NCBI GenBank assembly: GCA_965261085.1
Contig: OZ253442.1
Coordinates: 768,001 to 832,000, forward strand
Direction of reading: 5' to 3'
Length of the DNA: 64,000 bases
Origin: a bacterium
GTDB lineage: Bacteria > UBA8248
This document shows positions 1-64,000 of the stretch, one piece after another (positions within the stretch are counted from its first letter, which is position 1; every line of letters begins with the position of its first letter). Both the position numbers and the translations under genes were made by a program. The notes beneath the pieces were generated by a model. That model was not told the DNA's origin. It saw nothing but the letters and a program-made list of their open reading frames with translations, and searched no databases.

Positions 1-241
1 TCAGCCCGTGTTTCTGGATGTATTTCACGTCCCTCGCCGCGCGGATGACGGCGGCCGAAAGCCTCGCCTTGTAGCAGAGGATGGCGTCGGCCTCGGGCGC
101 GAGCGCCAGCAGGGCGTCCTCTCCTGCGGCCTCGGGGGCCGTGATCGTAAAAGGAGCGGCGGCTGGGTTCTCCCGCACCCTTTTCAGGAAATGACCCGAC
201 GTCCCGTCGTCCGTGACGAGCAGGCGGATTTTATCGCTCAT
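1..241 (-). CDS. D-isomer-specific 2-hydroxyacid dehydrogenase, N-terminal part (runs off the window)
   Basis: Manual translation from ATG 241 (AAGGAG RBS): MSDKIRLLVTDD...LAPEADAILCYKARLSAAVIRAARDVKYIQKHG, typical of the 2-Hacid_dh catalytic domain. Confidence 0.75.
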   Translation of the reverse strand, partial: MSDKIRLLVTDDGTSGHFLKRVRENPAAAPFTITAPEAAGEDALLALAPEADAILCYKARLSAAVIRAARDVKYIQKHGL

Positions 242-420
242 GTGCTCTCCTTGCGCGCTTGATGAGATGAAGGAACGAGGTGATTCTTACCATATTCGGG
301 GCGGGGGTCGCTATGGGGGGGGCCGTCATACGCGCGCTCGCAAAACCCGCTTGAATCGAAGATGGGGGGTGTTCTAGGCTGTGGCTCCCGCCCGGGTGAG
401 AACGAAACCAAGGGATACCC

Positions 421-1902
421 ATGTCGACGCTAAACTGGTTGAAAAATTCAAAAACCGTGGTCGCTTTTCTTTCTCTCCCGCTTATGGTTCGTTTTCTTGT
501 TGTTTTGCTGGCCGTATTCCTGGCGGCTTTTGCAGGCGTCATGTTCTCTACGTGCATCCAAGGTTTGGTCGGCGGATTTCTCGGTTTACCCGAGAAAAAC
601 GAAATTCTGAAATTCCTGGGGATCGGCATGGGCGGCGTCCTGCTCGCCATCCAGGCTGTAATGTCCTACATGCGCGCCAAGGCGATGGAGGGCGCGGCGA
701 AAGCGCAGGCCGGAGCTACGAAGCAACAGGCCAAGGCCAACGAGAACGCCGAGAAGGGGCTGCGGCAGGAGCGCCTGAAAAACGCTATCGAACACTTGGG
801 TCACGAATCGGACTCCGTGCGCCTGGGCGGAGCCTACGAACTCTTCCATCTGGCGCAAGATACCGAGAGTCTTCGTCAAACAGCGTTGGATATTCTCTGC
901 GCCCATATCCGCCGAACGACGGGCGAGGCCGAATATCGGGCAAAGCAAAAGTCAAAACCTTCGGAGGAAATCCAAAGTCTGCTGACGCTCCTTTTCGTGC
1001 AGGAGCATGAAATCTTCAAAGGTCTTCACATCAACTTGCAGGGTAGTTGCTTGAATGGGGCCAATCTCGAAAAAGCGCGTTTGCGAGGGGCCATCCTAGA
1101 CAAAACTTACCTGCAAAGGGCTGATCTTTGTGAGGCACAACTGCAAGGGGCTTCTCTTTGGCGGGCGCAGTTACAAGGGGTGCGTCTGACCGTGGCAAGA
1201 TTACAAGAGGCTGTTCTACTCAATGCTCATTTGTGGGGGGCCGATCTCAAGGGAGCGCAACTGCACCGGGCTAATCTCGGTGGGGCGCGGCTGCAAGGAG
1301 TTGATCTTTCTTGGGCGCGCCTGTACGGAGCTACTCTTTTTGCGAATGTAATCAACGGGCAGCCGGAAAATGGGACGCAGTTTCAAGGGGCTATTCTTAC
1401 CGAAGCGCGGTTGCACGGGGCAGATCTTCACAAGGCGCTATTACAAGGAGTGGTCAGTAGTGGGCCGAAACCTTCCGGTGGGTTTGCAGAACGCATGATG
1501 GGGTCAATCAGTCGGGATACTGATCTATCTGGTGTGATTTTTTCGGGTGGGCTAAGCCAGGAAGATGTGGACTCCCTTGTCGAGGGCTTATACGATGAAG
1601 GAGCAAAGAGGTTGCGAGAAAAATTGACGCCCCACATCGACAAACCGGAAAGCCATGAACTACCGAAATACAGCGGAGCCATTACCGGAGCTTACACTGC
1701 AGCAGAAGCCGAGGAATGGATCGCGAGTATGAAAGGGCGATGTCGATGGCCGACTAAAGCGCCATTAAAAAATCACGCACTTCTTCAAAAGCATCGTCAT
1801 CGAGATTCCAGACGCCTTGTTGCGCCGCCACGCCGACGGAGTGATGTGGATTGGGCGTCGTCGTCAAAAAAGCGAAAGCGCGCGCTTTATCCGGGTTTTT
1901 AA
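421..1902 (+). CDS. Membrane-anchored pentapeptide-repeat protein (true stop probably 1757; 1-nt frameshift near 1725)
   Basis: N-terminal hydrophobic helices, QERLKNAIEHLG...VRLGGAYEL segment, many A(D/Q)LxG pentapeptides. Confidence 0.85.
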   Translation: MSTLNWLKNSKTVVAFLSLPLMVRFLVVLLAVFLAAFAGVMFSTCIQGLVGGFLGLPEKNEILKFLGIGMGGVLLAIQAVMSYMRAKAMEGAAKAQAGATKQQAKANENAEKGLRQERLKNAIEHLGHESDSVRLGGAYELFHLAQDTESLRQTALDILCAHIRRTTGEAEYRAKQKSKPSEEIQSLLTLLFVQEHEIFKGLHINLQGSCLNGANLEKARLRGAILDKTYLQRADLCEAQLQGASLWRAQLQGVRLTVARLQEAVLLNAHLWGADLKGAQLHRANLGGARLQGVDLSWARLYGATLFANVINGQPENGTQFQGAILTEARLHGADLHKALLQGVVSSGPKPSGGFAERMMGSISRDTDLSGVIFSGGLSQEDVDSLVEGLYDEGAKRLREKLTPHIDKPESHELPKYSGAITGAYTAAEAEEWIASMKGRCRWPTKAPLKNHALLQKHRHRDSRRLVAPPRRRSDVDWASSSKKRKRALYPGF

Positions 1903-2362
1903 TGGAAGTGTTCGGCGAAGCCTCCGCGCACGCAAAGAAATCGTCGATGCAACGGTCCACTTCCGAACCTTCAAATGTTCGACAAAGGAGCGTTTCGAGC
2001 ATCCCCGGAGAACTCTCATCGGGCAGGATGAGCACGCATACATCCGGGTTCCCGCTTTGCCGTACTCCGGCATTGGTAGGAACGGGCAGATTCACCTTCC
2101 CAAGTGATCCCTGAACGCTCTGGAACGTCGCCTGCGCGGACCCTTCTGCGTCGCGTACGATGCCGAGGCTCGTGATGGAATCAAAATTCGGCGCCTTCAC
2201 GAACGCCGGCAGAAAGACTCTCAACTCGTCTCCGCCCCCGTAATCCTGTATCTGAATATCTGGAAGCGAGAGATGCCTGATGAGCGCCTCAAAGAAGTTT
2301 CGTTGATCGTTGCCCTCGACGAGGAGTTGCTTCGGCCTTTCAATCCGCCCCGGCTGCGCCAT
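1754..2362 (-). CDS. DUF3226-like (TOPRIM-type) protein
   Basis: LLVEGNDQ, GIVRDAE, PGMLETL, KNPDKA motifs; starts 2 nt after the ATPase stop. Confidence 0.75.
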   Translation of the reverse strand: MAQPGRIERPKQLLVEGNDQRNFFEALIRHLSLPDIQIQDYGGGDELRVFLPAFVKAPNFDSITSLGIVRDAEGSAQATFQSVQGSLGKVNLPVPTNAGVRQSGNPDVCVLILPDESSPGMLETLLCRTFEGSEVDRCIDDFFACAEASPNTSIKNPDKARAFAFLTTTPNPHHSVGVAAQQGVWNLDDDAFEEVRDFLMAL

Positions 2363-2364
2363 GT

Positions 2365-3432
2365 TCAGCGCATCTCGAGATTGTATTTGAACGTCGCCTC
2401 GATTTCGTCGGGTCCAAGAGTGACACAGCGTATCGCTCCGTCGATGTTCTCGAGCCGGTGAACGAGAAAGTCCTCGGCACCGAGAGATTGATGAGCCGCT
2501 TCCATACACTCGAAACTATGCGTCGATGCGACAACTTGCGTGTTGAACTGTCTGGCTGCTTCATCAATCGCTCCCCAGACTTTACTCAACGCGGAGTGAT
2601 GGAGGCCGTTTTCCACCTCATCCACCAGAACGACGCCGCCCGGTGCGTCGGAAATAGCCAGGACCAGCCGTGCTATGCGCGTCATGCCCTCACCCATCAT
2701 CGGAAGCGGCACCAGTTCGGGTAGACCGATATCACCCCAAATCATGGGAACGCCGGATGCGGAATTGACTTCGACACTTTGCAGTCTCGATTCGACAATT
2801 CGCAGCGCGCTCACCACGAGTTCACCCTGTTTCTGTTGCCGAAGCTGACCGAGGCGCATGGCGTCTTCTTGAAGATTCCCGGTGCGCGATGAAACGAACA
2901 CGGCCCGAAACGGCAGACTCGAAGTAGATACAGAAGACGTTTCGATCTGAAAATTCTTCCCTGCCAAGCGTATCCAACCATCCATCCATTCTTCCCCTGA
3001 ACCTTTTTTGAACGAAAATCTAAGCGAGCTTTTGTTCAAAAATTCCGCCTCCAAAGTGCGACTGAGGTTATCAACAGGCACCTCAACTTTGGTCAACCGC
3101 TCATGCTCGGTGGCAATGTTCAGAGTCAAAGGACCGCATGACTCGTGAAACCCTTCAATCTGCACAATCCTCGCTATATCGAAATCCGTGAATATCGGCT
3201 TCCAGAATGTTTCCCAAACCGCCAATCCTTCTTCAAAGTCGATTCCACGAAACCTGTTGGCGTTCAACGCTACTTGAGGGTTTCCAGCAGCACTGCAAAG
3301 AAGGAAAAGCGCTTCGAGCAGACTCGTCTTGCCGGAATTGTTCTTCCCGGTGACGAGGTTGATTCGCCCCAGCCGAGGAATCTCCAAATCCCCAAACGCG
3401 CGAAAATTCCGTATCCGCAAGTTCTTGAACAT
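2365..3432 (-). CDS. AAA_15/AAA_21-type (ABC-fold) ATPase
   Basis: IRNFRAF, Walker A GKNNSGKT, signature GEGM, Walker B VVLVDEVENGLH, STHS. Confidence 0.9.
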   Translation of the reverse strand: MFKNLRIRNFRAFGDLEIPRLGRINLVTGKNNSGKTSLLEALFLLCSAAGNPQVALNANRFRGIDFEEGLAVWETFWKPIFTDFDIARIVQIEGFHESCGPLTLNIATEHERLTKVEVPVDNLSRTLEAEFLNKSSLRFSFKKGSGEEWMDGWIRLAGKNFQIETSSVSTSSLPFRAVFVSSRTGNLQEDAMRLGQLRQQKQGELVVSALRIVESRLQSVEVNSASGVPMIWGDIGLPELVPLPMMGEGMTRIARLVLAISDAPGGVVLVDEVENGLHHSALSKVWGAIDEAARQFNTQVVASTHSFECMEAAHQSLGAEDFLVHRLENIDGAIRCVTLGPDEIEATFKYNLEMR

Positions 3433-4045
3433 CGTCCCGGCTCCTAGGTAGTGATGCCTATGAAACGCAAACCGCTTCGATCATATTCTGTGCAATCACG
3501 GCATCGATATTCCAAGGCTAGCACAACTCGCCCCGCCTTCTAAAGAGGCTCGACTTTGAACCGGTGCAACCTATCTTTGATCGTTGACAAGTTCATACCA
3601 TCACCGACCCAACTCATGGTGAAGCGGGGTTTCACCTTATCATTCTCGAATTATCTACTAGTGATCACGCTAAGCTAGGACACCAAACCTCCCCGCATAT
3701 TCCGTCCTCGCGTTTTGGTAATGAGAATCCGATGGACTGTTCATCGTTGCGGAAAAGAAGGTTGGCGAGAAGGACATGCGCGCGCAGTTGATGGAGAAAA
3801 TCGGCGCGGCGTGAAGATGATTGAGGCGGCCATCGCAAGGGTGTGGGGAGAGGACGCCTGACCCCATCTTCTCCGCGTTTTTTTCAGCTTGTTTCACGAT
3901 ACATCGTGGATATTTCTCCTTTGGTCGGGATTGTTTTCTTCACCCGCAAAGTCTCTGGATACCGGATTAAAGGGTTCCGGCATGACGGGCGAAATCAAGC
4001 GCGCAGGCAATCCCTCCTTCCTCAGTCGGCAAACGCTCGCTCCTC

Positions 4046-5567
4046 GGGGTTGTTGAAAAACCCCTGACTCTATGCTTGGATGTATGGATATTACGCGCCC
4101 GAGAAGGGAATATCCGCGATGTTGGGACGCAAGAACCGCGCCCAGATGGATTTGTTCATCACCGGTTCGCTGGAGAGGTTGATTCCCGAGGATCACATAT
4201 TGGCCCGCGTGAACCGCGTTCTGGACCTGAGTTGGCTGCGCGAGGAAGTGGCGGATTGTTATTGCGCGGACAACGGCCGTCCTGGGATCGACCCCGAAGT
4301 GGCGGTTCGGTTGATGTTGGCGGGCCTTCTGCTGGGGTTCGTGCACGACCGTCGGTTGATGCGCGAGGCGCAGGTGAACATCGCGATCCGGTGGTTCATC
4401 GGTTACGGGCTGGAGGATCGGCTGCCGGATCATTCGAGCCTGACGCGGATACGGCAGCGCTGGGGGGAGGCCCGGTTCCGGGAGATATTCCGCCGCACGG
4501 TCCGTGCGTGCCTGGATGCGAAGGTGGCCAAGGCCGAAGTCGTGCACGTGGACGCCTCATTGATCCGCGCGGACGTGAGTTGGGAGAGTCTGGTGGAGCG
4601 TCACGTGGACGAGGTGATAGCGGAGAACCCCGTCGAGGAGGAGGCCGGGAAGAAGGGTGGAGGAGGCCGCCGTGGCGGGGGTTCCGGGAAGGTGAGCCGG
4701 ACGGACCCGGACGCGCGGCTGGCGAGAACGGGCGGGGGATTCGAGCCGAGCTACAAGCAGCACGCTGTGGTGGACGACACGCGCGGGGTGGTGCTCGACG
4801 TATCGGTGACGGAGGGTACGGTGAACGAGCGTGAGGTGCTCGAATCGCAGGTGGAAGCGGTATGCGAGGTATCGGGGCGCGCGCCCGCGATGGTGACGGC
4901 GGACTCTGGCTACGCCTACTCGAAGGTCTACGCGGCCCTGGAGCGCCGGGGTGTGGCCGCGCTCATTCCGGCGAAGAGGGAACCCTCGCAGAGCCGTGTT
5001 CCGTTGCGCCTGTTCCGCTACGACGCGCGGCACGACATCGTGAAGTGTCCGCGCGGCAAGATACTGAGCCCCCGTCGGCCCGCAAAGGGGGGGCGTTATT
5101 ATCGTTCGAAGACCCGTGATTGCGCGGGCTGCGCGCTTCGCGAGGATTGCCTGCCGAAGGCGTGGTCGAGCAAGGTGGTGTTGGTTCCGCATGCGTATCC
5201 GGCGCTGTTGCGCGCGCGCCGGCGCCATGCGCGATGGAGGGAGGAGGAGCGGCGGATGTACCGGCGTCATATGTGGCGCTCGGAGGGCTACCACGGCGAG
5301 GCGAAGACCTGGCACGGGCTTGCGCGCGCGGTGCGGCGCGGTCTTGAGAACATGAAGATACAGTCCTACCTGACGGCGGCGGCGATCAACCTCAAGCGGC
5401 TCTCCGCCGCACTTGCTGCAAGGTTATTCGCCCTCTGGAGGGCCTGGTCGGCCCGGGAAGAGCCTCTGTGCGTCCATCGCGGCCTCGCAAGCTGCGCGGG
5501 CTTCCTGTCCGCCGCCGCGTGACCCTCCATACCGCCCGCTCCCGAAACCGGGTTATTCAACAACCCC
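4046..5567 (+). mobile_element. IS1182-family insertion sequence, copy 1 (1522 bp)
   Basis: IRs GGGGTTGTTGAAAAACCC / GGGTTATTCAACAACCCC (17 of 18 match); TCCTC duplicated on both flanks. Confidence 0.93.
4119..5522 (+). CDS. IS1182-family DDE transposase
   Basis: GRPGIDP, LPDHSSLTRIR, HVDAS, TADSGY, Cys-rich segment, RRGLENM; upstream in-frame start at 4080 possible. Confidence 0.93.
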   Translation: MLGRKNRAQMDLFITGSLERLIPEDHILARVNRVLDLSWLREEVADCYCADNGRPGIDPEVAVRLMLAGLLLGFVHDRRLMREAQVNIAIRWFIGYGLEDRLPDHSSLTRIRQRWGEARFREIFRRTVRACLDAKVAKAEVVHVDASLIRADVSWESLVERHVDEVIAENPVEEEAGKKGGGGRRGGGSGKVSRTDPDARLARTGGGFEPSYKQHAVVDDTRGVVLDVSVTEGTVNEREVLESQVEAVCEVSGRAPAMVTADSGYAYSKVYAALERRGVAALIPAKREPSQSRVPLRLFRYDARHDIVKCPRGKILSPRRPAKGGRYYRSKTRDCAGCALREDCLPKAWSSKVVLVPHAYPALLRARRRHARWREEERRMYRRHMWRSEGYHGEAKTWHGLARAVRRGLENMKIQSYLTAAAINLKRLSAALAARLFALWRAWSAREEPLCVHRGLASCAGFLSAAA

Positions 5568-5917
5568 TCCTCACTCGCGTTTGACCCCCCACCGGCTCGC
5601 TTATGGGCTTGCGCCCTCGTCTTACCGACAATCCCTCATTCTTCAATCGGCAAACGCTCGCTCCTCACTCGGAAACCGCAATCGCTCCTTCATCAGTCGT
5701 GATTGATCTCAAGGGGGGAGTAATCTTGAATCACCTCAAGGAGGGAGTTATGACCCGCGCAATTGCCGCTGTCGCTCTCCGGTCGGTATGAGCGAGAATC
5801 CCGCGCGCGAATGGGAGTTTTCTCATCGATGAGAGGAGGGGAGAAAATGAAACGGTCGATTCGGCTCGGGCGGTGTGATCTTCCCATCTTCTGGGAAATC
5901 GCAAACGCTCGCTCCTC

Positions 5918-7439
5918 GGGGTTGTTGAATAACCCGGTTTCGGGAGCGGGCGGTATGGAGGGTCACGCGGCGGCGGACAGGAAGCCCACGCAGCTTGCGA
6001 GGCCGCGATGGACGCACAGAGGCTCTTCCCGGGCCGACCAGGCCCTCCAGAGGGCGAATAACCTTGCAGCAAGTGCGGCGGAGAGCCGCTTGAGGTTGAT
6101 CGCCGCCGCCGTCAGGTAGGACTGTATCTTCATGTTCTCAAGACCGCGCCGCACCGCGCGCGCAAGCCCGTGCCAGGTCTTCGCCTCGCCGTGGTAGCCC
6201 TCCGAGCGCCACATATGACGCCGGTACATCCGCCGCTCCTCCTCCCTCCATCGCGCATGGCGCCGGCGCGCGCGCAACAGCGCCGGATACGCATGCGGAA
6301 CCAACACCACCTTGCTCGACCACGCCTTCGGCAGGCAATCCTCGCGAAGCGCGCAGCCCGCGCAATCACGGGTCTTCGAACGATAATAACGCCCCCCCTT
6401 TGCGGGCCGACGGGGGCTCAGTATCTTGCCGCGCGGACACTTCACGATGTCGTGCCGCGCGTCGTAGCGGAACAGGCGCAACGGAACACGGCTCTGCGAG
6501 GGTTCCCTCTTCGCCGGAATGAGCGCGGCCACACCCCGGCGCTCCAGGGCCGCGTAGACCTTCGAGTAGGCGTAGCCAGAGTCCGCCGTCACCATCGCGG
6601 GCGCGCGCCCCGATACCTCGCATACCGCTTCCACCTGCGATTCGAGCACCTCACGCTCGTTCACCGTACCCTCCGTCACCGATACGTCGAGCACCACCCC
6701 GCGCGTGTCGTCCACCACAGCGTGCTGCTTGTAGCTCGGCTCGAATCCCCCGCCCGTTCTCGCCAGCCGCGCGTCCGGGTCCGTCCGGCTCACCTTCCCG
6801 GAACCCCCGCCACGGCGGCCTCCTCCACCCTTCTTCCCGGCCTCCTCCTCGACGGGGTTCTCCGCTATCACCTCGTCCACGTGACGCTCCACCAGACTCT
6901 CCCAACTCACGTCCGCGCGGATCAATGAGGCGTCCACGTGCACGACTTCGGCCTTGGCCACCTTCGCATCCAGGCACGCACGGACCGTGCGGCGGAATAT
7001 CTCCCGGAACCGGGCCTCCCCCCAGCGCTGCCGTATCCGCGTCAGGCTCGAATGATCCGGCAGCCGATCCTCCAGCCCGTAACCGATGAACCACCGGATC
7101 GCGATGTTCACCTGCGCCTCGCGCATCAACCGACGGTCGTGCACGAACCCCAGCAGAAGGCCCGCCAACATCAACCGAACCGCCACTTCGGGGTCGATCC
7201 CAGGACGGCCGTTGTCCGCGCAATAACAATCCGCCACTTCCTCGCGCAGCCAACTCAGGTCCAGAACGCGGTTCACGCGGGCCAATATGTGATCCTCGGG
7301 AATCAACCTCTCCAGCGAACCGGTGATGAACAAATCCATCTGGGCGCGGTTCTTGCGTCCCAACATCGCGGATATTCCCTTCTCGGGCGCGTAATATCCA
7401 TACATCCAAGCATAGAGTCAGGGGTTTTTCAACAACCCC
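5918..7439 (-). mobile_element. IS1182-family insertion sequence, copy 2 (1522 bp, inverted relative to copy 1)
   Basis: Same IRs; transposase differs from copy 1 at one residue (SCVG vs SCAG). Confidence 0.93.
5963..7366 (-). CDS. IS1182-family DDE transposase
   Basis: Near-identical to the copy 1 protein. Confidence 0.93.
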   Translation of the reverse strand: MLGRKNRAQMDLFITGSLERLIPEDHILARVNRVLDLSWLREEVADCYCADNGRPGIDPEVAVRLMLAGLLLGFVHDRRLMREAQVNIAIRWFIGYGLEDRLPDHSSLTRIRQRWGEARFREIFRRTVRACLDAKVAKAEVVHVDASLIRADVSWESLVERHVDEVIAENPVEEEAGKKGGGGRRGGGSGKVSRTDPDARLARTGGGFEPSYKQHAVVDDTRGVVLDVSVTEGTVNEREVLESQVEAVCEVSGRAPAMVTADSGYAYSKVYAALERRGVAALIPAKREPSQSRVPLRLFRYDARHDIVKCPRGKILSPRRPAKGGRYYRSKTRDCAGCALREDCLPKAWSSKVVLVPHAYPALLRARRRHARWREEERRMYRRHMWRSEGYHGEAKTWHGLARAVRRGLENMKIQSYLTAAAINLKRLSAALAARLFALWRAWSAREEPLCVHRGLASCVGFLSAAA

Positions 7440-7518
7440 GATGAGGGAGGGATTGATCAATCTGAACGCCTCGTAGGGGAGAACCTGTGTGTTCTCCCTG
7501 TTGGTTTTGGATGCGTCT

Positions 7519-7935
7519 TTACGGATGCGCCCCATTTGTCAGCATCAAAATCCCCGCGATGCGTCTTGCCGTGTCCATGAAGTGCTGGACTTCTTCCGGC
7601 TTCAAGGGGCATTTGAGGATGGCCTGTTCGCGGTAGGAGAGCCATTTCTTCAAGACCTGATAGCTGCCTAGCTTGTAGTTCCAGACGGCGGCGGGGATGC
7701 ACCGCCACAAGGCTCGCTCGTTCAGATATACGTCGAAAGCCTTAGCCCAAGCACGGGCAGCGCATCGCCGAGAGCGGCGCGTTCTGCTTCCGTATAGGCC
7801 CGCTCGACGGCGTGGCCTCCGCCAGGCATCACGGCGTCCCCCGCTCCATAATGTCCCCAGCCCGCCGTTACGGCGAAATCATCGCTCATCATCTGGTTTC
7901 CGGCTGTCGTAGAAGGAACGCCTATGACGGCGCGG
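7519..7935 (-). pseudogene. C-terminal fragment of a type ISP-like restriction-modification enzyme / N6 DNA methylase, frameshifted
   Basis: Two frames give DFAVTAGWGHYGAGDAVMPG...AFDVYLNERALWRCIPAAVWNYKLGSYQVLKKWLSYRE...DTARRIAGIL; frameshift near 7745; no 5' part. Confidence 0.7.
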
Positions 7936-9383
7936 GTGAGCGAGATAGACATGCAGCCGGCGTTTCCGGGCGACGCGGGCCGTCCAGAGGGCGAATAACC
8001 TTGCCGCTAGAGCGGCGGCGAGCCGCTTGAGGTTGATCGCCGCCGCCGTCAGGTAGGACTGTATCTTCATGTTCTCAAGTCCCCGCCGCACCGCGCGCGC
8101 CAGTCCGTGCCAGGTCTTCGCCTCGCCGTGATAGCCCTCCGAACGCCACATATGGCGCCGGTACATCCGCCGCTCCTCCTCGCCCCATCGCGCATGGCGC
8201 CGGCGCGCGCGCAACAGCGCCGGATACGCATGCGGAACCAACACCACCTTGCTCGACCACGCCTTCGGCAGGCAATCCTCGCGAAGCGCGCAGCCCGCGC
8301 AATCACGCGTCCTCGAACGATAGTAGCGCCCCCGCTCCGTGTCCCGCCGGGGGCTCAGTGTCTTGCCGCGCGGACACTTCACGATGTTGTTCCGCGCGTC
8401 GTAGCGGAACAGGCGCAAGGGAACCCGGCTCTGCGAGGGTTCTTTCTTCGCCGGGATGAGCGCGGCGACGCCTCTGCGCTCCAGAGCCCCGTAGACCTTC
8501 GAGTAGGCGTAGCCCGAGTCCGCCGTCACCATCGCGGGCGCGCGCCCCGATACCTCGCATACCGCTTCCACCTGCGATTCGATCACCTCCCGCTCGTTCA
8601 CCGTACCATCCGTCACCGAAACGTCGAGCACAACGCCTCTCGCGTCGTCCACCGCCGCGTGCTGCTTGTAGCTCGGCTCGAATCCCCCGCGCCCGCCTGA
8701 TCTCGCAAGGCGCGCGTCCGGGTCCGTTCGGCTCACCTTCCCCGAACCCCCGCCCCGGCGGCCTCCTCCACCCTTCTTCCCGGCCTCCTCCTCCAAGGGG
8801 TTCTCCGCCATCACCTCGTCCACGTGACGCTCCACCAGACTCTCCCAACTCACGTCCGCGCGGATCAATGAGGCGTCCACGTGCACGACTTCGGCCTTGG
8901 CCACCTTCGCATCCAGGCACGCACGGACCGTGCGGCGGAATATCTCCCGGAACCGGGCCTCCCCCCAGCGCTGCCGTATCCGCGTCAGGCTCGAATGGTC
9001 CGGCAGCCGATCCTCCAGCCCGTAACCGATGAACCACCGGATCGCGAGGTTCACCTGCGCCTCGCGCATCAACCGACGGTCGTGCACGAACCCCAGCAGA
9101 AGGCCCGCCAGCATCAGGCGAACCGCCACCTCCGGGTCGACCCCCGGACGACCGTTGTCCGCGCAATAGCAGTCCGCCACCTCCTCGCGCAGCCAACTCA
9201 GGTCTAAAACGCGGTTCACGCGGGCCAGGATGTGATCTTCGGGAATCAACCTCTCCAGCGATCCGGTGATGAACAAATCCATCTGGGCGCGGTTCTTGCG
9301 TCCCAACATCTCGGGACCTCCCCATCTCGGGCGCGTAATATCCATACATCCAATCATAGAGTCAGGGGTTTTTCAACAACCCC
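7936..9383 (-). mobile_element. IS1182-family element copy 3, divergent isoform lacking its right IR (transposase ORF 7879-9309 reads into the R-M fragment)
   Basis: Left IR at 9366-9383; protein has substitutions and a different C-terminus; no right IR found; left boundary approximate. Confidence 0.85.
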
Positions 9384-9528
9384 TCCTCGCTCGCGTTTGA
9401 CCTTTCGGGGCGTAGGGAATTCCTGAAAATATCGATAAATTCACGGGGTTTTTCGATAAATAAATGAAAGTGTAATGCAGGTGTAAGTAGTTGAATTATA
9501 AAGATATATTTCGCAGTATCCCTCTCGA

Positions 9529-9557
9529 TTGACACGCTGGGCGCCCCTCTCTAGTAT
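9529..9557 (+). promoter_or_regulatory. Putative sigma70 promoter for cytochrome c'
   Basis: TTGACA-17 nt-TAGTAT. Confidence 0.5.
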
Positions 9558-9608
9558 GGGGGAATACTCTTGGGAAGAGGCTCTTTAGGCCGCCGATGAG
9601 GAGTGGAT

Positions 9609-10085
9609 ATGCGAATCGGGAAATGGTTGTGCGCGCTGGCTTGTGTGGTCGTATTGGTGGTGTTTCTTCTCCCCTCATTTTCCGCCGGTGAGGATGAGCA
9701 GACGCTGCGCGGCGTGCAAAGGGTGCGCGTGCGAACGATGAAGAGCATCAGCCGCGCGATGCGCCGCATCAAGGTCTATTCGAAGAAGGCGAACTACAAG
9801 CGCGTCACGTCGGCGGCGGAGGAAATCGCGCTGCTCTCGTCGGCGATTCCGTACCTGAGCCCCAAGGGGAGTAATCTCGGCAAGACGCGGATCAAGGATG
9901 AAGTGTGGAGCCGGTTCGATGATTATACGAAAATGGCCAGGGCTTCGGCTCAAATCGCGAGAGACGTCGTGAAAGCGGCGGGGGCTGCGGATAAAGCCGC
10001 CGTGCTGAAGACGTTCTCCGCCTTGTCGGAGAGTTGCACGCAGTGCCACAAGCCGTACCGGAAGAAAAAGAGAAGAAGCAGATAA
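9609..10085 (+). CDS. Cytochrome c' (class II cytochrome c)
   Basis: Signal peptide; single C-terminal CTQCH heme motif followed by KPYR; T-x-I-K-x-E-V-W segment. Confidence 0.85.
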   Translation: MRIGKWLCALACVVVLVVFLLPSFSAGEDEQTLRGVQRVRVRTMKSISRAMRRIKVYSKKANYKRVTSAAEEIALLSSAIPYLSPKGSNLGKTRIKDEVWSRFDDYTKMARASAQIARDVVKAAGAADKAAVLKTFSALSESCTQCHKPYRKKKRRSR

Positions 10086-10125
10086 ATCACAGCCGTTCCG
10101 CACATATATTCGAGGACGCGCATCA

Positions 10126-10995
10126 ATGACCCGGCCCACTATTCCAGGGCCTGACCCGGATACGAAAACGCCGAAATTCAAGGCCCCTCAAGGTGCGGCG
10201 GATTGCCATTTCCACGTCTTCGGGCCCGAAGCGGACTACCCCTACACCGAGCCCAGGCGCTATACGCCCGTTCAAGTGCTGGAGAGCGACTACCGGCGGA
10301 TGGCAGATGCGCTCGGCCTGGAGCGGGGCGTCGTGGTGCAGGCGAGCCCTTATGGCGCGGACAACGCGAGAGTGCTCGAGGCGGTTCGCGTCCTGGGCTC
10401 GGGCTATGTGGGCGTGGGCGTGGTGGATGCAAGTGTGTCCGAGGCGTGGCTCGATGAATTGAATAGGCTCGGCATCCGGGGAACCCGCATCAATTCGGCC
10501 TCAGGAGGCATAAGCGGAATCGAGCAGATGGGGGAGGTGGCCGCCAAAATAAAAGATTTCGGCTGGCACATCCAGTTTCATATGTATGCTGCGCAGTTGC
10601 CCGAATATGAACGGGAGATAAGGAAATTGCCCGTCGACGTGGTTTTTGATCATATGGGTCTTTTTCCCGCGGACCTGCCGCTCACGCACCCTGATTTCAA
10701 GTTGCTGCTGAACCTGCTGGAAAGAGGAAATGTGTGGGTGAAATTGAGTGGCGCCGAGCGCATTTCCAGGAGTGGCTCTCCTTACCATGACGCCACCCCG
10801 GTGGCGCGCGCCTTCATCGATGCCGCACCCGAGCGGGTAGTCTGGGGTACGGACTGGCCGCATACGAACGTGCAGCCCACGATTCCCAACGATGGTGATT
10901 TGATGAATCTTCTCGCGGAGTTTACGCCTGAGGAGAGCGTGCGCCGTAAAATATTGGTGGAAAACCCCGCCGTCCTCTATGAGTTCGGCCGGTAG
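10126..10995 (+). CDS. Amidohydrolase family (LigI / 2-pyrone-4,6-dicarboxylate lactonase-like)
   Basis: DCHFHVFG, YGADN, FDHMG, WVKLSG, VWGTDWPH, ILVENP. Confidence 0.88.
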   Translation: MTRPTIPGPDPDTKTPKFKAPQGAADCHFHVFGPEADYPYTEPRRYTPVQVLESDYRRMADALGLERGVVVQASPYGADNARVLEAVRVLGSGYVGVGVVDASVSEAWLDELNRLGIRGTRINSASGGISGIEQMGEVAAKIKDFGWHIQFHMYAAQLPEYEREIRKLPVDVVFDHMGLFPADLPLTHPDFKLLLNLLERGNVWVKLSGAERISRSGSPYHDATPVARAFIDAAPERVVWGTDWPHTNVQPTIPNDGDLMNLLAEFTPEESVRRKILVENPAVLYEFGR

Positions 10996-11026
10996 AAACG
11001 CAGCCCGGGCCGGATGATCTTACCGG

Positions 11027-12478
11027 CTAAAGCGTTAGTTTTTCTCTTAGTATTTCCTGTAAGGCCCTGGGATTGGCCTTACCCCCCGTCGCCTTCATCA
11101 CCTGGCCGACGAAAAAGCCCATGAGCTTCGTTTTTCCGCTCCGGTAGGCTTCGACTTCTGTTGGATTGGACGCAAGCACTTCTTTCACGACGTTCTCAAT
11201 CGCGCTCGTGTCCGTGATTTGTTTCAACCCTTTTTCTTCCACGATGGCCTCGGGGTCTTTGCCGCTCTCAGACATCGAGTCGAATACCGTCTTCGCAATT
11301 TTCCCGCTGATGGTGCCATCGGTGATGAGCGAAATCATTCTGGCCAGTCGCCGGGGGGAGATGGGGCATTTGTCGATGGTTATTTTTTTCTCGTTCAACA
11401 GGCGCAGGATATCGCCCATCACCCAGTTGCTCGCCGCTTTGGCTTGTTCCTTGCCGGCAGCCTCGACGACTTCATCGAAATAGGTCGCCAGTTCTTTTTC
11501 CGCCGTTAAGACTTCCGCATCGTACCGGGGGAGGCCGAACGCATCCTGAAAGCGCTTGTTCTTCGCGTCGGGCAATTCCGGCAATTGCGCGCGAACCTTA
11601 TCGAGCCATTTCGTGTCCACGGCGAGCGGCACCAGATCCGGGTCCGGGAAATAGCGATAATCATGAGCGTATTCTTTCGAACGCATCCCCCGCGTCACGC
11701 CGGTGGATTCATCCCAAAGCCTGGTCTCCTGGTGAATGGCGCCGCCTGAATCCAGGGTTTCACGCTGGCGTTTTTCTTCGTATTCGAGCGCCCGCCTGAG
11801 ATTCCTAAAAGAGTTCATGTTCTTGATTTCCACCTTCTCGCCGAATTCCTCTGAACCCTGGGGCCTCAGGGAAATGTTCGCGTCGCACCGCAAGCTGCCT
11901 TCCTGCATGTTGCCGTCGGATATCCCCAGATAGCACACCAGGGTCCTGAGTTTCCTCATATAGGATTCGGCGTCTTCGGGGTTTCTGAGTTCCGGTTCGG
12001 AGACGATTTCGAGCAGCGGCACGCCAGCCCGGTTCAGGTCCGAATAGGAATGGTTCGGGTCTCCCAGTTCGTCTCCATGAATCAGCTTGCCGGCATCTTC
12101 TTCCATATGAATCCTGGTGAGGTTGATGGTGGCATCTCGCCCATCCTTGGTTACGAAATGAACATGCCCGCCCGTGCAGATGGGTTCTTCGTACTGGCTG
12201 ATCTGGTATCCCTTGGGGAGGTCGGGATAGAAATAATGTTTTCGGGCGAAACGGCAGACTGGCGCGATATCCGCCCCGACGGCCAGCCCGAGCCTCAGGG
12301 TGAATTCGATGACTTCCCGGTTCAAGACCGGCAATACGCCGGGGAGCCCCAAGTCCACCGTGCAGGTGTGTTCATTGGGCCCTCCCCCGAATGCGGAGCT
12401 CGAGCCACAAAAGATTTTGCTTTTCGTATTCAACTGGGCATGTACTTCAAGGCCGATAACCGTTTCGTACGCCATCAT
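11027..12478 (-). CDS. gatB: Asp-tRNA(Asn)/Glu-tRNA(Gln) amidotransferase subunit B
   Basis: IGLEVHAQL, HYFYPDLPKGYQISQ, HMEEDAGK, DYRYFPDPDL. Confidence 0.98.
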   Translation of the reverse strand: MMAYETVIGLEVHAQLNTKSKIFCGSSSAFGGGPNEHTCTVDLGLPGVLPVLNREVIEFTLRLGLAVGADIAPVCRFARKHYFYPDLPKGYQISQYEEPICTGGHVHFVTKDGRDATINLTRIHMEEDAGKLIHGDELGDPNHSYSDLNRAGVPLLEIVSEPELRNPEDAESYMRKLRTLVCYLGISDGNMQEGSLRCDANISLRPQGSEEFGEKVEIKNMNSFRNLRRALEYEEKRQRETLDSGGAIHQETRLWDESTGVTRGMRSKEYAHDYRYFPDPDLVPLAVDTKWLDKVRAQLPELPDAKNKRFQDAFGLPRYDAEVLTAEKELATYFDEVVEAAGKEQAKAASNWVMGDILRLLNEKKITIDKCPISPRRLARMISLITDGTISGKIAKTVFDSMSESGKDPEAIVEEKGLKQITDTSAIENVVKEVLASNPTEVEAYRSGKTKLMGFFVGQVMKATGGKANPRALQEILREKLTL

Positions 12479-12501
12479 CTCCCTCAATCAAATAGTGCGT
12501 A

Positions 12502-13974
12502 TCACAGCTGCGGGAGCGCTTCGTGGTGCGTCGTTGCTCTTTCGAATGCCGCTGCCGCCTGAAGAATCGTTTTCTCGCCAAATGGTTTTCCCACCAACTG
12601 AAGTCCAACCGGCAAGCCGCTCGAAGTGAATCCGCAAGGTTGGCTGATGCCGGGAAGACCGGCCAGATTACAGGGTATGGTCAGGATGTCGGATAGATAC
12701 ATGCTGATGGGATCATCGAGGCGTTCACCAATCTCGAAGGCGGGAGTCGGCGCCGTGGCCGATAGTACGATGTCGACATTTTCGAATGCGGCCCTGAAAT
12801 CCTGGCAAATCAGCGTGCGGACCCTTTGCGCTTTCGTGTAAAACGCATCGTAATATCCTGAGGATAGCGCATACGTGCCCAGCATGATTCGGCGCTTTAC
12901 CTCGTCCCCGAAGCCGTTTTCCCGGCTCGCTGCATACATGCCGAACAAAGAGCCGTATGTGGAATCGACTTCTTTGCGCACGCCATAGCGGACACCGTCG
13001 TAACGCGCCAGGTTGCTGCTCGCCTCAGCGGGGGCGAGAATGTAATAAACAGGCAACGCATATTCGGTATGGGGGAGAGAGATTTCGAGAATTTCAGCTC
13101 CCTGACCCTCGAACACGGCGATTGCACTGCGAACCGCCGCCTCGACGTCGGGGTCCATTCCCTCGATGAAATACTCTTTGGGAATGCCGATTTTCAAACC
13201 GTTCACGCCATTTTCCAGGTTTTCCGTGTAGTCGGGAACCGGTTCGTTGGCCGAGGTGGAATCGCGGGGATCGTGACCACTGACTGCACCCAATAAAATG
13301 GCCGCATCTCCCACATTCGTTGCTAAAGGGCCTATTTGGTCCAGAGAACTGGCGAAGGCGATGAGTCCATAGCGCGAAATGCGTCCATAAGTGGGCTTCA
13401 TGCCCACGACACCACAGCACGCCGCCGGCTGGCGTATAGAGCCTCCGGTATCTGATCCTAAAGAAACGACACAAGATCGCGCCGCGACCGTGGCGGCGGA
13501 CCCGCCGCTGCTGCCTCCCGGGATTGTTTTCAGGTTCCACGGATTATGGGTAGGCCCAAACGCGCTTTGCTCGCATGATGAACCCATGGCGAATTCGTCC
13601 ATGTTCAATTTGCCGAGAATGATCACACCTGCCTTCTTCAGCCGGGCTACGGCGGTGGCGTCATACGGGGCTTCAAAATTTTCCAAAAACCGAGAACCAC
13701 AGGTGGTCTTCGTGTCTTTCATGCAAAGGAGGTCTTTTATGGCCACCGGTACACCTAGAAGCGGAGAATCATGGTCTCCAGTCCTGATTTTGTCATCAGC
13801 GGCGTGGGCGGCCCTAATGGCCTCGTCTCCAAGAACGCTTAAGTAGGCATGTACCCTATCTTCTGTTTCATTTATACGTTCAAGATAGGCCCGGGTTAGT
13901 TCCTCTGCGGTGAATTCTTTGGCCCTCAGGTTTTCCCTGATTTCTGTGATGGTGAGATAAAGCAGTTCGTTCAT
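12502..13974 (-). CDS. gatA: Asp-tRNA(Asn)/Glu-tRNA(Gln) amidotransferase subunit A
   Basis: Amidase signature [37 protein letters not shown]. Confidence 0.98.
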
Positions 13975-14240
13975 TCGCCCTCCTTGTCATGTACCCATCG
14001 ACTAACATTCGTTTCAGAGGAAACACCAATAGCAAGCAGAACGTCAAACCCGATGCCAATAAAATTTTCAATACGGGGATCAGAAAAATCGATACTTCCC
14101 GCTTAGAATGTCCAGGTATTCAACATGGCTTTTTGTCCGATGCGGGCCGGATAAATGGTTCACCTTTTCTTGGATTCTGAGAATTGTTTTTTGCTCAGAA
14201 TGAAATATGACCTGGCTGCTTGTTGTCTTTTGTTTTTCCT

Positions 14241-14993
14241 TCATGGGCACCGAAGCAAAAAAGTAGCGTAATTGAGAAGCTGTTTTCCGCCACCGTTGTG
14301 GTAGATCTCAAGATCCTGTTGCCATCTGTCGAGTGTATCCTGGGCTTCACGCGAGTCCGTATATTCAAGCCGGTTCTCAAGAATGGAGCGGGCTTGTGGG
14401 GCAAGAAAAGCTTCCCATGTGTTTTCCGTTTCATGTTCTACAAATTCGACGCCATATCCCTGTGCCGTAAAGTGGGCCCAAAACTCTTCTACGTCAATTG
14501 GCTCGCAGGGAAGATAGGCATCGAGCCATCTCATCAATCGTTCGGACGGTATTTCCTCATCCGTCGATTTCCAAACTAGGCTGGAATAGGCAATCCATCC
14601 CCCGGGTTTCACGATCCGAGGCAAGCTCTTCAATTTGTCCGTAGTACTCGAAGGGTGGGCGGGCCCACACAAAAGCGCCAGATCGAAATAATCATCATCA
14701 AAAGGAAAGTCATTATTCTCATGATTCAGTAAATCTATAAGATGGGGCATATCTTCAAATAAGATTCGCCGCCTGCCATCTTCCACGAACTCAGGACGAT
14801 CGTCTAATCCGATTGCCGAGCATCCAAACATTTGCGCGAGCGAAATGACGCTCCCCCCTTTGCCGCACGATGCGTCAAAAACCAGGGAATTTGCCGACAA
14901 GCCGATATGATCACCAATCTTTTTGAGTGTATTTACCGAGATGGGAACGAGGAAATGATTGTGTTTGAAACGCTCGAACAAGTCGGATTGCAT
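14241..14993 (-). CDS. Class I SAM-dependent methyltransferase
   Basis: VFDASCGKG motif I, FPFDDDYFD, VKPGGW. Confidence 0.8.
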   Translation of the reverse strand: MQSDLFERFKHNHFLVPISVNTLKKIGDHIGLSANSLVFDASCGKGGSVISLAQMFGCSAIGLDDRPEFVEDGRRRILFEDMPHLIDLLNHENNDFPFDDDYFDLALLCGPAHPSSTTDKLKSLPRIVKPGGWIAYSSLVWKSTDEEIPSERLMRWLDAYLPCEPIDVEEFWAHFTAQGYGVEFVEHETENTWEAFLAPQARSILENRLEYTDSREAQDTLDRWQQDLEIYHNGGGKQLLNYATFLLRCP

Positions 14994-15153
14994 AAAACAA
15001 AATTGAAAGCGGTCTTAAAAAATCGAAAGGCCGATTAAATCGAGCATTAAAATAATCGTGCTCAATCCTAAAATTCCGCCAATGATGAGGGCGAACAATC
15101 CGAAAAGTTTTCCATACACCATGACTACGTTCTCCCAACTATAAGAACAACGG

Positions 15154-16077
15154 TTATTTCTTTTTGGTTTTTCCCTTTGTTGATGTTTTGGCAGGTTGAG
15201 ACTTGCTGATTTGCATGAATACCTTGCCGTCTTTCAGTACAGTAACACTTCCTGTTGACTCGCTGATAGCGAATGATATGGCTGTGCTTACTTCCGTTAT
15301 ACCCGCCCCAGCCATATGACGCGAACCCAATCCGGCTGGCAAATCATTTTCAGGTGCCGCGTTTAGGTGTCTGCCGGCGGCTTCGATGATTCCATCTCCC
15401 CGAATGACGAATGCTCCGTCGATGGCGCTGAATTCCTTGATGGTTTCGCGTAGAGCTGGGTCCATGATGTTTCTTTGCTCTTCCGGGTATCCATGAAAGG
15501 GATTGATTACGAGTTGGCGTGAATACTGAAGCACCAGATCGTGGTCTCCCAGCACAAAAAGCGCCCCGCGAGGTTTTCCTTCTCGTCCTTCAGCACCAAG
15601 TTCGAGGGCGAGCGACAAGACTGTTTCAAACACTTTCGGGTCTACACCCCCAACGGCGCTTTGGGTTTCCGATGTTTGGAGCATTTCTTTTTCACGGTCT
15701 AAATGAAAGACCATGAGGGTGTCAATCTCTTCGTTCTCAGGTAAGCCTGAAAGGCAGACCACGGTGTCATTCTGTGTGATGGAACCTTCGCTCAAAGCAA
15801 TGACGACACCCATCTTGATAATGTCGATTCGATTCAAGGATAAGGCGGGTAATTGCATCACCTTGCAATCTCGCTTTTCCAATTCTTCGTAAAGGTCGGG
15901 GGAACAGGTGGTGGTGAAACGCTCTACGCCCATGGGGAGGTCCATCAAGGCGTCAAGATTCTTCATCGCGTCAGCGTGAATGAAAATTGCCTTGGCCTCC
16001 AGTTCATTGCAGATTTGTGAAGCCGCGGCAATAATACTTTCACTGAGGCCAGCTTGCTTTTCGATCGGTGCTCTCAC
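15154..16077 (-). CDS. Diadenylate cyclase (DisA_N domain, DacZ-like architecture)
   Basis: EGREGKPRGALF, IDGAFV (DGA), GLGSRHMA (RHR variant), ISESTG. Confidence 0.85.
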   Translation of the reverse strand: MRAPIEKQAGLSESIIAAASQICNELEAKAIFIHADAMKNLDALMDLPMGVERFTTTCSPDLYEELEKRDCKVMQLPALSLNRIDIIKMGVVIALSEGSITQNDTVVCLSGLPENEEIDTLMVFHLDREKEMLQTSETQSAVGGVDPKVFETVLSLALELGAEGREGKPRGALFVLGDHDLVLQYSRQLVINPFHGYPEEQRNIMDPALRETIKEFSAIDGAFVIRGDGIIEAAGRHLNAAPENDLPAGLGSRHMAGAGITEVSTAISFAISESTGSVTVLKDGKVFMQISKSQPAKTSTKGKTKKK

Positions 16078-16079
16078 CT

Positions 16080-17558
16080 TTATCCCTTTCCTTCCAGCAC
16101 CACGTAGCGTGTCGCGCCTCGCCGCTCGATTACCAGCAGATTACCTTTATTTTCTCCTTTTTTCAGCGCTTCACGCAACTGGTCCATATTGGCAATCGCT
16201 TTGCGGTTGGCTTCCACAATGACGTCACCTCGTCGCAAACCGGCTATGGCTGCGGGGCTATCCGGCAATACGTTGGAGATGACAACGCCTTTCTCCGCTT
16301 TTGCCCCGATTTGCTTTCTGAGTTCAGGGGTCAGGTTTTGCCCATCGATGCCCAGTTGTTTCTGGAGCGCGGGTTTTGACGCTTTCGCCCGTTCCTCCGA
16401 GGATACGGGCAACTTGGCGACTTGAAGTTTGACCACACGTTTTTTGCCGTCCCGTATGATGCCGACTTTGGCGATGGAACCCGGCTTCAAGTCGGCCGCG
16501 GTAAGGGAGAGCTGACGGGGGTTTTCAATTTTTTTCTCATTAATGCTTACGATCAGGTCACCTCTTTTGATGCCAGCTTTTTCCGCAGGCGCATTCTCGA
16601 TCACGTTGGCGACCAGGGCGCCCCGGGTTTCTTTCAGGTCCAATACTTTCGCCAGACTTTCATTGACGGGTTGAATGGATACGCCCAGAAATCCACGGGT
16701 CACCACTCCCGTGCGAAGCTGGGGGAGCAGTTTCTTAGCCATGTTGATTGGTATGGCGAAGCCAATCCCGATATTTCCGCCGCTTCTGCTGAAGATTGCA
16801 GTATTGATGCCCACGACGTTTCCATTCAAATCGAAGAGCGGCCCCCCGCTGTTTCCCGGATTGATGGAGGCGTCGGTTTGGATAAAGTTGTCGAATCGGC
16901 TCGAGCCGATGACGCGTCCTTTGGCGCTGACGATTCCGGCCGTCACCGTATGTGATAATCCAAATGGATTTCCTATGGCCATTACCCAATCGCCCACGCG
17001 AAGTTTTTCGCTGTCCCCGAGCTTCACCGCAGTGAACGTGTCCCCAGGCTTCGTTTCTACCTGGAGTAGCGCGATGTCGGTTTGGGGGTCACGGCCCACG
17101 ATCTTTGCTTTTCGTTTCTTTTGGTCCTTGAAACGGACCGTTATTTTTGATGCGTTTTCGACGACGTGATTGTTCGTAACGATTAGTCCGTTTTTGGTCA
17201 CGATGAAGCCTGAACCCAAGTTCTGCCGTCTGGGTTGTGGGCGCAAACCACCACGAGGTCGTTGGCGGAAGGGACCTTCATGAAAACGTCTGAAAAATTC
17301 ATTCCACAAATCGCCAGGAATTCCTGGAAATTCGCCTCTTGAACTCGTTTCAATCTTTGTTTCCGTACTGATATTCACTACGGAAGGGCTCAATTTTTCT
17401 GCCAACCCGGCCAGGGACGGCAATTTTCCCGCACTGGAGATGGTTGCGGATTGGGCGTTCACTGGTGCTAAAAGCAAGGCCAGGCCAAGCAATGTAGTGA
17501 TGAGCATGGAGGTTGAACCCACCGATTTGAATTTGGGAAGATAGAGATAATTCCGCAT
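16080..17558 (-). CDS. degP: HtrA/DegP serine protease with two PDZ domains
   Basis: LGSGFIV, TNNHVV, TDIALL, NPGNSGGPL, two PDZ repeats. Confidence 0.93.
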   Translation of the reverse strand: MRNYLYLPKFKSVGSTSMLITTLLGLALLLAPVNAQSATISSAGKLPSLAGLAEKLSPSVVNISTETKIETSSRGEFPGIPGDLWNEFFRRFHEGPFRQRPRGGLRPQPRRQNLGSGFIVTKNGLIVTNNHVVENASKITVRFKDQKKRKAKIVGRDPQTDIALLQVETKPGDTFTAVKLGDSEKLRVGDWVMAIGNPFGLSHTVTAGIVSAKGRVIGSSRFDNFIQTDASINPGNSGGPLFDLNGNVVGINTAIFSRSGGNIGIGFAIPINMAKKLLPQLRTGVVTRGFLGVSIQPVNESLAKVLDLKETRGALVANVIENAPAEKAGIKRGDLIVSINEKKIENPRQLSLTAADLKPGSIAKVGIIRDGKKRVVKLQVAKLPVSSEERAKASKPALQKQLGIDGQNLTPELRKQIGAKAEKGVVISNVLPDSPAAIAGLRRGDVIVEANRKAIANMDQLREALKKGENKGNLLVIERRGATRYVVLEGKG

Positions 17559-17824
17559 TTTTTCCCCTTCTCTACACATCAGACATACTGGCGGCGACAA
17601 ACACTACATCACTTATTTTAGATATACCAAAGTTCCATCTCTGTGGAAATCGGCAAATAGCTGAAAAAAGTTTGATTATCGCTTTGATGCAGATTTGCGT
17701 GGCTGAAAAGACATAATTATCAGCTATCCGCATCGACGCGAGACGAACGGAGGGATATTCTCTCCACCGTCTGGAAAATCCGGCCGCGGCGTCACCCGAG
17801 AGAGTTTCTTGAAATGATGAGCGC

Positions 17825-18700
17825 ATGAGTCTCGAATCCCAAACCATTCTACTCGCTATTTCGGCGGCTTTTGTCAGCGCGGCGACAAACATCACCTTCG
17901 CGCCCGCTTTGCGGCAGATGGGTTCGTTCGCCCTGGCGCAGTTCAATAATGTCGGCAACTCCTTGATGTTGGGGGCAATCGGATTCTGGTTGTACGAGCC
18001 GGGGAGTTTTCGCTGGGAGGCGTTCGCCTGGTTCAGCGTTCTGGGAGTGTTGAACTACAGTATTAATCGCTGGATATTCTATACCGGCATGAATGTCGTC
18101 GGCCCATCTCGCCATATCACCATCACGAGCATGGTGCCGCTTCCCAGCCTCTTTTTGGCGGTCATTTTTCTGGGGGAAGAACCCGGCCGGTGGGTTTTGC
18201 TCGGAACATTTCTCGTTGTTGTGGGCGTAGCCGCCGTGAGTTACGAACCCTCGGGTGGAAGATGGTTCCGCGTAGGGATAGGTTGGTCGCTTATGAGTAT
18301 GCTCATGCTGGTGGGCAGCGCGTTCATGCGTAAGCAGGGGATGTCGTACATGGCTGCGCCCGCCCTGCTTACCGCGTGGTCGGCCTTGGTCGCCATCCCT
18401 ACCTCTGAGGGATTGCGCCATTTTCTCCCCAAGCGTTATTTCGAATGGGGGTCGAAACGCTATATTCCGCTGTTGGTTTTTGGAACGATCATAAACGGGT
18501 TGATGCAAATCCTCATCAACCTCGCGCTGAAGGGAAAACTCTCGCTGGCGGTTCCCATCCTGAGCAGCACGCCGATTTTCGCCTTGTGCCTTTCCGCGAT
18601 GTTCTTGCGAGGCATCGAACGCCTGAACGCGCGCGTGGTGCTGGGCGTATGCATCACCGTGCTGGGTATCGTCGCGGTGAGCATCGGTCGGCACGGCTAA
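17825..18700 (+). CDS. EamA/DMT family transporter
   Basis: About 10 hydrophobic helices, LAVIFLGE motif. Confidence 0.85.
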   Translation: MSLESQTILLAISAAFVSAATNITFAPALRQMGSFALAQFNNVGNSLMLGAIGFWLYEPGSFRWEAFAWFSVLGVLNYSINRWIFYTGMNVVGPSRHITITSMVPLPSLFLAVIFLGEEPGRWVLLGTFLVVVGVAAVSYEPSGGRWFRVGIGWSLMSMLMLVGSAFMRKQGMSYMAAPALLTAWSALVAIPTSEGLRHFLPKRYFEWGSKRYIPLLVFGTIINGLMQILINLALKGKLSLAVPILSSTPIFALCLSAMFLRGIERLNARVVLGVCITVLGIVAVSIGRHG

Positions 18701-18707
18701 TCTGGCG

Positions 18708-19577
18708 ATGGACAACACGATGGGGATCGTCTGGGCGCTGGCGGCGGCGATCATGGCGGCGTTCACGGGGGTTCTCGCCGCGCGGCCCTTGCGGCGCATG
18801 GGTTTGATGTCCGCCACTTTGTTGACGAATGTTTTCAACATGCTCGTTCTGGCTCTTATCGGCTGGTGGGAATACGACCCCGACGACGTGACGCTCGAGG
18901 GAATGCTCTGGTTCGCTCTTTTGGGCGTTACCGCCTACAGCTACGGGCGTCTCGTGTATTACAAGGCGATTGACTCTATCGGCCCGCCCAGACTGATGAC
19001 GCTTATGAGCGCCTCTCCTTTGCTCAGCTTATCCTTGGCCGTCCTTTTCCTGGGTGAGGAGCCCGGGCCGGCCGTTCTGGGGGGCACGGGCCTCGTGGTG
19101 GCCGGCGTGATCCTGGTGAGCTACGAACCCGCCCGGGGGCGCTGGTTCCAGCCGGGGATTCTCTGGGGTTTCGCCAGCGCGATCTCCCTGGGCGTGAGCG
19201 TGTTCATCCGCAAAAAAGGCCTGGACGCCATGCCGAACATCGCTCTCACGGTGGCGTGGTCGAACATGGTGAGCATCCCCATCATCTACAGTTTGAGATT
19301 CATCTCTCCGCCCAGATTGTTCGACTGGGGGCCGCGCTGGGCGGTGGCGACCATCATCCTGGTCGGCGTGCTGAACTCGGGCAACCAGCTCCTCTACAAC
19401 CTCGCCATCATCAACTCGGAAATCAGCGTCGTAGGCCCTATCATCGCCACAATGCCAATATTTTCAGTGATTTTCACCGTCCTCATGCTGCGCGACATGA
19501 CGCGCGTGCGACCCCGGCTCGTCTTGGGCGTATGCGTCACGGTGGCCGGAATGGCCACCGTCGTCCTGGGTCGCTGA
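18708..19577 (+). CDS. EamA/DMT family transporter (tandem paralogue)
   Basis: LAVLFLGEEPG, SYEP...RWF shared with the upstream gene. Confidence 0.85.
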   Translation: MDNTMGIVWALAAAIMAAFTGVLAARPLRRMGLMSATLLTNVFNMLVLALIGWWEYDPDDVTLEGMLWFALLGVTAYSYGRLVYYKAIDSIGPPRLMTLMSASPLLSLSLAVLFLGEEPGPAVLGGTGLVVAGVILVSYEPARGRWFQPGILWGFASAISLGVSVFIRKKGLDAMPNIALTVAWSNMVSIPIIYSLRFISPPRLFDWGPRWAVATIILVGVLNSGNQLLYNLAIINSEISVVGPIIATMPIFSVIFTVLMLRDMTRVRPRLVLGVCVTVAGMATVVLGR

Positions 19578-19599
19578 GGCGCGAGACCCCCCGAAACAG

Positions 19600-19880
19600 G
19601 CCCCGAAACGCTCGTTTTATTTATCGAAAAACCACGTGAATTTATCTAATTTTATCGATATTTTCAGGTCAATCGCGACTGGTCAAGGAGCGATTGCAGT
19701 TTGCCGACCGAAGAGTGAGGGTTTGCGCCTTTCCCGAGCTGGCAAGAAGGAACTGCGCTTCCCCGAGCAGCGGAAGGTCGCGCCGCCCGAGCCGAATCGA
19801 CCTTCCCATTTACTCCGCTCCTCTCATCGCTGAAACAGCAATTCCTCGCTCCTCGCTCGAAATTGACTTTCCCGCGCGGG
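19600..19880. repeat. Composite intergenic repeat; homologous in inverted orientation to 5790-5917 joined to 9384-9466; AT-rich part also at 30527-30597
   Basis: Shared blocks GAGAATCCCGCGCG, GGTCGATTCGGCTCGGGCGG, CTGAAAATATCGATAAA, GTTTTTCGATAAATAAA. Confidence 0.75.
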
Positions 19881-19995
19881 ATTCTCGCCCATCCCGACGA
19901 TAACTCGATAACCGCAATTGCGGGGAGATGCGGGTGGAAGCCATGGCTCGACGACGACCCGTGATGGATGCAGCCTTTCCCTTCAGTCTTTCTTT

Positions 19996-20619
19996 TTACA
20001 GGTCCCGGCTGAGCACGTTTCGGGCGTATCGCGCCAGCCTTTCGGGTGGAACCTTCAGCGTATTCATCCCCGGCGGCGGTGTTTCCAGGTCGAGTTGCAG
20101 CGTGTCGTTCAGCCGGTTCATCAGGTTGAAATGGCAGATGATCATGGTGAGTTCGATCATCTCTTGAGGAGAGAAAAAGGTCCGCATTTTCTCCCATGAC
20201 GCATCGTCGTGTTTCGCCTCGTTTTTCGTCACCAGTTCCGCCCACCGAATCACCCATTTCTGCTTTTCTGTGAGGTGGGGAGAATTCTCGTAATCTCCCT
20301 CGGCTGCAGCTACCTGTTCTTCCGTCAATCCGCCGACCTGACCAAGCCGCCGATTGTGCTGCAGTCAGAAATCGCAAGTGTTGACCACCGATGTGCGAAT
20401 GATCGCCAACTCCTTCGTTTGCGCGTCGAGCAAACCGCCGCTTTCGCGCTGCACCGCCGTCGCGAAGGGAATCAGCCACTTGGCCACCCAGGGACTGTGG
20501 GCGATGGTCCGCGTCGAGTTCGAGACGAATCCCAGCATCTCCCGGGCGCCCTCGAATATCTGGCGCACTGTTCTCGGCCACGGCGCGGCGGTGATGCGCA
20601 CCTCGCCTCTCGAAAACAC
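19996..20619 (-). CDS. AhpD/carboxymuconolactone-decarboxylase-family selenoprotein (Sec at TGA 20365-20367)
   Basis: Two in-frame ORFs joined by TGA: TKELAIIRTSVVNTCDF-U-LQHNRRLG...; CxxU-xxH motif; SECIS-like hairpin; start uncertain. Confidence 0.82.
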
Positions 20620-20675
20620 GGTTCATTGATATCAGACGAATTCTTATTCACCACATCCCAAACCAGACCTGTTTT

Positions 20676-22197
20676 GGGGTTGTTGAAAAACCCCTGACTC
20701 TATGCTTGGATGTATGGATATTACGCGCCCGAGAAGGGAATATCCGCGATGTTGGGACGCAAGAACCGCGCCCAGATGGATTTGTTCATCACCGGTTCGC
20801 TGGAGAGGTTGATTCCCGAGGATCACATATTGGCCCGCGTGAACCGCGTTCTGGACCTGAGTTGGCTGCGCGAGGAAGTGGCGGATTGTTATTGCGCGGA
20901 CAACGGCCGTCCTGGGATCGACCCCGAAGTGGCGGTTCGGTTGATGTTGGCGGGCCTTCTGCTGGGGTTCGTGCACGACCGTCGGTTGATGCGCGAGGCG
21001 CAGGTGAACATCGCGATCCGGTGGTTCATCGGTTACGGGCTGGAGGATCGGCTGCCGGATCATTCGAGCCTGACGCGGATACGGCAGCGCTGGGGGGAGG
21101 CCCGGTTCCGGGAGATATTCCGCCGCACGGTCCGTGCGTGCCTGGATGCGAAGGTGGCCAAGGCCGAAGTCGTGCACGTGGACGCCTCATTGATCCGCGC
21201 GGACGTGAGTTGGGAGAGTCTGGTGGAGCGTCACGTGGACGAGGTGATAGCGGAGAACCCCGTCGAGGAGGAGGCCGGGAAGAAGGGTGGAGGAGGCCGC
21301 CGTGGCGGGGGTTCCGGGAAGGTGAGCCGGACGGACCCGGACGCGCGGCTGGCGAGAACGGGCGGGGGATTCGAGCCGAGCTACAAGCAGCACGCTGTGG
21401 TGGACGACACGCGCGGGGTGGTGCTCGACGTATCGGTGACGGAGGGTACGGTGAACGAGCGTGAGGTGCTCGAATCGCAGGTGGAAGCGGTATGCGAGGT
21501 ATCGGGGCGCGCGCCCGCGATGGTGACGGCGGACTCTGGCTACGCCTACTCGAAGGTCTACGCGGCCCTGGAGCGCCGGGGTGTGGCCGCGCTCATTCCG
21601 GCGAAGAGGGAACCCTCGCAGAGCCGTGTTCCGTTGCGCCTGTTCCGCTACGACGCGCGGCACGACATCGTGAAGTGTCCGCGCGGCAAGATACTGAGCC
21701 CCCGTCGGCCCGCAAAGGGGGGGCGTTATTATCGTTCGAAGACCCGTGATTGCGCGGGCTGCGCGCTTCGCGAGGATTGCCTGCCGAAGGCGTGGTCGAG
21801 CAAGGTGGTGTTGGTTCCGCATGCGTATCCGGCGCTGTTGCGCGCGCGCCGGCGCCATGCGCGATGGAGGGAGGAGGAGCGGCGGATGTACCGGCGTCAT
21901 ATGTGGCGCTCGGAGGGCTACCACGGCGAGGCGAAGACCTGGCACGGGCTTGCGCGCGCGGTGCGGCGCGGTCTTGAGAACATGAAGATACAGTCCTACC
22001 TGACGGCGGCGGCGATCAACCTCAAGCGGCTCTCCGCCGCACTTGCTGCAAGGTTATTCGCCCTCTGGAGGGCCTGGTCGGCCCGGGAAGAGCCTCTGTG
22101 CGTCCATCGCGGCCTCGCAAGCTGCGCGGGCTTCCTGTCCGCCGCCGCGTGACCCTCCATACCGCCCGCTCCCGAAACCGGGTTATTCAACAACCCC
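20676..22197 (+). mobile_element. IS1182-family insertion sequence, copy 4 (1522 bp)
   Basis: Same IRs; TGTTTT duplicated on both flanks; protein identical to copy 1. Confidence 0.93.
20749..22152 (+). CDS. IS1182-family DDE transposase
   Basis: Identical to the copy 1 protein. Confidence 0.93.
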   Translation: MLGRKNRAQMDLFITGSLERLIPEDHILARVNRVLDLSWLREEVADCYCADNGRPGIDPEVAVRLMLAGLLLGFVHDRRLMREAQVNIAIRWFIGYGLEDRLPDHSSLTRIRQRWGEARFREIFRRTVRACLDAKVAKAEVVHVDASLIRADVSWESLVERHVDEVIAENPVEEEAGKKGGGGRRGGGSGKVSRTDPDARLARTGGGFEPSYKQHAVVDDTRGVVLDVSVTEGTVNEREVLESQVEAVCEVSGRAPAMVTADSGYAYSKVYAALERRGVAALIPAKREPSQSRVPLRLFRYDARHDIVKCPRGKILSPRRPAKGGRYYRSKTRDCAGCALREDCLPKAWSSKVVLVPHAYPALLRARRRHARWREEERRMYRRHMWRSEGYHGEAKTWHGLARAVRRGLENMKIQSYLTAAAINLKRLSAALAARLFALWRAWSAREEPLCVHRGLASCAGFLSAAA

Positions 22198-22445
22198 TGT
22201 TTTCGCCCGCTTTGATGCGGCGAGGCGTCTTCATCGCCCATGAAATCCCGTTATCCTGTTGATATCATTGGGAAACGTTCATGGTTCCTGGTCTCGTTAG
22301 GGATTCACCTTCTGCAGAATGTAAGCAAAACGAAAGCGGCTCCCTTCGAACTCCCGCGCATCCGGGCGAGTCCGTGTCGAACCGTCCTCCAGAGTCCGCC
22401 CCGCAACGGCTTGCTTGCGGTCATGCTCAGGCGTGCTTGTATTTC

Positions 22446-22880
22446 TCAGTTTCGGGTTTTGGGATCCAGAGCGTCGCGCAGTCCGTCGCCGAAAAGATTA
22501 AAGCCAAGCACTGTCACCATGATCGCCAGTCCCGGCGCGACGACGTTGAACGGCATCACGGCGAGTGAAGTCAAGTTCTGCTTGAGGTCGAAGCCCCACG
22601 AAGGCGTTGGCGGCTGGGAACCCAGACCCAGAAACGAGAGGTTCGCCTCGAGCAGGATGGCGAACGCGATGGAGATGGTGGCCGACACGATCAGTGGGGC
22701 GAAGCAGTTTGGCAGGATATGCAGGAAGAGCAGGCGGAAGTCCAAAGCCGACTCCGATTGGATCCAGGTTGACGGCTTCTCCCTCGATGGCGATTTTCAG
22801 AGTGCCTCCCCTCTTGGCGGCATGGGTGTCGGTTACGGGGTTGAATGCGAAAAACAGGATGGAAAGGATAGGAATTAGCA
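22446..22880 (-). pseudogene. Deletion remnant of a peptide/nickel ABC operon: substrate-binding protein N-terminus joined out of frame to a DppC-type permease C-terminus
   Basis: Signal peptide + KRGGTLKIAIEGEAVNLDP, then near 22745 HILPNCFAPLIV...LSFLGLG.QPPTPSWG...LGFNLFGDGLRDALDP. Confidence 0.8.
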
Positions 22881-23041
22881 TGTGCAGCATGGTGATACAT
22901 CCATTTGGCAGGATGCGAGCAACGAGAAAGTGAAAGATCACTCTTTCTGATACGACTGTCGATCAGGCTTGCTCTTCCTTATGAAAGATGACGCTGTGGG
23001 GCGAAAAATTGACCCCACAGGTCATCTTCCCGTCCGATCTA

Positions 23042-24010
23042 TTACTTCACTTTATCGAGTAGGCCCGTCGCTTCAATATCCGCGCGGAACTCGCGTTTTT
23101 CCTTCTCCGTTAGCGAGACGACCGGCGGACGCACCCCGCCCGCGGGCATGCCGAGCAGCGCCGTCCATTCCTTCAGGTACGCCGTCGTGCGCCCGTTCGG
23201 ACCCGTGGTGAAGTACTTCTTGCGGACTGCGCGGATCGGCTCGAGCGAGTAATTGATTTCGGAGGCCTTGGCCATATCGCCCGCCTTCGCCGCTTCATAG
23301 TAGTCGCGGATCGGCGTGTAGCCCGGAACCTGGTAGAGATAGGGGGTCGGCGAGGACATGTGCACCTGCATCCCCAGATGGGCATAGCTGGTGAGGAAGC
23401 GCTCTTCGTCCGGGTCGCAGACGACGATCTCATCCCCTACGCGGCGGCGCACTTCACTCTGGTGCGCCATGCTCGGAACCGCATTTTTGATGCAGCAGAT
23501 GTTGTCCAGGCTGACGAGGCGCTCGATGAGTTCGGGGCTCAGCGTGGTGCCGGATTTAGGCTGGTTGAACAGCGAGATCCCGATATCGACCTGATCGCAG
23601 ATGGTCTTGAAGTAGAGGAATATCTCGTCGTCGTCGTGCGCTCCGTAGACGGGGTTGATCATGATGGCGTAGTCGGCGCCGACCTCCTCGGCGTGCTTGG
23701 TCAACTCGACGGCCTCGCTGATGTTGATGTGGGGGGTATGGGGGATGGTCTGGGCTGTCCCCCGGCTCTCCTCGCAGACGATGTGCTGGACGCGCTTGCG
23801 CTCCTGGGGGGAGAGCGACCAGTACTCACCCATCAACCCGTTGCAGAAAAACCCGTCGATACGGAGGTCGTCAATGCAGGTCCGGACGATTTGGCGGAGC
23901 CCTTCCTCATCCACCTCTCCCGAGGCGGTGTAGGGGGTCGTCAGCGCGGCCCAGACGCCTGTCATGTGCTCCTTGCAGTACGCTTTCGCTTCTGATTTGG
24001 TGTATTCCAT
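23042..24010 (-). CDS. Dihydrodipicolinate synthase (DapA/NAL) family aldolase
   Basis: ALTTPY, NGLMGEYWSLS, catalytic IKN. Confidence 0.88.
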   Translation of the reverse strand: MEYTKSEAKAYCKEHMTGVWAALTTPYTASGEVDEEGLRQIVRTCIDDLRIDGFFCNGLMGEYWSLSPQERKRVQHIVCEESRGTAQTIPHTPHINISEAVELTKHAEEVGADYAIMINPVYGAHDDDEIFLYFKTICDQVDIGISLFNQPKSGTTLSPELIERLVSLDNICCIKNAVPSMAHQSEVRRRVGDEIVVCDPDEERFLTSYAHLGMQVHMSSPTPYLYQVPGYTPIRDYYEAAKAGDMAKASEINYSLEPIRAVRKKYFTTGPNGRTTAYLKEWTALLGMPAGGVRPPVVSLTEKEKREFRADIEATGLLDKVK

Positions 24011-24455
24011 CTCGTTTCCTCTCCTAAAGAGGTGGTAGCCGGTTGTGGTCGAACGCGGCGGTTATGGGACGAACGTGCCGGGTGACGTAATCGCGCGCCG
24101 GCTTTTGCAATGCCTTTTGTTCTTCGGTCAGGGGAAAACCCATCGACCCTCCATCCGGCCAAGCGTGCGAGAGGAGGTGGGTAATGGGCGCGTAGGCATT
24201 CCACCTACGAAAGAAACCGGGTCACGCCGGAACGATGCGCCCACTAATGGATCGTGCGCTTTTATGCATAGCTTAACATCTACAATTGGGAGTTCGTTGT
24301 CAATCCACTCTACCGATCCTGCGGAACAGCGGATGCTCTTGCGGTGCGATGAATTTGTCCGCTTCCCGGCGGGTCGATATCCCCGGAAGGAGGCGCTTCT
24401 GCGGGGCGCAGCCATTCGGCGTAAGGCGGAGAATTCGTCGTCTGTCAGAGGTTCG

Positions 24456-26177
24456 CTAGGGCTTGGCGCAGATAACGTTCAGGAGCGCCTGCCTGCCCTC
24501 CACCCGAACGGCGTGGAGCGCCCAATCGAGGGCGGGTTTGATCTGCTCCGGCGCCTCGACCTTCTCTCCGTAACCGCCGCAGGCCTCGCATATCTTTTCG
24601 TAATCGGGCGAGGGCTCAAGTGCGGTGAAGGCGAAATCATCCTGGCCCACAGCCCAGCCGTCCGGGTAAATCGCCTGCGCATTGCGCTTCACGGAGCCCC
24701 AGGTTCGGTTGTTGAAAACAACCACCAGCACAGGAAGCTTGTGCGCGTTTGACGCAAAATGGCAGGCGGCCGGGTTGCTGAAGATGTATGCGCCGTCCCC
24801 CAGCGTCGCGACGACGGTGTGGTCCTTGGCGGCCAGTTTGGCGCCTAGCGCCGCCCCGAAGCCCCAGCCCAGACCTGCGGCGGGCGGATGATCAAAGTAG
24901 GTGCCGGGTTTGGTCCGTGTGAGTTGGGTCCCGACCATGTCGTATTCATTCACGAGGATGTCATCCTCACCGAGCGCGTCATCTACGCAACGGGCGAGCC
25001 AGACATATTCGATGGGGTTGCTCGTAGAAGCTTTTTCCGCTTCTTCCCTCCATTGGGCGCGCTGAGCGGCGTGAGATTTCTCAAGCGCCTCACGGCGCTT
25101 GGCGATCTCGGTTTCCTTGCCCGCCAGCAATGGGCGAAGCGCCTCTCTTAGCGCAGCGAGCGCAGGCGCCGACTCGGACTGAATGGGCAGATCGGCGGGG
25201 AACCCACGGATGGGATAGCGGGAGAAATTGGGGTCGACGGCCAACTGAATAAAACTTGTTTCAGGTCTCGGCTGCACCTGCGATGGTATCCAGGGAACGG
25301 TCGATTCGATGGTCAGAATGGTGTCGGCCTTCGGGAAGTGCTCCCACAGCGCGTACCCCTGGTGAAGCGGATGATTCGTGGGGAAGTTCACGAACTCCCT
25401 GAACCGATCCTCGACAACCGGGAAAGCGCCCATTTCGGCGAGTGCGATGAGTTCGGGCACTGCCTCCGGCTCCCTTCCCATCATTCCGACATGAAGGATG
25501 GGATGGCTCGCGTCGGCCAGCATTTTGGCCGCGCGGTTGATCGCATCGATATCCGGATAGAGGCGCGTAGGCCGGGTCGTGCGGGGTTTTTCCCAGTAGG
25601 AAAACTCTGTTTGGGGGGCGGCCAGCACCTCGCGCGGCAAGACGAGGTAGACCGGTCCCCTGGGATGGGAAGTGGCGATGCCGAGCGCGCGATCGACCAC
25701 CGTTTCAAGCTGTTCGAAATTTCGTAGTTCATAGTCCCACTTCACGAACTCGCGGACCATCGCGCCCTGGTCGAAACTCTCCTGCGCCCAGTGGATGTAC
25801 ACGTTGCGGCTCCCGAGCATGCCCGACTCGGTAATGGGCGTGCGCCCCGCCGTGAAAAGTATCGGGATGTTGAGCCTGTTGGCGTTGATGAGCCCGATGA
25901 TCGAGTTCGCCGTTCCCACCGAGACATGGACCATTACAAGCTGGGGCCGCCCGGTCACCATGGTGTAGCCGTGCGACATGCTCATGGCGATTATTTCGTG
26001 GGGCGCCAGGATGGGAATCGGACAAGGCTTGCCGTCCGCGCGCAGTTTGGCCAGCCCTTCTATGATCGAGGGAAAGTCCGTCCCGCCGTTGCCGAAAAAA
26101 TATTCAATTCCGCGATCGGCCAACAATGTCAGGTAAGCTTCGGCGGTGGTCTCAACGGCGACACGTTTCTTTTCCAC
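24456..26177 (-). CDS. Thiamine pyrophosphate-dependent enzyme (acetolactate synthase-like)
   Basis: FGNGGTDF, PHE, TPP motif GDGAY...NN; GTG start after GGAGGG. Confidence 0.9.
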   Translation of the reverse strand: MEKKRVAVETTAEAYLTLLADRGIEYFFGNGGTDFPSIIEGLAKLRADGKPCPIPILAPHEIIAMSMSHGYTMVTGRPQLVMVHVSVGTANSIIGLINANRLNIPILFTAGRTPITESGMLGSRNVYIHWAQESFDQGAMVREFVKWDYELRNFEQLETVVDRALGIATSHPRGPVYLVLPREVLAAPQTEFSYWEKPRTTRPTRLYPDIDAINRAAKMLADASHPILHVGMMGREPEAVPELIALAEMGAFPVVEDRFREFVNFPTNHPLHQGYALWEHFPKADTILTIESTVPWIPSQVQPRPETSFIQLAVDPNFSRYPIRGFPADLPIQSESAPALAALREALRPLLAGKETEIAKRREALEKSHAAQRAQWREEAEKASTSNPIEYVWLARCVDDALGEDDILVNEYDMVGTQLTRTKPGTYFDHPPAAGLGWGFGAALGAKLAAKDHTVVATLGDGAYIFSNPAACHFASNAHKLPVLVVVFNNRTWGSVKRNAQAIYPDGWAVGQDDFAFTALEPSPDYEKICEACGGYGEKVEAPEQIKPALDWALHAVRVEGRQALLNVICAKP

Positions 26178-26701
26178 GGTGCACCCTCCCTCCGGTCCAT
26201 AGAGGCGCAGGACCATGCGCACGATAATCAGGACGATTTAGATTGAGGACATCTACATGCTACGAACCGGCACGCCGGGCAAAGGATGCGGCTCGGGTAG
26301 TCAACACCCGAAAAATCGCCCTACCCATGAATTTATTCTCAGAATAGCCGATACCGACTTTTTAGCCATATGATCAGATATTGTAAACATGCGTTCCAAT
26401 AACGTGAACGAACGTCAAAAGACGGGCGCCCAATCCGAGAACCTGCGCCGGAGTCTGGAGATACTGCTTCTCTTCTCCACCCCCTCGCGGAGCAGTTTTG
26501 TCGTTCTCGGGAACAGACCCCGTCGCCAAACACGAGATGTCCCTCGCTGTATCGTAGATGGACTTTGGGGATTTGAAATCCTGGAACGGAAAGCCTGAAC
26601 CTGTTGGAATCCGGAATTTCTCGGAGTTTATTGGCCGTTGTCCCCGGAAACCCGTACATGACGAGTCAGCAATTCGCCATGAAGAATTTTGCCCAAAGGC
26701 G

Positions 26702-27559
26702 CTAAAAATCCTCGGGTGACCAACTGTCGCGGAGCCTTTCTCCTTCATCGCATGGAGGAGATGTCCTGCGAACAAGAGGAAAAACCGAGCGAATTTTCGA
26801 GAGAGCCGATACGGCGTTCTCATCATTCTTTGGGGTAATCCCCACGATCTCCATGACCAGCTTCTTCCGTATGGCCCGCGCGAATGATTTGAAATCCTCG
26901 GCAACGACGATGAATGCTCTTGGGCCTCCAATGACGCAATTTCGGTAATACAAATCCAGGTTGGGCATGGGCGGGCGGCCCCACCTGCTGAGGCGATCAT
27001 TGATGATGGGGAGACCGTTGATCGTTAGACCCGCCCGGATGGCTTTATCCCGGGCAATCGTTACAAGGGGACCGCTGTTGTTTGGGCCATCGCCAGAAAT
27101 GTCGATGACTTGTCTCGGCCCCTCGAAATCGTTTTTTTGAAACATGGGGATGGCGTATTCGATGGCCCCGGCGATCGAGGTTCTTCTACCACTGCCTGGT
27201 GAGCCGGCGGCGAGGGCGGACGAAAATATCCGGGCGCTTTCTAAATCGTGAATGACTCTCCAGGGTACGATCACAAACTGCAAATCGTACCTGGCCCACT
27301 CAAAATAGGACACCGCAATTCTTTTGTGATAGCCGGACCGAATGGCGGAGATAACCTCTGGCGAAGTAAGAGCGTCAATATATCCTTTCCGCTGGAGCTT
27401 GGCTTCTTCCTCATCGATGCTTCCTGAAATGTCGACGGCAAGGATAAGTTCGAGATCAACTTTTCGAGTCTGGGAATAAGCCGGCGAGAACGGCCCAAGG
27501 AGGCCAACCAGAATAAATGACCCCAAAAGGAAGATGTGAAAAGCCCGAAAAGAATGCAT
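26702..27559 (-). CDS. DUF1194 (vWA-like) exported protein
   Basis: Signal peptide, LILAVDISGS MIDAS, IDISGDGPNN, VIGGP.AF. Confidence 0.85.
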   Translation of the reverse strand: MHSFRAFHIFLLGSFILVGLLGPFSPAYSQTRKVDLELILAVDISGSIDEEEAKLQRKGYIDALTSPEVISAIRSGYHKRIAVSYFEWARYDLQFVIVPWRVIHDLESARIFSSALAAGSPGSGRRTSIAGAIEYAIPMFQKNDFEGPRQVIDISGDGPNNSGPLVTIARDKAIRAGLTINGLPIINDRLSRWGRPPMPNLDLYYRNCVIGGPRAFIVVAEDFKSFARAIRKKLVMEIVGITPKNDENAVSALSKIRSVFPLVRRTSPPCDEGERLRDSWSPEDF

Positions 27560-27680
27560 GAAGGTTCCTGCTGTTAAGTGTCCATTGTGAATGAATCATC
27601 TTAACTTGAATTCAAGTGTTTTGTCGTCTTGCGCCTGAACATCAGCCCTCTAATGCTTTCCAGCCATCTCCGGTAGCCCG

Positions 27681-29039
27681 TCAGGCCAGTAGGGACATGA
27701 GCGGGCGCACGCTCTCCTGCTCTTCCAGGGAAGTCAGAATCACCAGCGCTTCGGCTGTTTTATCCCGCCCGAAGTTTCGCTCGGCGCAGTCCCGGAACTT
27801 TCCGTGAACTTCATCTTTCGTGAGCGGGCAAGTGGCGTTGCCGCGCGATTTCGTCCCGGTTTTCCGGAAAATATCTCCGCCCTTCGTACGGACGGTCACC
27901 GTGGCGGGCCGGGCGGCGCCTTGCTTCCAATCGGGCGCTTCCGCGAGGTGGACGCGCACCTTCTTCATCATGGCCTGCGCCGCAGGATCGTTCACGGCCT
28001 CGTCCGTAAAGGTGTCGAGGCGAAGCTCCCGGTCCATGAGCATTCGCGACAGGGTGTACGGGGCGGAGAACTTCCCCTGCAGACCCGTCTTCGGGTGGTT
28101 GTAGCTCAGGTTCATCATGTTGGGCTTCATGAGATCGATATCAATCCGCTCCACATCGTCGGTGGTGATATCCTTTTCGTCGATCAACTCGCGCAGCGCG
28201 TCAATCGACGGATGGGCCGACATGCAGCAGGGATAGGGTTTCAGGTTGTTTCCCGGCGTTTCGAGAACGTAGGGGTCGCCCAGCCGCTCCACAATCTCGT
28301 CGAGGCGGAAGTTTCCTTTACCGGAGAAGGATTCGCAGTAGCCGTTCTGCGCCTCCAGAATTTTCGTGCTCGAGGTGATGCCCAGCCCCGAGAAGTCGGC
28401 GGCGCGCACACCCGCCTCCGCCGCAAGTCCCGCGTGGAGGGGCTTTGTCATGGTGCCGAAATTGGCGCGGACGCCCGAAGCCTGGGAGGCGGCGATTCCC
28501 AGCGCGAGGCGTGTCTGATCGATGCCGAACCCCCGGAGGCGGGAGGCCGCCGCCGCCGCGCCCATCGCGCCGAGCGTGCTCGTCGGGTGCCAGCCGTTGT
28601 TGTAGAGGCCCATGTTCATTCCGCTCCCGAGCTTGGAGGAAATCTCGAAGCCAATCACATAGGCCTCCACGAGTTCCCGGCCCGACGCGCCGAGCGCCTC
28701 CGCCTCGGCCAGGACAGCGGGGAGCACTACCACGCTCGCGTGGCCGTACAGCAGCCAGTTCGAATCGTCGAAATCGAGCGCGTGCCCGAGGGCGCCGTTG
28801 GCGAGAGCGGCGAGGGACGTGCTTGTCTTGAGGGCGCTTCCGACCACGGTCGCGTCCGGAGGGCCTCCCGCCGCGCTGACGTAGCGGACGATGCTCGACG
28901 CCACAGGCTCACCGACGGCGGCGGCCATCACCCCCACCGTATCGAGAATGGCGGTTTTGGCCGCCGTGATTACCAACTCCGGCATCTCTTCGAAGCGCGC
29001 TTCGGCGATGAAACGCGCCATCCGTTCTGTGGCGCTCAT
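27681..29039 (-). CDS. MmgE/PrpD family protein
   Basis: NGALGHALDFDD, GWHPT, GTMTKPLHAG, KPYPCC, KFS. Confidence 0.92.
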   Translation of the reverse strand: MSATERMARFIAEARFEEMPELVITAAKTAILDTVGVMAAAVGEPVASSIVRYVSAAGGPPDATVVGSALKTSTSLAALANGALGHALDFDDSNWLLYGHASVVVLPAVLAEAEALGASGRELVEAYVIGFEISSKLGSGMNMGLYNNGWHPTSTLGAMGAAAAASRLRGFGIDQTRLALGIAASQASGVRANFGTMTKPLHAGLAAEAGVRAADFSGLGITSSTKILEAQNGYCESFSGKGNFRLDEIVERLGDPYVLETPGNNLKPYPCCMSAHPSIDALRELIDEKDITTDDVERIDIDLMKPNMMNLSYNHPKTGLQGKFSAPYTLSRMLMDRELRLDTFTDEAVNDPAAQAMMKKVRVHLAEAPDWKQGAARPATVTVRTKGGDIFRKTGTKSRGNATCPLTKDEVHGKFRDCAERNFGRDKTAEALVILTSLEEQESVRPLMSLLA

Positions 29040-29334
29040 GAGAACCCTCCTGATCCCTCCGCCGTGCCGGGAGGGAATGAGATTGTGTGTCCGATGACGG
29101 AAGCCTAAATTATCCGGCATCCGGTGTAAAGTTTTTCGAATGGATGAAAAAAGGGTTGGCATGATCATCGATCACCACGTGCCGGAGGGCGTCATGGATG
29201 ATCTGCTTGCAGGGCGCTTCGGCTTCTCGGTAAGCGTCGAGCCGGGAGAGGAGGATGGAAGAGTTCAGCTCCCGCATGAAGATCATGAACAGCGGAGTCG
29301 CCACCAATTCGTCTTGGTTCCTCCGTACTGGCTG

Positions 29335-30228
29335 CTACCAGATGATCAGCATGGCGGTTCCGGCCACAACCGCTCCCGCTCCCGCCGCAACGCGCGCATT
29401 CACCGCCTCATGCGCCTGGAGAAACAGCCAGGAGATGAGGACGACGAACAATGACCTCGACTGCGCCAGCGGCGACACGAAGATTAACGGCGCGTTCGCC
29501 AGGGCCAGATATGTAAAGGTAACTCCCATGCTTGCGCATGAACCCGCCAGAAACAAGAGTCCCCATGTCCGGGGAGACCATCTTCTGATCTCGGTTCTGG
29601 CCCCCTTCCCTTTCAGGAGCGGGAAATAGACCAGGACGGCGATGGTGTTGGCGTACAGGTTCGCGTAATTCGGAGAAGCAAAGCCCACCACCACCGTTTT
29701 AGCCATCGCCGTGGCCATTCCGAAGCTGAGTCCACTGAGCAGCGCCAGCCCCACCCCCAGGACGAAGTCTTTCATCGCCCCGCCGGAAACTTCGCCGCCC
29801 CGGCTCCGGGTGAGGAGAACGCACCCGAGAATGACCAACACGGCGCCCCCGCCTGACAGGAGTGTAAGTTCCTCTCCCAGGAAAAAGATTCCGAGCAAAA
29901 TCGCGAAAAACGTATTCGTCGAACCCAGGGAACTTGCGCGCGCCGAGCCGATGCGCTTCATGGCCGAGAAGAGGAACGTGCGGGCGAGCACGATTCGCAA
30001 TATTCCGGCCAGGGCAATGGCCCCGAGGGGCCACCCACCCACAAAAGGGGAGGAAGTAAAATCCCCGCGGAACAGGGAAACCGCCACGAGAACCGGCAGG
30101 CCGAGAAACGCCGTGGCTCCCGTCCCCACCACCGGGTCGACCCCGCGCATGGCCATGCGGCCGAAGATGTCTCGGAGCGCAAGCAGGAGCGCGGAGGTGA
30201 GGGAGACCGCCACAACGAATTCTTTCAT
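29335..30228 (-). CDS. EamA/DMT family transporter
   Basis: About 10 TM helices, LGIFFLGE. Confidence 0.85.
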   Translation of the reverse strand: MKEFVVAVSLTSALLLALRDIFGRMAMRGVDPVVGTGATAFLGLPVLVAVSLFRGDFTSSPFVGGWPLGAIALAGILRIVLARTFLFSAMKRIGSARASSLGSTNTFFAILLGIFFLGEELTLLSGGGAVLVILGCVLLTRSRGGEVSGGAMKDFVLGVGLALLSGLSFGMATAMAKTVVVGFASPNYANLYANTIAVLVYFPLLKGKGARTEIRRWSPRTWGLLFLAGSCASMGVTFTYLALANAPLIFVSPLAQSRSLFVVLISWLFLQAHEAVNARVAAGAGAVVAGTAMLIIW

Positions 30229-30836
30229 CGTCTCTTCGCCGATTCACGGCCCTTCATCTCGGCCTAGGAGGTGTGAATATGAAATTGGGGATTCAGGTTA
30301 TCCCGGATGATCTAATTGGTAAAGGAACCGATTGAGAACCCCAGGCAAGAATGTGGGTGAGCTTCCCCCCCCAAAACAGTCATCAATTCCCTGAGTCGTC
30401 AGCCTGTTTGTACAAGGATATGTCGAAAATGAGCTATGCCCGAAAGTGGGTGATGGGCTGATCAGGCGGTGGCCGGAATGGCCGCCGTCGCGCTGGGCCG
30501 CTGAGGCGCAGAACCCCCTGAAGCCTGCCCCGAAACGCTCGTTTTATTTATCGAAAAACACCGTGAAAACACCGTGAATTTATCGATATTTTCAGTAAAT
30601 ATAATTATTTGCATTGTTTTTCGTCCTCGGTCGAATTTACGCGAAGGCCTTCCCTTCGCGAGGCGTATTCTGCCGCATCCCGAAAAGACCCGATAACGGC
30701 AAATGCGGGCAAATGCGGGCAAATGCGCGTGAGGCCAATCCCTACGATTCTCCCCCGTAGGGACGCTTCGTGAAGCGCCCGCTTTAATCAATGATGGATC
30801 GGCCGTTCGCCTTTTCTCGCTAAAACCGTGAAACCT

Positions 30837-31478
30837 TTATTCAGCCTTTCCCGGCTCGTAGCTCACCAACTCCCTTTGGCCATCTCTTAATCTAGTCTTG
30901 TGTTCCCACTTATAAAGCACATTCATCTTGATAACGGGAGAAATATGGTATTCTCTTTTGATGTTCGCACTATCGCAGGCGACACGATAAGTATCGAAAC
31001 TGCCTGCGGGCACACTGACTCGAACCTGTCCCGTAACTTCACAACTCATTTGCCCACTCCAGCTTCTGCCCGAATCTGTTGACCCTTCGTAGTCGTATTT
31101 CCACTTGTTGCCGACAGCCAGAGGCCAGATTTTACCTTCGATCGACTTTATCGTCCCGCGTCCGTTAGAGCGGCGTCTGCCGCAATTTTCCCATTTGAGG
31201 TATTGCGCCAGGAATTCATGGTGCGCCCTTGTAGCAGTACACCCGTAACTCGTCTTGTAGTTCGCCGTGGTTTCATCCACTCCTACGATTGTCTCGGAGT
31301 ATTTTCTCCCGTCCGATTCTTTCCAGGTTCTTGTAGCGCCGACCTGCGGTATGGGTCTCGGCATGGGTGCAAGAGTAGCCGAGGCGGGCTTGGATTCAGC
31401 CGCCGCCGCCGATTGAGTATGGCCCATATCTCCAATCGCGAATATGAACGTCAGGCTTGCGATGATGATAAGTTTCAT
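30837..31478 (-). CDS. Exported hypothetical protein (beta-rich, VPAGSFDT motif)
   Basis: AGGAG RBS, signal peptide MKLIIIASLTF...AAA, WPLAVGNKW, VSVPAGSFDTY. Confidence 0.7.
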   Translation of the reverse strand: MKLIIIASLTFIFAIGDMGHTQSAAAAESKPASATLAPMPRPIPQVGATRTWKESDGRKYSETIVGVDETTANYKTSYGCTATRAHHEFLAQYLKWENCGRRRSNGRGTIKSIEGKIWPLAVGNKWKYDYEGSTDSGRSWSGQMSCEVTGQVRVSVPAGSFDTYRVACDSANIKREYHISPVIKMNVLYKWEHKTRLRDGQRELVSYEPGKAE

Positions 31479-31664
31479 GGGGCGACTCCTTTCTTGAGTG
31501 AATCCCGGACCGGGCAAGGCGGCGTCCCGGGGACGAATCGACTCGTTGTCCGCCGTCGTGATTGCGGGCTGCATTGCGAAGCCTCTCATGGTCGAACCTC
31601 CTCCCCGTTTGCGGAGCATGTTGGCCGTATGCGCATCTCCACCATTTCCGCTTGAATGCCCACC

Positions 31665-31775
31665 GGCCCCCGCTCGCGTGAGCCTCGCCGCCCCCGGCGC
31701 GAAGCCGGAGGCGGCGAGAGGGGGTGGCCCGCCGCGTGATGGGTCCGGGGAATGGGCGGCGGGCTTGCGCTCAAC
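31665..31775. repeat. About 110 bp GC-rich 3' flank of lipoprotein A, duplicated at about 34130-34240
   Basis: Shared GCCGCCCCCGGCG...GCGGCGAGAGGGG...TGATGGGTC.GGGGAATGGGCGGCGGGC. Confidence 0.8.
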
Positions 31776-33856
31776 TACTGCTTATACGCCCCGAAGGAGC
31801 CGAGGATGCTTCGGAGGTTATCCGACGAATTGGCGCCGAACGTCCCGGCTATGGAGCCGGGTTGCTCGGTCGCGCCTGCGCCGTTGCCGTAGAATTTGGC
31901 GGCCCACTTGCCGGAGTAGCCGCCGCCGCTCGTCTCGCCGTCGAAATTCCCGCCGCTGAAGCTGTTGGTGATATCGGCGGAGCCGAGCGTCAGGCTTGGC
32001 AGGGCGCCGCCGCCATCCGTACTCCCCCCGGTGATGGCGCCGGTGACGCTTCCCAGCGCGGTCGCGTCGCCGAAGTTGGCCGTCAGGCGCGCCGTGGCGT
32101 CGAAATAATCGAATTCAGGCGCGGAGGAAGAACTCGCTTTGCTCATGTACATCCCGCTCGCGGGTCCCGCATAGGTCGCCGAACCGGTGAGTCCTGCGAG
32201 GTTGTTCACGCTGAAGGGGTCGTTGCCGCTCGCGGCGGTTCCGAATCTGAAGCCTGTATAGATCCCGTCGGCGTCCTTGAAGCCGACCAGCCAAATCCCA
32301 TAGGCCAGATAGTCCGTGTCCGCGTTGTCCCGGATATCGGAGTAGACGGCCGTATAGGCATCGCGAGCGTCGGTCTCGCTACTGCCTTCCACGCCTTTCC
32401 AACCCGCCGCGGGCGAGCCGGAAAACCTCTCGACGTATGCGCCTGCATCTTTCGTGCTGACGCTGAACGAGGGGGTATTGTCCGCTAATCTGCGTGTGCG
32501 GGTGTAGTGCAAATCCCCGTTCGCATCGTATTCCATGGTGAAGGCTATTTTGTCGTTGGTCTGGCCACCGAAGGAGTAGGACGATTGTGTGGTGTGGCCG
32601 ATTCCCTGGTAGGTCCCGAAAGTCCTTCTCGATTTCGCCGCCCGCCGTATGCGGATGTCCGCGCCTTCCGCCAGCGCGGCGTCCGCCTCGAGGGCGTCCA
32701 CAAGTATGTTGCGGCCACCGGACATCGGGCTTGAAGACGGTCTATGCGCGCCGTATGCGCCTACGAAGTTCACGATACCGTCCGTAGAACCTCCGCTTAA
32801 CGTCCCGGCGACCGAGCCGGGCATTCCGCCGGTTTCTCCGTTGCCGAAGAATTGGCCGCTCCAGTTGCCCGTGTAGCTGCGCGATTCGACGGAGCCGCTC
32901 ACTTCGCCTATGAAGAAGCCGTTATGCGAGGAGCCGATATTTGCGGCTCCCAGGTTCAACGAGCCGGTTAGTGGTTCGTCGTCGTAGAGATTGGTGATCG
33001 AGCCGCCGATCGTTCCGAGGGCGCCCGCCCCGCCGAAGTCAGCCGTCAAAACGACGTCACCGCCAATGGTATTGACCGGAACTTCATCGGTCGTATCCGT
33101 AGCCACGCCTATCGCATTCCCTTCATAGCGCGCCGTGCCTTGCAGGGCCGTGAGGTTGTTCTGCCGGAAAGGATCGCTGCCGTCCGAAAACGCGCCGAAT
33201 GCATAATCGGCGACGCTCGACGCATCGCCGGGAACGAACAGCCAGATCCCTCCCACCAGGTAGTCGGTGTCCGGGCCGCCGCCCTGCTGTGGATCGGGAG
33301 CAGCGATGTCCGTGTATACATCGATATACAGAACACCGGCGTTGATGCGCTCGCGCAGCGCAACGCCCTTCCAGGGTGATGGGGCATCCGATATCTGGAG
33401 CGGGTTCCCTTCGTTCATGCCAAGCGACCATTCCGACCCGTTGCGCAGCGAAAAACGCGGTACGCCCGTTCCATGCTCCGCAGTGACTTCCACCTGGTCG
33501 GTTGTGGTGTTGTTGCTGTCCACATTTGAAGACTGGGTAACGCTGCCCGGATTAGGCTGGGCTTGCGCTGCCCGCGCGATCACACTCACTGCGTTGGTGG
33601 CCGTCGTCTGATCTTCGAGGGCTTGCTCTCGTGTCGGGATGGTCGCCGGTGGATCCATCGAACCGCCGCCGGTCATTCCACCGCCGCCTCCGGGCATTGG
33701 TGTCGGCATCTGGGCGGGTTGGCCGCCCATGTTGGCGCCTCCGCCTCCTCCACCCCCGCCGCAGCCCGACAGCGCGAAGGCGCAAACCAGCGCGAGCAAT
33801 ATCAACACGAACGAGAGAGATGTTTTTTGCTTGAGTTGCTTTTTGGCGTTTCTCAT
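31775..33856 (-). CDS. Bilobed TbpB-like surface lipoprotein A
   Basis: Lipobox LSGC + poly-Gly; two internal repeats each with DTDYL...GIWL, G.DPF..NNL.L.G.A.Y.G, LTA.FG, F(F/Y)GNG...PGS.AGT...GA.GA. Confidence 0.75.
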   Translation of the reverse strand: MRNAKKQLKQKTSLSFVLILLALVCAFALSGCGGGGGGGGANMGGQPAQMPTPMPGGGGGMTGGGSMDPPATIPTREQALEDQTTATNAVSVIARAAQAQPNPGSVTQSSNVDSNNTTTDQVEVTAEHGTGVPRFSLRNGSEWSLGMNEGNPLQISDAPSPWKGVALRERINAGVLYIDVYTDIAAPDPQQGGGPDTDYLVGGIWLFVPGDASSVADYAFGAFSDGSDPFRQNNLTALQGTARYEGNAIGVATDTTDEVPVNTIGGDVVLTADFGGAGALGTIGGSITNLYDDEPLTGSLNLGAANIGSSHNGFFIGEVSGSVESRSYTGNWSGQFFGNGETGGMPGSVAGTLSGGSTDGIVNFVGAYGAHRPSSSPMSGGRNILVDALEADAALAEGADIRIRRAAKSRRTFGTYQGIGHTTQSSYSFGGQTNDKIAFTMEYDANGDLHYTRTRRLADNTPSFSVSTKDAGAYVERFSGSPAAGWKGVEGSSETDARDAYTAVYSDIRDNADTDYLAYGIWLVGFKDADGIYTGFRFGTAASGNDPFSVNNLAGLTGSATYAGPASGMYMSKASSSSAPEFDYFDATARLTANFGDATALGSVTGAITGGSTDGGGALPSLTLGSADITNSFSGGNFDGETSGGGYSGKWAAKFYGNGAGATEQPGSIAGTFGANSSDNLRSILGSFGAYKQ

Positions 33857-34068
33857 TTTTGCTCTCCTCAAACAGTGGAAGATGGCTACTCGCCGGACCG
33901 CAGATGCAGACCGGACTATCGGTGACCAGGACCACGATTGAAGAGATGGTTTGCCGCTGTTTCGCTCTCCGGGAGATGGAGAGGGTTTTCTATTCAGCGG
34001 CTAACTGAAATCGACAATCGTGATTTTTGTGGCGGAGAAATGATCGGATAGAAAGGTGGGGATGTCAA
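33857..34068 (-). promoter_or_regulatory. Promoter + structured 5' leader RNA, copy 1 (precedes lipoprotein A)
   Basis: TTGACA-17-GATCAT; nested stems CACGATTG/CAATCGTG, CCGCTG/CAGCGG, CTCTCC/GGAGAG. Confidence 0.65.
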
Positions 34069-34238
34069 ACGCGAGTGGATGAGGAAAACACCAGGCGGCG
34101 GCGAGTTTAATGCTCCGTTCCCGATAGTGGCCCGCTCACGAGATGCCCCGCCGCCCCCGGCGAGGAGCCGGGAGCGGCGAGAGGGGTTGCCCGCCGTGTG
34201 ATGGGTCTGGGGAATGGGCGGCGGGCCTTTGCGTTCGG

Positions 34239-34410
34239 CTACTGTTTTTACACCCCGAAAGCGCCGATGAAGCTTTGTAGCCCATCCGCCGTAGTCGCCC
34301 CGAAGGCGCCTGCCACGGAGCCGGGATGATCGGTCGCGCTTGCGCCGTTGCCGAAGAACTTCCCGCCCCACGTGCCCGAGAAGGCGACGCTGCTACTCGT
34401 TCGCCACTGG
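34239..34410 (-). pseudogene. C-terminal remnant of a third TbpB-like lipoprotein
   Basis: AFSGTWGGKFFGNGASATDHPGSVAGAFGATTADGLQSFIGAFGV*KQ*, paralogous to the lipoprotein A C-terminus with a premature TAA where A has Tyr. Confidence 0.8.
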
Positions 34411-34474
34411 CGGCGCTGCCGGCAGAGCCTTAATCACCGCAAAGACAATCTTCAACCTCGCGCCTCTTGATTGT

Positions 34475-35410
34475 TTATTGTCTGCGCTCTGTGTTGAATC
34501 CTCCTATCAACGCGCGACCTTCTGTGGTGCCGCCGACTAGTCCTCCCGGGTAATAACTAAACGTCCCCCCGGCTTCTTCCTGATTCGGTCCATAAAATGC
34601 ACCTGACAGCCTGTTTGAGTTCTGGTTGTAGGAGAAGCGTCCATTGTTTATTGCCATGTTGTTGTAATTGATGGGTGACAGGCTCCTGTCTTCGAACTCA
34701 GAGAACGTTGCGTCCGCTGTCATGTCTGTGAAATCGACGTTTATTTGCGCTGTTGCAGTTCCGAGAGTTCGTGGACTATTCGAGTCAAAGACTACAGCGA
34801 TTCCGGTCCATGTGGCGCTCCCTTGTGCCGGATTATTTCCGGTCACATAGCCTGTTGAATAGGCTTGTGAAAGATTACTGCTTCCAAGACCGACAATGGT
34901 TCCTGAGAACAAATATATCTCCTGGAAGCTATGACTACCCCATACTCCGATACCCCTAAAATCAAGATCTTCAAACGAGTACCCTTGGTAAGTCGTGTTG
35001 CTCATTCTTTCTTGATACCGCCCGATTGTAAGATTGGTGCCGCTTGGTGTTTCCGTGTTGTACCTGCTGATGCTTACTTCTACTGGTGGTCCCAAGTCTA
35101 TTGGAGTCGCTATTGTCAGTCCTTCACTGTTGATGATGGAGTCTGACCAAGAATAGGCATTTGTCCTATTGAATATACCGGAGAGTTTTTCGCCTGGTGT
35201 GCCTCCGGGAGTACCGCCCGTATCGTCGGAGCCGCCACCGCCGCCGGGCATCGGGTCCGGCGTCGGCATTACCATCGGCTGATTCGAGGTCGTAGAGCCT
35301 CCTCCTCCCCCGCCGCAGCCGGACAGCGCGAAGGCGCAAACCAGCGCGAAAACGAGCAGCACGAACGAGAGAGTTGTTTTTTGGTGGAACTGTTTTTGCG
35401 CGTTTCTCAT
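34475..35410 (-). CDS. Single-barrel TbpB/HupA-like surface lipoprotein B
   Basis: Signal nearly identical to lipoprotein A (ALVCAFALSGCGGGGGG); AT-richer body with GSATWTG and LSGAFYGPNQEEAGGTF. Confidence 0.75.
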   Translation of the reverse strand: MRNAQKQFHQKTTLSFVLLVFALVCAFALSGCGGGGGGSTTSNQPMVMPTPDPMPGGGGGSDDTGGTPGGTPGEKLSGIFNRTNAYSWSDSIINSEGLTIATPIDLGPPVEVSISRYNTETPSGTNLTIGRYQERMSNTTYQGYSFEDLDFRGIGVWGSHSFQEIYLFSGTIVGLGSSNLSQAYSTGYVTGNNPAQGSATWTGIAVVFDSNSPRTLGTATAQINVDFTDMTADATFSEFEDRSLSPINYNNMAINNGRFSYNQNSNRLSGAFYGPNQEEAGGTFSYYPGGLVGGTTEGRALIGGFNTERRQ

Positions 35411-35623
35411 TTTTGCTCTCCTCAAACAGTGGAAGATGGCTACTCGCCAGACCGCAGTTGCAGCCCGACTATCGGTGACCAAGACCACGATTGAAGAGAT
35501 GGTTTTCCCGCTGTTCAGTACCCCAGAGGATGGAGAACATCTTGTTTTCAACGGGTTAACTGAAATCGACTATCGCGGTTTTCGTGGCGGAGGAATGACC
35601 GGTGATAACCGCTCGAATGTCAA
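35411..35623 (-). promoter_or_regulatory. Promoter + structured leader, copy 2 (precedes lipoprotein B)
   Basis: TTGACA-17-GGTCAT; same three stems with G-U and compensatory changes. Confidence 0.65.
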
Positions 35624-35887
35624 ATACATGATTCATAAAGACAGACTGCAGCGGCGAGATTCTTGTCGCTTCTTGGGTGTTTGGGTGATCTAGTAGTTAA
35701 TTTTTTTTAAAAAAATAATCACTTTTTTTGAGGAAAGGGGTAGATTTCTGAGGGCATTTTCCGCAACATTGTCAAATGCACTTCGCTGTATTCGAGGTTT
35801 CCCGAAGCTCCGTTTCTTTAGAAAGGATTAACAATCACAGAAAGCCCTTGGTCGGCGATTCAGGTTGAAGATGAATGGGCGGGGCAT

Positions 35888-36106
35888 TTTCTTCTTCCGG
35901 GACAGTGAAAGAGGGCTGTTTTCCCGACCGCGAACGCAGTCGGGCTGTTTGCCACAAAAACCACGATTGAAGAGATGGGTTTCCCGCCTATTCCGGCCTC
36001 CAGGAAACTGGAGGCCGTATTCTATTTAGCGGGCAGCCCGAAACGGCCGGCTGCCGTGGCTTTTGTGGCAAACAAGATGATCGGACATGGAACCCCGCCT
36101 TGTCAA
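35888..36106 (-). ncRNA. Promoter + structured leader, copy 3 (orphan; followed only by a 19-codon ORF)
   Basis: TTGACA-18-GATCAT; long closing stem TGTTTGCCACAAAA.CCACG/CGTGGTTTTTGTGGCAAACA; apical stem GGCCTCCA/TGGAGGCC. Confidence 0.55.
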
Positions 36107-36249
36107 ATGAATCAGGCGACTTGTAGATCAAGCATGACGCGAATGTATGCCGAAAATTGGCGCAAACGGCGGAAATTTTCGGCATTTCTCGATTAATGAG
36201 AAAGGCGGCGATTCGCCCGGCCACGAGACAATAGCGTTGTTTGCTGTAA

Positions 36250-36395
36250 AAACCACGATTTTAGAGATGAGTTTCCCCCTGTTGTGCTCTCCAGGGGGAT
36301 GGAGATGCGTCTTGTATTCAGCGGCTGGTTCGGTGTTGGGTCCTCGTGCTTTATTTCGCTAGAGAAATGATCGGACAGGAAATTCTAAATGTCAA
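36250..36395 (-). ncRNA. Promoter + structured leader, copy 4 (orphan, degenerate)
   Basis: TTGACA-17-GATCAT; CCGCTGAATA, TCTCCA/TGGAGA, CATCTCT..AATCGTGG. Confidence 0.5.
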
Positions 36396-36607
36396 TCAAA
36401 ATCGAACGGGCGGGGCGCCATCCTTTGAAGAATGTGGGCGAGGAATTGCGTATTGATGTCTTTCTCGTCCTCGGCAAACCCCTCATCGGTCGGGATTGAC
36501 CCTCCTCATTGACACCACCCACCCCTCATGAAAGCATCGCGGGAAACGTCATCAAACCAGCGGGTGCTTTCGCCGCCTGCTCCCGCCTCTCGATAAGGAG
36601 AGCGAAG

Positions 36608-37207
36608 ATGTTTCGGCGTATCGCTCGGTGCGTGGTGGTGACGTGTCTGGCGGCGGTTCTTGCGGCGTGTGCGTTCGCCCCGCATCAGGCTCAGGCTGCC
36701 GGGCGGGACGTCGTTTTTATTAAAGCGTTTTATGCGCTCGATGAGCCGAGGTTTCACTGCGTCGACGTTCCGGGGCACCGCTCCCGCGTCAACACCGCTG
36801 CCGCCTTGGTCGTACACACCTGCAAGGAAGGCATCTGGAACCTCGATGGGCATTTCGACCCCGCCGCCGTAGCGAAGGGCCTGCTCAGGATGCCCGAATA
36901 CGGATTGTGCGTCGCCGCTGCTTCCGCCTCGGACGGCGCCAAGCTCATGCTCGGAAAATGCGACGGCACAGCCCTTCAGAACTGGCGTTTTGAGAACTAC
37001 CGCTTGAGCCTCAAGGCGCATCCCGATAAATGCCTCACCATCGGCCCGGAACCCTCCCGGCTCACGCGGGGCGGGCGCAGGCTCCCGAGCCGTCACATGG
37101 CGCGCTCGCTCGCCCTCGCCACCTGCTCGGAAGAAGCGCTAGAGAGACAGCTCTGGCGCATGGAGAAGCCCATGGATCGCACCGGCTCCATCATGCCCTT
37201 CAAGTAA
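36608..37207 (+). CDS. Secreted ricin-B (beta-trefoil) lectin-like protein
   Basis: Signal peptide; CVDV...TC, LCV...KCD...QNW, KCLT...TC...QLW repeats. Confidence 0.75.
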   Translation: MFRRIARCVVVTCLAAVLAACAFAPHQAQAAGRDVVFIKAFYALDEPRFHCVDVPGHRSRVNTAAALVVHTCKEGIWNLDGHFDPAAVAKGLLRMPEYGLCVAAASASDGAKLMLGKCDGTALQNWRFENYRLSLKAHPDKCLTIGPEPSRLTRGGRRLPSRHMARSLALATCSEEALERQLWRMEKPMDRTGSIMPFK

Positions 37208-37351
37208 AGACGACGCGCGGATATCACCGGTTGACGCAACCCATCATTGGGAGAGAAAAGCGAAAGAAAGCGGCGCAACCCGGAGCCCTTCTATCGATTG
37301 GGTAATCCCCGTTTGATTTTGGGCATCACGAACACGAGGAGGATCCACCCC

Positions 37352-39715
37352 ATGTCTTTCCGTAAAAACACGTCCACAAGCAAGGTGTGCGCTTTCGCGC
37401 TGGCGTCGCTGTTGGCGCTGGGGCCGGCCGGTTGCGGGGGCGGCGGCGGGGGCGGCGGCGCAACCATGGGCGCCCCGCCCGCCACAATGCCGGGCCAGCC
37501 GCAACCTGGGGGGACCGAGCGGGTAAGAGCCACCGTCCTGCCCCACCCGAGAGGCGCCGGGGACGTCGCGTCGCTCGCGTGGGAGGACGTGACGATTCCC
37601 ACGCGGGCGGGCGTTCGGCAGCGTCTTCTGCTCGCCAAAGCGGGGAATGCGGGGACCAAGTCAGTGATTCTCTTCATGGGCGGCCCGGGAACGCCGATTA
37701 CGTTTCCGCGAGAGGGAGGCATACGGCTCAGCGGCAATTTTCTCGTAAGAAGCTCCGCGCTCTTCGCCGAGGCGGGATTCGTCACGGCCATCATCGACGC
37801 TCCCTCGGACAGGAGCGAAGGCATAAACTTTTCATTCAGGCAGTCGAGTCAGCATCATGCGGACGTGCGTGCGGTGGTGGATTTTCTGGTGAGCGAGGGC
37901 GCGCGCGAGGTGTACCTGATCGGCACGAGCAACGGCACGATGTCCGTTGCATATCTGGCCTCTGTGATTACGCATCCGAGAGTTGCGGGCTATGTTCTCA
38001 CCGCGAGCGGGAGGTCGATAGTGTCTTATGCAGGTGAAATCAGAGACCCCGTCCTGATGGTGCATCACACGGACGACGGGTGCGCCGGCACGCAGTTTTC
38101 CGATGCGCAGACTACATTCAACGCGATCACGAACAGCCCGCGCAAGGAGTTCGTCTCCGTAAGCGGAGGGGATCCGCAGATAAGCCCCAGTCCTTGTCAG
38201 GCGCAGACCGCGCATGGGTTTATAGGCAAAGAGCGTGAAACGGTGGCGGCGATCGCGGAGTGGGTAAATACAGGGACGGTCACGGACACGAACCTGCTCA
38301 CGGACGAGGACGCGCCCTCGCCGCACAAGGCGTGGCTCGCGCGCTTCGGGCGCACGGCGGCGGAACACGTCACCGAAGCCATCGGCGATCGGCAGCGCGG
38401 AGCGCCAAGCTCGCGCCTGACCCTGGGCGGTCAGGATATCGACTTAGGTGTCTCTCCCCTCCCCCTGGCGGATGCAGATTCCGGCGCGCGCTTTGCGGAG
38501 GGTCTGCTCGATGCGCGCAGCGGAGACGCTTTCGCGGGGCGCGAGATGTCGATGAGCGAGTTGCTGCTGGCGAGTTCTTTCCACCTGGCTTCTGCGGAGG
38601 GAAAGGATGTAGGCGGCGGCTGGTCGCTCTGGGGAGGTGCTGCGCGTTCGAACTTCGATGCGAAAGAGGGCGCGCTCGCACTCGACGGCGACGTCTCCAC
38701 GGCGACACTGGGCTTCGACTTCGAACGGGAGCGGTGGCTGGCCGGCGTGGCGCTCTCGCGCAGCGCGGGAGAAGGCACGTTCAAGATGGGCGGAACCTGC
38801 GCTTCGGGGTGCAGCGGCGATCTCGAGAGCACACTCACCGGCGTGTATCCCTATGCGCGCTATCGCTTCAGCGAGCGTCTTTCGGCCTGGGGAATTCTCG
38901 GCCACGGGCGCGGGGAGTTGACGCTCACCACGCAGGGAAGAAGCCCCGTCGAGACCGACATCGAGATGAACATGGCGGCGTTCGGGGGGCGCGGCGTCCT
39001 GCTGCCCGCTGTGAGCAAGGGTGATTTCGAACTAGCGCTTCGCTCGGATGCGCTGCTGACGTGGACGAGTTCCGAAGAGACCCGAGATCTCGCGGAGACG
39101 GAACCGGAGACGAGCCGCCTGCGGCTCGCGCTCGAGGTCTCCCGTGCGTTCGCGCTTGATTCGGGCGCGAGCCTCACTCCTTCTCTCGAAGTGGGTCTGC
39201 GCTACGACGGGGGCGACGCGGAGACGGGAAGCGGCGTCGAGCTCGGCGGCGGGCTTCGCTACACGGGTTCGGGCCTCACGATACAGGTGAATGCCCGCGG
39301 ACTGCTGGCGCATGCGGATAGCGAATATGAAGAATGGGGCGTGAGCGGCTCGGTGCGCCTCGACCCGGGCGAGAGAGGACGCGGTTTGTCCATGCGCTTG
39401 GGTTCGTCCTGGGGCGCTTCGGCGGGCGGTGCGGAGCAAATTTGGAACGGGCGCCGCGCGGCGGGTCTGAATGGAAACGGAGAATTCGACCCGGGTTCGC
39501 ACCTCGATGCGGAGGTGGGCTATGGTCTGGGCGGCATGGGCGGCCTCCTCACCCCCTACGGCGGCATGTCGGTCTCAGAGAGTGTGCAGACCTACCGCGT
39601 GGGTAGTCGCTTCAGGCTCGATGAGCGTTTCAGCATGGGCCTGGAAGGTGAGCGCCGCGAGGGCGGCGATGACGTCGAACACGGGCTCGCGCTGCGCGGC
39701 TCCCTCCGCTGGTAG
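37352..39715 (+). CDS. Lipoprotein autotransporter with alpha/beta-hydrolase passenger
   Basis: Lipobox PAGC + poly-Gly; GTSNG nucleophile elbow, Asp (TDD) and His (AHGF); AWLARFGRT linker; beta-barrel ending GSLRW. Confidence 0.82.
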   Translation: MSFRKNTSTSKVCAFALASLLALGPAGCGGGGGGGGATMGAPPATMPGQPQPGGTERVRATVLPHPRGAGDVASLAWEDVTIPTRAGVRQRLLLAKAGNAGTKSVILFMGGPGTPITFPREGGIRLSGNFLVRSSALFAEAGFVTAIIDAPSDRSEGINFSFRQSSQHHADVRAVVDFLVSEGAREVYLIGTSNGTMSVAYLASVITHPRVAGYVLTASGRSIVSYAGEIRDPVLMVHHTDDGCAGTQFSDAQTTFNAITNSPRKEFVSVSGGDPQISPSPCQAQTAHGFIGKERETVAAIAEWVNTGTVTDTNLLTDEDAPSPHKAWLARFGRTAAEHVTEAIGDRQRGAPSSRLTLGGQDIDLGVSPLPLADADSGARFAEGLLDARSGDAFAGREMSMSELLLASSFHLASAEGKDVGGGWSLWGGAARSNFDAKEGALALDGDVSTATLGFDFERERWLAGVALSRSAGEGTFKMGGTCASGCSGDLESTLTGVYPYARYRFSERLSAWGILGHGRGELTLTTQGRSPVETDIEMNMAAFGGRGVLLPAVSKGDFELALRSDALLTWTSSEETRDLAETEPETSRLRLALEVSRAFALDSGASLTPSLEVGLRYDGGDAETGSGVELGGGLRYTGSGLTIQVNARGLLAHADSEYEEWGVSGSVRLDPGERGRGLSMRLGSSWGASAGGAEQIWNGRRAAGLNGNGEFDPGSHLDAEVGYGLGGMGGLLTPYGGMSVSESVQTYRVGSRFRLDERFSMGLEGERREGGDDVEHGLALRGSLRW

Positions 39716-39743
39716 GAAACGCGGAGGCAAAAGAAGAACACAA

Positions 39744-40618
39744 ATGATGCGATGGATCGTGACGGCGATGCTCGCCTGTGTCTTGTTGGGAGGCGATGCG
39801 CTTTAGCAAGGAGACACATTCCAAATCATGGAAATTAAACGTATCAAAGTTGACATCAAACCCCACCCCAATGGAGTCGGGGACGTCGCGTCGAGCACCT
39901 GGAAGGACGTGTACCTCCCAACGCGGGCGGGCGTGAAACAGCCCCTTCTGCTCGCCAAAGCTGCGAATGCGGGGAGCAAGGCCGTCATCCTCTTCATGGG
40001 TGGAATTGGGACGCCAATCACGAAGAAAGCAGGGGAGAAATTCAGGCTCAACGCCAATTTTCTGGTAAGAAGCTCAGCGCTTTTCGCCGAGGCGGGATTC
40101 ATGACGGCCATCGTGGATGCGCCCTCGGACAAAGGCTACGGTATGGAGAATCGCTTCAGGAAATCAGAAGCGCATCAGAAAGACATTGCCAAGGTGGTGG
40201 ATTTTCTGGTGAGCGAGGGCGCGTGCGAGGTGTTCCTGATCGGCACGAGCCGGGGCACGTTGTCCGTCGCGTATCTGGCGTCCGTGATGACGCACGCGAA
40301 CGTCGAGGGCTATGTCCTCACCGCGAGTCTGGAGGATGTCGTGTTCTATACGGAGAAAATCAACGCCCCGTCCTGATGGCGCATCACGCGGACGATGAGT
40401 GCCGCGTAACGACCCTCACCGGCGCACGGGCCGCATATCGTACGTTGGCGAAAAGTCCACGCAAGGCTTTCATCACCGTGAGCGGAGGAGACCCACCGAG
40501 GAGCCGTGCTTGTGGGCCGCTGAGCGCCCATGGATTTTTGGGAGTTGAACGAGAGACGGTGGTGGCGGTCGTAGACTGGATGAACGGCAAGACGCCGCCC
40601 GAACACGTGGGCCCGTAA
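39744..40618 (+). pseudogene. Secreted alpha/beta hydrolase paralogous to the autotransporter passenger; in-frame TAG (39804) and -1 frameshift (about 40366)
   Basis: Signal MMRWIV...GDAL*QGD continues in frame to MEIKR; GTSRG; C4 run where the paralogue reading PVLM needs C5. Confidence 0.75.
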
Positions 40619-40633
40619 GAAGGAGCGCGCGCC

Positions 40634-41458
40634 CTACTTCTTCTGCGCGGAGATGAGCCTGGCCTGCATGGGCACCTGAATGGTTCCGTCGCGCTCGTAT
40701 TCGCGCAGCATCCCGATGAGCGCTTCCCGTATCTTCTCTCTCGCCTCGGGCGTCTGGGAGTTCAAGCGCGACGCCGTGCGCACGGTGGATTTCTCGAACA
40801 CCTCGATAATCCGGCCCGGTTCTTCCGCCTGCATATAGAGGGTAAATCCCGTGATTTCAGGCGCGGTGAAGCCCGCCTCCTCAAACGCGCGCGCGCATTT
40901 TTCATCATCGTCGGGGAACGGAGCGGGCGGGCCGGCCACGAGGGGGACGCTCGTATCGCCGTGCTCCTGAATGGCCCTCGCCATCAGCGCCCGGTGGCCC
41001 GCGTCGTGCGTCCAGGCGGTGAAGGCGAGTTTCCCCCCGGGTTCCAGCACGCGGGCGGTCTCGGCCAGCGCGACTTCGGGATAGGGGAAGTGCAGGAAGC
41101 CGAAGTTGCTCACCACGGCGCCGAAGCGCTCATCCTCAAAGGGCATATCCTCCGCGTCGCAGTGCCTGAACTCGGCCCCCGGCCAGCGGCGGGAGGCCTC
41201 GGCCACCATGTCGGGGGCGAAATCGACCCCCACCACCGTGCAGCCCCGCATGAGCGCCCCCGCCGAGACGACCCCCGTCCCGCAGGCCAAGTCGAGCAGG
41301 CGCGTTCCGAAGCGCGCGTCCACGGCGTCGAGCAGCGAAGGAACCGCCTGCGCGGTGATGACGCCGAACAGGTCGTTGTATTCCCCCGCGGCGCCGTTCC
41401 AGCCCGAGCGCTCGAACTCGCGGAAGGCTTCCGGGTCGTATGTGGATGTTTCGTTCAT
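40634..41458 (-). CDS. Class I SAM-dependent methyltransferase (UbiE-like)
   Basis: LLDLACGTG, DAEDMPF, RVLEPGG. Confidence 0.88.
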   Translation of the reverse strand: MNETSTYDPEAFREFERSGWNGAAGEYNDLFGVITAQAVPSLLDAVDARFGTRLLDLACGTGVVSAGALMRGCTVVGVDFAPDMVAEASRRWPGAEFRHCDAEDMPFEDERFGAVVSNFGFLHFPYPEVALAETARVLEPGGKLAFTAWTHDAGHRALMARAIQEHGDTSVPLVAGPPAPFPDDDEKCARAFEEAGFTAPEITGFTLYMQAEEPGRIIEVFEKSTVRTASRLNSQTPEAREKIREALIGMLREYERDGTIQVPMQARLISAQKK

Positions 41459-41481
41459 TCGATGTCTCCTAAGGTCTCGCC

Positions 41482-42885
41482 TCACTCAACGCCCCGCGCC
41501 ACCAGGTCCACGCCGTCTGAGCCGATGATCTCACACGTGATGATCTCTCCCGGCTGGCTTTCAGTTTCATGCAGGAATACCTCGCCGTCCACTTCCGGGG
41601 CCTGGAGCCGCGTTCGCCCGCGAAGGATCCCCTCTCCCGTCAGGCCCTCGACGAGCACCTGCGTATGTTGGCCTGTGAGCGCTTGGTTGTCCTCGGTCAT
41701 GATGCGTTCCTGAAGCGCCAGGAGACGCGCCATGCGCTCGCGCGCGAGTTCCACCGGGACCTGATCGGGCAGCCGCGCCGCGATGGAGCGATCCTCGGGC
41801 GAGAAGACGAAGCCGCCCAGCCGGGCGAAGCGCGTCTCTTTCGCGAAGTCGAGCAGGAGTTCGAAATCTTCCTCCGACTCTCCCGGAAAGCCGACGAGCA
41901 TGGTGGTCCTGAGCGCGCAGCCGGGTATTTTCTCCTTGATGCGCGATACGAGTTCGCGTGTACCTTCTTCATCTATACCGCGCCGCATGGCGGCGAGCAC
42001 GGGCGTGGCGACGTGCTGGAGCGGCATGTCGATGTATTCGCACACCTTGGGGAGGTCGCGGTAGGCGTCGAGCAACTCGTCCGTCACCCCGCGCGGGTAG
42101 TTGTAGAGCACGCGAATCCAATCGAGGCCATTCACCTCGTTCAACTCTTCGAGCAGCCGCGCAAGCGAGAAGCCCAGGCCTAAGTCCACCCCGTAGCTCG
42201 TGATCTCCTGCGCGAGAAGGTTCACCTCCCGCACGCCGGCCTCTGCCAGCGCGCTCGCTTCTTCGATGAGCAGATCGAGCGGACGCGAGCGGAACCTGCC
42301 GCGAAATCTGGGAATCACGCAGAACGTGCAAGGCCGCGAGCAGCCCTCGGCGACTTTCAGGTAGGCGCTCGGCCCCGGTTCCGCGAGGATGCGCGGCAGC
42401 CTCCTGCCGTAATCCATCAGCGTGTCGGAGAACGCCTCGCGCGCGCCGCCGCGCTCTCCGCTCAATAGCGCAGGGAGTTGATCGTACTCGCGCGTGCCGA
42501 TGAACAGGTCCACCTCGGGCAGCCCCTGGGCGAGTTCTCCCCGGTAGCGCTCGGCCAGACAGCCCGCCACCACCAGGGTTTCGAGATCGCCCGCTTCTTT
42601 GAGTTGGGCGACTTCCAGAATCGTGTCGATGGATTCTCGCTTCGCATCCTCAATGAAGCCGCACGTGTTGATGATGGCGACTTGCGCGTCCTCGGCCTCG
42701 CTCACGAGCCGGTATCCTGCGCCCGCGAGAGCCGCGAGCATGATTTCCGAATCCACCGTGTTCTTGGCGCAGCCGAGCGATATGAGCGCGGCGCTGGGCG
42801 CTTCCGGCCCCAGGGGAACGGGCGCGTCGCGCCGCACGAGGGGCATCTCGGAGACGGGCTTGATTTGAAGGAGACTCTCGCTCAT
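41482..42885 (-). CDS. rimO: Ribosomal protein S12 methylthiotransferase
   Basis: SLGCAKNTVDSE, INTCGFI, CSRPCTFC, PLQH, TRAM domain QAPEVDG. Confidence 0.95.
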   Translation of the reverse strand: MSESLLQIKPVSEMPLVRRDAPVPLGPEAPSAALISLGCAKNTVDSEIMLAALAGAGYRLVSEAEDAQVAIINTCGFIEDAKRESIDTILEVAQLKEAGDLETLVVAGCLAERYRGELAQGLPEVDLFIGTREYDQLPALLSGERGGAREAFSDTLMDYGRRLPRILAEPGPSAYLKVAEGCSRPCTFCVIPRFRGRFRSRPLDLLIEEASALAEAGVREVNLLAQEITSYGVDLGLGFSLARLLEELNEVNGLDWIRVLYNYPRGVTDELLDAYRDLPKVCEYIDMPLQHVATPVLAAMRRGIDEEGTRELVSRIKEKIPGCALRTTMLVGFPGESEEDFELLLDFAKETRFARLGGFVFSPEDRSIAARLPDQVPVELARERMARLLALQERIMTEDNQALTGQHTQVLVEGLTGEGILRGRTRLQAPEVDGEVFLHETESQPGEIITCEIIGSDGVDLVARGVE

Positions 42886-44207
42886 CGCGCGGCCTCAGCC
42901 TTAGAGGCTTTGGGGTCTAAGTGCCATTCCTCCTTGGGGCGGTTGAAATAGCGGATGGCCACATCGGGCAGTTCCTGGCGATAGATATCCAGAGCCCGCA
43001 CCATGCCCATGGCCTCTCCCATGTCTTCGATATCGGGCAGGGTTTCGAGATAGAGCGCGGGGTCGATGCAGAGGTTTTTCATCTGGATAACGTGCAGGCC
43101 CGTACGCCCGGCGAAGTCGAGCATCGCCTCGACCTCGGTTTCCATATCCGTGACGCCGGGGAAGACCAGATAGTTGATCTGCGTGTAAAGGCCTGCGTCG
43201 ACGGAAGCTTTGACGCAATCCTCTACGTGGGAGAAATCATACGTCTCGGGACGGTAATAGGCGTGGTGCCATTCGGGCGTCACGCTGTTCGTGCTGATGC
43301 GTATGCTCTCGAGACCGGCTGCTGCGAGACGCTCCATCCACTCGGGCCGGCTGCCGTTCGTGTTCAGGTGGAGGGTGCCGCGGGGCGTGCGCTCGCGCAT
43401 GAGGCGGCAGGCGCGCTCGATGACGCCCGCCTGAAGCAGCGGCTCGCCCTCGCATCCCTGGCCGAAGCTCGCGATGGCCATCTCCGCGCTATCGAGATGG
43501 GGTACGGCGATATCGCAAAGTTCCTCGGGCGTCGGGACAATCTCGATGCGCTGGTGGCTCGCCGGGAAGAGGTCGTCCGTCTGGAGCGATATGCACCCCC
43601 GGCAATCCGCGTTGCAAAGCGGAGCGATGGGCAGACCCATCTCCCAGCGGCGGGCGAAGAAGTTTTTCGCCGCAAAACAGTGGAACTCACGCGCGCAGCG
43701 CGCGAGATGGGGGATCATCCGGTTTTTGGGGTGGGCTTCGCGTATCTGCTCGATTCGCTCGGTGAGGCCCGTGTCGTCGTATTCCTCGGGCTCCCAGCGC
43801 GGGCAGTCATCCACCCGCACGGCGGCGCATACGAATTCGCCGCTTTCCTCATCGAAGCCCAGCGCGGTGTAGGCCCACAGGGGGAGCGCCTGCGCGCCGG
43901 GTTCTCTCTCGGCGAAGGGGAGCAGGGTGCGCATCCACCCAGGCGAGGGAAACGTGCAGGCGGCCTGTAAGGCGGCTGCGCCATCGCCCCAGTCCGCTTC
44001 TTCCACGCTTACGAGCGCGTCTTCTTGCGCGTCGCCGCCCACGGGAATGCTGCCCGGGATGGTGAAGAACTTGCTCCCACCAGGGAGGGGAGAGAGTTCC
44101 TCGGGCTCCGGCGCCACGGGTTCGGCCCCTTGCGCGCCCACCATCTCGAGTTCGGGGTGTTCGAACAGGTTGCCCTCGCCGTCGGCGACCACCATCAATG
44201 GGGACAA
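42882..44207 (-). CDS. Radical SAM protein of unknown function
   Basis: CNADCRGC, SFGQGCEGEP, LNTNGS; stop overlaps rimO start; start uncertain (TTG 44207 after AGGAG). Confidence 0.88.
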   Translation of the reverse strand: MSPLMVVADGEGNLFEHPELEMVGAQGAEPVAPEPEELSPLPGGSKFFTIPGSIPVGGDAQEDALVSVEEADWGDGAAALQAACTFPSPGWMRTLLPFAEREPGAQALPLWAYTALGFDEESGEFVCAAVRVDDCPRWEPEEYDDTGLTERIEQIREAHPKNRMIPHLARCAREFHCFAAKNFFARRWEMGLPIAPLCNADCRGCISLQTDDLFPASHQRIEIVPTPEELCDIAVPHLDSAEMAIASFGQGCEGEPLLQAGVIERACRLMRERTPRGTLHLNTNGSRPEWMERLAAAGLESIRISTNSVTPEWHHAYYRPETYDFSHVEDCVKASVDAGLYTQINYLVFPGVTDMETEVEAMLDFAGRTGLHVIQMKNLCIDPALYLETLPDIEDMGEAMGMVRALDIYRQELPDVAIRYFNRPKEEWHLDPKASKAEAAR

Positions 44208-44438
44208 GGTTTTCCGTCTCCTGAAAATAGGGTGGTTCGCTACCATCCCGACTCTTTTGAGGTAAGGCCTCGCGAACCCGTGGGGCATAACCTAGCAGAA
44301 TTCGGCCTCTCATCGCCAGCTTGCGGCCCTTGCCAGCGGCACCGGGTTTCGCAATACTTGAATCCTCTCCCCATTCATGAGATGGGGATTTCTCTTTCAA
44401 AGACAAATCGCGATTGCGCGAGACGGAGGTGCGCCCAG

Positions 44439-45269
44439 GTGAGCCCGGAAGAATACCTCTCTCGAGTCTCTTTGGTGAAATCGGAAACCGAGCGCCTCTC
44501 TGCGTACTGGCGAAGTTTTTCGGAAGCGCGCTGGGAGGTGGATACGTTCTGCCCCGGCTGGCGGGCGTGTCACGCCGTCTCCCACTTGGCGACGGGGGGC
44601 GAATTTTACGCGAACTCGGTTCGCCGGGCGCTGGAGGGCCTGCCGCCCGAGCCGCCCTACGGAAGCAACGTGAAGGAGTTTTTCGCCATCCGCGGCGCCA
44701 GGGGCGAGGAACTCATGGCCCTGCCCAGGGAGGAGATGATGGATGCGTTCGACGCCTCGGCCTCCAGCGTGAACGACGCGCTTGCAGACATCACTGAGGG
44801 CGACCTCGGCAAGCTCGGCTTTCACCCCCGGGGACTCACGCGGATCGACGCCTGGATCGGGCTGCGTCTCGTCGAGTTGGCGCTGCACGACTGGGACATC
44901 CGCTACGGCGAAGACGCCGAAGCCTGCGTCTCCTTGGAGGGCGTGGAGGGGGTCATGACCTTTCTGCCCTCGACTCAGAGCCGCCTTTTCGGCGTCCGCG
45001 AGAACCCGCCCTTCGATGGCCGCTTTCTGTTCTGCTCGGCCGATCCCGATCGCGAGTGGACGCTTACCGTCGCCGGCGAGAAGGCGGAAAATATCGCCGA
45101 CGTTTCGGGCGCGCACGACGCCACAATCACCGCGGACGGCGAGGCGCACCTGCTATTGCTCTACGGGCGCGCGAAGCGCGGGGAGGCGGAGGCTTCCGGC
45201 CGCCTGACAATCGAAGGAGACGGGGAGTTGGCGAACGAACTCCTGTGCGTTTTGTATGCGAATTATTAG
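44439..45269 (+). CDS. Maleylpyruvate-isomerase N-terminal (DinB-like) + SCP2-like protein
   Basis: TFCPGW...VSHL, ELALHDWDI, C-terminal GRLTIEGD. Confidence 0.8.
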   Translation: MSPEEYLSRVSLVKSETERLSAYWRSFSEARWEVDTFCPGWRACHAVSHLATGGEFYANSVRRALEGLPPEPPYGSNVKEFFAIRGARGEELMALPREEMMDAFDASASSVNDALADITEGDLGKLGFHPRGLTRIDAWIGLRLVELALHDWDIRYGEDAEACVSLEGVEGVMTFLPSTQSRLFGVRENPPFDGRFLFCSADPDREWTLTVAGEKAENIADVSGAHDATITADGEAHLLLLYGRAKRGEAEASGRLTIEGDGELANELLCVLYANY

Positions 45270-45292
45270 TTCCAAGAGGAGAAGCAACCCCC

Positions 45293-46186
45293 ATGTCGCC
45301 AATCACGACAGTCGATGGATACGTCTATTATCCCGGCAGCAAGACGCGCATCGGCGCCATGCGCCCGGCCGATCCGGCAAAAACGCCTTGGACGCCGCTG
45401 GGAAAACCGCTATCAGAATGCAAGGTCACCCTCGTCTCCACGGCGGGCATATTCATGAACGGTGACGTTTCATTCGATTACGAGCGCGAGTGGCGCGAGC
45501 CGCACTGGGGGGATCCCACCCACCGTGAGATTCCAAAAACGGCCGCTCAGGATGATTGTGAATACTCGCACTTACACATCAACACCGAGTATCTAAAAAA
45601 AGACAGGAACGTCTCGTTTCCGGTGGATATCTTCCTGGACTACGAACGCGAGGGAAAAATCGGCGCGCTGGCCGACACCCTCTACTCCACGATGGGCTAT
45701 ACGCCCAACTTCCACCCCCTGATGAAGAAGACCGCCCCCCTGATGGCCGAGAAGATGCACGCAGAGGGCGTGGACGCGGCCTTGCTCATCCCCGTCTGAC
45801 CGCTTTGCATGCGGTCCGTGAGCCTGCTGCAAAGAAGATTGGAAGAGTTGGGAATCGCCACCGTCTCGATATGCAACCAGCCCGAGGTGTCGGAGAAGGT
45901 CTGCGTGCCGAGGGCGGTCTTCATCCAGTATCCCTACGGGCGCATGCTGGGAGACGTGGGCGACAGAGAAGGCCAGCGCGCGGTTTGCGACGACATGTGC
46001 GCGCATCTGGAAGTAGCAGATGGCCCGAACGCCTACCGCCACCTCTCTCACGAGTGGCCCGAACCGCCCGATGAGACCCAGTGGAAGCCGCTCACGCCTG
46101 CGCCCATGCACGTGCTTCGCAACAACGGCACGGCGCCCAAGGGGCTGGGGCACTATCAGGATGAGGAACGGCCCGATCTGGACTAG
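45293..46186 (+). CDS. PrdB/GrdB-like reductase selenoprotein B (Sec at TGA 45797-45799)
   Basis: PWTPLGKPLSECKVTLVSTAG, GDPTHREIP, GVDAALLIPV-U-PLC, in-frame continuation LEELGIATVS...VPRA...YPYG; SECIS-like hairpin. Confidence 0.88.
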
Positions 46187-46294
46187 GAGGCTCGCCGTGA
46201 TTCCGGTGCGGGCGATGGCGTAGGGACAGGTCGCGACCTGTCCCTACGGACTCCCCTCTTATGGGTCGTGGCCGACACACGAGGGAGAAGAACG

Positions 46295-46504
46295 ACTCCC
46301 CCCTTGAGGGGGAGTCGCAGAAGCCGAGCTTTTTTGACGAAGGCTGATGCGTGGGGGGTCAATTTCGAGCGAAGAGCGAGAAATTGCTAACCGATTCTTT
46401 CCTCACCCGCCTGCAATCGCTCCTTTATCAGTCGCTATTCACCCCCCACCGGTTCGCTTGCGGGCTTCGCCCTTACCTCACCGACTCCCCCTCAAGGGGG
46501 GAGT
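46295..46504. repeat. Palindromic REP/MITE-like element (ACTCCCCCCTTGAGGGGGAGTCG...CGACTCCCCCTCAAGGGGGGAGT)
   Basis: 23-bp terminal inverted repeats; second copy 52198-52346, partial copy about 5585-5721. Confidence 0.85.
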
Positions 46505-46535
46505 AATTTTAAGAGCGCGCTTTTTCCGAATCGAT

Positions 46536-46871
46536 CTAGAACAGCCGCCCGCCGGTGACGGCGCTTTTATCGTCAGGCGAGATGAGCACCACCTCGCCAC
46601 TTTCGTCGGGCACGCCGAGTGTCAGGACTTCCGAGATGAAGGGGCCGATCTGCCTCGGCGGAAAATTCACCACGCCGAGCACGAGCTTTCCCTCGAGTTC
46701 TTCTTTCGTATAGAGCGCGACGAGTTGGGCGGATGATTTCTTGACCCCTATTTCATCGCCGAAATCGATCTTGAGCTTATAAGCGGGTTTTCTCGCCTCG
46801 GGGAAATCCGCGACTTCGATGACGCGCCCGAGGCGGATGTCCAGCTTGTCGAAATCCTCCATCGTCGCCAC
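46536..46871 (-). CDS. csaA: tRNA-binding protein / chaperone CsaA
   Basis: DFDKLDIRLG, FPEARKPAYKL, SSAQ, VVNFPPRQIG, SEVLTLG. Confidence 0.93.
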   Translation of the reverse strand: MATMEDFDKLDIRLGRVIEVADFPEARKPAYKLKIDFGDEIGVKKSSAQLVALYTKEELEGKLVLGVVNFPPRQIGPFISEVLTLGVPDESGEVVLISPDDKSAVTGGRLF

Positions 46872-46923
46872 TTCGGTCTTTCTCCTTGATTATCATGACC
46901 GGCTCGCACCGGAATGAATATCC

Positions 46924-47820
46924 CTAGTCTATCGGCTCGCCCTCTGTTTTTTCCATCTCCAGAATATCGGAGCGCAGCTTTTTCGTGATCGGGCCGGGTG
47001 CTGGGATGGGGCGTCCGTCCACCTCGGCCACCGCGTGCACCCGGCTGAAGGATGAGGTGAGAAAACACTCATCCGCCGTGTAGAGGTCATAGAGCGTAAG
47101 GTCCGCCTCTTCTGCCGGAATCCCCGCCTCGGCGGCGATTTCGAGCACGACTTTTCTGGTGATGCCTTCGAGCACGTTGTGGGCGTTGGGCGTTCTTAAG
47201 ACGCCGCCTTTCACGACGAAGACGTTCTCCCCCGGGGCCTCCGCCACGAAGCCGCGCACGTCGAGGAGAATCGCCTCATCGAATCCCGATTCGACGGCTT
47301 CAATTCTCGCCATCACGTTATTCAGATAATTGAGCGATTTCACGCGCGCCTCGAAGGACTCGGAAGGCGCCTTGCGAACGCCCGCCGTCTTGAGCCTTAA
47401 GCCCGCACCCTTCGCCTTGTAGCTCGAACCCGTCTCGGGCGGCGGCGCAGGGTCGTGCAGGAGCACGGCGATCGTCGCCTTATCCACTACCCTGGGATCC
47501 AGCAGGGGATAGCCCGCCCCCCGCGAGATGACGACGCGCAGGTAGACGTCGTTCACGCCGGATTTTCTCACGCATTCCTTCACGATCTCGGCGATTCGCT
47601 CGCGCGATTCGGGGAGTTCGAGCTTGAGCGCCCGCGCCGAGCGCTCCATGCGGTCGAGATGGTCGCGGAACCTGAAGATGCGCCGGTTCGCTACCGTCAT
47701 GGACTCGAAAAGACCGTCCCCGTAGAGGAAACCGTGGTCGAAGGCGGAGATTTTGGCTTCTTCGGCTACGACGTATTCGCCGTTCACGTAGCAGATATAA
47801 GACGCGCTTTTTTCATCCAT
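46924..47820 (-). CDS. ilvE: Class IV (branched-chain) aminotransferase
   Basis: DHGFLYGDGLFE, KSLNYLNN, EAPGENVF, LEGITR. Confidence 0.85.
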   Translation of the reverse strand: MDEKSASYICYVNGEYVVAEEAKISAFDHGFLYGDGLFESMTVANRRIFRFRDHLDRMERSARALKLELPESRERIAEIVKECVRKSGVNDVYLRVVISRGAGYPLLDPRVVDKATIAVLLHDPAPPPETGSSYKAKGAGLRLKTAGVRKAPSESFEARVKSLNYLNNVMARIEAVESGFDEAILLDVRGFVAEAPGENVFVVKGGVLRTPNAHNVLEGITRKVVLEIAAEAGIPAEEADLTLYDLYTADECFLTSSFSRVHAVAEVDGRPIPAPGPITKKLRSDILEMEKTEGEPID

Positions 47821-48719
47821 TATTCAGGGCTCGTTTTCGCAATTTCCAGAATGGCGGAGGCGAAGACCTCCGGCTTCTCGCGCTGGGCGAAGTGCCCGGC
47901 CCCTTCCACCAGAATCCTCCGGTACCCGCCTGTGAAATGCTGCTCCTTGCCCTCAGAACTCTCGGGCCGCGACGCCCCGTCCTCCGCGCCTTGCATAAGA
48001 ATCGTCGGCGTCGATATGGCGGGCAGGCCGCGCATGAAACTCTCCGCGTCATCATACTTTGGGTCGGGTTTTTCGTATCCCCAGCGGTAGCGGTAGGAGT
48101 GCATGACGATATCCACGAAATCGGGATTCAAAAAAGACTGCGCCGTCGCCTCGAATTCAGCGTCCGGAAAATTCCACCCCGGCGACCACGTCCGCCAGAG
48201 TTCACGGCAAAAACCGGCGGCGTCCGCACCTAGCGCCTCACGTCCGCGCTCCGTGCAGAAAAACCATTGGTACCAGTACGCGCGCACCTGATCGACGGAC
48301 ATCCGCTGCTGGGGGCGTCCCGTGCCGTAGCCCGCAGGGCTCACGATGAGGGCGTTCAGCCGCTTGGGATACATGGCGGCGATAGTATAGGAAGCGCGCG
48401 CGCCCCAGTCGTGCCCCACGAGCGTGAATTGCTCGATACCCAGCGCGTCGGCGAAAGCCGTGATGTCGGAGGCTATCGCGGTGTACTGGGCGCTTCTGGG
48501 CGTTGCGGGGTCCAGAAAGCGCGTCGGTCCGTAGCCGCGCACGTAGGGGCAAAGCGTCCTCAAGCCAGAATCGTTCAGGATGGGGACGACCCGATCCCAC
48601 GTTTTCGCGTCGTCTGGAAAGCCGTGGACGAGGATGACGGGCGGCGCCGTTTCATCGCCCGCCTCCAGATAGCCGATTTCGAGCGCGGGGGTTCTGAGCG
48701 ATTTGAGCGCGCCTGGCAT
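47820..48719 (-). CDS. Alpha/beta hydrolase (epoxide-hydrolase-like)
   Basis: HGFPD, GHDWGA, GAGHF. Confidence 0.9.
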   Translation of the reverse strand: MPGALKSLRTPALEIGYLEAGDETAPPVILVHGFPDDAKTWDRVVPILNDSGLRTLCPYVRGYGPTRFLDPATPRSAQYTAIASDITAFADALGIEQFTLVGHDWGARASYTIAAMYPKRLNALIVSPAGYGTGRPQQRMSVDQVRAYWYQWFFCTERGREALGADAAGFCRELWRTWSPGWNFPDAEFEATAQSFLNPDFVDIVMHSYRYRWGYEKPDPKYDDAESFMRGLPAISTPTILMQGAEDGASRPESSEGKEQHFTGGYRRILVEGAGHFAQREKPEVFASAILEIAKTSPE

Positions 48720-48739
48720 CGCGGTTTATCAGTCTCGGC

Positions 48740-49483
48740 TTAAATCGCGCACCAGCCGTCGTCCACGATCAGGTCGAGGCCGTGCACCGCGCTCGCATCG
48801 TCAGAGGCCAGGAACACCGCCGCCCCCGCCATCTCCGCCGTCGATATGTAGGCCCGGCCCGTGGGCGTGTAGCTCGCCATGAGTTTTACGAATTCGGGGT
48901 CGTCCTGTAGGTGCTGGTTGAGCGGCGTGGCCGTGTTGCCCGGCGAGATGCAGTTCACGTTGATGCCGCACTTGGAAATCTCCGCCGCCAGGGCGCGCGT
49001 GATCATGTAGACCCCGCCCTTGCTCGCGCAGTAGGGCACCGCGTTGGGAAAGGCGTGCGTGGCGGCGATGGAGGCGACGAAGACGATTTTTCCGTACTTC
49101 TTCTCTTTCATGATTGGCACGATGGCCTGGGAAAGCAGGAAGTTGCCCTTGAGATTGATGTCGATGGTGTCGTCCCACTCCTGCTCGCTGTAGTTCTCGA
49201 GTTCCTTGTTGATCATGATGCCGGCGCTTCCGACGAGGATGTCCACCGTGCCGAACGTGGCGACCACGTCCGCGACCATGGCGTCCACGGCCGCCTTGTT
49301 CGATACGTCGCAGGGAAACGCCTTCGCCGCATCTCCGATCTCGGCGGCGAGCGCTTCTCCTTTTTCCGCCGTGCGGTTCACGATGGCGACCTTGGCGCCC
49401 TCTTCCGCGAAGCGGCGGCAGACGGCCTCGCCGATTCCCTGCGAGCCGCCCGTGACGATGGCGACCTTGTTCTCAAGCTTCAT
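48740..49483 (-). CDS. Short-chain dehydrogenase/reductase
   Basis: TGGSQGIG, YCASK, VNCISPG. Confidence 0.93.
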   Translation of the reverse strand: MKLENKVAIVTGGSQGIGEAVCRRFAEEGAKVAIVNRTAEKGEALAAEIGDAAKAFPCDVSNKAAVDAMVADVVATFGTVDILVGSAGIMINKELENYSEQEWDDTIDINLKGNFLLSQAIVPIMKEKKYGKIVFVASIAATHAFPNAVPYCASKGGVYMITRALAAEISKCGINVNCISPGNTATPLNQHLQDDPEFVKLMASYTPTGRAYISTAEMAGAAVFLASDDASAVHGLDLIVDDGWCAI

Positions 49484-49631
49484 GGGTATTTCCTCCCTGC
49501 GGCGCTTTCGAGTCGTCCCGAATGCGAAAAGTCCGTGTTGACGATTACGTTTCGATTTTTGCGGGCATGATACCGCCCTTTGGTGTTAGGGGGAAGTGGG
49601 GAGGGTGAGCAGGGCCGCGCGATGAATTTCC

Positions 49632-49774
49632 CCGTCATTCCGGCGAAAGCCGGAATCCAGAGCGGAAGGGAATGGATGAAGACGAGGGTTTGGTGCTCCG
49701 GCGTGGGATACAGGATTCCTTAGACTTTGGGTTCTCTCATCGGTTCTGGATTCCGGTTTTCGCCGGAATGACGG
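49632..49774. repeat. REP-like inverted pair (GTCATTCCGGCGAAAGCCGGAATCCAG...CTGGATTCCGGTTTTCGCCGGAATGAC)
   Basis: Near-perfect inverted repeat; partial copies near 51404 and 52173. Confidence 0.85.
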
Positions 49775-50095
49775 CTGAAGAAAGGATTGACGATTTTAAG
49801 TGGCGGTCCTTCCGCGGGGCCGCCCCACGCGTATATGCGCCCTAGCCAGAGAGGCAATCCGGTACAGAATGTTATGAATGTCCTCAGATAGCGGGGATGA
49901 GTTATTTTTCAATGCCACAGCCTAGATTGCGCCATTATATTACATAATTCAAGGTAAATATGATATGTTATATCCGTAAATAAACTTAAATAGTTATTAA
50001 TTATACCCTATAATGCCATTGAATGTCTTATATAAAAGAAGTAGATTTGTTTTCAGTATAGAGGTTCCTGTTATTTAAATATAGGGGTTATCGCA

Positions 50096-51004
50096 ATGAA
50101 AATAATTCCAGAGACGCTAAAGCATTGGCGCAAGAAAAGGGGATTCAGTCAACAAAAGCTGGCGGAGGAAGCGAACATCGATCAAAAGACCGTTGCCCGA
50201 ATAGAAGTCGGCAAAGGAGGTGAGGCGAGAGGAGATACGGTAAAGCGAATCGCCAACGCCCTCCGCATCAAGCCCGAAACTTTGGGTCGGGAGCCCGACT
50301 CCGAAACGACCAACGAGGCAGAATCCCGAAAATTCGGATTGGGCGTGTTCAACCGTAGGCTTCGTCTCGATGGGGAGGTGTTGATTTCCTACGATCTGGT
50401 GGAAGAGCATTACGGAGTTGGTATGCAGAAGCTTATTGATGTGGCGCCGATGCTTTTCACCCTTCTCGCCGAGATGAGTCTCAATGTGCGTCGCCGTCGG
50501 GCCGAGGAGGCGGAGGAGGCCATAGACGCCTTCAACCGAATCCGACCGGAGCATATGGGGGGGCGTAGTTGGGACGACTATCATGAAAAAATCTCCATAG
50601 CGAAGAGAGACCTGTTCGCACGCTCCATAGACTGGATGGAAGTGAACCAGTTTTATTATGAGGAAGAGCGAAACCCCTTTTCTGATTTTCTGACCCAGTT
50701 GGCGGAAGAACTGGGGTCCGATAACGACGCGATCGATCCCGAAGAAATCCATTTCGATCCCGATACATTTTTCGACCACGTCCCTCTTTTCAAGTCATAC
50801 CGGAAAACTCTCACAGGTGAATCTAGCCGCGCTCACTTCGCTCTTACCCGCGGGTATGTACGTCTCGGGCAAATCCAAGAAGAACTTCGCGGCGAGGAGG
50901 AAGATGTAACTTCCGAGCGTGTGAAGTGTCTAGAGGCGAAAGTGCCCGATGAAGACTGGAATGAATATAAAAATTGGCTGGATTCCTTGAATCTTTCTCT
51001 TTGA
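50096..51004 (+). CDS. XRE/Cro-C1 HTH protein with uncharacterised acidic C-terminal domain
   Basis: LKHWRKKRGFSQQKLAEEANIDQKTVARIE. Confidence 0.85.
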   Translation: MKIIPETLKHWRKKRGFSQQKLAEEANIDQKTVARIEVGKGGEARGDTVKRIANALRIKPETLGREPDSETTNEAESRKFGLGVFNRRLRLDGEVLISYDLVEEHYGVGMQKLIDVAPMLFTLLAEMSLNVRRRRAEEAEEAIDAFNRIRPEHMGGRSWDDYHEKISIAKRDLFARSIDWMEVNQFYYEEERNPFSDFLTQLAEELGSDNDAIDPEEIHFDPDTFFDHVPLFKSYRKTLTGESSRAHFALTRGYVRLGQIQEELRGEEEDVTSERVKCLEAKVPDEDWNEYKNWLDSLNLSL

Positions 51005-51036
51005 TGTCAACGAATTGTCCAAGAAGGGAGACGAAA

Positions 51037-51393
51037 ATGTTTGAATATGTGATCTCCAACCACGCCGAGGTACGGATGAGCCAGCGAGGGGTTCGGGGCG
51101 AAGACGTCGATCTGGTTCAGACATGCGGGACGCAGATCGGCCCCGTTGAGTGGTTTATGAGGGACTCTGATGTGAAACGTGAGATTGAAAATCTGAAGCG
51201 CACGTTCCGACAGATTGAGCGTACAGTGAAGGGCGGAAAACAACGACTCGAACGCGCCCTGAAGCGCAGGGTGCATCAGCTTGAACGACTGAGGGGTCTT
51301 AAGGTCGTCGTTGTGGGCGAAACGGTTCTTACATGCTATTGGCCCAGCGACGCGTATCAGCGTCGAGCGCGTCGAAGAGGCAGAACCGCGTGA
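51037..51393 (+). CDS. DUF4258-like small basic protein
   Basis: ISNHAEVRMSQRGV, C-terminal VVVGETVLTCY. Confidence 0.65.
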   Translation: MFEYVISNHAEVRMSQRGVRGEDVDLVQTCGTQIGPVEWFMRDSDVKREIENLKRTFRQIERTVKGGKQRLERALKRRVHQLERLRGLKVVVVGETVLTCYWPSDAYQRRARRRGRTA

Positions 51394-51501
51394 TGAATTT
51401 CCCCGTCATTCCGGCGAAGGCCATATGGGCGAACCTGCATGTACGCCCTGAACGCGAGGTGCGGTTTATACGCCCACGAGCCCCCGCCCTCCGCGTGGAG
51501 G

Positions 51502-51792
51502 CTAAAGATGCCGCTCTACATCCATGCTCTGGTGCAGGATGCGGATGATTTCCACCACGTCGGATTGCATGCGGAAAAACATCACGTGCGAGCCCACCGT
51601 GACCTTGCGGTATCCCGCACGCACCTCCTCGGCCGACCGACTGACGAGCACCCCATTGCCCAGCGCCTCACACGCCGCCTGGATGTTGCGCGTGTAATCC
51701 TCGGCTTGCGCCTCGCCCCAACGCCTGACGGTATAGTCCCAGATGCCTTCCAGATCGGCCTGGGCCGCCGGTGATAGCGTATAGCTTCCCAT
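51502..51792 (-). CDS. parE: ParE/RelE toxin
   Basis: LSPAAQADLEGIWDYT..WG..QA..Y, IIRILHQSMD. Confidence 0.92.
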   Translation of the reverse strand: MGSYTLSPAAQADLEGIWDYTVRRWGEAQAEDYTRNIQAACEALGNGVLVSRSAEEVRAGYRKVTVGSHVMFFRMQSDVVEIIRILHQSMDVERHL

Positions 51793-51797
51793 GCGGC

Positions 51798-52034
51798 TCA
51801 GGTGGATTTCTTGCGGGCGATGAACGCGTCGAAATCAAACGGCGTCGCCCGGCCGGACTCCTCGCCTTCGATGAGCGCCTCGCGGAGAGCTTCCACCCTG
51901 GCTTCGTGTTCTTCGAGCAGGCGCAATCCTGCGCGCACCACGTCGCTGGCCGAGTTGTAGCGACCCGATGCGACCCGATCGTTGATAAAACACACGAAGT
52001 GTTCTCCGAGTGAAACCGACGTATTGCGCGGCAT
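51798..52034 (-). CDS. parD: ParD antitoxin (RHH)
   Basis: [37 protein letters not shown]. Confidence 0.92.
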
Positions 52035-52197
52035 GAGGATACCTCCTTCAGGCGCATCATACCAAAAATTGGTATTCGCGCAAAGGTTTCAGGTGGCGCG
52101 AGGTGGAAGAGGAGGGTGCACGTAGGGGTTGCAAATATACATCGTTCGCCATTCCTGGCACGGGTGTAATTTCGTCATTCCGGCGAAGATGAAATTC

Positions 52198-52346
52198 ACT
52201 CCCCCCTTGAGGGGGAGTCGCAGAAGCCGAGCCATTTGGGCGAAGGGTGATGCGGTGGGGGGTCGATTCTAAAATAAAAGCTCCCCCCACCGGCGCGACT
52301 GCGGGCTTGCGCCCTTGTCTTTCCGACTCCCCCTCAAGGGGGGAGT
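52198..52346. repeat. Second copy of the CTCCCCCCTTGAGGGGGAG palindromic element
   Basis: Same terminal IRs as 46295-46504. Confidence 0.85.
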
Positions 52347-52411
52347 GTATTTCACAAGCGACCGAGGAAAGAGACTTCTGTAGGGGCGACCCCCCGTGGT
52401 CGCCCGGTTTG

Positions 52412-54214
52412 CTACCCCGCACTCAACCTCTTTCTCCTGCGCGCCGTTCTGGCCTTATCCACCTCGCCCGCGTCGTCGATGGCGACGCCGTAGACCTTGT
52501 AGGCGCGCTCCTTGGTGATCCACTTCTCCTCCACGTCGTTTCGCACCTTCTCGGCGGGCCGTTCGTGCGGCGGGCCGTAGCCGCCCCCGCCCGTGCAGTA
52601 GGAAGCCACGTTCTCGCCGGGTTTCAGGATGATGTCCGCACAGCCGGGGAGATCCTCCAGAGATCCGTCCTCGCGCATGAGGAAGTTCTGGCAAACCGCC
52701 CCGTTCAGCCCGCCGAGCGTACCCTTCGAAGCGTTTATCGCGCCGTCGGACACGTATACGACCTCGAGATCCCCCCCGCCTATGGGGCCGTATTCGCAAT
52801 AGCCCGAGGGCGCGCCTATCGTCCGGCCCGCACCCTCGGTATCGGGCATGAGCCTGCGCGTCTTGATGTAGATGGGGAAGTGGAGTTCGTCCAGTTCGAT
52901 GCTGTCGACGAAGCACATGCCTGCGTTGCCCGCGTGGAGGATGGTGAGCCAGGCGTCCGTCTTGCCCGCCCCGGCGCCCCCGGTGACCATCAGGAACAGG
53001 TGGTTCACGAAGGGTTCGTTGTCGTTTCTGGGGTCGAAACCCGAGATGACGCCCATGGACGCGGGGAAAATCGGCCCGCATTCGGCCAGGCCGATACCGT
53101 CCTGAATTTTAGAGAACGCACGCTGCACGGGGTTCGTCACCCGGTCGGCGAGGTTGGTGGTGGCCACCGACATGGAGGTGGGGTGCTTGCCCCCGCCCGC
53201 GACGGAGCCATCTCGAATCAGCACGTTGACGCGGCGGAAGCTGCCCGCGTTCGTGGGCACGATGTCATCGATGCTGTTGAACACGCCTATCATCGCGCCT
53301 GTGCGCGCGCAGGCCTCGCTCAGGTTGAGGCCGCAGGGCATGGCGTCGGGGTTGTCCCTCAAATCCACCTCGATGGTGGCCTTTTTGCTGTCGATTCGAA
53401 CATGCGCGGTGATGGGGATGCCTTCTTCCGGCGTGCCGGGCACGGGGTCGTGCGTGCTGTGGGTGGTGGCCTGGCCCGTGGGCAGTTTTTTGATGGCGGA
53501 GATCATGAGCTTCTCGCTGTAGTCGAACCACTCCTTCGAGAAGTCGTGCAGCGTCTCCCAGCCGTATTCATCCCCCATGGCGAGCACCTCGCGCTCGCCG
53601 ATTCGCGCAGCGCCTATCATGGCGAGGTAATCGCCGTACCATTGCTCGGGCACGCGGATGCGCATCCGGCAGAAATTGATGAAATCCTCGTTGTTCTCGA
53701 AGTTTTCCTGCACCTTGGTGGGCGGGAAGATGAGCGCGCCCTCCTCATACACGTCGCGCGCGTGGCCCATGTAGGTGGTGGGCTGGCTGCATCCGCAATC
53801 CGCCTGATGGGCCTTCACCCACACGGTGAACTGGTGGACGCCCTTCGCGTCGATGACGGGCACCAGGATGGTGTGATCCGCCGGGTGCGAGCAGCCGTGG
53901 TAGGGCGAGTTGTGGAGATAGGCGTCGCCACGTTTCAAGTTCGGGTGTAAGTCCATCATCGAGCGGGCCATGAGGTCCGCCCCGCTCAGGTGGTGGATGG
54001 GGAGTGATTCCGCACCCGTCAGCAGTTCGCAATCGCGCGTCACCACGGAGGTCGAGAAATCGCGCGCCAGGTTCAGAACGCCCGAGCGGCCCGTTCGCAA
54101 GAGGGTATTCGCCATCTTGGTGGTGACGGCGTCGAAGCGCTTGTGCAGCACGGCCAGGGTGATGGGGTCTAGTTTGGTCTTTTGCTTCGCGCGTCCGGTT
54201 TTTGCTCTCGCCAT
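52412..54214 (-). CDS. Hydantoinase B / oxoprolinase family
   Basis: LDPITL, NSPYHGCSHPAD, HQAD, GGGGYG. Confidence 0.92.
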   Translation of the reverse strand: MARAKTGRAKQKTKLDPITLAVLHKRFDAVTTKMANTLLRTGRSGVLNLARDFSTSVVTRDCELLTGAESLPIHHLSGADLMARSMMDLHPNLKRGDAYLHNSPYHGCSHPADHTILVPVIDAKGVHQFTVWVKAHQADCGCSQPTTYMGHARDVYEEGALIFPPTKVQENFENNEDFINFCRMRIRVPEQWYGDYLAMIGAARIGEREVLAMGDEYGWETLHDFSKEWFDYSEKLMISAIKKLPTGQATTHSTHDPVPGTPEEGIPITAHVRIDSKKATIEVDLRDNPDAMPCGLNLSEACARTGAMIGVFNSIDDIVPTNAGSFRRVNVLIRDGSVAGGGKHPTSMSVATTNLADRVTNPVQRAFSKIQDGIGLAECGPIFPASMGVISGFDPRNDNEPFVNHLFLMVTGGAGAGKTDAWLTILHAGNAGMCFVDSIELDELHFPIYIKTRRLMPDTEGAGRTIGAPSGYCEYGPIGGGDLEVVYVSDGAINASKGTLGGLNGAVCQNFLMREDGSLEDLPGCADIILKPGENVASYCTGGGGYGPPHERPAEKVRNDVEEKWITKERAYKVYGVAIDDAGEVDKARTARRRKRLSAG

Positions 54215-54217
54215 GAT

Positions 54218-56290
54218 CTACTCCTGGAGCGTGATGAAGAGACTGCCGCTTCTCGTGCGTTCGGCCTTGGCGCCGGGGTCTATCACCACCGTGGTGAACG
54301 GCGATTCGATGATGGACGGCCCGCGCATCGCCTCGCCCGGCTTCATGGAATCGAACGCCGCCACGCGGGCGTTCACCAAGCCTTTGCCCGCGAAGTAGGC
54401 CTTGCGCCTCTTGGGCAGCGTCGTCTCATGGATAGTCTCGCGGACGAGCCTGCCCAGGTGGCCTTTTCTCAGTTTGCACCGCGCCACGGCGCGCCAGCCG
54501 ACGAACTCGACTTCAGACGAGGGATCGCGGAAGGCGAAGATCTCCTCGTGTACTTCGTCGAACGCCGCGCGCGCTCTCTCCACGTCTTTTTTCGAGCGGA
54601 ACCGATTGATGGGCAGCCCCAAATCGATCTCCCATACCTGGTGCTTGTAGCGCGCCTCGACGTAGAACTCGGTCGCGCTCTCCACCGCCCCCTTGCCGGG
54701 TCCTTTGATGAAGGCGCGGCATCGCTCGTCCAGTTTTCTCAAAACTGCGTTTGCGCCCTTGAAGTCGAACCTGTCCGTGATGGTGAAGAACATCGAGCGG
54801 TAATCGGCGTGCAAGTCGCTCATCATCGCGCCAGCGGCGGAGAGCGCAGCGCCCACCTCGGGAATCACCAGACCCAGGCAGCCCAGGCGCTTGGCGATGG
54901 CGACGGAGTTCAAGCCCGCCGCCCCGCCGCCTCCGATTAAAACCGCGCCTCTCGGGTCGATGCCCTGGTGGATGGTTATCTCCTCGATCGCGCCCACCAT
55001 GTTCTCCGTCGCAAGTCTCAGGATGGCCGAGGCCGCCTCTTGGAGAGAAAGCCCCAGCGGTTCGGCTACGTCTATCGATATGGACTTCTCGGCTTCGGAT
55101 AAACTGAGCGTCATCGCCCCGCCCAGGAAGTAATCCGGATCGATGTGGCCCAGCACCAGGGAAGCGTCCGTCAAGGTGGGGCGCGTGCCGCCCCGGCCGT
55201 AGCAGGCAGGGCCCGGTTCCGCGCCCGCGCTCTGCGGCCCCACGTGCAAGAGTCCGCCCTCATCGACCCAGGCGATGCTCCCTCCCCCTGCGCCGATGCT
55301 CTTCACGTCCACCGAGGGAAAGCCCAGAATGTGCCCCCGGTAGCGCTGGCCGATCCAGGTTTCGGGCGACATGGGTATCTCGCCGCGTCGCACGAGGCTC
55401 ACGTCATACGTGGTGCCGCCGGTGTCGGCCACTATCGCCGTGGCGGCCTTCGCGTCGGCGCGCGAAAAATGCCTGCCCGCGATGGGGGCCATCGAAGGCC
55501 CCGAACCCACCGAGTGGATGGGTGCTTCCGCGAGTTCGCCCGCGTCCATCACGCCGCCCTTGGACGTGAGCATCAAGAGCCGCCCGCCGAAGCCCGCCGC
55601 TTTTAGCCGCTCCTGCAAGCCGCCGATGTAGCGCGACATCAGGGGTTTCAATGAGGCGTCGATGCAGGTCGAAGACGCCCGGCGGTATTCCCGCAGAATC
55701 GGGTTCAGGACGTGGGAGAGCGTGAAGGGAACGCCCTGCAAATGTTTTTGCAGTAATTCGCCCACGCCGATTTCGTGCGCGGGGTTCACCGTGGACCATA
55801 AAAGCGAGACGGCCACGGCCTCCACTTCTTTTTCTTTTAATTCCTCGATGATGGCGAGAACCCCCGCCTCATCTAAGGGTTCGTACACGCTGCCGTCCGC
55901 GCCGATGCGCTCCGGCACCTCGAAGGTGAGCGCGCGGGGTATGTATGGCTTCGGAAACGGCACGAGGAAGTTGAACGGCTCCATGCGCCCGCCCTCGCGC
56001 AGCACGAGAATGTCGGGGTGGCCCTTCGTGGTGAGAAAGGCGGTCCTGGCCGTGTTGCCCGTCACGATGGCGTTGGTGGCGTGGGTTGTGCCGTGGATGA
56101 ATAGTTCGCCCTGGGCCAGGAGTTCGCCGGTGCTCGTCGAGAGCGCTTCGGCGGCCGCCTCGATCGCCGCGAGAATGCCCTCCACCGGATCGTGGGGCGT
56201 CGTGGGGGCCTTGAACATGTGGAGGCGGCCCCTGTTGTCCTCCAGCACGAGGTCGGTGAAGGTTCCGCCCGTGTCGACCGCGAATCGCAT
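54218..56290 (-). CDS. Hydantoinase A / oxoprolinase family
   Basis: VDTGGTFTD, HGTT, DTGGTTYD, IGAGGGSIA, PGPACYG. Confidence 0.93.
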   Translation of the reverse strand: MRFAVDTGGTFTDLVLEDNRGRLHMFKAPTTPHDPVEGILAAIEAAAEALSTSTGELLAQGELFIHGTTHATNAIVTGNTARTAFLTTKGHPDILVLREGGRMEPFNFLVPFPKPYIPRALTFEVPERIGADGSVYEPLDEAGVLAIIEELKEKEVEAVAVSLLWSTVNPAHEIGVGELLQKHLQGVPFTLSHVLNPILREYRRASSTCIDASLKPLMSRYIGGLQERLKAAGFGGRLLMLTSKGGVMDAGELAEAPIHSVGSGPSMAPIAGRHFSRADAKAATAIVADTGGTTYDVSLVRRGEIPMSPETWIGQRYRGHILGFPSVDVKSIGAGGGSIAWVDEGGLLHVGPQSAGAEPGPACYGRGGTRPTLTDASLVLGHIDPDYFLGGAMTLSLSEAEKSISIDVAEPLGLSLQEAASAILRLATENMVGAIEEITIHQGIDPRGAVLIGGGGAAGLNSVAIAKRLGCLGLVIPEVGAALSAAGAMMSDLHADYRSMFFTITDRFDFKGANAVLRKLDERCRAFIKGPGKGAVESATEFYVEARYKHQVWEIDLGLPINRFRSKKDVERARAAFDEVHEEIFAFRDPSSEVEFVGWRAVARCKLRKGHLGRLVRETIHETTLPKRRKAYFAGKGLVNARVAAFDSMKPGEAMRGPSIIESPFTTVVIDPGAKAERTRSGSLFITLQE

Positions 56291-56434
56291 TCCTCGCCTC
56301 CCGCGCTCACCCGCGCCATGCCCGCGCGGATGAGGTTTTTGAATCGCTATATGCGAATGGGTGATGAAATCGGGGAGCAATATATCATTTCTTGGGCGCT
56401 AGGATGCAAGGAGGTCTCCCGGAAAATGCGCTCA

Positions 56435-57115
56435 TCACGAATCGCGCACGTGCGCGTAGTACCGGCTTAAGCGATCGGCGGAGACGCCCAGCGCGTAAAG
56501 GATGCTGAGCCCCCACCAGATGATGAGGCATTTGGGCTTGCCCCATACCTCGATGCGCCGCCCGCTGGTGACGACGGGCGTCTCGATGATGGCGGTGCGC
56601 CCGAACTCGCGCATCCTCCTGCTCAGGTCCCAATCCTCGAACAGGGGCATATCGGCGTAGCCGCCCATGCGCTCGAACACTTCGCGCCGGATGAATATGC
56701 ACTGGTCGCCGAAGAAGAGTTTCGCCGTCTTGGTGCGCGTGTTGGCGCTGAAGCTGATGAAGCGGCTGAAACGATCGTCTCGATCGAAGCCGTGGAGAAA
56801 GCCCCCGCCCGCCGCGTCGCCCGCGCGCATGACGTCCTCGATTTCCCTGAGCGCCCCTGGGGGCAGGCGCGTATCGCAGTGAAGAAACAGGATCGTCTCG
56901 CCCTCTGCGTGGGCTGCGCCCGCGTTCATCTGGCGCGCGCGGCCCGGCTGTGATTCGACGATGAGGGCGCGCCCCTCCGCCACGACGCGCGTCTCGTCGG
57001 CGCTTCCCCCGTCGGCGAGGATAATCTGCTTCTCGCCCGTCTGGGCGTCGAGCATGTCCAACATGGCGGGCAGGCGCGGCGCTTCGTTCAGCACGGGTAC
57101 GACGATGGAGATCAT
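56435..57115 (-). CDS. GT2 glycosyltransferase, TIGR04283-like
   Basis: ISIVVPVLNE, DGGS.D, GRARQMNAGA, LFLHCD, FGDQ, FED, TSGRR. Confidence 0.85.
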   Translation of the reverse strand: MISIVVPVLNEAPRLPAMLDMLDAQTGEKQIILADGGSADETRVVAEGRALIVESQPGRARQMNAGAAHAEGETILFLHCDTRLPPGALREIEDVMRAGDAAGGGFLHGFDRDDRFSRFISFSANTRTKTAKLFFGDQCIFIRREVFERMGGYADMPLFEDWDLSRRMREFGRTAIIETPVVTSGRRIEVWGKPKCLIIWWGLSILYALGVSADRLSRYYAHVRDS

Positions 57116-57239
57116 CGCGTATGTCCTTCTCCTGGATTCATCTTTCCATACAAAGGCGGGGGCGATACATTTTCTAAGGCTATGATATAATGCCTCTGCC
57201 GATAGGCCATCCGATGAACCCTAACCACTGGAAACACCC

Positions 57240-58817
57240 ATGTCGATGAGCCGCATTCGAATTTCACATCTTTTCCGGTCGCGCGCAGGGGGCATCCGGC
57301 GCGTGAAGCATCTTACGATATGCCTCGTCCTTTTTGGGGTGGTGCTTTCCTCTAGCCTCGTCTTTTCGCTCTCCAGTGATCAGGAAGAGGCCATTGCCCT
57401 CTTGTATGAGGTCATGCAGAAAGTGGACGATAAGTATGCGCGCACGCCCGATTTCCGGAAAATGTACGTCGCGGGCCTCGAAGGCCTCAAGAAAAGCTCG
57501 GGCGATGGGCGCTTCGACTTCGAGGAAAAAGCGGGAGACGAGATTCTTCTCAAGGCGCAGGAGAAGGAGTTGCTCATTCGCCTCGGGGGAGACACCGATG
57601 GCGGGCTGGGCGCATTCGAGCGCGCCTATCGATTCGTAATGGAAAACGCCGGGGATTCCAAGAAGAAAAAAGGTGGACTCCGCGTCATGTACGCCGCGCT
57701 CTCTTCCATGTTGCGTTCCCTGGATCCTTTCAGCACGTTCGTCTCGCCCGAGTCCTACAAGCAGATGCGCGTGGAGTATACGGGCCGCTACGGCGGGGTG
57801 GGCGTCATCATCACGCTGCGGGAGAAGGAGCTCACCGTTATATCGCCCATCGAGGACACGCCCGCCTATCGCGCGGGTCTCAAGTCCGAGGACGTGATTC
57901 TGGAAATCGATGGAACGCCCACGGCGGATATGGCGCTTTTCGAGGTCGTGCGCCGCATGCGCGGACCCGCGGGCAAGGCGGTGGATTTGCTGATTTCGCG
58001 CGTGAGTTGGCCTAAGCCCCGCAACGTGAAGCTGCGCCGCGCCATCATCAAAATTCGAAGCGTGAAGACGGAGGTGAAAGAGGGCGGGATCGGCTATTTG
58101 AGGGTCACGGCCTTTCATGGCCGCACGACGCGGGAGCTGGATGTGGGTCTGAACGAGTTGATTCGCAAGAAGGTGCGGGGGATCGTGCTGGATTTACGCG
58201 ACAATCCGGGTGGTTTTCTCCGCCAATCCGTCCAGGTTTCCGAAAGATTTCTGCCCGATGGAAGTATGGTCGTCTTCACCCGGGGACGAAGGCGCAGCGA
58301 GACGGTGTATTTCCGCTCTCGCGGTAACGGCGTATGGCTGGGTAAGCCCTTGGTCGTGCTGATCAACAAGGGCAGCGCGAGCGCGTCGGAGATCGTGGCC
58401 GGCGCCTTGCAGGATCTGGATCGCGCCCTGATCCTCGGCAGAACCAGTTTCGGCAAAGGCTCCGTTCAGGCCATCATTCCCACCCGGGGCGCGGCGGCGA
58501 TCCGGGTGACGACGGCGAAGTACTACACCCCGCTCGGGCGCCTGATTCACGAGAAAGGCATACAGCCCGACGTCGAGGCGGGGCCTCAGCCGCTCACCCG
58601 AAAAGAGATGCGAGAGCGGAGGAAGAAGATGAAGACTTCGCTCTACAAGAAGGATAAAGAGACCGACGCCAAGAAAAAAGACGTAGTTCTCGAACTGGCG
58701 GTGGCCGTCCTGAAGGACGCTGTGAGCGCGGACGTGGAAGCGCTACGCCAGGCGACGATTCTCAGGAAGGGCGTCATGCAAGCCAGCGAAGCGGCATTGC
58801 CCACAACCTCCCCCTAG
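57240..58817 (+). CDS. ctpA: Carboxyl-terminal processing protease (S41)
   Basis: PDZ GVGV, LDLRDNPGG, SASASEIVAGALQD, FGKGSVQ. Confidence 0.92.
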   Translation: MSMSRIRISHLFRSRAGGIRRVKHLTICLVLFGVVLSSSLVFSLSSDQEEAIALLYEVMQKVDDKYARTPDFRKMYVAGLEGLKKSSGDGRFDFEEKAGDEILLKAQEKELLIRLGGDTDGGLGAFERAYRFVMENAGDSKKKKGGLRVMYAALSSMLRSLDPFSTFVSPESYKQMRVEYTGRYGGVGVIITLREKELTVISPIEDTPAYRAGLKSEDVILEIDGTPTADMALFEVVRRMRGPAGKAVDLLISRVSWPKPRNVKLRRAIIKIRSVKTEVKEGGIGYLRVTAFHGRTTRELDVGLNELIRKKVRGIVLDLRDNPGGFLRQSVQVSERFLPDGSMVVFTRGRRRSETVYFRSRGNGVWLGKPLVVLINKGSASASEIVAGALQDLDRALILGRTSFGKGSVQAIIPTRGAAAIRVTTAKYYTPLGRLIHEKGIQPDVEAGPQPLTRKEMRERRKKMKTSLYKKDKETDAKKKDVVLELAVAVLKDAVSADVEALRQATILRKGVMQASEAALPTTSP

Positions 58818-58818
58818 T

Positions 58819-59011
58819 GGGGTTGTTGAAAAAGCCCCCCTGACAAGGGGGGTTGGGGGGTTCATGGCAAGGAAGGATGGGGGGGGGAGTCGGAGGGAAT
58901 AGTACTTTACCTGTCCCGCTCGTCCTCCCTCGGCTGGAAACCAACCCCCCTGGCCCCCCTTGTCAGGGGGGTAAAGGCCATGCGCCCGACGAGGGGTTGT
59001 TCAACAGCCCC
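58819..59011. mobile_element. MITE with IS1182-like ends (193 bp)
   Basis: Ends GGGGTTGTTGAAAAAGCCCC / GGGGTTGTTCAACAGCCCC; 5-bp duplication CTAGT; internal IR CCCCCTGACAAGGGGG / CCCCCTTGTCAGGGGG. Confidence 0.85.
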
Positions 59012-59081
59012 CTAGTACGGAGTGCGCGCTCAAGCCTCTCGTTTCGGGGTCGCCCGGATGAGGGGACCTGCGATTCCCTGA

Positions 59082-59930
59082 TCATGATGTGAAGGCGATG
59101 ATGGTTCCCACCGCGGCGGCCAGCCCCAGAAACTTTCTCATCGTCATCTTCTCGGACAACCGCCAGGTGGCCAGGATTGTGGTCACGATGAAGCTCAACT
59201 GCATGATCGGCGAGACGATGGTGGCCTCGCCGTCCCTGAACGCGGCCAGCAGCGAGGTGATCCCGAAGATGAAGCAGACGGCGGTCACGAATCCGTGCGC
59301 CCAGCCCTTTTTCGAAAACTGCGGCCCCCCCTGCACCACGTACGAGTAGATGAACGCGATGGTGATGAAGAAAACCGCCTGGCTGTGCAAAAACATGATC
59401 GGGGCAACCCCGCCCGAGACGCCGAGCTTGTAGATGAAGCTGACGAGGCCGACGGCCACCATCGCCGTGACGGCCCAGAGGACGGAGGCGAGCTTGTCCG
59501 CAGAGAAACTCCCCCGGTGAAAATCCGAGAACAGAAAAATGGCGCAGCCGGTGAGGATGAGGCCCACGATTTTGGGGAGCGTGATGGATTCATCCAGAAA
59601 CCAGACCGCGAGCATGGCGGTGACGACGAAACTCATCCGGTAGATGGGCGTGCTGACGCTCGCCTCTCCGAGTTCCACGCTTCTCATGAAGCACCAGAAG
59701 CCGATGAATGTGAAAAAAGCGGTGCCTATTCCCAGGAAGGCGGGGGGCGTCCAGGCGTAGCTGCCCTCGAGTTGCGCCCAAACCCAAGTGACGGGAACGA
59801 CGATGCTCGACTGCGAAGCCGTAATCGTACCCGGCAAAATCCGGTTTCTTACCGCGCGTCCATATACGTAGTCCGCCACGCCGATCAGAAACGATGCGAA
59901 AAGAGCGAGCACGATGAACCTTGGAAGCAA
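59082..59930 (-). CDS. EamA/DMT family transporter
   Basis: About 10 TM helices, GEASVSTP, LAVWFLDE. Confidence 0.85.
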   Translation of the reverse strand: MLPRFIVLALFASFLIGVADYVYGRAVRNRILPGTITASQSSIVVPVTWVWAQLEGSYAWTPPAFLGIGTAFFTFIGFWCFMRSVELGEASVSTPIYRMSFVVTAMLAVWFLDESITLPKIVGLILTGCAIFLFSDFHRGSFSADKLASVLWAVTAMVAVGLVSFIYKLGVSGGVAPIMFLHSQAVFFITIAFIYSYVVQGGPQFSKKGWAHGFVTAVCFIFGITSLLAAFRDGEATIVSPIMQLSFIVTTILATWRLSEKMTMRKFLGLAAAVGTIIAFTS

Positions 59931-60145
59931 CCCGAATCTCTCCTAAAAAAGCGCCGCAGCCCGAACCCGTATCAGGCGTCATTCCCGTTTTCGGCGGGCG
60001 CGTTTCGTCTGCATAAAGGGTATGCCAGAATACACCTTTGATTCATACCTCCCTCCTGCTCGTTTCGCTTGGCGCGCATCCTCTGCCTGCGCCGGCCGAC
60101 CGGGGACGCGGCGCGATCGAGCGACCCCGGGCAGGATTTTGTTTC

Positions 60146-60173
60146 TTGACAGGCAGAGGCCTTCCTGTATATT
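60146..60173 (+). promoter_or_regulatory. Putative sigma70 promoter of the ABC operon
   Basis: TTGACA-16-TATATT. Confidence 0.45.
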
Positions 60174-60327
60174 GTGGAGATATATCTCGCCATGTTGCTT
60201 GCGTGAACCGCACCGGAACCACTCCGGGGGAAGGGTTCAATCTTTCTTCTCTGTTCGTGCGGAAATAGGCAGGTCCCTGTGTCCGCACTCTAAATCCACG
60301 GAATCGGAAGCTAGGGAGGATAATGTA

Positions 60328-61584
60328 ATGGCAACGAGATCGACGTATACCCGAAAGAGATGGTTCGACGTTTCACGTTCGGCGGCGATGTTGACGGTGG
60401 CGGTTTTCGCGCTCATCGCCGTCTTTGGTTCCCCCGTTTTCGCCGCGAAGAAAGCACCCATTAAAATCGGGGTGCTGTCGTTTCTGAGCGGAAAGCTCAA
60501 GCCCATCGGCGATGAGATCACCACGGGCATTCAGACGGCCGTGAAGATGCAAGGACCCGTCATGGGCCGGCCCATCGAGTTGATTCTCGAGGACAGCCTG
60601 GTCAACGCGCAGGTGGCGGTCACGAAGGCGACCAAGCTCGTCCAGAAGAACCGCGTCACGGCGATTCTGGGAGCCAGTACGCTCGAGGCGCTGGCGCTGC
60701 TGCCCGTGGCGAATCGTCTTCGCGTGCCGATCATCACCTCGAACAGCGGCTCGGCCGTCATCACGGGCAGCAAGTGCAACTACTGGGTGTTCCAGACGAA
60801 CCCGACTCCCCAGATGGCCGTCGCGGCGATGGACGCGCTCATCAACGATAACCCGAAGCTCAAGGCCGCGAAGTGGTTCACCCTGGGCCACGACTATCCC
60901 TGGAGCCGCCGGGTGGCGCGCTCGGTGAAGATCGTCAAGGGCGTGAAGTACGTCGGCGAGACATTCGCTCCGCTCAGCACCACGGACTGGGCGCCGTTCA
61001 TCGCCAAGGTCCGATCGGCGGGCGCGACGGCGGTGGTCATTCCCGTCACCCTGGGCACGCCGCTCTTGCAGTTCATCCAGCAGGCCAACGAGTTCGGCCT
61101 CACCAAAGAAGCGGTCCTGGTGGCGCCCATCGGCCTGCCGGACTGGCTCATCGCCAAGCTGGGCGCCTTGTCGACCCACATCGTCTCGGCGGGCGCGTGG
61201 AGCGCGTGGCGTCTTGAGGACACGGTGCCCACGACTAAAAAGTTCAACGAGCTTTATTACAAGATGCACGGCCGCGTAGCCGGGATGCAGGCCATCCAGG
61301 CGGGTACGGCGGCCCAGCTTCTGTTCAACGCCATCGAGAAGGCGGGTTCGACCGACGGCAAAGCCATCGTCGCCGCGCTCGAGAAACTCGACATGGAGGC
61401 TCCTGCGGGGCGGATGCGCTTCCAGAAGGACGGACGCATGGCGGAGGTGCCGATCATTCTGGGGAAAATCGAGAAGCTCAAGAAACCGAAGTACGGCGCC
61501 ATGTATGCGCAGTCGGTCACGGCGCTTCCGGCGTCCAGGACGCTTAAGCCGGCGAAGAAGCTCGGCTGTAATCTGAAGAAATAG
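60328..61584 (+). CDS. Branched-chain amino acid ABC substrate-binding protein (LivK-like)
   Basis: GGAGGA RBS, signal peptide, PIKIGVL, GRPIELILED, DYPW. Confidence 0.88.
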   Translation: MATRSTYTRKRWFDVSRSAAMLTVAVFALIAVFGSPVFAAKKAPIKIGVLSFLSGKLKPIGDEITTGIQTAVKMQGPVMGRPIELILEDSLVNAQVAVTKATKLVQKNRVTAILGASTLEALALLPVANRLRVPIITSNSGSAVITGSKCNYWVFQTNPTPQMAVAAMDALINDNPKLKAAKWFTLGHDYPWSRRVARSVKIVKGVKYVGETFAPLSTTDWAPFIAKVRSAGATAVVIPVTLGTPLLQFIQQANEFGLTKEAVLVAPIGLPDWLIAKLGALSTHIVSAGAWSAWRLEDTVPTTKKFNELYYKMHGRVAGMQAIQAGTAAQLLFNAIEKAGSTDGKAIVAALEKLDMEAPAGRMRFQKDGRMAEVPIILGKIEKLKKPKYGAMYAQSVTALPASRTLKPAKKLGCNLKK

Positions 61585-61592
61585 CCATTGGG

Positions 61593-62459
61593 ATGGATTG
61601 GAATTTCTTGTTCGTCAATTCGCTGAACGGGGTCGTCTACGGCTCATTCCTCGCGCTGACGAGTCTCGGCCTGAGCCTGGTGTTCGGCTTGGGCCGAGTC
61701 GTCAACTTCGCGCACGGGGTGTTGTACGCCCTGGGGGGTTATTTCTTCGTCATCTTCCTGCCCTCGCTGGGGTGGTGGGCGATGCTGTTCGCCCCGTTGA
61801 TCGTGGTGCCCCTCGCCATCGCGATGGAATGGCTGACCATTGCCCCCATCCGCCACCGCAACGAAATCTACACCCTGCTCGTGACGTTCGGTCTCTCCTT
61901 CATGGTCACGGGCGCGATTGAGTATCTCTGGGGCACCGAGACGACCCTGATCAAACCACCCGTCATCTTCCAGGGGACGGTGGACATCCTCGGCAATCAG
62001 TTTCCCGTGTACAGGCTCATCGCGGCGGGGCTCTCGCTCCTGGTGACGGGGCTGGTCTTCGCCTTCATCCAGTTCACGCCGATCGGGCTGCAAATTCGCG
62101 CCATCACGGATGACAACGAGATGGCCGAGGCGCTCGGCATCAATACGCGCTGGCTGCTCACGAGCATATTCGGGGGCGCGGCGGGGTTCGCGGCGTTCGC
62201 CGGCGCGCTCGGCGCTCCCATTTTCTCCGTCGATCCGGAAATGGGGACGGGCATCATCATCGACTCGTTCCTGGCGGTGATACTGGGCGGTCTCGGTCAT
62301 CTGCCCGGCACGGCCGTGGGGGCGTTCATCGTGGCGTTGGCGAAATCCATCGGCGGGGGCTACATCGCGGAGTGGGCCATCGCCGTCCTGTTCCTGGTCG
62401 TGGCCGCCATCATTGTTCTGCGGCCCAGGGGAGTGTTCGGTCGTGGCCGCATCGCCTGA
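61593..62459 (+). CDS. livH: Branched-chain ABC permease (LivH-like)
   Basis: GLSLVFG...VNFAHG, ILGGLG, LRPRG.FG. Confidence 0.88.
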   Translation: MDWNFLFVNSLNGVVYGSFLALTSLGLSLVFGLGRVVNFAHGVLYALGGYFFVIFLPSLGWWAMLFAPLIVVPLAIAMEWLTIAPIRHRNEIYTLLVTFGLSFMVTGAIEYLWGTETTLIKPPVIFQGTVDILGNQFPVYRLIAAGLSLLVTGLVFAFIQFTPIGLQIRAITDDNEMAEALGINTRWLLTSIFGGAAGFAAFAGALGAPIFSVDPEMGTGIIIDSFLAVILGGLGHLPGTAVGAFIVALAKSIGGGYIAEWAIAVLFLVVAAIIVLRPRGVFGRGRIA

Positions 62460-62511
62460 TGGGCAAAGCCGGGCGGACGATGTTCCGAGGAGGGATTCGC
62501 GCGAAGTCGCG

Positions 62512-63447
62512 ATGCGGGTTCTACTCGCCGGGTTCACGCTCTTGGCCCTGGCGGTTCCGTTCATGGACTTCAACCCGTTTTTCATCACCCTGTTAACCGA
62601 GGCCTTAATCTTCGGCATCTGGGCGATGAGCCTGGATTTGCTGGTGGGCTACACGGGCCTCGTCTCGTTCGGACACGCTGCTAGTTTCGGCTTAGCGACC
62701 TACGCCGCGGGGCTTTTCGCTCAGAACGTATCTGCGGACTTTCTCCTCTCGACCGTCGTGGCCATGCTCGCCGCGGCGGCGGTGGCGTTTCTCACCGGGC
62801 TGGTCGTGACGCGCCTCTCGGGAATCGCATTCGCCATACTCACCCTCTGCATCTGTCAGGTCCTGTTCCAGATATCCGTCGTGTGGCGTTCGTTTACCGG
62901 CGGGCTGGACGGCCTCATCGGCGTTCCGCTGCCGACGCTCTTTGGCCGAGAGGTGGAACCTGGAGATGAACTCTATTTCCTGACGGTCGCCACGCTCATC
63001 GTCACCTATCTTCTCCTGCGAAGGCTGGTGGAGTCTCCCTTCGGCAAAACCCTGCTGGCGATTCGCGCGAACGAGGACAGGGCGGCCGCCATCGGCATCG
63101 ACGTGAGGCGGCACAAGCTGGTGATTCTCATCCTCTCCTGGATGACGGGCGGCGTGGCGGGAACGCTCTTCGTCTTCTTGAAGGCGGGCGCGAACCCGAT
63201 GTCGTTCTACTGGTTCGAGTCGGGCAACATACTGGCCATCACGATTTTAGGCGGCATCGGAACCCTGTTCGGCCCGATCATCGGGGCGATAGGCTTTATA
63301 TTCATTCGCGATCAGGTCACGACGATGTACCGGGCGTGGCAGTTTTCCTTCGGACTCGCCTTTGTTCTCGCCGTGCTCTTTATGCCGTCGGGAATCGCGG
63401 GCATCGCCGAGAGGTTCTGGAGACGACTTTGGCCGGCGCGTTCGTAG
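62512..63447 (+). CDS. livM: Branched-chain ABC permease (LivM-like)
   Basis: GYTGLVSFGHA, SPFG...AIRANE, LGGIGTLFGP; start uncertain. Confidence 0.88.
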   Translation: MRVLLAGFTLLALAVPFMDFNPFFITLLTEALIFGIWAMSLDLLVGYTGLVSFGHAASFGLATYAAGLFAQNVSADFLLSTVVAMLAAAAVAFLTGLVVTRLSGIAFAILTLCICQVLFQISVVWRSFTGGLDGLIGVPLPTLFGREVEPGDELYFLTVATLIVTYLLLRRLVESPFGKTLLAIRANEDRAAAIGIDVRRHKLVILILSWMTGGVAGTLFVFLKAGANPMSFYWFESGNILAITILGGIGTLFGPIIGAIGFIFIRDQVTTMYRAWQFSFGLAFVLAVLFMPSGIAGIAERFWRRLWPARS

Positions 63448-64000
63448 TAGAGGGTCTCCACAAGTCCTTCGGCGCCCTGCGCGCCGTGAACGGCGTGTCC
63501 TTGGACGTCGAAGCCGGGCAGGTGCACTCGCTCATCGGTCCCAACGGCGCCGGCAAGACGACCTTGTTCAACTGCATCACCGGGTTTCTCCGCCCCGACG
63601 CCGGCAGGGTGCTTTTGAACGGGAACGACGTCACCCATCTGCCGTCCCACAAGCTGGTGAAGTCGGGAATCGTCCGCACGTTCCAGATCACCCAGGTTTT
63701 CGGCGAGTTGAGCGCCCGGGAGAACGTCGAACTCGCGGCGCGCTCTCGAGAGGGGCGGAACTTCGACTTCTTCCGCAAGGCGAGCTCGTGCCGGGAGGCC
63801 CGCGAGGACGCGGAGGAATCGTTGCGGGTGGTCGGGCTGCTCGAAAAGGCTCATCTCCGCCCGGAGGAACTAGGGCACGGGGACAAACGGGTGCTCGAAG
63901 TGGCGATCGGGCTTGCGCTCAAACCCGAAGTCTTGCTGCTCGATGAGCCGACGGCGGGCATGTCCCGAACGGAGACCGAGCGCATCGCCCGCCTGGTGCG
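63429..64000 (+). CDS. livG: Branched-chain ABC ATPase (LivG-like), truncated by window end
   Basis: Manual translation from TTG: KSFGALRAVNGVSL, GPNGAGKTT, RTFQ, LLLDEPTAGM. Confidence 0.88.
   Translation, partial: MAGAFVVEGLHKSFGALRAVNGVSLDVEAGQVHSLIGPNGAGKTTLFNCITGFLRPDAGRVLLNGNDVTHLPSHKLVKSGIVRTFQITQVFGELSARENVELAARSREGRNFDFFRKASSCREAREDAEESLRVVGLLEKAHLRPEELGHGDKRVLEVAIGLALKPEVLLLDEPTAGMSRTETERIARLV

Follow-up and report, generated by a model that had tools for sequence, protein, structure and literature searches.

The window analyzed here, a stretch of 64,000 nt of bacterial DNA, carries four similar promoter-led repeats within less than 3 kb, two of them directly in front of lipoprotein genes. 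What are these repeats, and do they control the genes behind them? All four copies lie on the minus strand, each behind a TTGACA/-10 promoter (Table 1), and both the TTGACA sites and the stems were found where the initial annotation of this region, made from the sequence alone, had placed them. The mean column identity of the four-copy alignment is 74%, and one 49-nt repeat family has exactly four members, which are these copies. Our covariance model of the family (R1) scores them with 86 to 131 bits. A consensus promoter scan between positions 31500 and 36700 returned exactly three sites, before copies 1, 3, and 4 (10 of 12 matches; spacers of 17, 18, and 17 nt). The promoter of copy 2 was unlisted because its -10 hexamer, GGTCAT, has a G at position 2.

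Copies 1 and 2 precede genes 1 and 2, respectively. A Pfam search gave no family for the protein of gene 1, while that of gene 2 matches TbpB_B_D (E 1.2e-6, 29.5 bits, cut-off 26). Copies 1 to 3 carry an identical UCUCUUCAA. Behind copy 3 there is no gene but only a frame of about 20 codons. In copy 4 the anti-Shine-Dalgarno (anti-SD) is replaced by UCUCUAAAA, the crossing helix and P2 (see below) are largely broken and much of the core is lost; this subtype recurs at congeneric loci. Copies 3 and 4, without a gene of their own, are probably leaders whose lipoprotein genes have been lost; the cell may nevertheless still produce them, as candidate small RNAs.

Table 1. Features of the four leader copies and the adjacent genes (positions in the window; paired strands are joined by "with").
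Feature	Position	Strand	Description
Promoter, copy 1	34040-34068	-	TTGACA 34068-34063, 17-nt spacer, GATCAT 34045-34040
Leader core, copy 1	33908-34038	-	R1 91.7 bits, E 2e-20
P1, copy 1	34022-34015 with 33940-33933	-	
P2, copy 1	34000-33995 with 33959-33954	-	
P3, copy 1	33983-33978 with 33970-33965	-	
Crossing helix, copy 1	34008-34002 with 33918-33912	-	weakened, 5 of 7 pairs
Anti-SD UCUCUUCAA, copy 1	33938-33946	-	loop of CCAU..GUGG hairpin (P4 equivalent)
Pre-RBS hairpin, copy 1	33893-33914	-	5' arm is 3' strand of crossing helix
RBS and start codon, copy 1	33854-33871	-	UUGAGGAGA 33871-33863; ATG 33856-33854 of gene 1
Gene 1	31775-33856	-	693-aa lipoprotein, LSGC lipobox followed by Gly run
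Promoter, copy 2	35595-35623	-	TTGACA 35623-35618, 17-nt spacer, GGTCAT 35600-35595
Leader core, copy 2	35461-35593	-	R1 96.8 bits; anti-SD 35499-35491
RBS and start codon, copy 2	35408-35425	-	UUGAGGAGA 35425-35417; ATG 35410-35408 of gene 2
Gene 2	34475-35410	-	311-aa lipoprotein, TbpB-type beta-barrel domain
Promoter, copy 3	36077-36106	-	TTGACA 36106-36101, 18-nt spacer, GATCAT
Leader core, copy 3	35937-36074	-	most canonical copy; R1 130.8 bits
P1, copy 3	36069-36055 with 35965-35951	-	15 bp
Crossing helix, copy 3	36040-36034 with 35947-35941	-	intact
P2, copy 3	36033-36028 with 35988-35983	-	
P3, copy 3	36016-36009 with 36002-35995	-	
Promoter, copy 4	36367-36395	-	TTGACA 36395-36390, 17-nt spacer, GATCAT
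Leader core, copy 4	36229-36364	-	degenerate subtype; R1 86.2 bits
Terminator-like site after copy 4	36218-36203	-	weak

The leaders had been described as a nested rod of three stems. The named stems are indeed present and covary, i.e., CACGATTG/CAATCGTG (P1), CCGCTG/CAGCGG and CCCGTTG/CAGCGGG (P2), and four differing P3 pairs. That description missed an additional helix (CGGGCUG/CAGCCCG), which crosses P1, and made P1 too short, since this stem reaches 15 bp in copy 3. As judged from their sequences, P1 and the crossing helix may form a pseudoknot, if both coexist, or represent alternating helices. The crossing helix is 93% paired across the homologues; copies 1 and 2 retain five to six of its seven pairs, copy 3 has it intact and in copy 4 it is broken. 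The core consists of a helix CGGGYY/RRCCCG, P2, an internal loop GAAUACAAGAC/GGAAUAG, and the variable P3, and is followed by ACCCAC, a loop, and GUGG. The internal loop (AAUACAA.AC/GGAAUA) is found in all four copies with small changes, and the outer P1 sequence is variable (GTGTGGC, GTTCGGC, GTGTGAC). In the window copies a local hairpin CCA(U/C)...GUGG can form, the 3' strand of which doubles as the inner part of P1. Across the family, the CCAC/GUGG hairpin reaches at least four contiguous pairs in 49 of 66 cases in cis versus 58% in trans, a marginal test that adds little to what the conserved sequence itself indicates.

P1, the crossing helix, P2, and P3 all covary. Among 67-69 homologous sequences 88.0% of the cells are paired, and none of 500 shuffles matched the observed pairing of this set. 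The covariation score of 67 distinct sequences is 0.391, versus 0.060-0.093 for controls with slid partners; the covariation noticed among the four copies is also seen in this larger alignment. Column pairs changed on both sides amount to 15/15 in P1, 3/8 in the crossing helix, 6/6 in P2, and 5/5 in P3; a genus-level alignment gave similar figures for pairing and covariation. Frequent G-U pairs are seen when the sense strand is folded, and not with the antisense strand, which fits an RNA read from the sense strand. Given the R1 scores, the level of pairing and the outcome of the shuffles, the structure of the four copies is beyond chance. RNAalifold did not recover P1 from the MAFFT alignment because the strands of this helix are out of register there; the P1 columns were therefore taken from one reference row and counted separately. 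In the cross-phylum set, the search pattern itself accounts for some of the conservation seen in the two loop strands.

No Rfam family matches the window at gathering score. At E≤10 only snoRNA and miRNA models matched the region, five times at chance level and never credibly, and six other copies of the genome gave two chance matches at E≤1, both off the motif. A literature search found no paper describing this leader family. The claim that the motif belongs to no known Rfam class therefore stands at gathering score, with the qualification that the model of sRNA-Xcc1 (RF02221) gives sub-threshold matches to other members of the family and has the core in common with them.

The four leaders belong to a large uncatalogued family. 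The genome itself holds 15 R1 matches. The covariance-model search of related genomes, suggested at the outset, was productive: with G000 counted, 24 of 101 genomes have matches. Of the 22 congeners, 20 are among these genomes, and the highest number of matches in one genome is 18. Copies are also present in metagenome-assembled genomes titled Acidobacteriota, Longimicrobiales, Gammaproteobacteria, and Alphaproteobacteria, and on viral contigs. When loci from other lineages were selected by pattern, 69 of 80 scored E≤5e-5 with R1, and whole-genome searches in five genomes of other lineages returned seven, nine, two, five, and one copies. Besides Proteobacteria, the titles of the carriers name Nitrospinota, Acidobacteriota, and Gemmatimonadota. 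Two congeners contain a 1.4-kb repeat whose end is a truncated copy.

The coupling to a promoter and to a gene extends to the family. Of 34 TTGAC occurrences, 26 lie 30-32 nt ahead of the model match, and the motif is found upstream of 33 of 65 members versus one of 65 in a control window. In the sense direction, 35 of 65 members are followed, no more than 200 nt away, by a Shine-Dalgarno (SD) sequence with a start codon and an open reading frame of at least 80 aa (median distance 42 nt); in the antisense direction this holds for eight of 65, so the random placement relative to genes that would be expected of a MITE is not observed. Most members are located 26-67 nt ahead of a start codon, in the sense direction. 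The downstream genes mostly code for exported proteins: 30 of 36 downstream reading frames have a hydrophobic N-terminus, versus 18.6% of the 2182 long reading frames of the genome. Pfam families among them are TbpB_B_D and Glyco_transf_25 (three each), Trypsin and OMP_b-brl (two each), and further Sel1, Collagen, Sulfotransfer_3, Plasmid_RAQPRD, and DUF4875; the Pfam search of these frames yielded no gene for the synthesis, transport or use of a candidate ligand. Such a mixed and non-metabolic regulon is unusual for classical riboswitches.

In copies 1 and 2, UCUCUUCAA is complementary to UUGAGGAGA over 9 bp with one G-U pair, and the last three bases of the anti-SD in copy 1 are part of the 3' strand of P1; the initial annotation had noted both this pairing and an overlap with P1. 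The minimum free energy (MFE) and centroid folds of both copies pair the anti-SD with the SD; in the MFE folds UCUCUUCAA..GUGG pairs with CCAC..UUGAGGAGA, and P1 is open. The proposal made from these copies, that alternative folds exclude each other and that one of them hides the SD, is supported by these folds and by recurrence in other phyla, where the same competition is found with different sequences. The hairpin noted before the RBS is also present; what had been overlooked is that it competes with the crossing helix because it uses the 3' strand of that helix, an arrangement that recurs in other members. In another copy of the genome (3369671-3369793), a terminator draws on the 3' strands of P1 and of the crossing helix; its 16-bp stem (GUGACAACCGGCCCGG with CUGCCGGUUGUCAU) precedes a U run. 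Acidobacterial members pair GGCGAC with GUCGCC just ahead of the AUG, with the variants GGCAAC/GUUGCC and GUGACA/UGUCAU. Over the whole set the statistics of such pairing are modest: the z scores of the downstream sequence against the P1'/PK' strand are below -2 in 14 of 64 members and above 0 in 17 of 64 (median about -1), and for the J/P1' segment the own downstream region is the best partner in seven of 66 cases and among the top 5% in 15 of 66. Which state is the default differs between the full-length MFE folds: P1 is formed in loci L155 and L086 and absent in copies 1 and 2 and in the terminator copy.

sRNA-Xcc1 is an 88-nt RNA that was detected on Northern blots and had its ends mapped (available text of PMC2996969). 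The available text of a study on Xylella reports seven transcribed homologues, five of them in tandem, and gives Hfq-binding signatures for them (PMC12189769). The RNA is from Xanthomonas campestris; annotations of it also exist for integron cassettes, Xylella genomic islands, and APSE phages. RF02221 has no match at E≤10 in the region of the window and none at E≤1 in the whole genome. On cross-phylum members it repeatedly gives sub-threshold matches of 24-36 bits (gathering score 53), with five of 18 cross-phylum loci matched at E≤1 and eight places in two genomes, all coincident with R1 places. Reciprocally, R1 matches four of 23 true Xcc1 loci. In both RNAs a helix CCGGG../..CCCGG surrounds P2, the loop AAUACAA.AC/GGAAUA (also seen in true Xcc1 loci), and a short P3. 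The RF02221 counterpart of this helix (GgCcGGg/CccCCgGcC) encloses two hairpins, of which the second has a putative equivalent in the leader family, the CCA(U/C)...GUGG hairpin, and at locus L150 the Rfam model and R1 assign the same nucleotides to the closing helix. Both are located shortly ahead of genes and both form tandem arrays, with five copies about 380 nt apart in the Xylella loci, as far as these are described, and four copies here. In nine of 15 true Xcc1 loci, inspection shows an uninterrupted stretch of at least seven bases in the second-hairpin loop that complements the SD region of the following gene; the cis partner is best in two of 15 in a permutation test, which is weak because SD cores are common to the loci. 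Unlike sRNA-Xcc1, the leader family has a 5' extension of 13-19 nt whose partner in P1 is the second hairpin's 3' strand plus a linker, and the homologue of the closing helix crosses P1, as a putative pseudoknot, rather than simply closing the fold. The model of the leader family has 133 positions and that of RF02221 has 87, and the genes of the leader family are chromosomal and encode exported proteins, whereas those of sRNA-Xcc1 are cassette, phage or toxin genes. From these comparisons, the leader family seems to be a distant relative of sRNA-Xcc1 in a new pseudoknotted and 5'-extended form.

We consider it probable that the four copies are cis-acting structured 5' leaders with their own sigma-70-type promoters and a two-state fold, being 5'-extended, pseudoknotted relatives of sRNA-Xcc1. 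The segment 3' of the core would have three pairing options: P1 with the 5' end of the transcript, the local CCAC/GUGG hairpin, and sequence further downstream. With P1 and the crossing helix formed, the RBS would be free or, in one copy of the genome, the terminator would be prevented. With both unformed, expression would be blocked by the anti-SD loop (copies 1 and 2), by pairing of the P1 3' strand beside the start codon, or by the terminator. The fold would thus switch in the cell, with the P1-plus-pseudoknot fold as the presumed ON state, and the balance would be set by an effector binding the conserved core; small molecules, ions, proteins, and other RNAs are all candidates for this role.

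The identity of this effector separates several readings. If it is a small molecule, second messenger or ion, the core and pseudoknot would be the aptamer of a true riboswitch, whose binding stabilizes P1 and the crossing helix and turns surface-protein genes ON. This is a sharper form of the preferred explanation and not its opposite, and we regard it as a tentative possibility, somewhat unlikely on balance. The generic features of riboswitches are present, namely a covarying, aptamer-like 5' UTR domain and an expression platform that competes with its fold. The junction nucleotides are highly conserved amid covarying stems in several phyla, the element begins at the predicted transcription start, platforms of both the terminator and the RBS type occur, and the element is present many times in one genome, a trait it shares with second-messenger riboswitches. 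Against this, the controlled genes include none for the synthesis, transport or use of a ligand, the sRNA-Xcc1 relatives on integron cassettes, genomic islands, and phages precede unrelated genes, and the loop conservation in the cross-phylum set is the one partly imposed by the search pattern. GGDEF domains are found in five of five carrier genomes tested and therefore do not discriminate among ligands; c-di-AMP is an unlikely ligand, as a carrier with five copies (G104, a genome of uncertain completeness) has no DAC domain and RF00379 has no match. The core could instead be the binding site of an RNA-binding protein (Hfq, ProQ, a CsrA-like global regulator or a dedicated one) that chooses the fold. 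The broad regulon, horizontally acquired in appearance, the same core on mobile elements and phages, and the Hfq-binding signatures in the available text on the Xylella homologues (PMC12189769) agree with this; however, the loop does not carry GGA in every member (the genus copy with the best conservation reads GAAAUAGG), and conservation over at least four phyla would demand an equally conserved partner. We consider this reading quite unlikely.

Other readings place the function outside the cis-acting leader. The outer P1 (GCCAAAC...GTTTGGC) has what we take to be a loose resemblance to attC core sites, and together with the many dispersed copies per genome, the relatives in integron cassettes and the truncated copy at the end of the 1.4-kb repeat it could indicate a mobile or recombination DNA repeat (MITE, attC-like site or insertion-element end) without RNA function. 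The biased orientation and distance to genes (35 versus eight of 65), the promoter at a fixed distance, the restriction of G-U pairs to the sense strand, and an internal loop that, unlike attC sites, is conserved across phyla render this highly improbable, and the attC idea was rejected for orientation, promoter coupling, and the variable outer P1. Extremely improbable is a divergent c-di-AMP (ydaO) riboswitch, for which we presume a local resemblance at most (CGCUGAAU...AGCGG, then GGGAACCCA). This resemblance, raised in the initial annotation, did not survive: RF00379 has no match at E≤10 in the whole genome and did not turn up in the Rfam searches of the region, the six other genome copies, and the 18 cross-phylum loci, it exceeded its cut-off in two of 14 control genomes, and the carrier without a detected DAC domain (completeness uncertain) adds to the rejection. 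Finally, the copies could be genes for trans-acting sRNAs: copies 3 and 4, together with copies 1 and 2 when terminated, would pair via the UCUCUUCAA loop with the RBS of lipoprotein mRNAs elsewhere. sRNA-Xcc1 is a discrete RNA on Northern blots (available text of PMC2996969) and its seven Xylella homologues are described as transcribed (available text of PMC12189769); copies 3 and 4 have promoters and no gene, copy 3 shares UCUCUUCAA with copies 1 and 2, and a weak terminator-like site follows copy 4. We nevertheless judge this unlikely, since most members precede a start codon at short distance in the sense direction, the complementary target is more often the own downstream region than that of another member, and the anti-SD is lost in copy 4.

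If the model of a cis-acting, two-state leader is right, one promoter-bearing RNA module governs a large share of the proteins that uncultured bacteria in several phyla export or carry as surface lipoproteins (15 loci or more in this genome), and a catalogued but unexplained ‘small RNA’ is recast as the core of a cis-acting switch. Two testable questions would follow, namely which signal chooses the displayed surface proteins and what role RNAs of the sRNA-Xcc1 type have on integrons, islands, and phages. For annotation, the family is missed by Rfam-based searches and its leaders are easily mis-called as small open reading frames. A further-reaching and doubtful extension would make the Xcc1-type core with its P1/pseudoknot extension the aptamer of a widespread orphan riboswitch superfamily, in which one cellular or host-derived signal turns exported, surface or horizontally acquired genes ON and sRNA-Xcc1 is the terminated OFF product and no classical sRNA. 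The genes under such control would include those of integron cassettes and phages at one end and, at the other, the lipoprotein sets of uncultured marine bacteria.

Similar logic is found in other systems. The antisense RNA c4 of phages P1 and P7 (RF01695) is a processed RNA that acts on the phage antirepressor operon. The leader family has a c4-like organization, with loops complementary to an RBS region downstream on the same transcript that would block translation, while c4 is without a 5' strand of the P1-helix type, and its model matches neither the region at E≤10 nor, at E≤1, any of the six genome copies and 18 cross-phylum loci. Riboswitches for c-di-GMP (c-di-GMP-I or GEMM-I) occur in many copies per genome, precede surface, adhesion, and secreted-protein genes, and use both terminator and RBS platforms. 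The leader family lacks an Rfam match to this class and resembles it in copy number, presumed control of surface genes, and both types of platform. The Brt1-9 RNAs of Bartonella, compared by description and from the available text (Tu et al., 2016; PMC5387305), are likewise multi-copy, highly structured RNAs of about 200 nt, each directly upstream of a gene. They differ from the leader family in having helix-turn-helix regulator genes downstream and in being described from a single genus, and their authors propose both trans-acting sRNA and cis-acting, riboswitch-like roles, tied to a surface adhesin (available text of PMC5387305).

The four minus-strand copies of the leader element each start with TTGACA, followed after 17-18 nt by a -10 box that reads GATCAT, except in copy 2 (GGTCAT). 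A consensus scan of positions 31500-36700 picked up the promoters of copies 1, 3, and 4 and no other promoter-like site. The alignment of the four copies has a mean column identity of 74%, and a 49-nt family among the window repeats has exactly four members. The stems and linkers listed in the initial annotation are all present. Downstream of copies 1 and 2 come UUGAGGAGA, an ATG and the lipoprotein genes 1 and 2, respectively, both with a Gly-rich linker after the lipobox. Pfam identifies a TbpB-type beta-barrel domain in gene 2 and gives no match for gene 1. Copies 3 and 4 have no gene of their own and may be either relics or functional small RNAs; a frame of about 20 codons lies 3′ of copy 3, followed by an A/T-rich stretch and the promoter of copy 2. 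Decayed lipoprotein-gene fragments are present at the locus (repeats D3, D6, D7, and D11), and the gene 1-like segments downstream of gene 2 look like what is left of a lost lipoprotein gene, consistent with duplication and decay at this site.

Other features of the surroundings are collected in the table. The inverted repeat between copies 4 and 3 is not followed by a T run. On the plus strand, P3 of copies 3 and 1 and the subsequent complement of the GAAUA loop read as a hairpin of terminator type that ends in a T-rich tail, and no plus-strand gene ends near either site. Two paralogous large frames share a 140-nt repeat (79% identity, D4) and have no motif copy upstream; the first encodes 822 aa with a lipobox and then a Gly run, and the C-terminal part of its predicted product looks like an autotransporter barrel.

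Coordinates of the leader copies and of neighboring features (window positions, or positions in the genome itself, G000, where marked "genome")
Feature	Position	Strand	Description
Copy 1, TTGACA	34068	-	start, sequence reading
Copy 2, TTGACA	35623	-	start, sequence reading
Copy 3, TTGACA	36106	-	start, sequence reading
Copy 4, TTGACA	36395	-	start, sequence reading
Gene 1-like segments	34229-34394 and 34145-34226	-	76-93% identical to gene 1 3′ end and downstream flank (D3, D7, D11)
Inverted repeat	36149-36187	-	perfect, 12 bp, ATGCCGAAAATT...AATTTTCGGCAT
Terminator-like hairpins	35994-36017 and 33965-33983	+	at P3 of copies 3 and 1
Large frame 1	37247-39715	+	
Large frame 2	39828 onward	+	
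DAC domain match	15223-15597	-	76.8 bits, one of two in the genome
Best conserved copy of the genus (loci L001/L014)	765576-765711 (genome)	+	contig C1, 2.3 kb before window start
Tandem copies (loci L002/L013)	1672667-1673206 (genome)	-	contig C1, three copies before one 466-aa lipoprotein gene
Additional copy	2082299-2082438 (genome)		family member by R1
Terminator copy	3369671-3369793 (genome)		

Further copies were found elsewhere in the 4.27-Mb genome with nhmmer profiles, and the canonical form is clearer there than in the window copies. The canonical element begins with the P1 5′ strand (13-19 nt, variable), a linker, CGGGYY, the P2 5′ strand (CCCGCU) and GAAUACAAGAC, continues with the variable hairpin P3, GGAAUAG and the P2 3′ strand (GCGGG), and ends with AACCCAC, a loop, GUGG with the remaining P1 3′ strand, AAC, and RRCCCG. 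The CGGGYY/RRCCCG helix, which the initial annotation had missed, crosses P1 and is predicted to form a pseudoknot jointly with it. The window copies represent three subtypes, each of which recurs in congeners. Copy 3 is of the canonical subtype, the crossing helix is weakened in copies 1 and 2 (five to six of seven pairs, with one compensatory change from G-C to A-U), and copy 4 has lost this helix and most of P2.

A covariance model of the family (R1; 133 positions, 19 pairs) was built from 12 copies. It matches the genome itself 15 times (12 matches at E ≤ 5e-14). The initial observation is confirmed and extended. Twenty of the 22 other congeneric genomes contain matches, with up to 18 copies apiece, and beyond the genus one genome from another genus of the same family and two from another family of the same class were matched, giving 24 R1-matching genomes out of 101 with the genome itself counted. 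A degenerate pattern based on the two best conserved strands had 91 matches in a collection of species-representative genomes. Eighty of these were fetched, and 69 score with R1 at E ≤ 5e-5, under record titles that include Nitrospinota, Vicinamibacterales, Candidatus Marinacidobacterales, Terriglobia, Acidobacteriota, and Longimicrobiales as well as Gammaproteobacteria, Alphaproteobacteria, Puniceispirillaceae, Versatilivorator, and Endozoicomonas ascidiicola. The other 11 of the 80 have no R1 score (Bathyarchaeota, Gallionellaceae, Peribacillus, Lachnospiraceae, and others) and correspond, by our own estimate, to about the number expected by chance for this pattern. Whole-genome searches with R1 in five genomes of other lineages yielded seven, nine, two, five, and one copies. 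As many of these copies deviate from the pattern, it cannot have produced the family as an artefact. On viral contigs, three out of four pattern matches also score with R1.

Several of these loci have an organization of their own. The best conserved copy of the genus is nearly identical in many congeners, where its subtype precedes lipoprotein genes. In the genome itself, GGGAGGAUUGUAUG comes next, a repeat of the copy's own P1 3′ strand, and then a six-codon frame and repeated modules, with a hicB/hicA-like pair (named by frame reading) about 0.8 kb further on. The tandem array comprises one truncated, one canonical, and one divergent copy, two of them with their own TTGACA. In two congeners (G002 and G013; loci L170-L173), a repeat of about 1.4 kb with 94-98% identity occurs in several places, contains a divergent 239-aa frame and ends exactly at a truncated motif copy without the P1 5′ strand. 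The repeat is a candidate mobile element bearing half a leader.

Covariation of the stems, as originally proposed, was borne out. In the genus-level set (60 matches), 85.1% of the cells are paired and the covariation score is 0.337, versus at most 0.078 with slid partners. In the diverse set (69 matches, 67 distinct rows), 88.0% of the cells are paired and the score is 0.391 versus 0.060-0.093, with none of 500 shuffles reaching the observed values; these scores come from alignments that were fitted to a model already containing the crossing helix, P2, and P3, with P1 columns derived from one sequence, and from mutually related rows, of which those from the cross-phylum pattern scan have two loop strands fixed by construction. 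Changes on both sides were seen in the diverse set for 15/15 pairs of P1, 3/8 of the crossing helix, 6/6 of P2, and 5/5 of P3.

TTGAC is found within 60 nt upstream of 33 out of 65 members, versus one of 65 in a control window. As 26 of 34 occurrences lie 30-32 nt before the model match, the start of P1 approximately coincides with the predicted transcription start. Within the 200 nt downstream, 35/65 members (median 42 nt) have an SD-like motif and a start codon that opens an ORF of 80 aa or more, versus 8/65 in the antisense control. A hydrophobic N-terminal segment, in many cases with a lipobox, is encoded by 30 of 36 downstream ORFs; among 2182 long ORFs of the genome, the proportion with such a segment is 18.6%. 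Fourteen of 34 downstream proteins have a Pfam assignment, specifically TbpB_B_D (three), Glyco_transf_25 (three), Trypsin (two, one with collagen repeats), OMP_b-brl/Surface_Ag_2 (two) and, once each, Sel1, Sulfotransfer_3, Plasmid_RAQPRD, and DUF4875; no Pfam family was assigned to the remaining 20. The TTGAC spacing, the downstream ORFs and the exported-protein bias identify the element as a 5′ leader and not as a repeat placed at random; the genes that it precedes encode exported, envelope and surface-modifying proteins.

The 9-bp complementarity of UCUCUUCAA to the SD region is present. In both the MFE and centroid folds of copies 1 and 2, P2 and P3 are kept and P1 is open, while UCUCUUCAA-UC-GUGG pairs with CCAC-UGU-UUGAGGAGA and encloses a hairpin formed with the 3′ strand of the crossing helix. 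These folds and the gene position support the initial cis-regulatory, anti-SD reading. In the terminator copy, a U run comes after a 16-bp stem (GUGACAACCGGCCCGG with CUGCCGGUUGUCAU); the 5′ arm of this stem consists of the 3′ strands of P1 and the crossing helix, and the full-length fold favours the terminator. In acidobacterial members, the P1 3′ end GGCGAC is complementary to GUCGCC immediately before the AUG, with matching variants (GGCAAC/GUUGCC, GUGACA/UGUCAU, and GGCAUCC/GGAUGCC), and the downstream complement pairs with the 3′ strand of the crossing helix. Two acidobacterial members (L155 and L086) prefer P1 in the full-length fold. For the best conserved copy, the region around the downstream GGGAGGAUUGUAUG contains a repeat of the P1 3′ strand and could be an alternative partner of the P1 5′ strand, and the loop UCUUCCAAAU and AUUGGGAGGA are complementary. 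Across members, complementarity between the next 110 nt and the 3′ strands of P1 and the crossing helix has a mean z of -1.0 (z < -2 in 14/64 members, z > 0 in 17/64), and for the segment from P2 to the crossing helix the own downstream region is the best partner in 7/66 and in the top 5% in 15/66. These pairing statistics are supportive of competing folds but modest. All cases examined have in common that P1 plus the crossing helix would exclude the terminator or RBS masking, and for this reason we read that fold as the putative ON state.

As to the effector, the suggested resemblance to the c-di-AMP (ydaO) riboswitch did not hold, as RF00379 finds nothing in the genome itself. GGDEF domains occur in five out of five carriers tested and DAC (diadenylate cyclase) domains in four. 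The latter mildly argues against c-di-AMP, and the distribution of both domains singles out no other effector. A DAC domain match lies within the window (see table).

No Rfam 15 family reaches its gathering score in the window, and nothing credible was found at E ≤ 10 in the region or at E ≤ 1 in six other copies. These Rfam scans also gave no match to the phage c4 RNA family. The leader family is widespread, absent from Rfam at threshold, and tied to exported-protein genes across phyla, and it is a good experimental candidate. Below threshold, sRNA-Xcc1 (RF02221) gave five matches of 27-34 bits (cut-off 53) on 18 cross-phylum loci, exactly on the element. In whole-genome searches, RF02221 matched R1 places six times in G102 and twice in G104, and matched other places three times in G101; G000 and G105 had no match, and no match exceeded the cut-off. 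True sRNA-Xcc1 (at least 53 bits) occurs in 9/151 sampled genomes of the class of G105 (8/149 without two unpublished genomes), and R1 matched 4 of 23 such loci, weakly. The claim of a wholly new RNA class is reduced to a novel and well-defined variant of the sRNA-Xcc1 type.

Chen et al. reportedly called sRNA-Xcc1 trans-acting in 2011. In 9 out of 15 true loci, 7 or more consecutive nt in the loop of its second hairpin are complementary to the SD region of the next gene (by inspection; a permutation test was weak), which suggests that the catalogued sRNA-Xcc1 may act in cis. That gene starts 30-45 nt downstream and is SymE-like, KilA-N/ORF6N-like, or unassigned. A terminator-like GCGG-T-run precedes every one of the gammaproteobacterial true loci (L184-L207). 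In the literature, sRNA-Xcc1 is described as an 88-nt RNA with mapped ends and Northern blots (PMC2996969). The Xanthomonas integron cassette that is most widespread has it upstream of symE (bioRxiv 10.1101/2025.06.18.660453), Xylella fastidiosa Temecula1 transcribes seven homologues, of which five form a genomic-island tandem array (PMC12189769), and in some APSE phages it lies before an ORF6N gene (bioRxiv 10.1101/2020.03.17.996009).

According to the Rfam consensus and sequences, both RNAs share the core helix (CCGGG/CCCGG), P2, AAUACAA.AC, a short P3, GGAAUA, and the P2 3′ strand. In sRNA-Xcc1 a second hairpin follows the core, whereas the leader family has ACCCAC...GUGG in that place, with a loop that is the anti-SD of copies 1 and 2 and a 3′ strand that doubles as inner P1; the local ACCCAC...GUGG hairpin has marginal cis-specific support. 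Although not a member of sRNA-Xcc1 under Rfam's own criterion (53 bits), the leader family would, from its sequence and predicted fold, be best described as a 5′-extended, pseudoknotted sister of sRNA-Xcc1.
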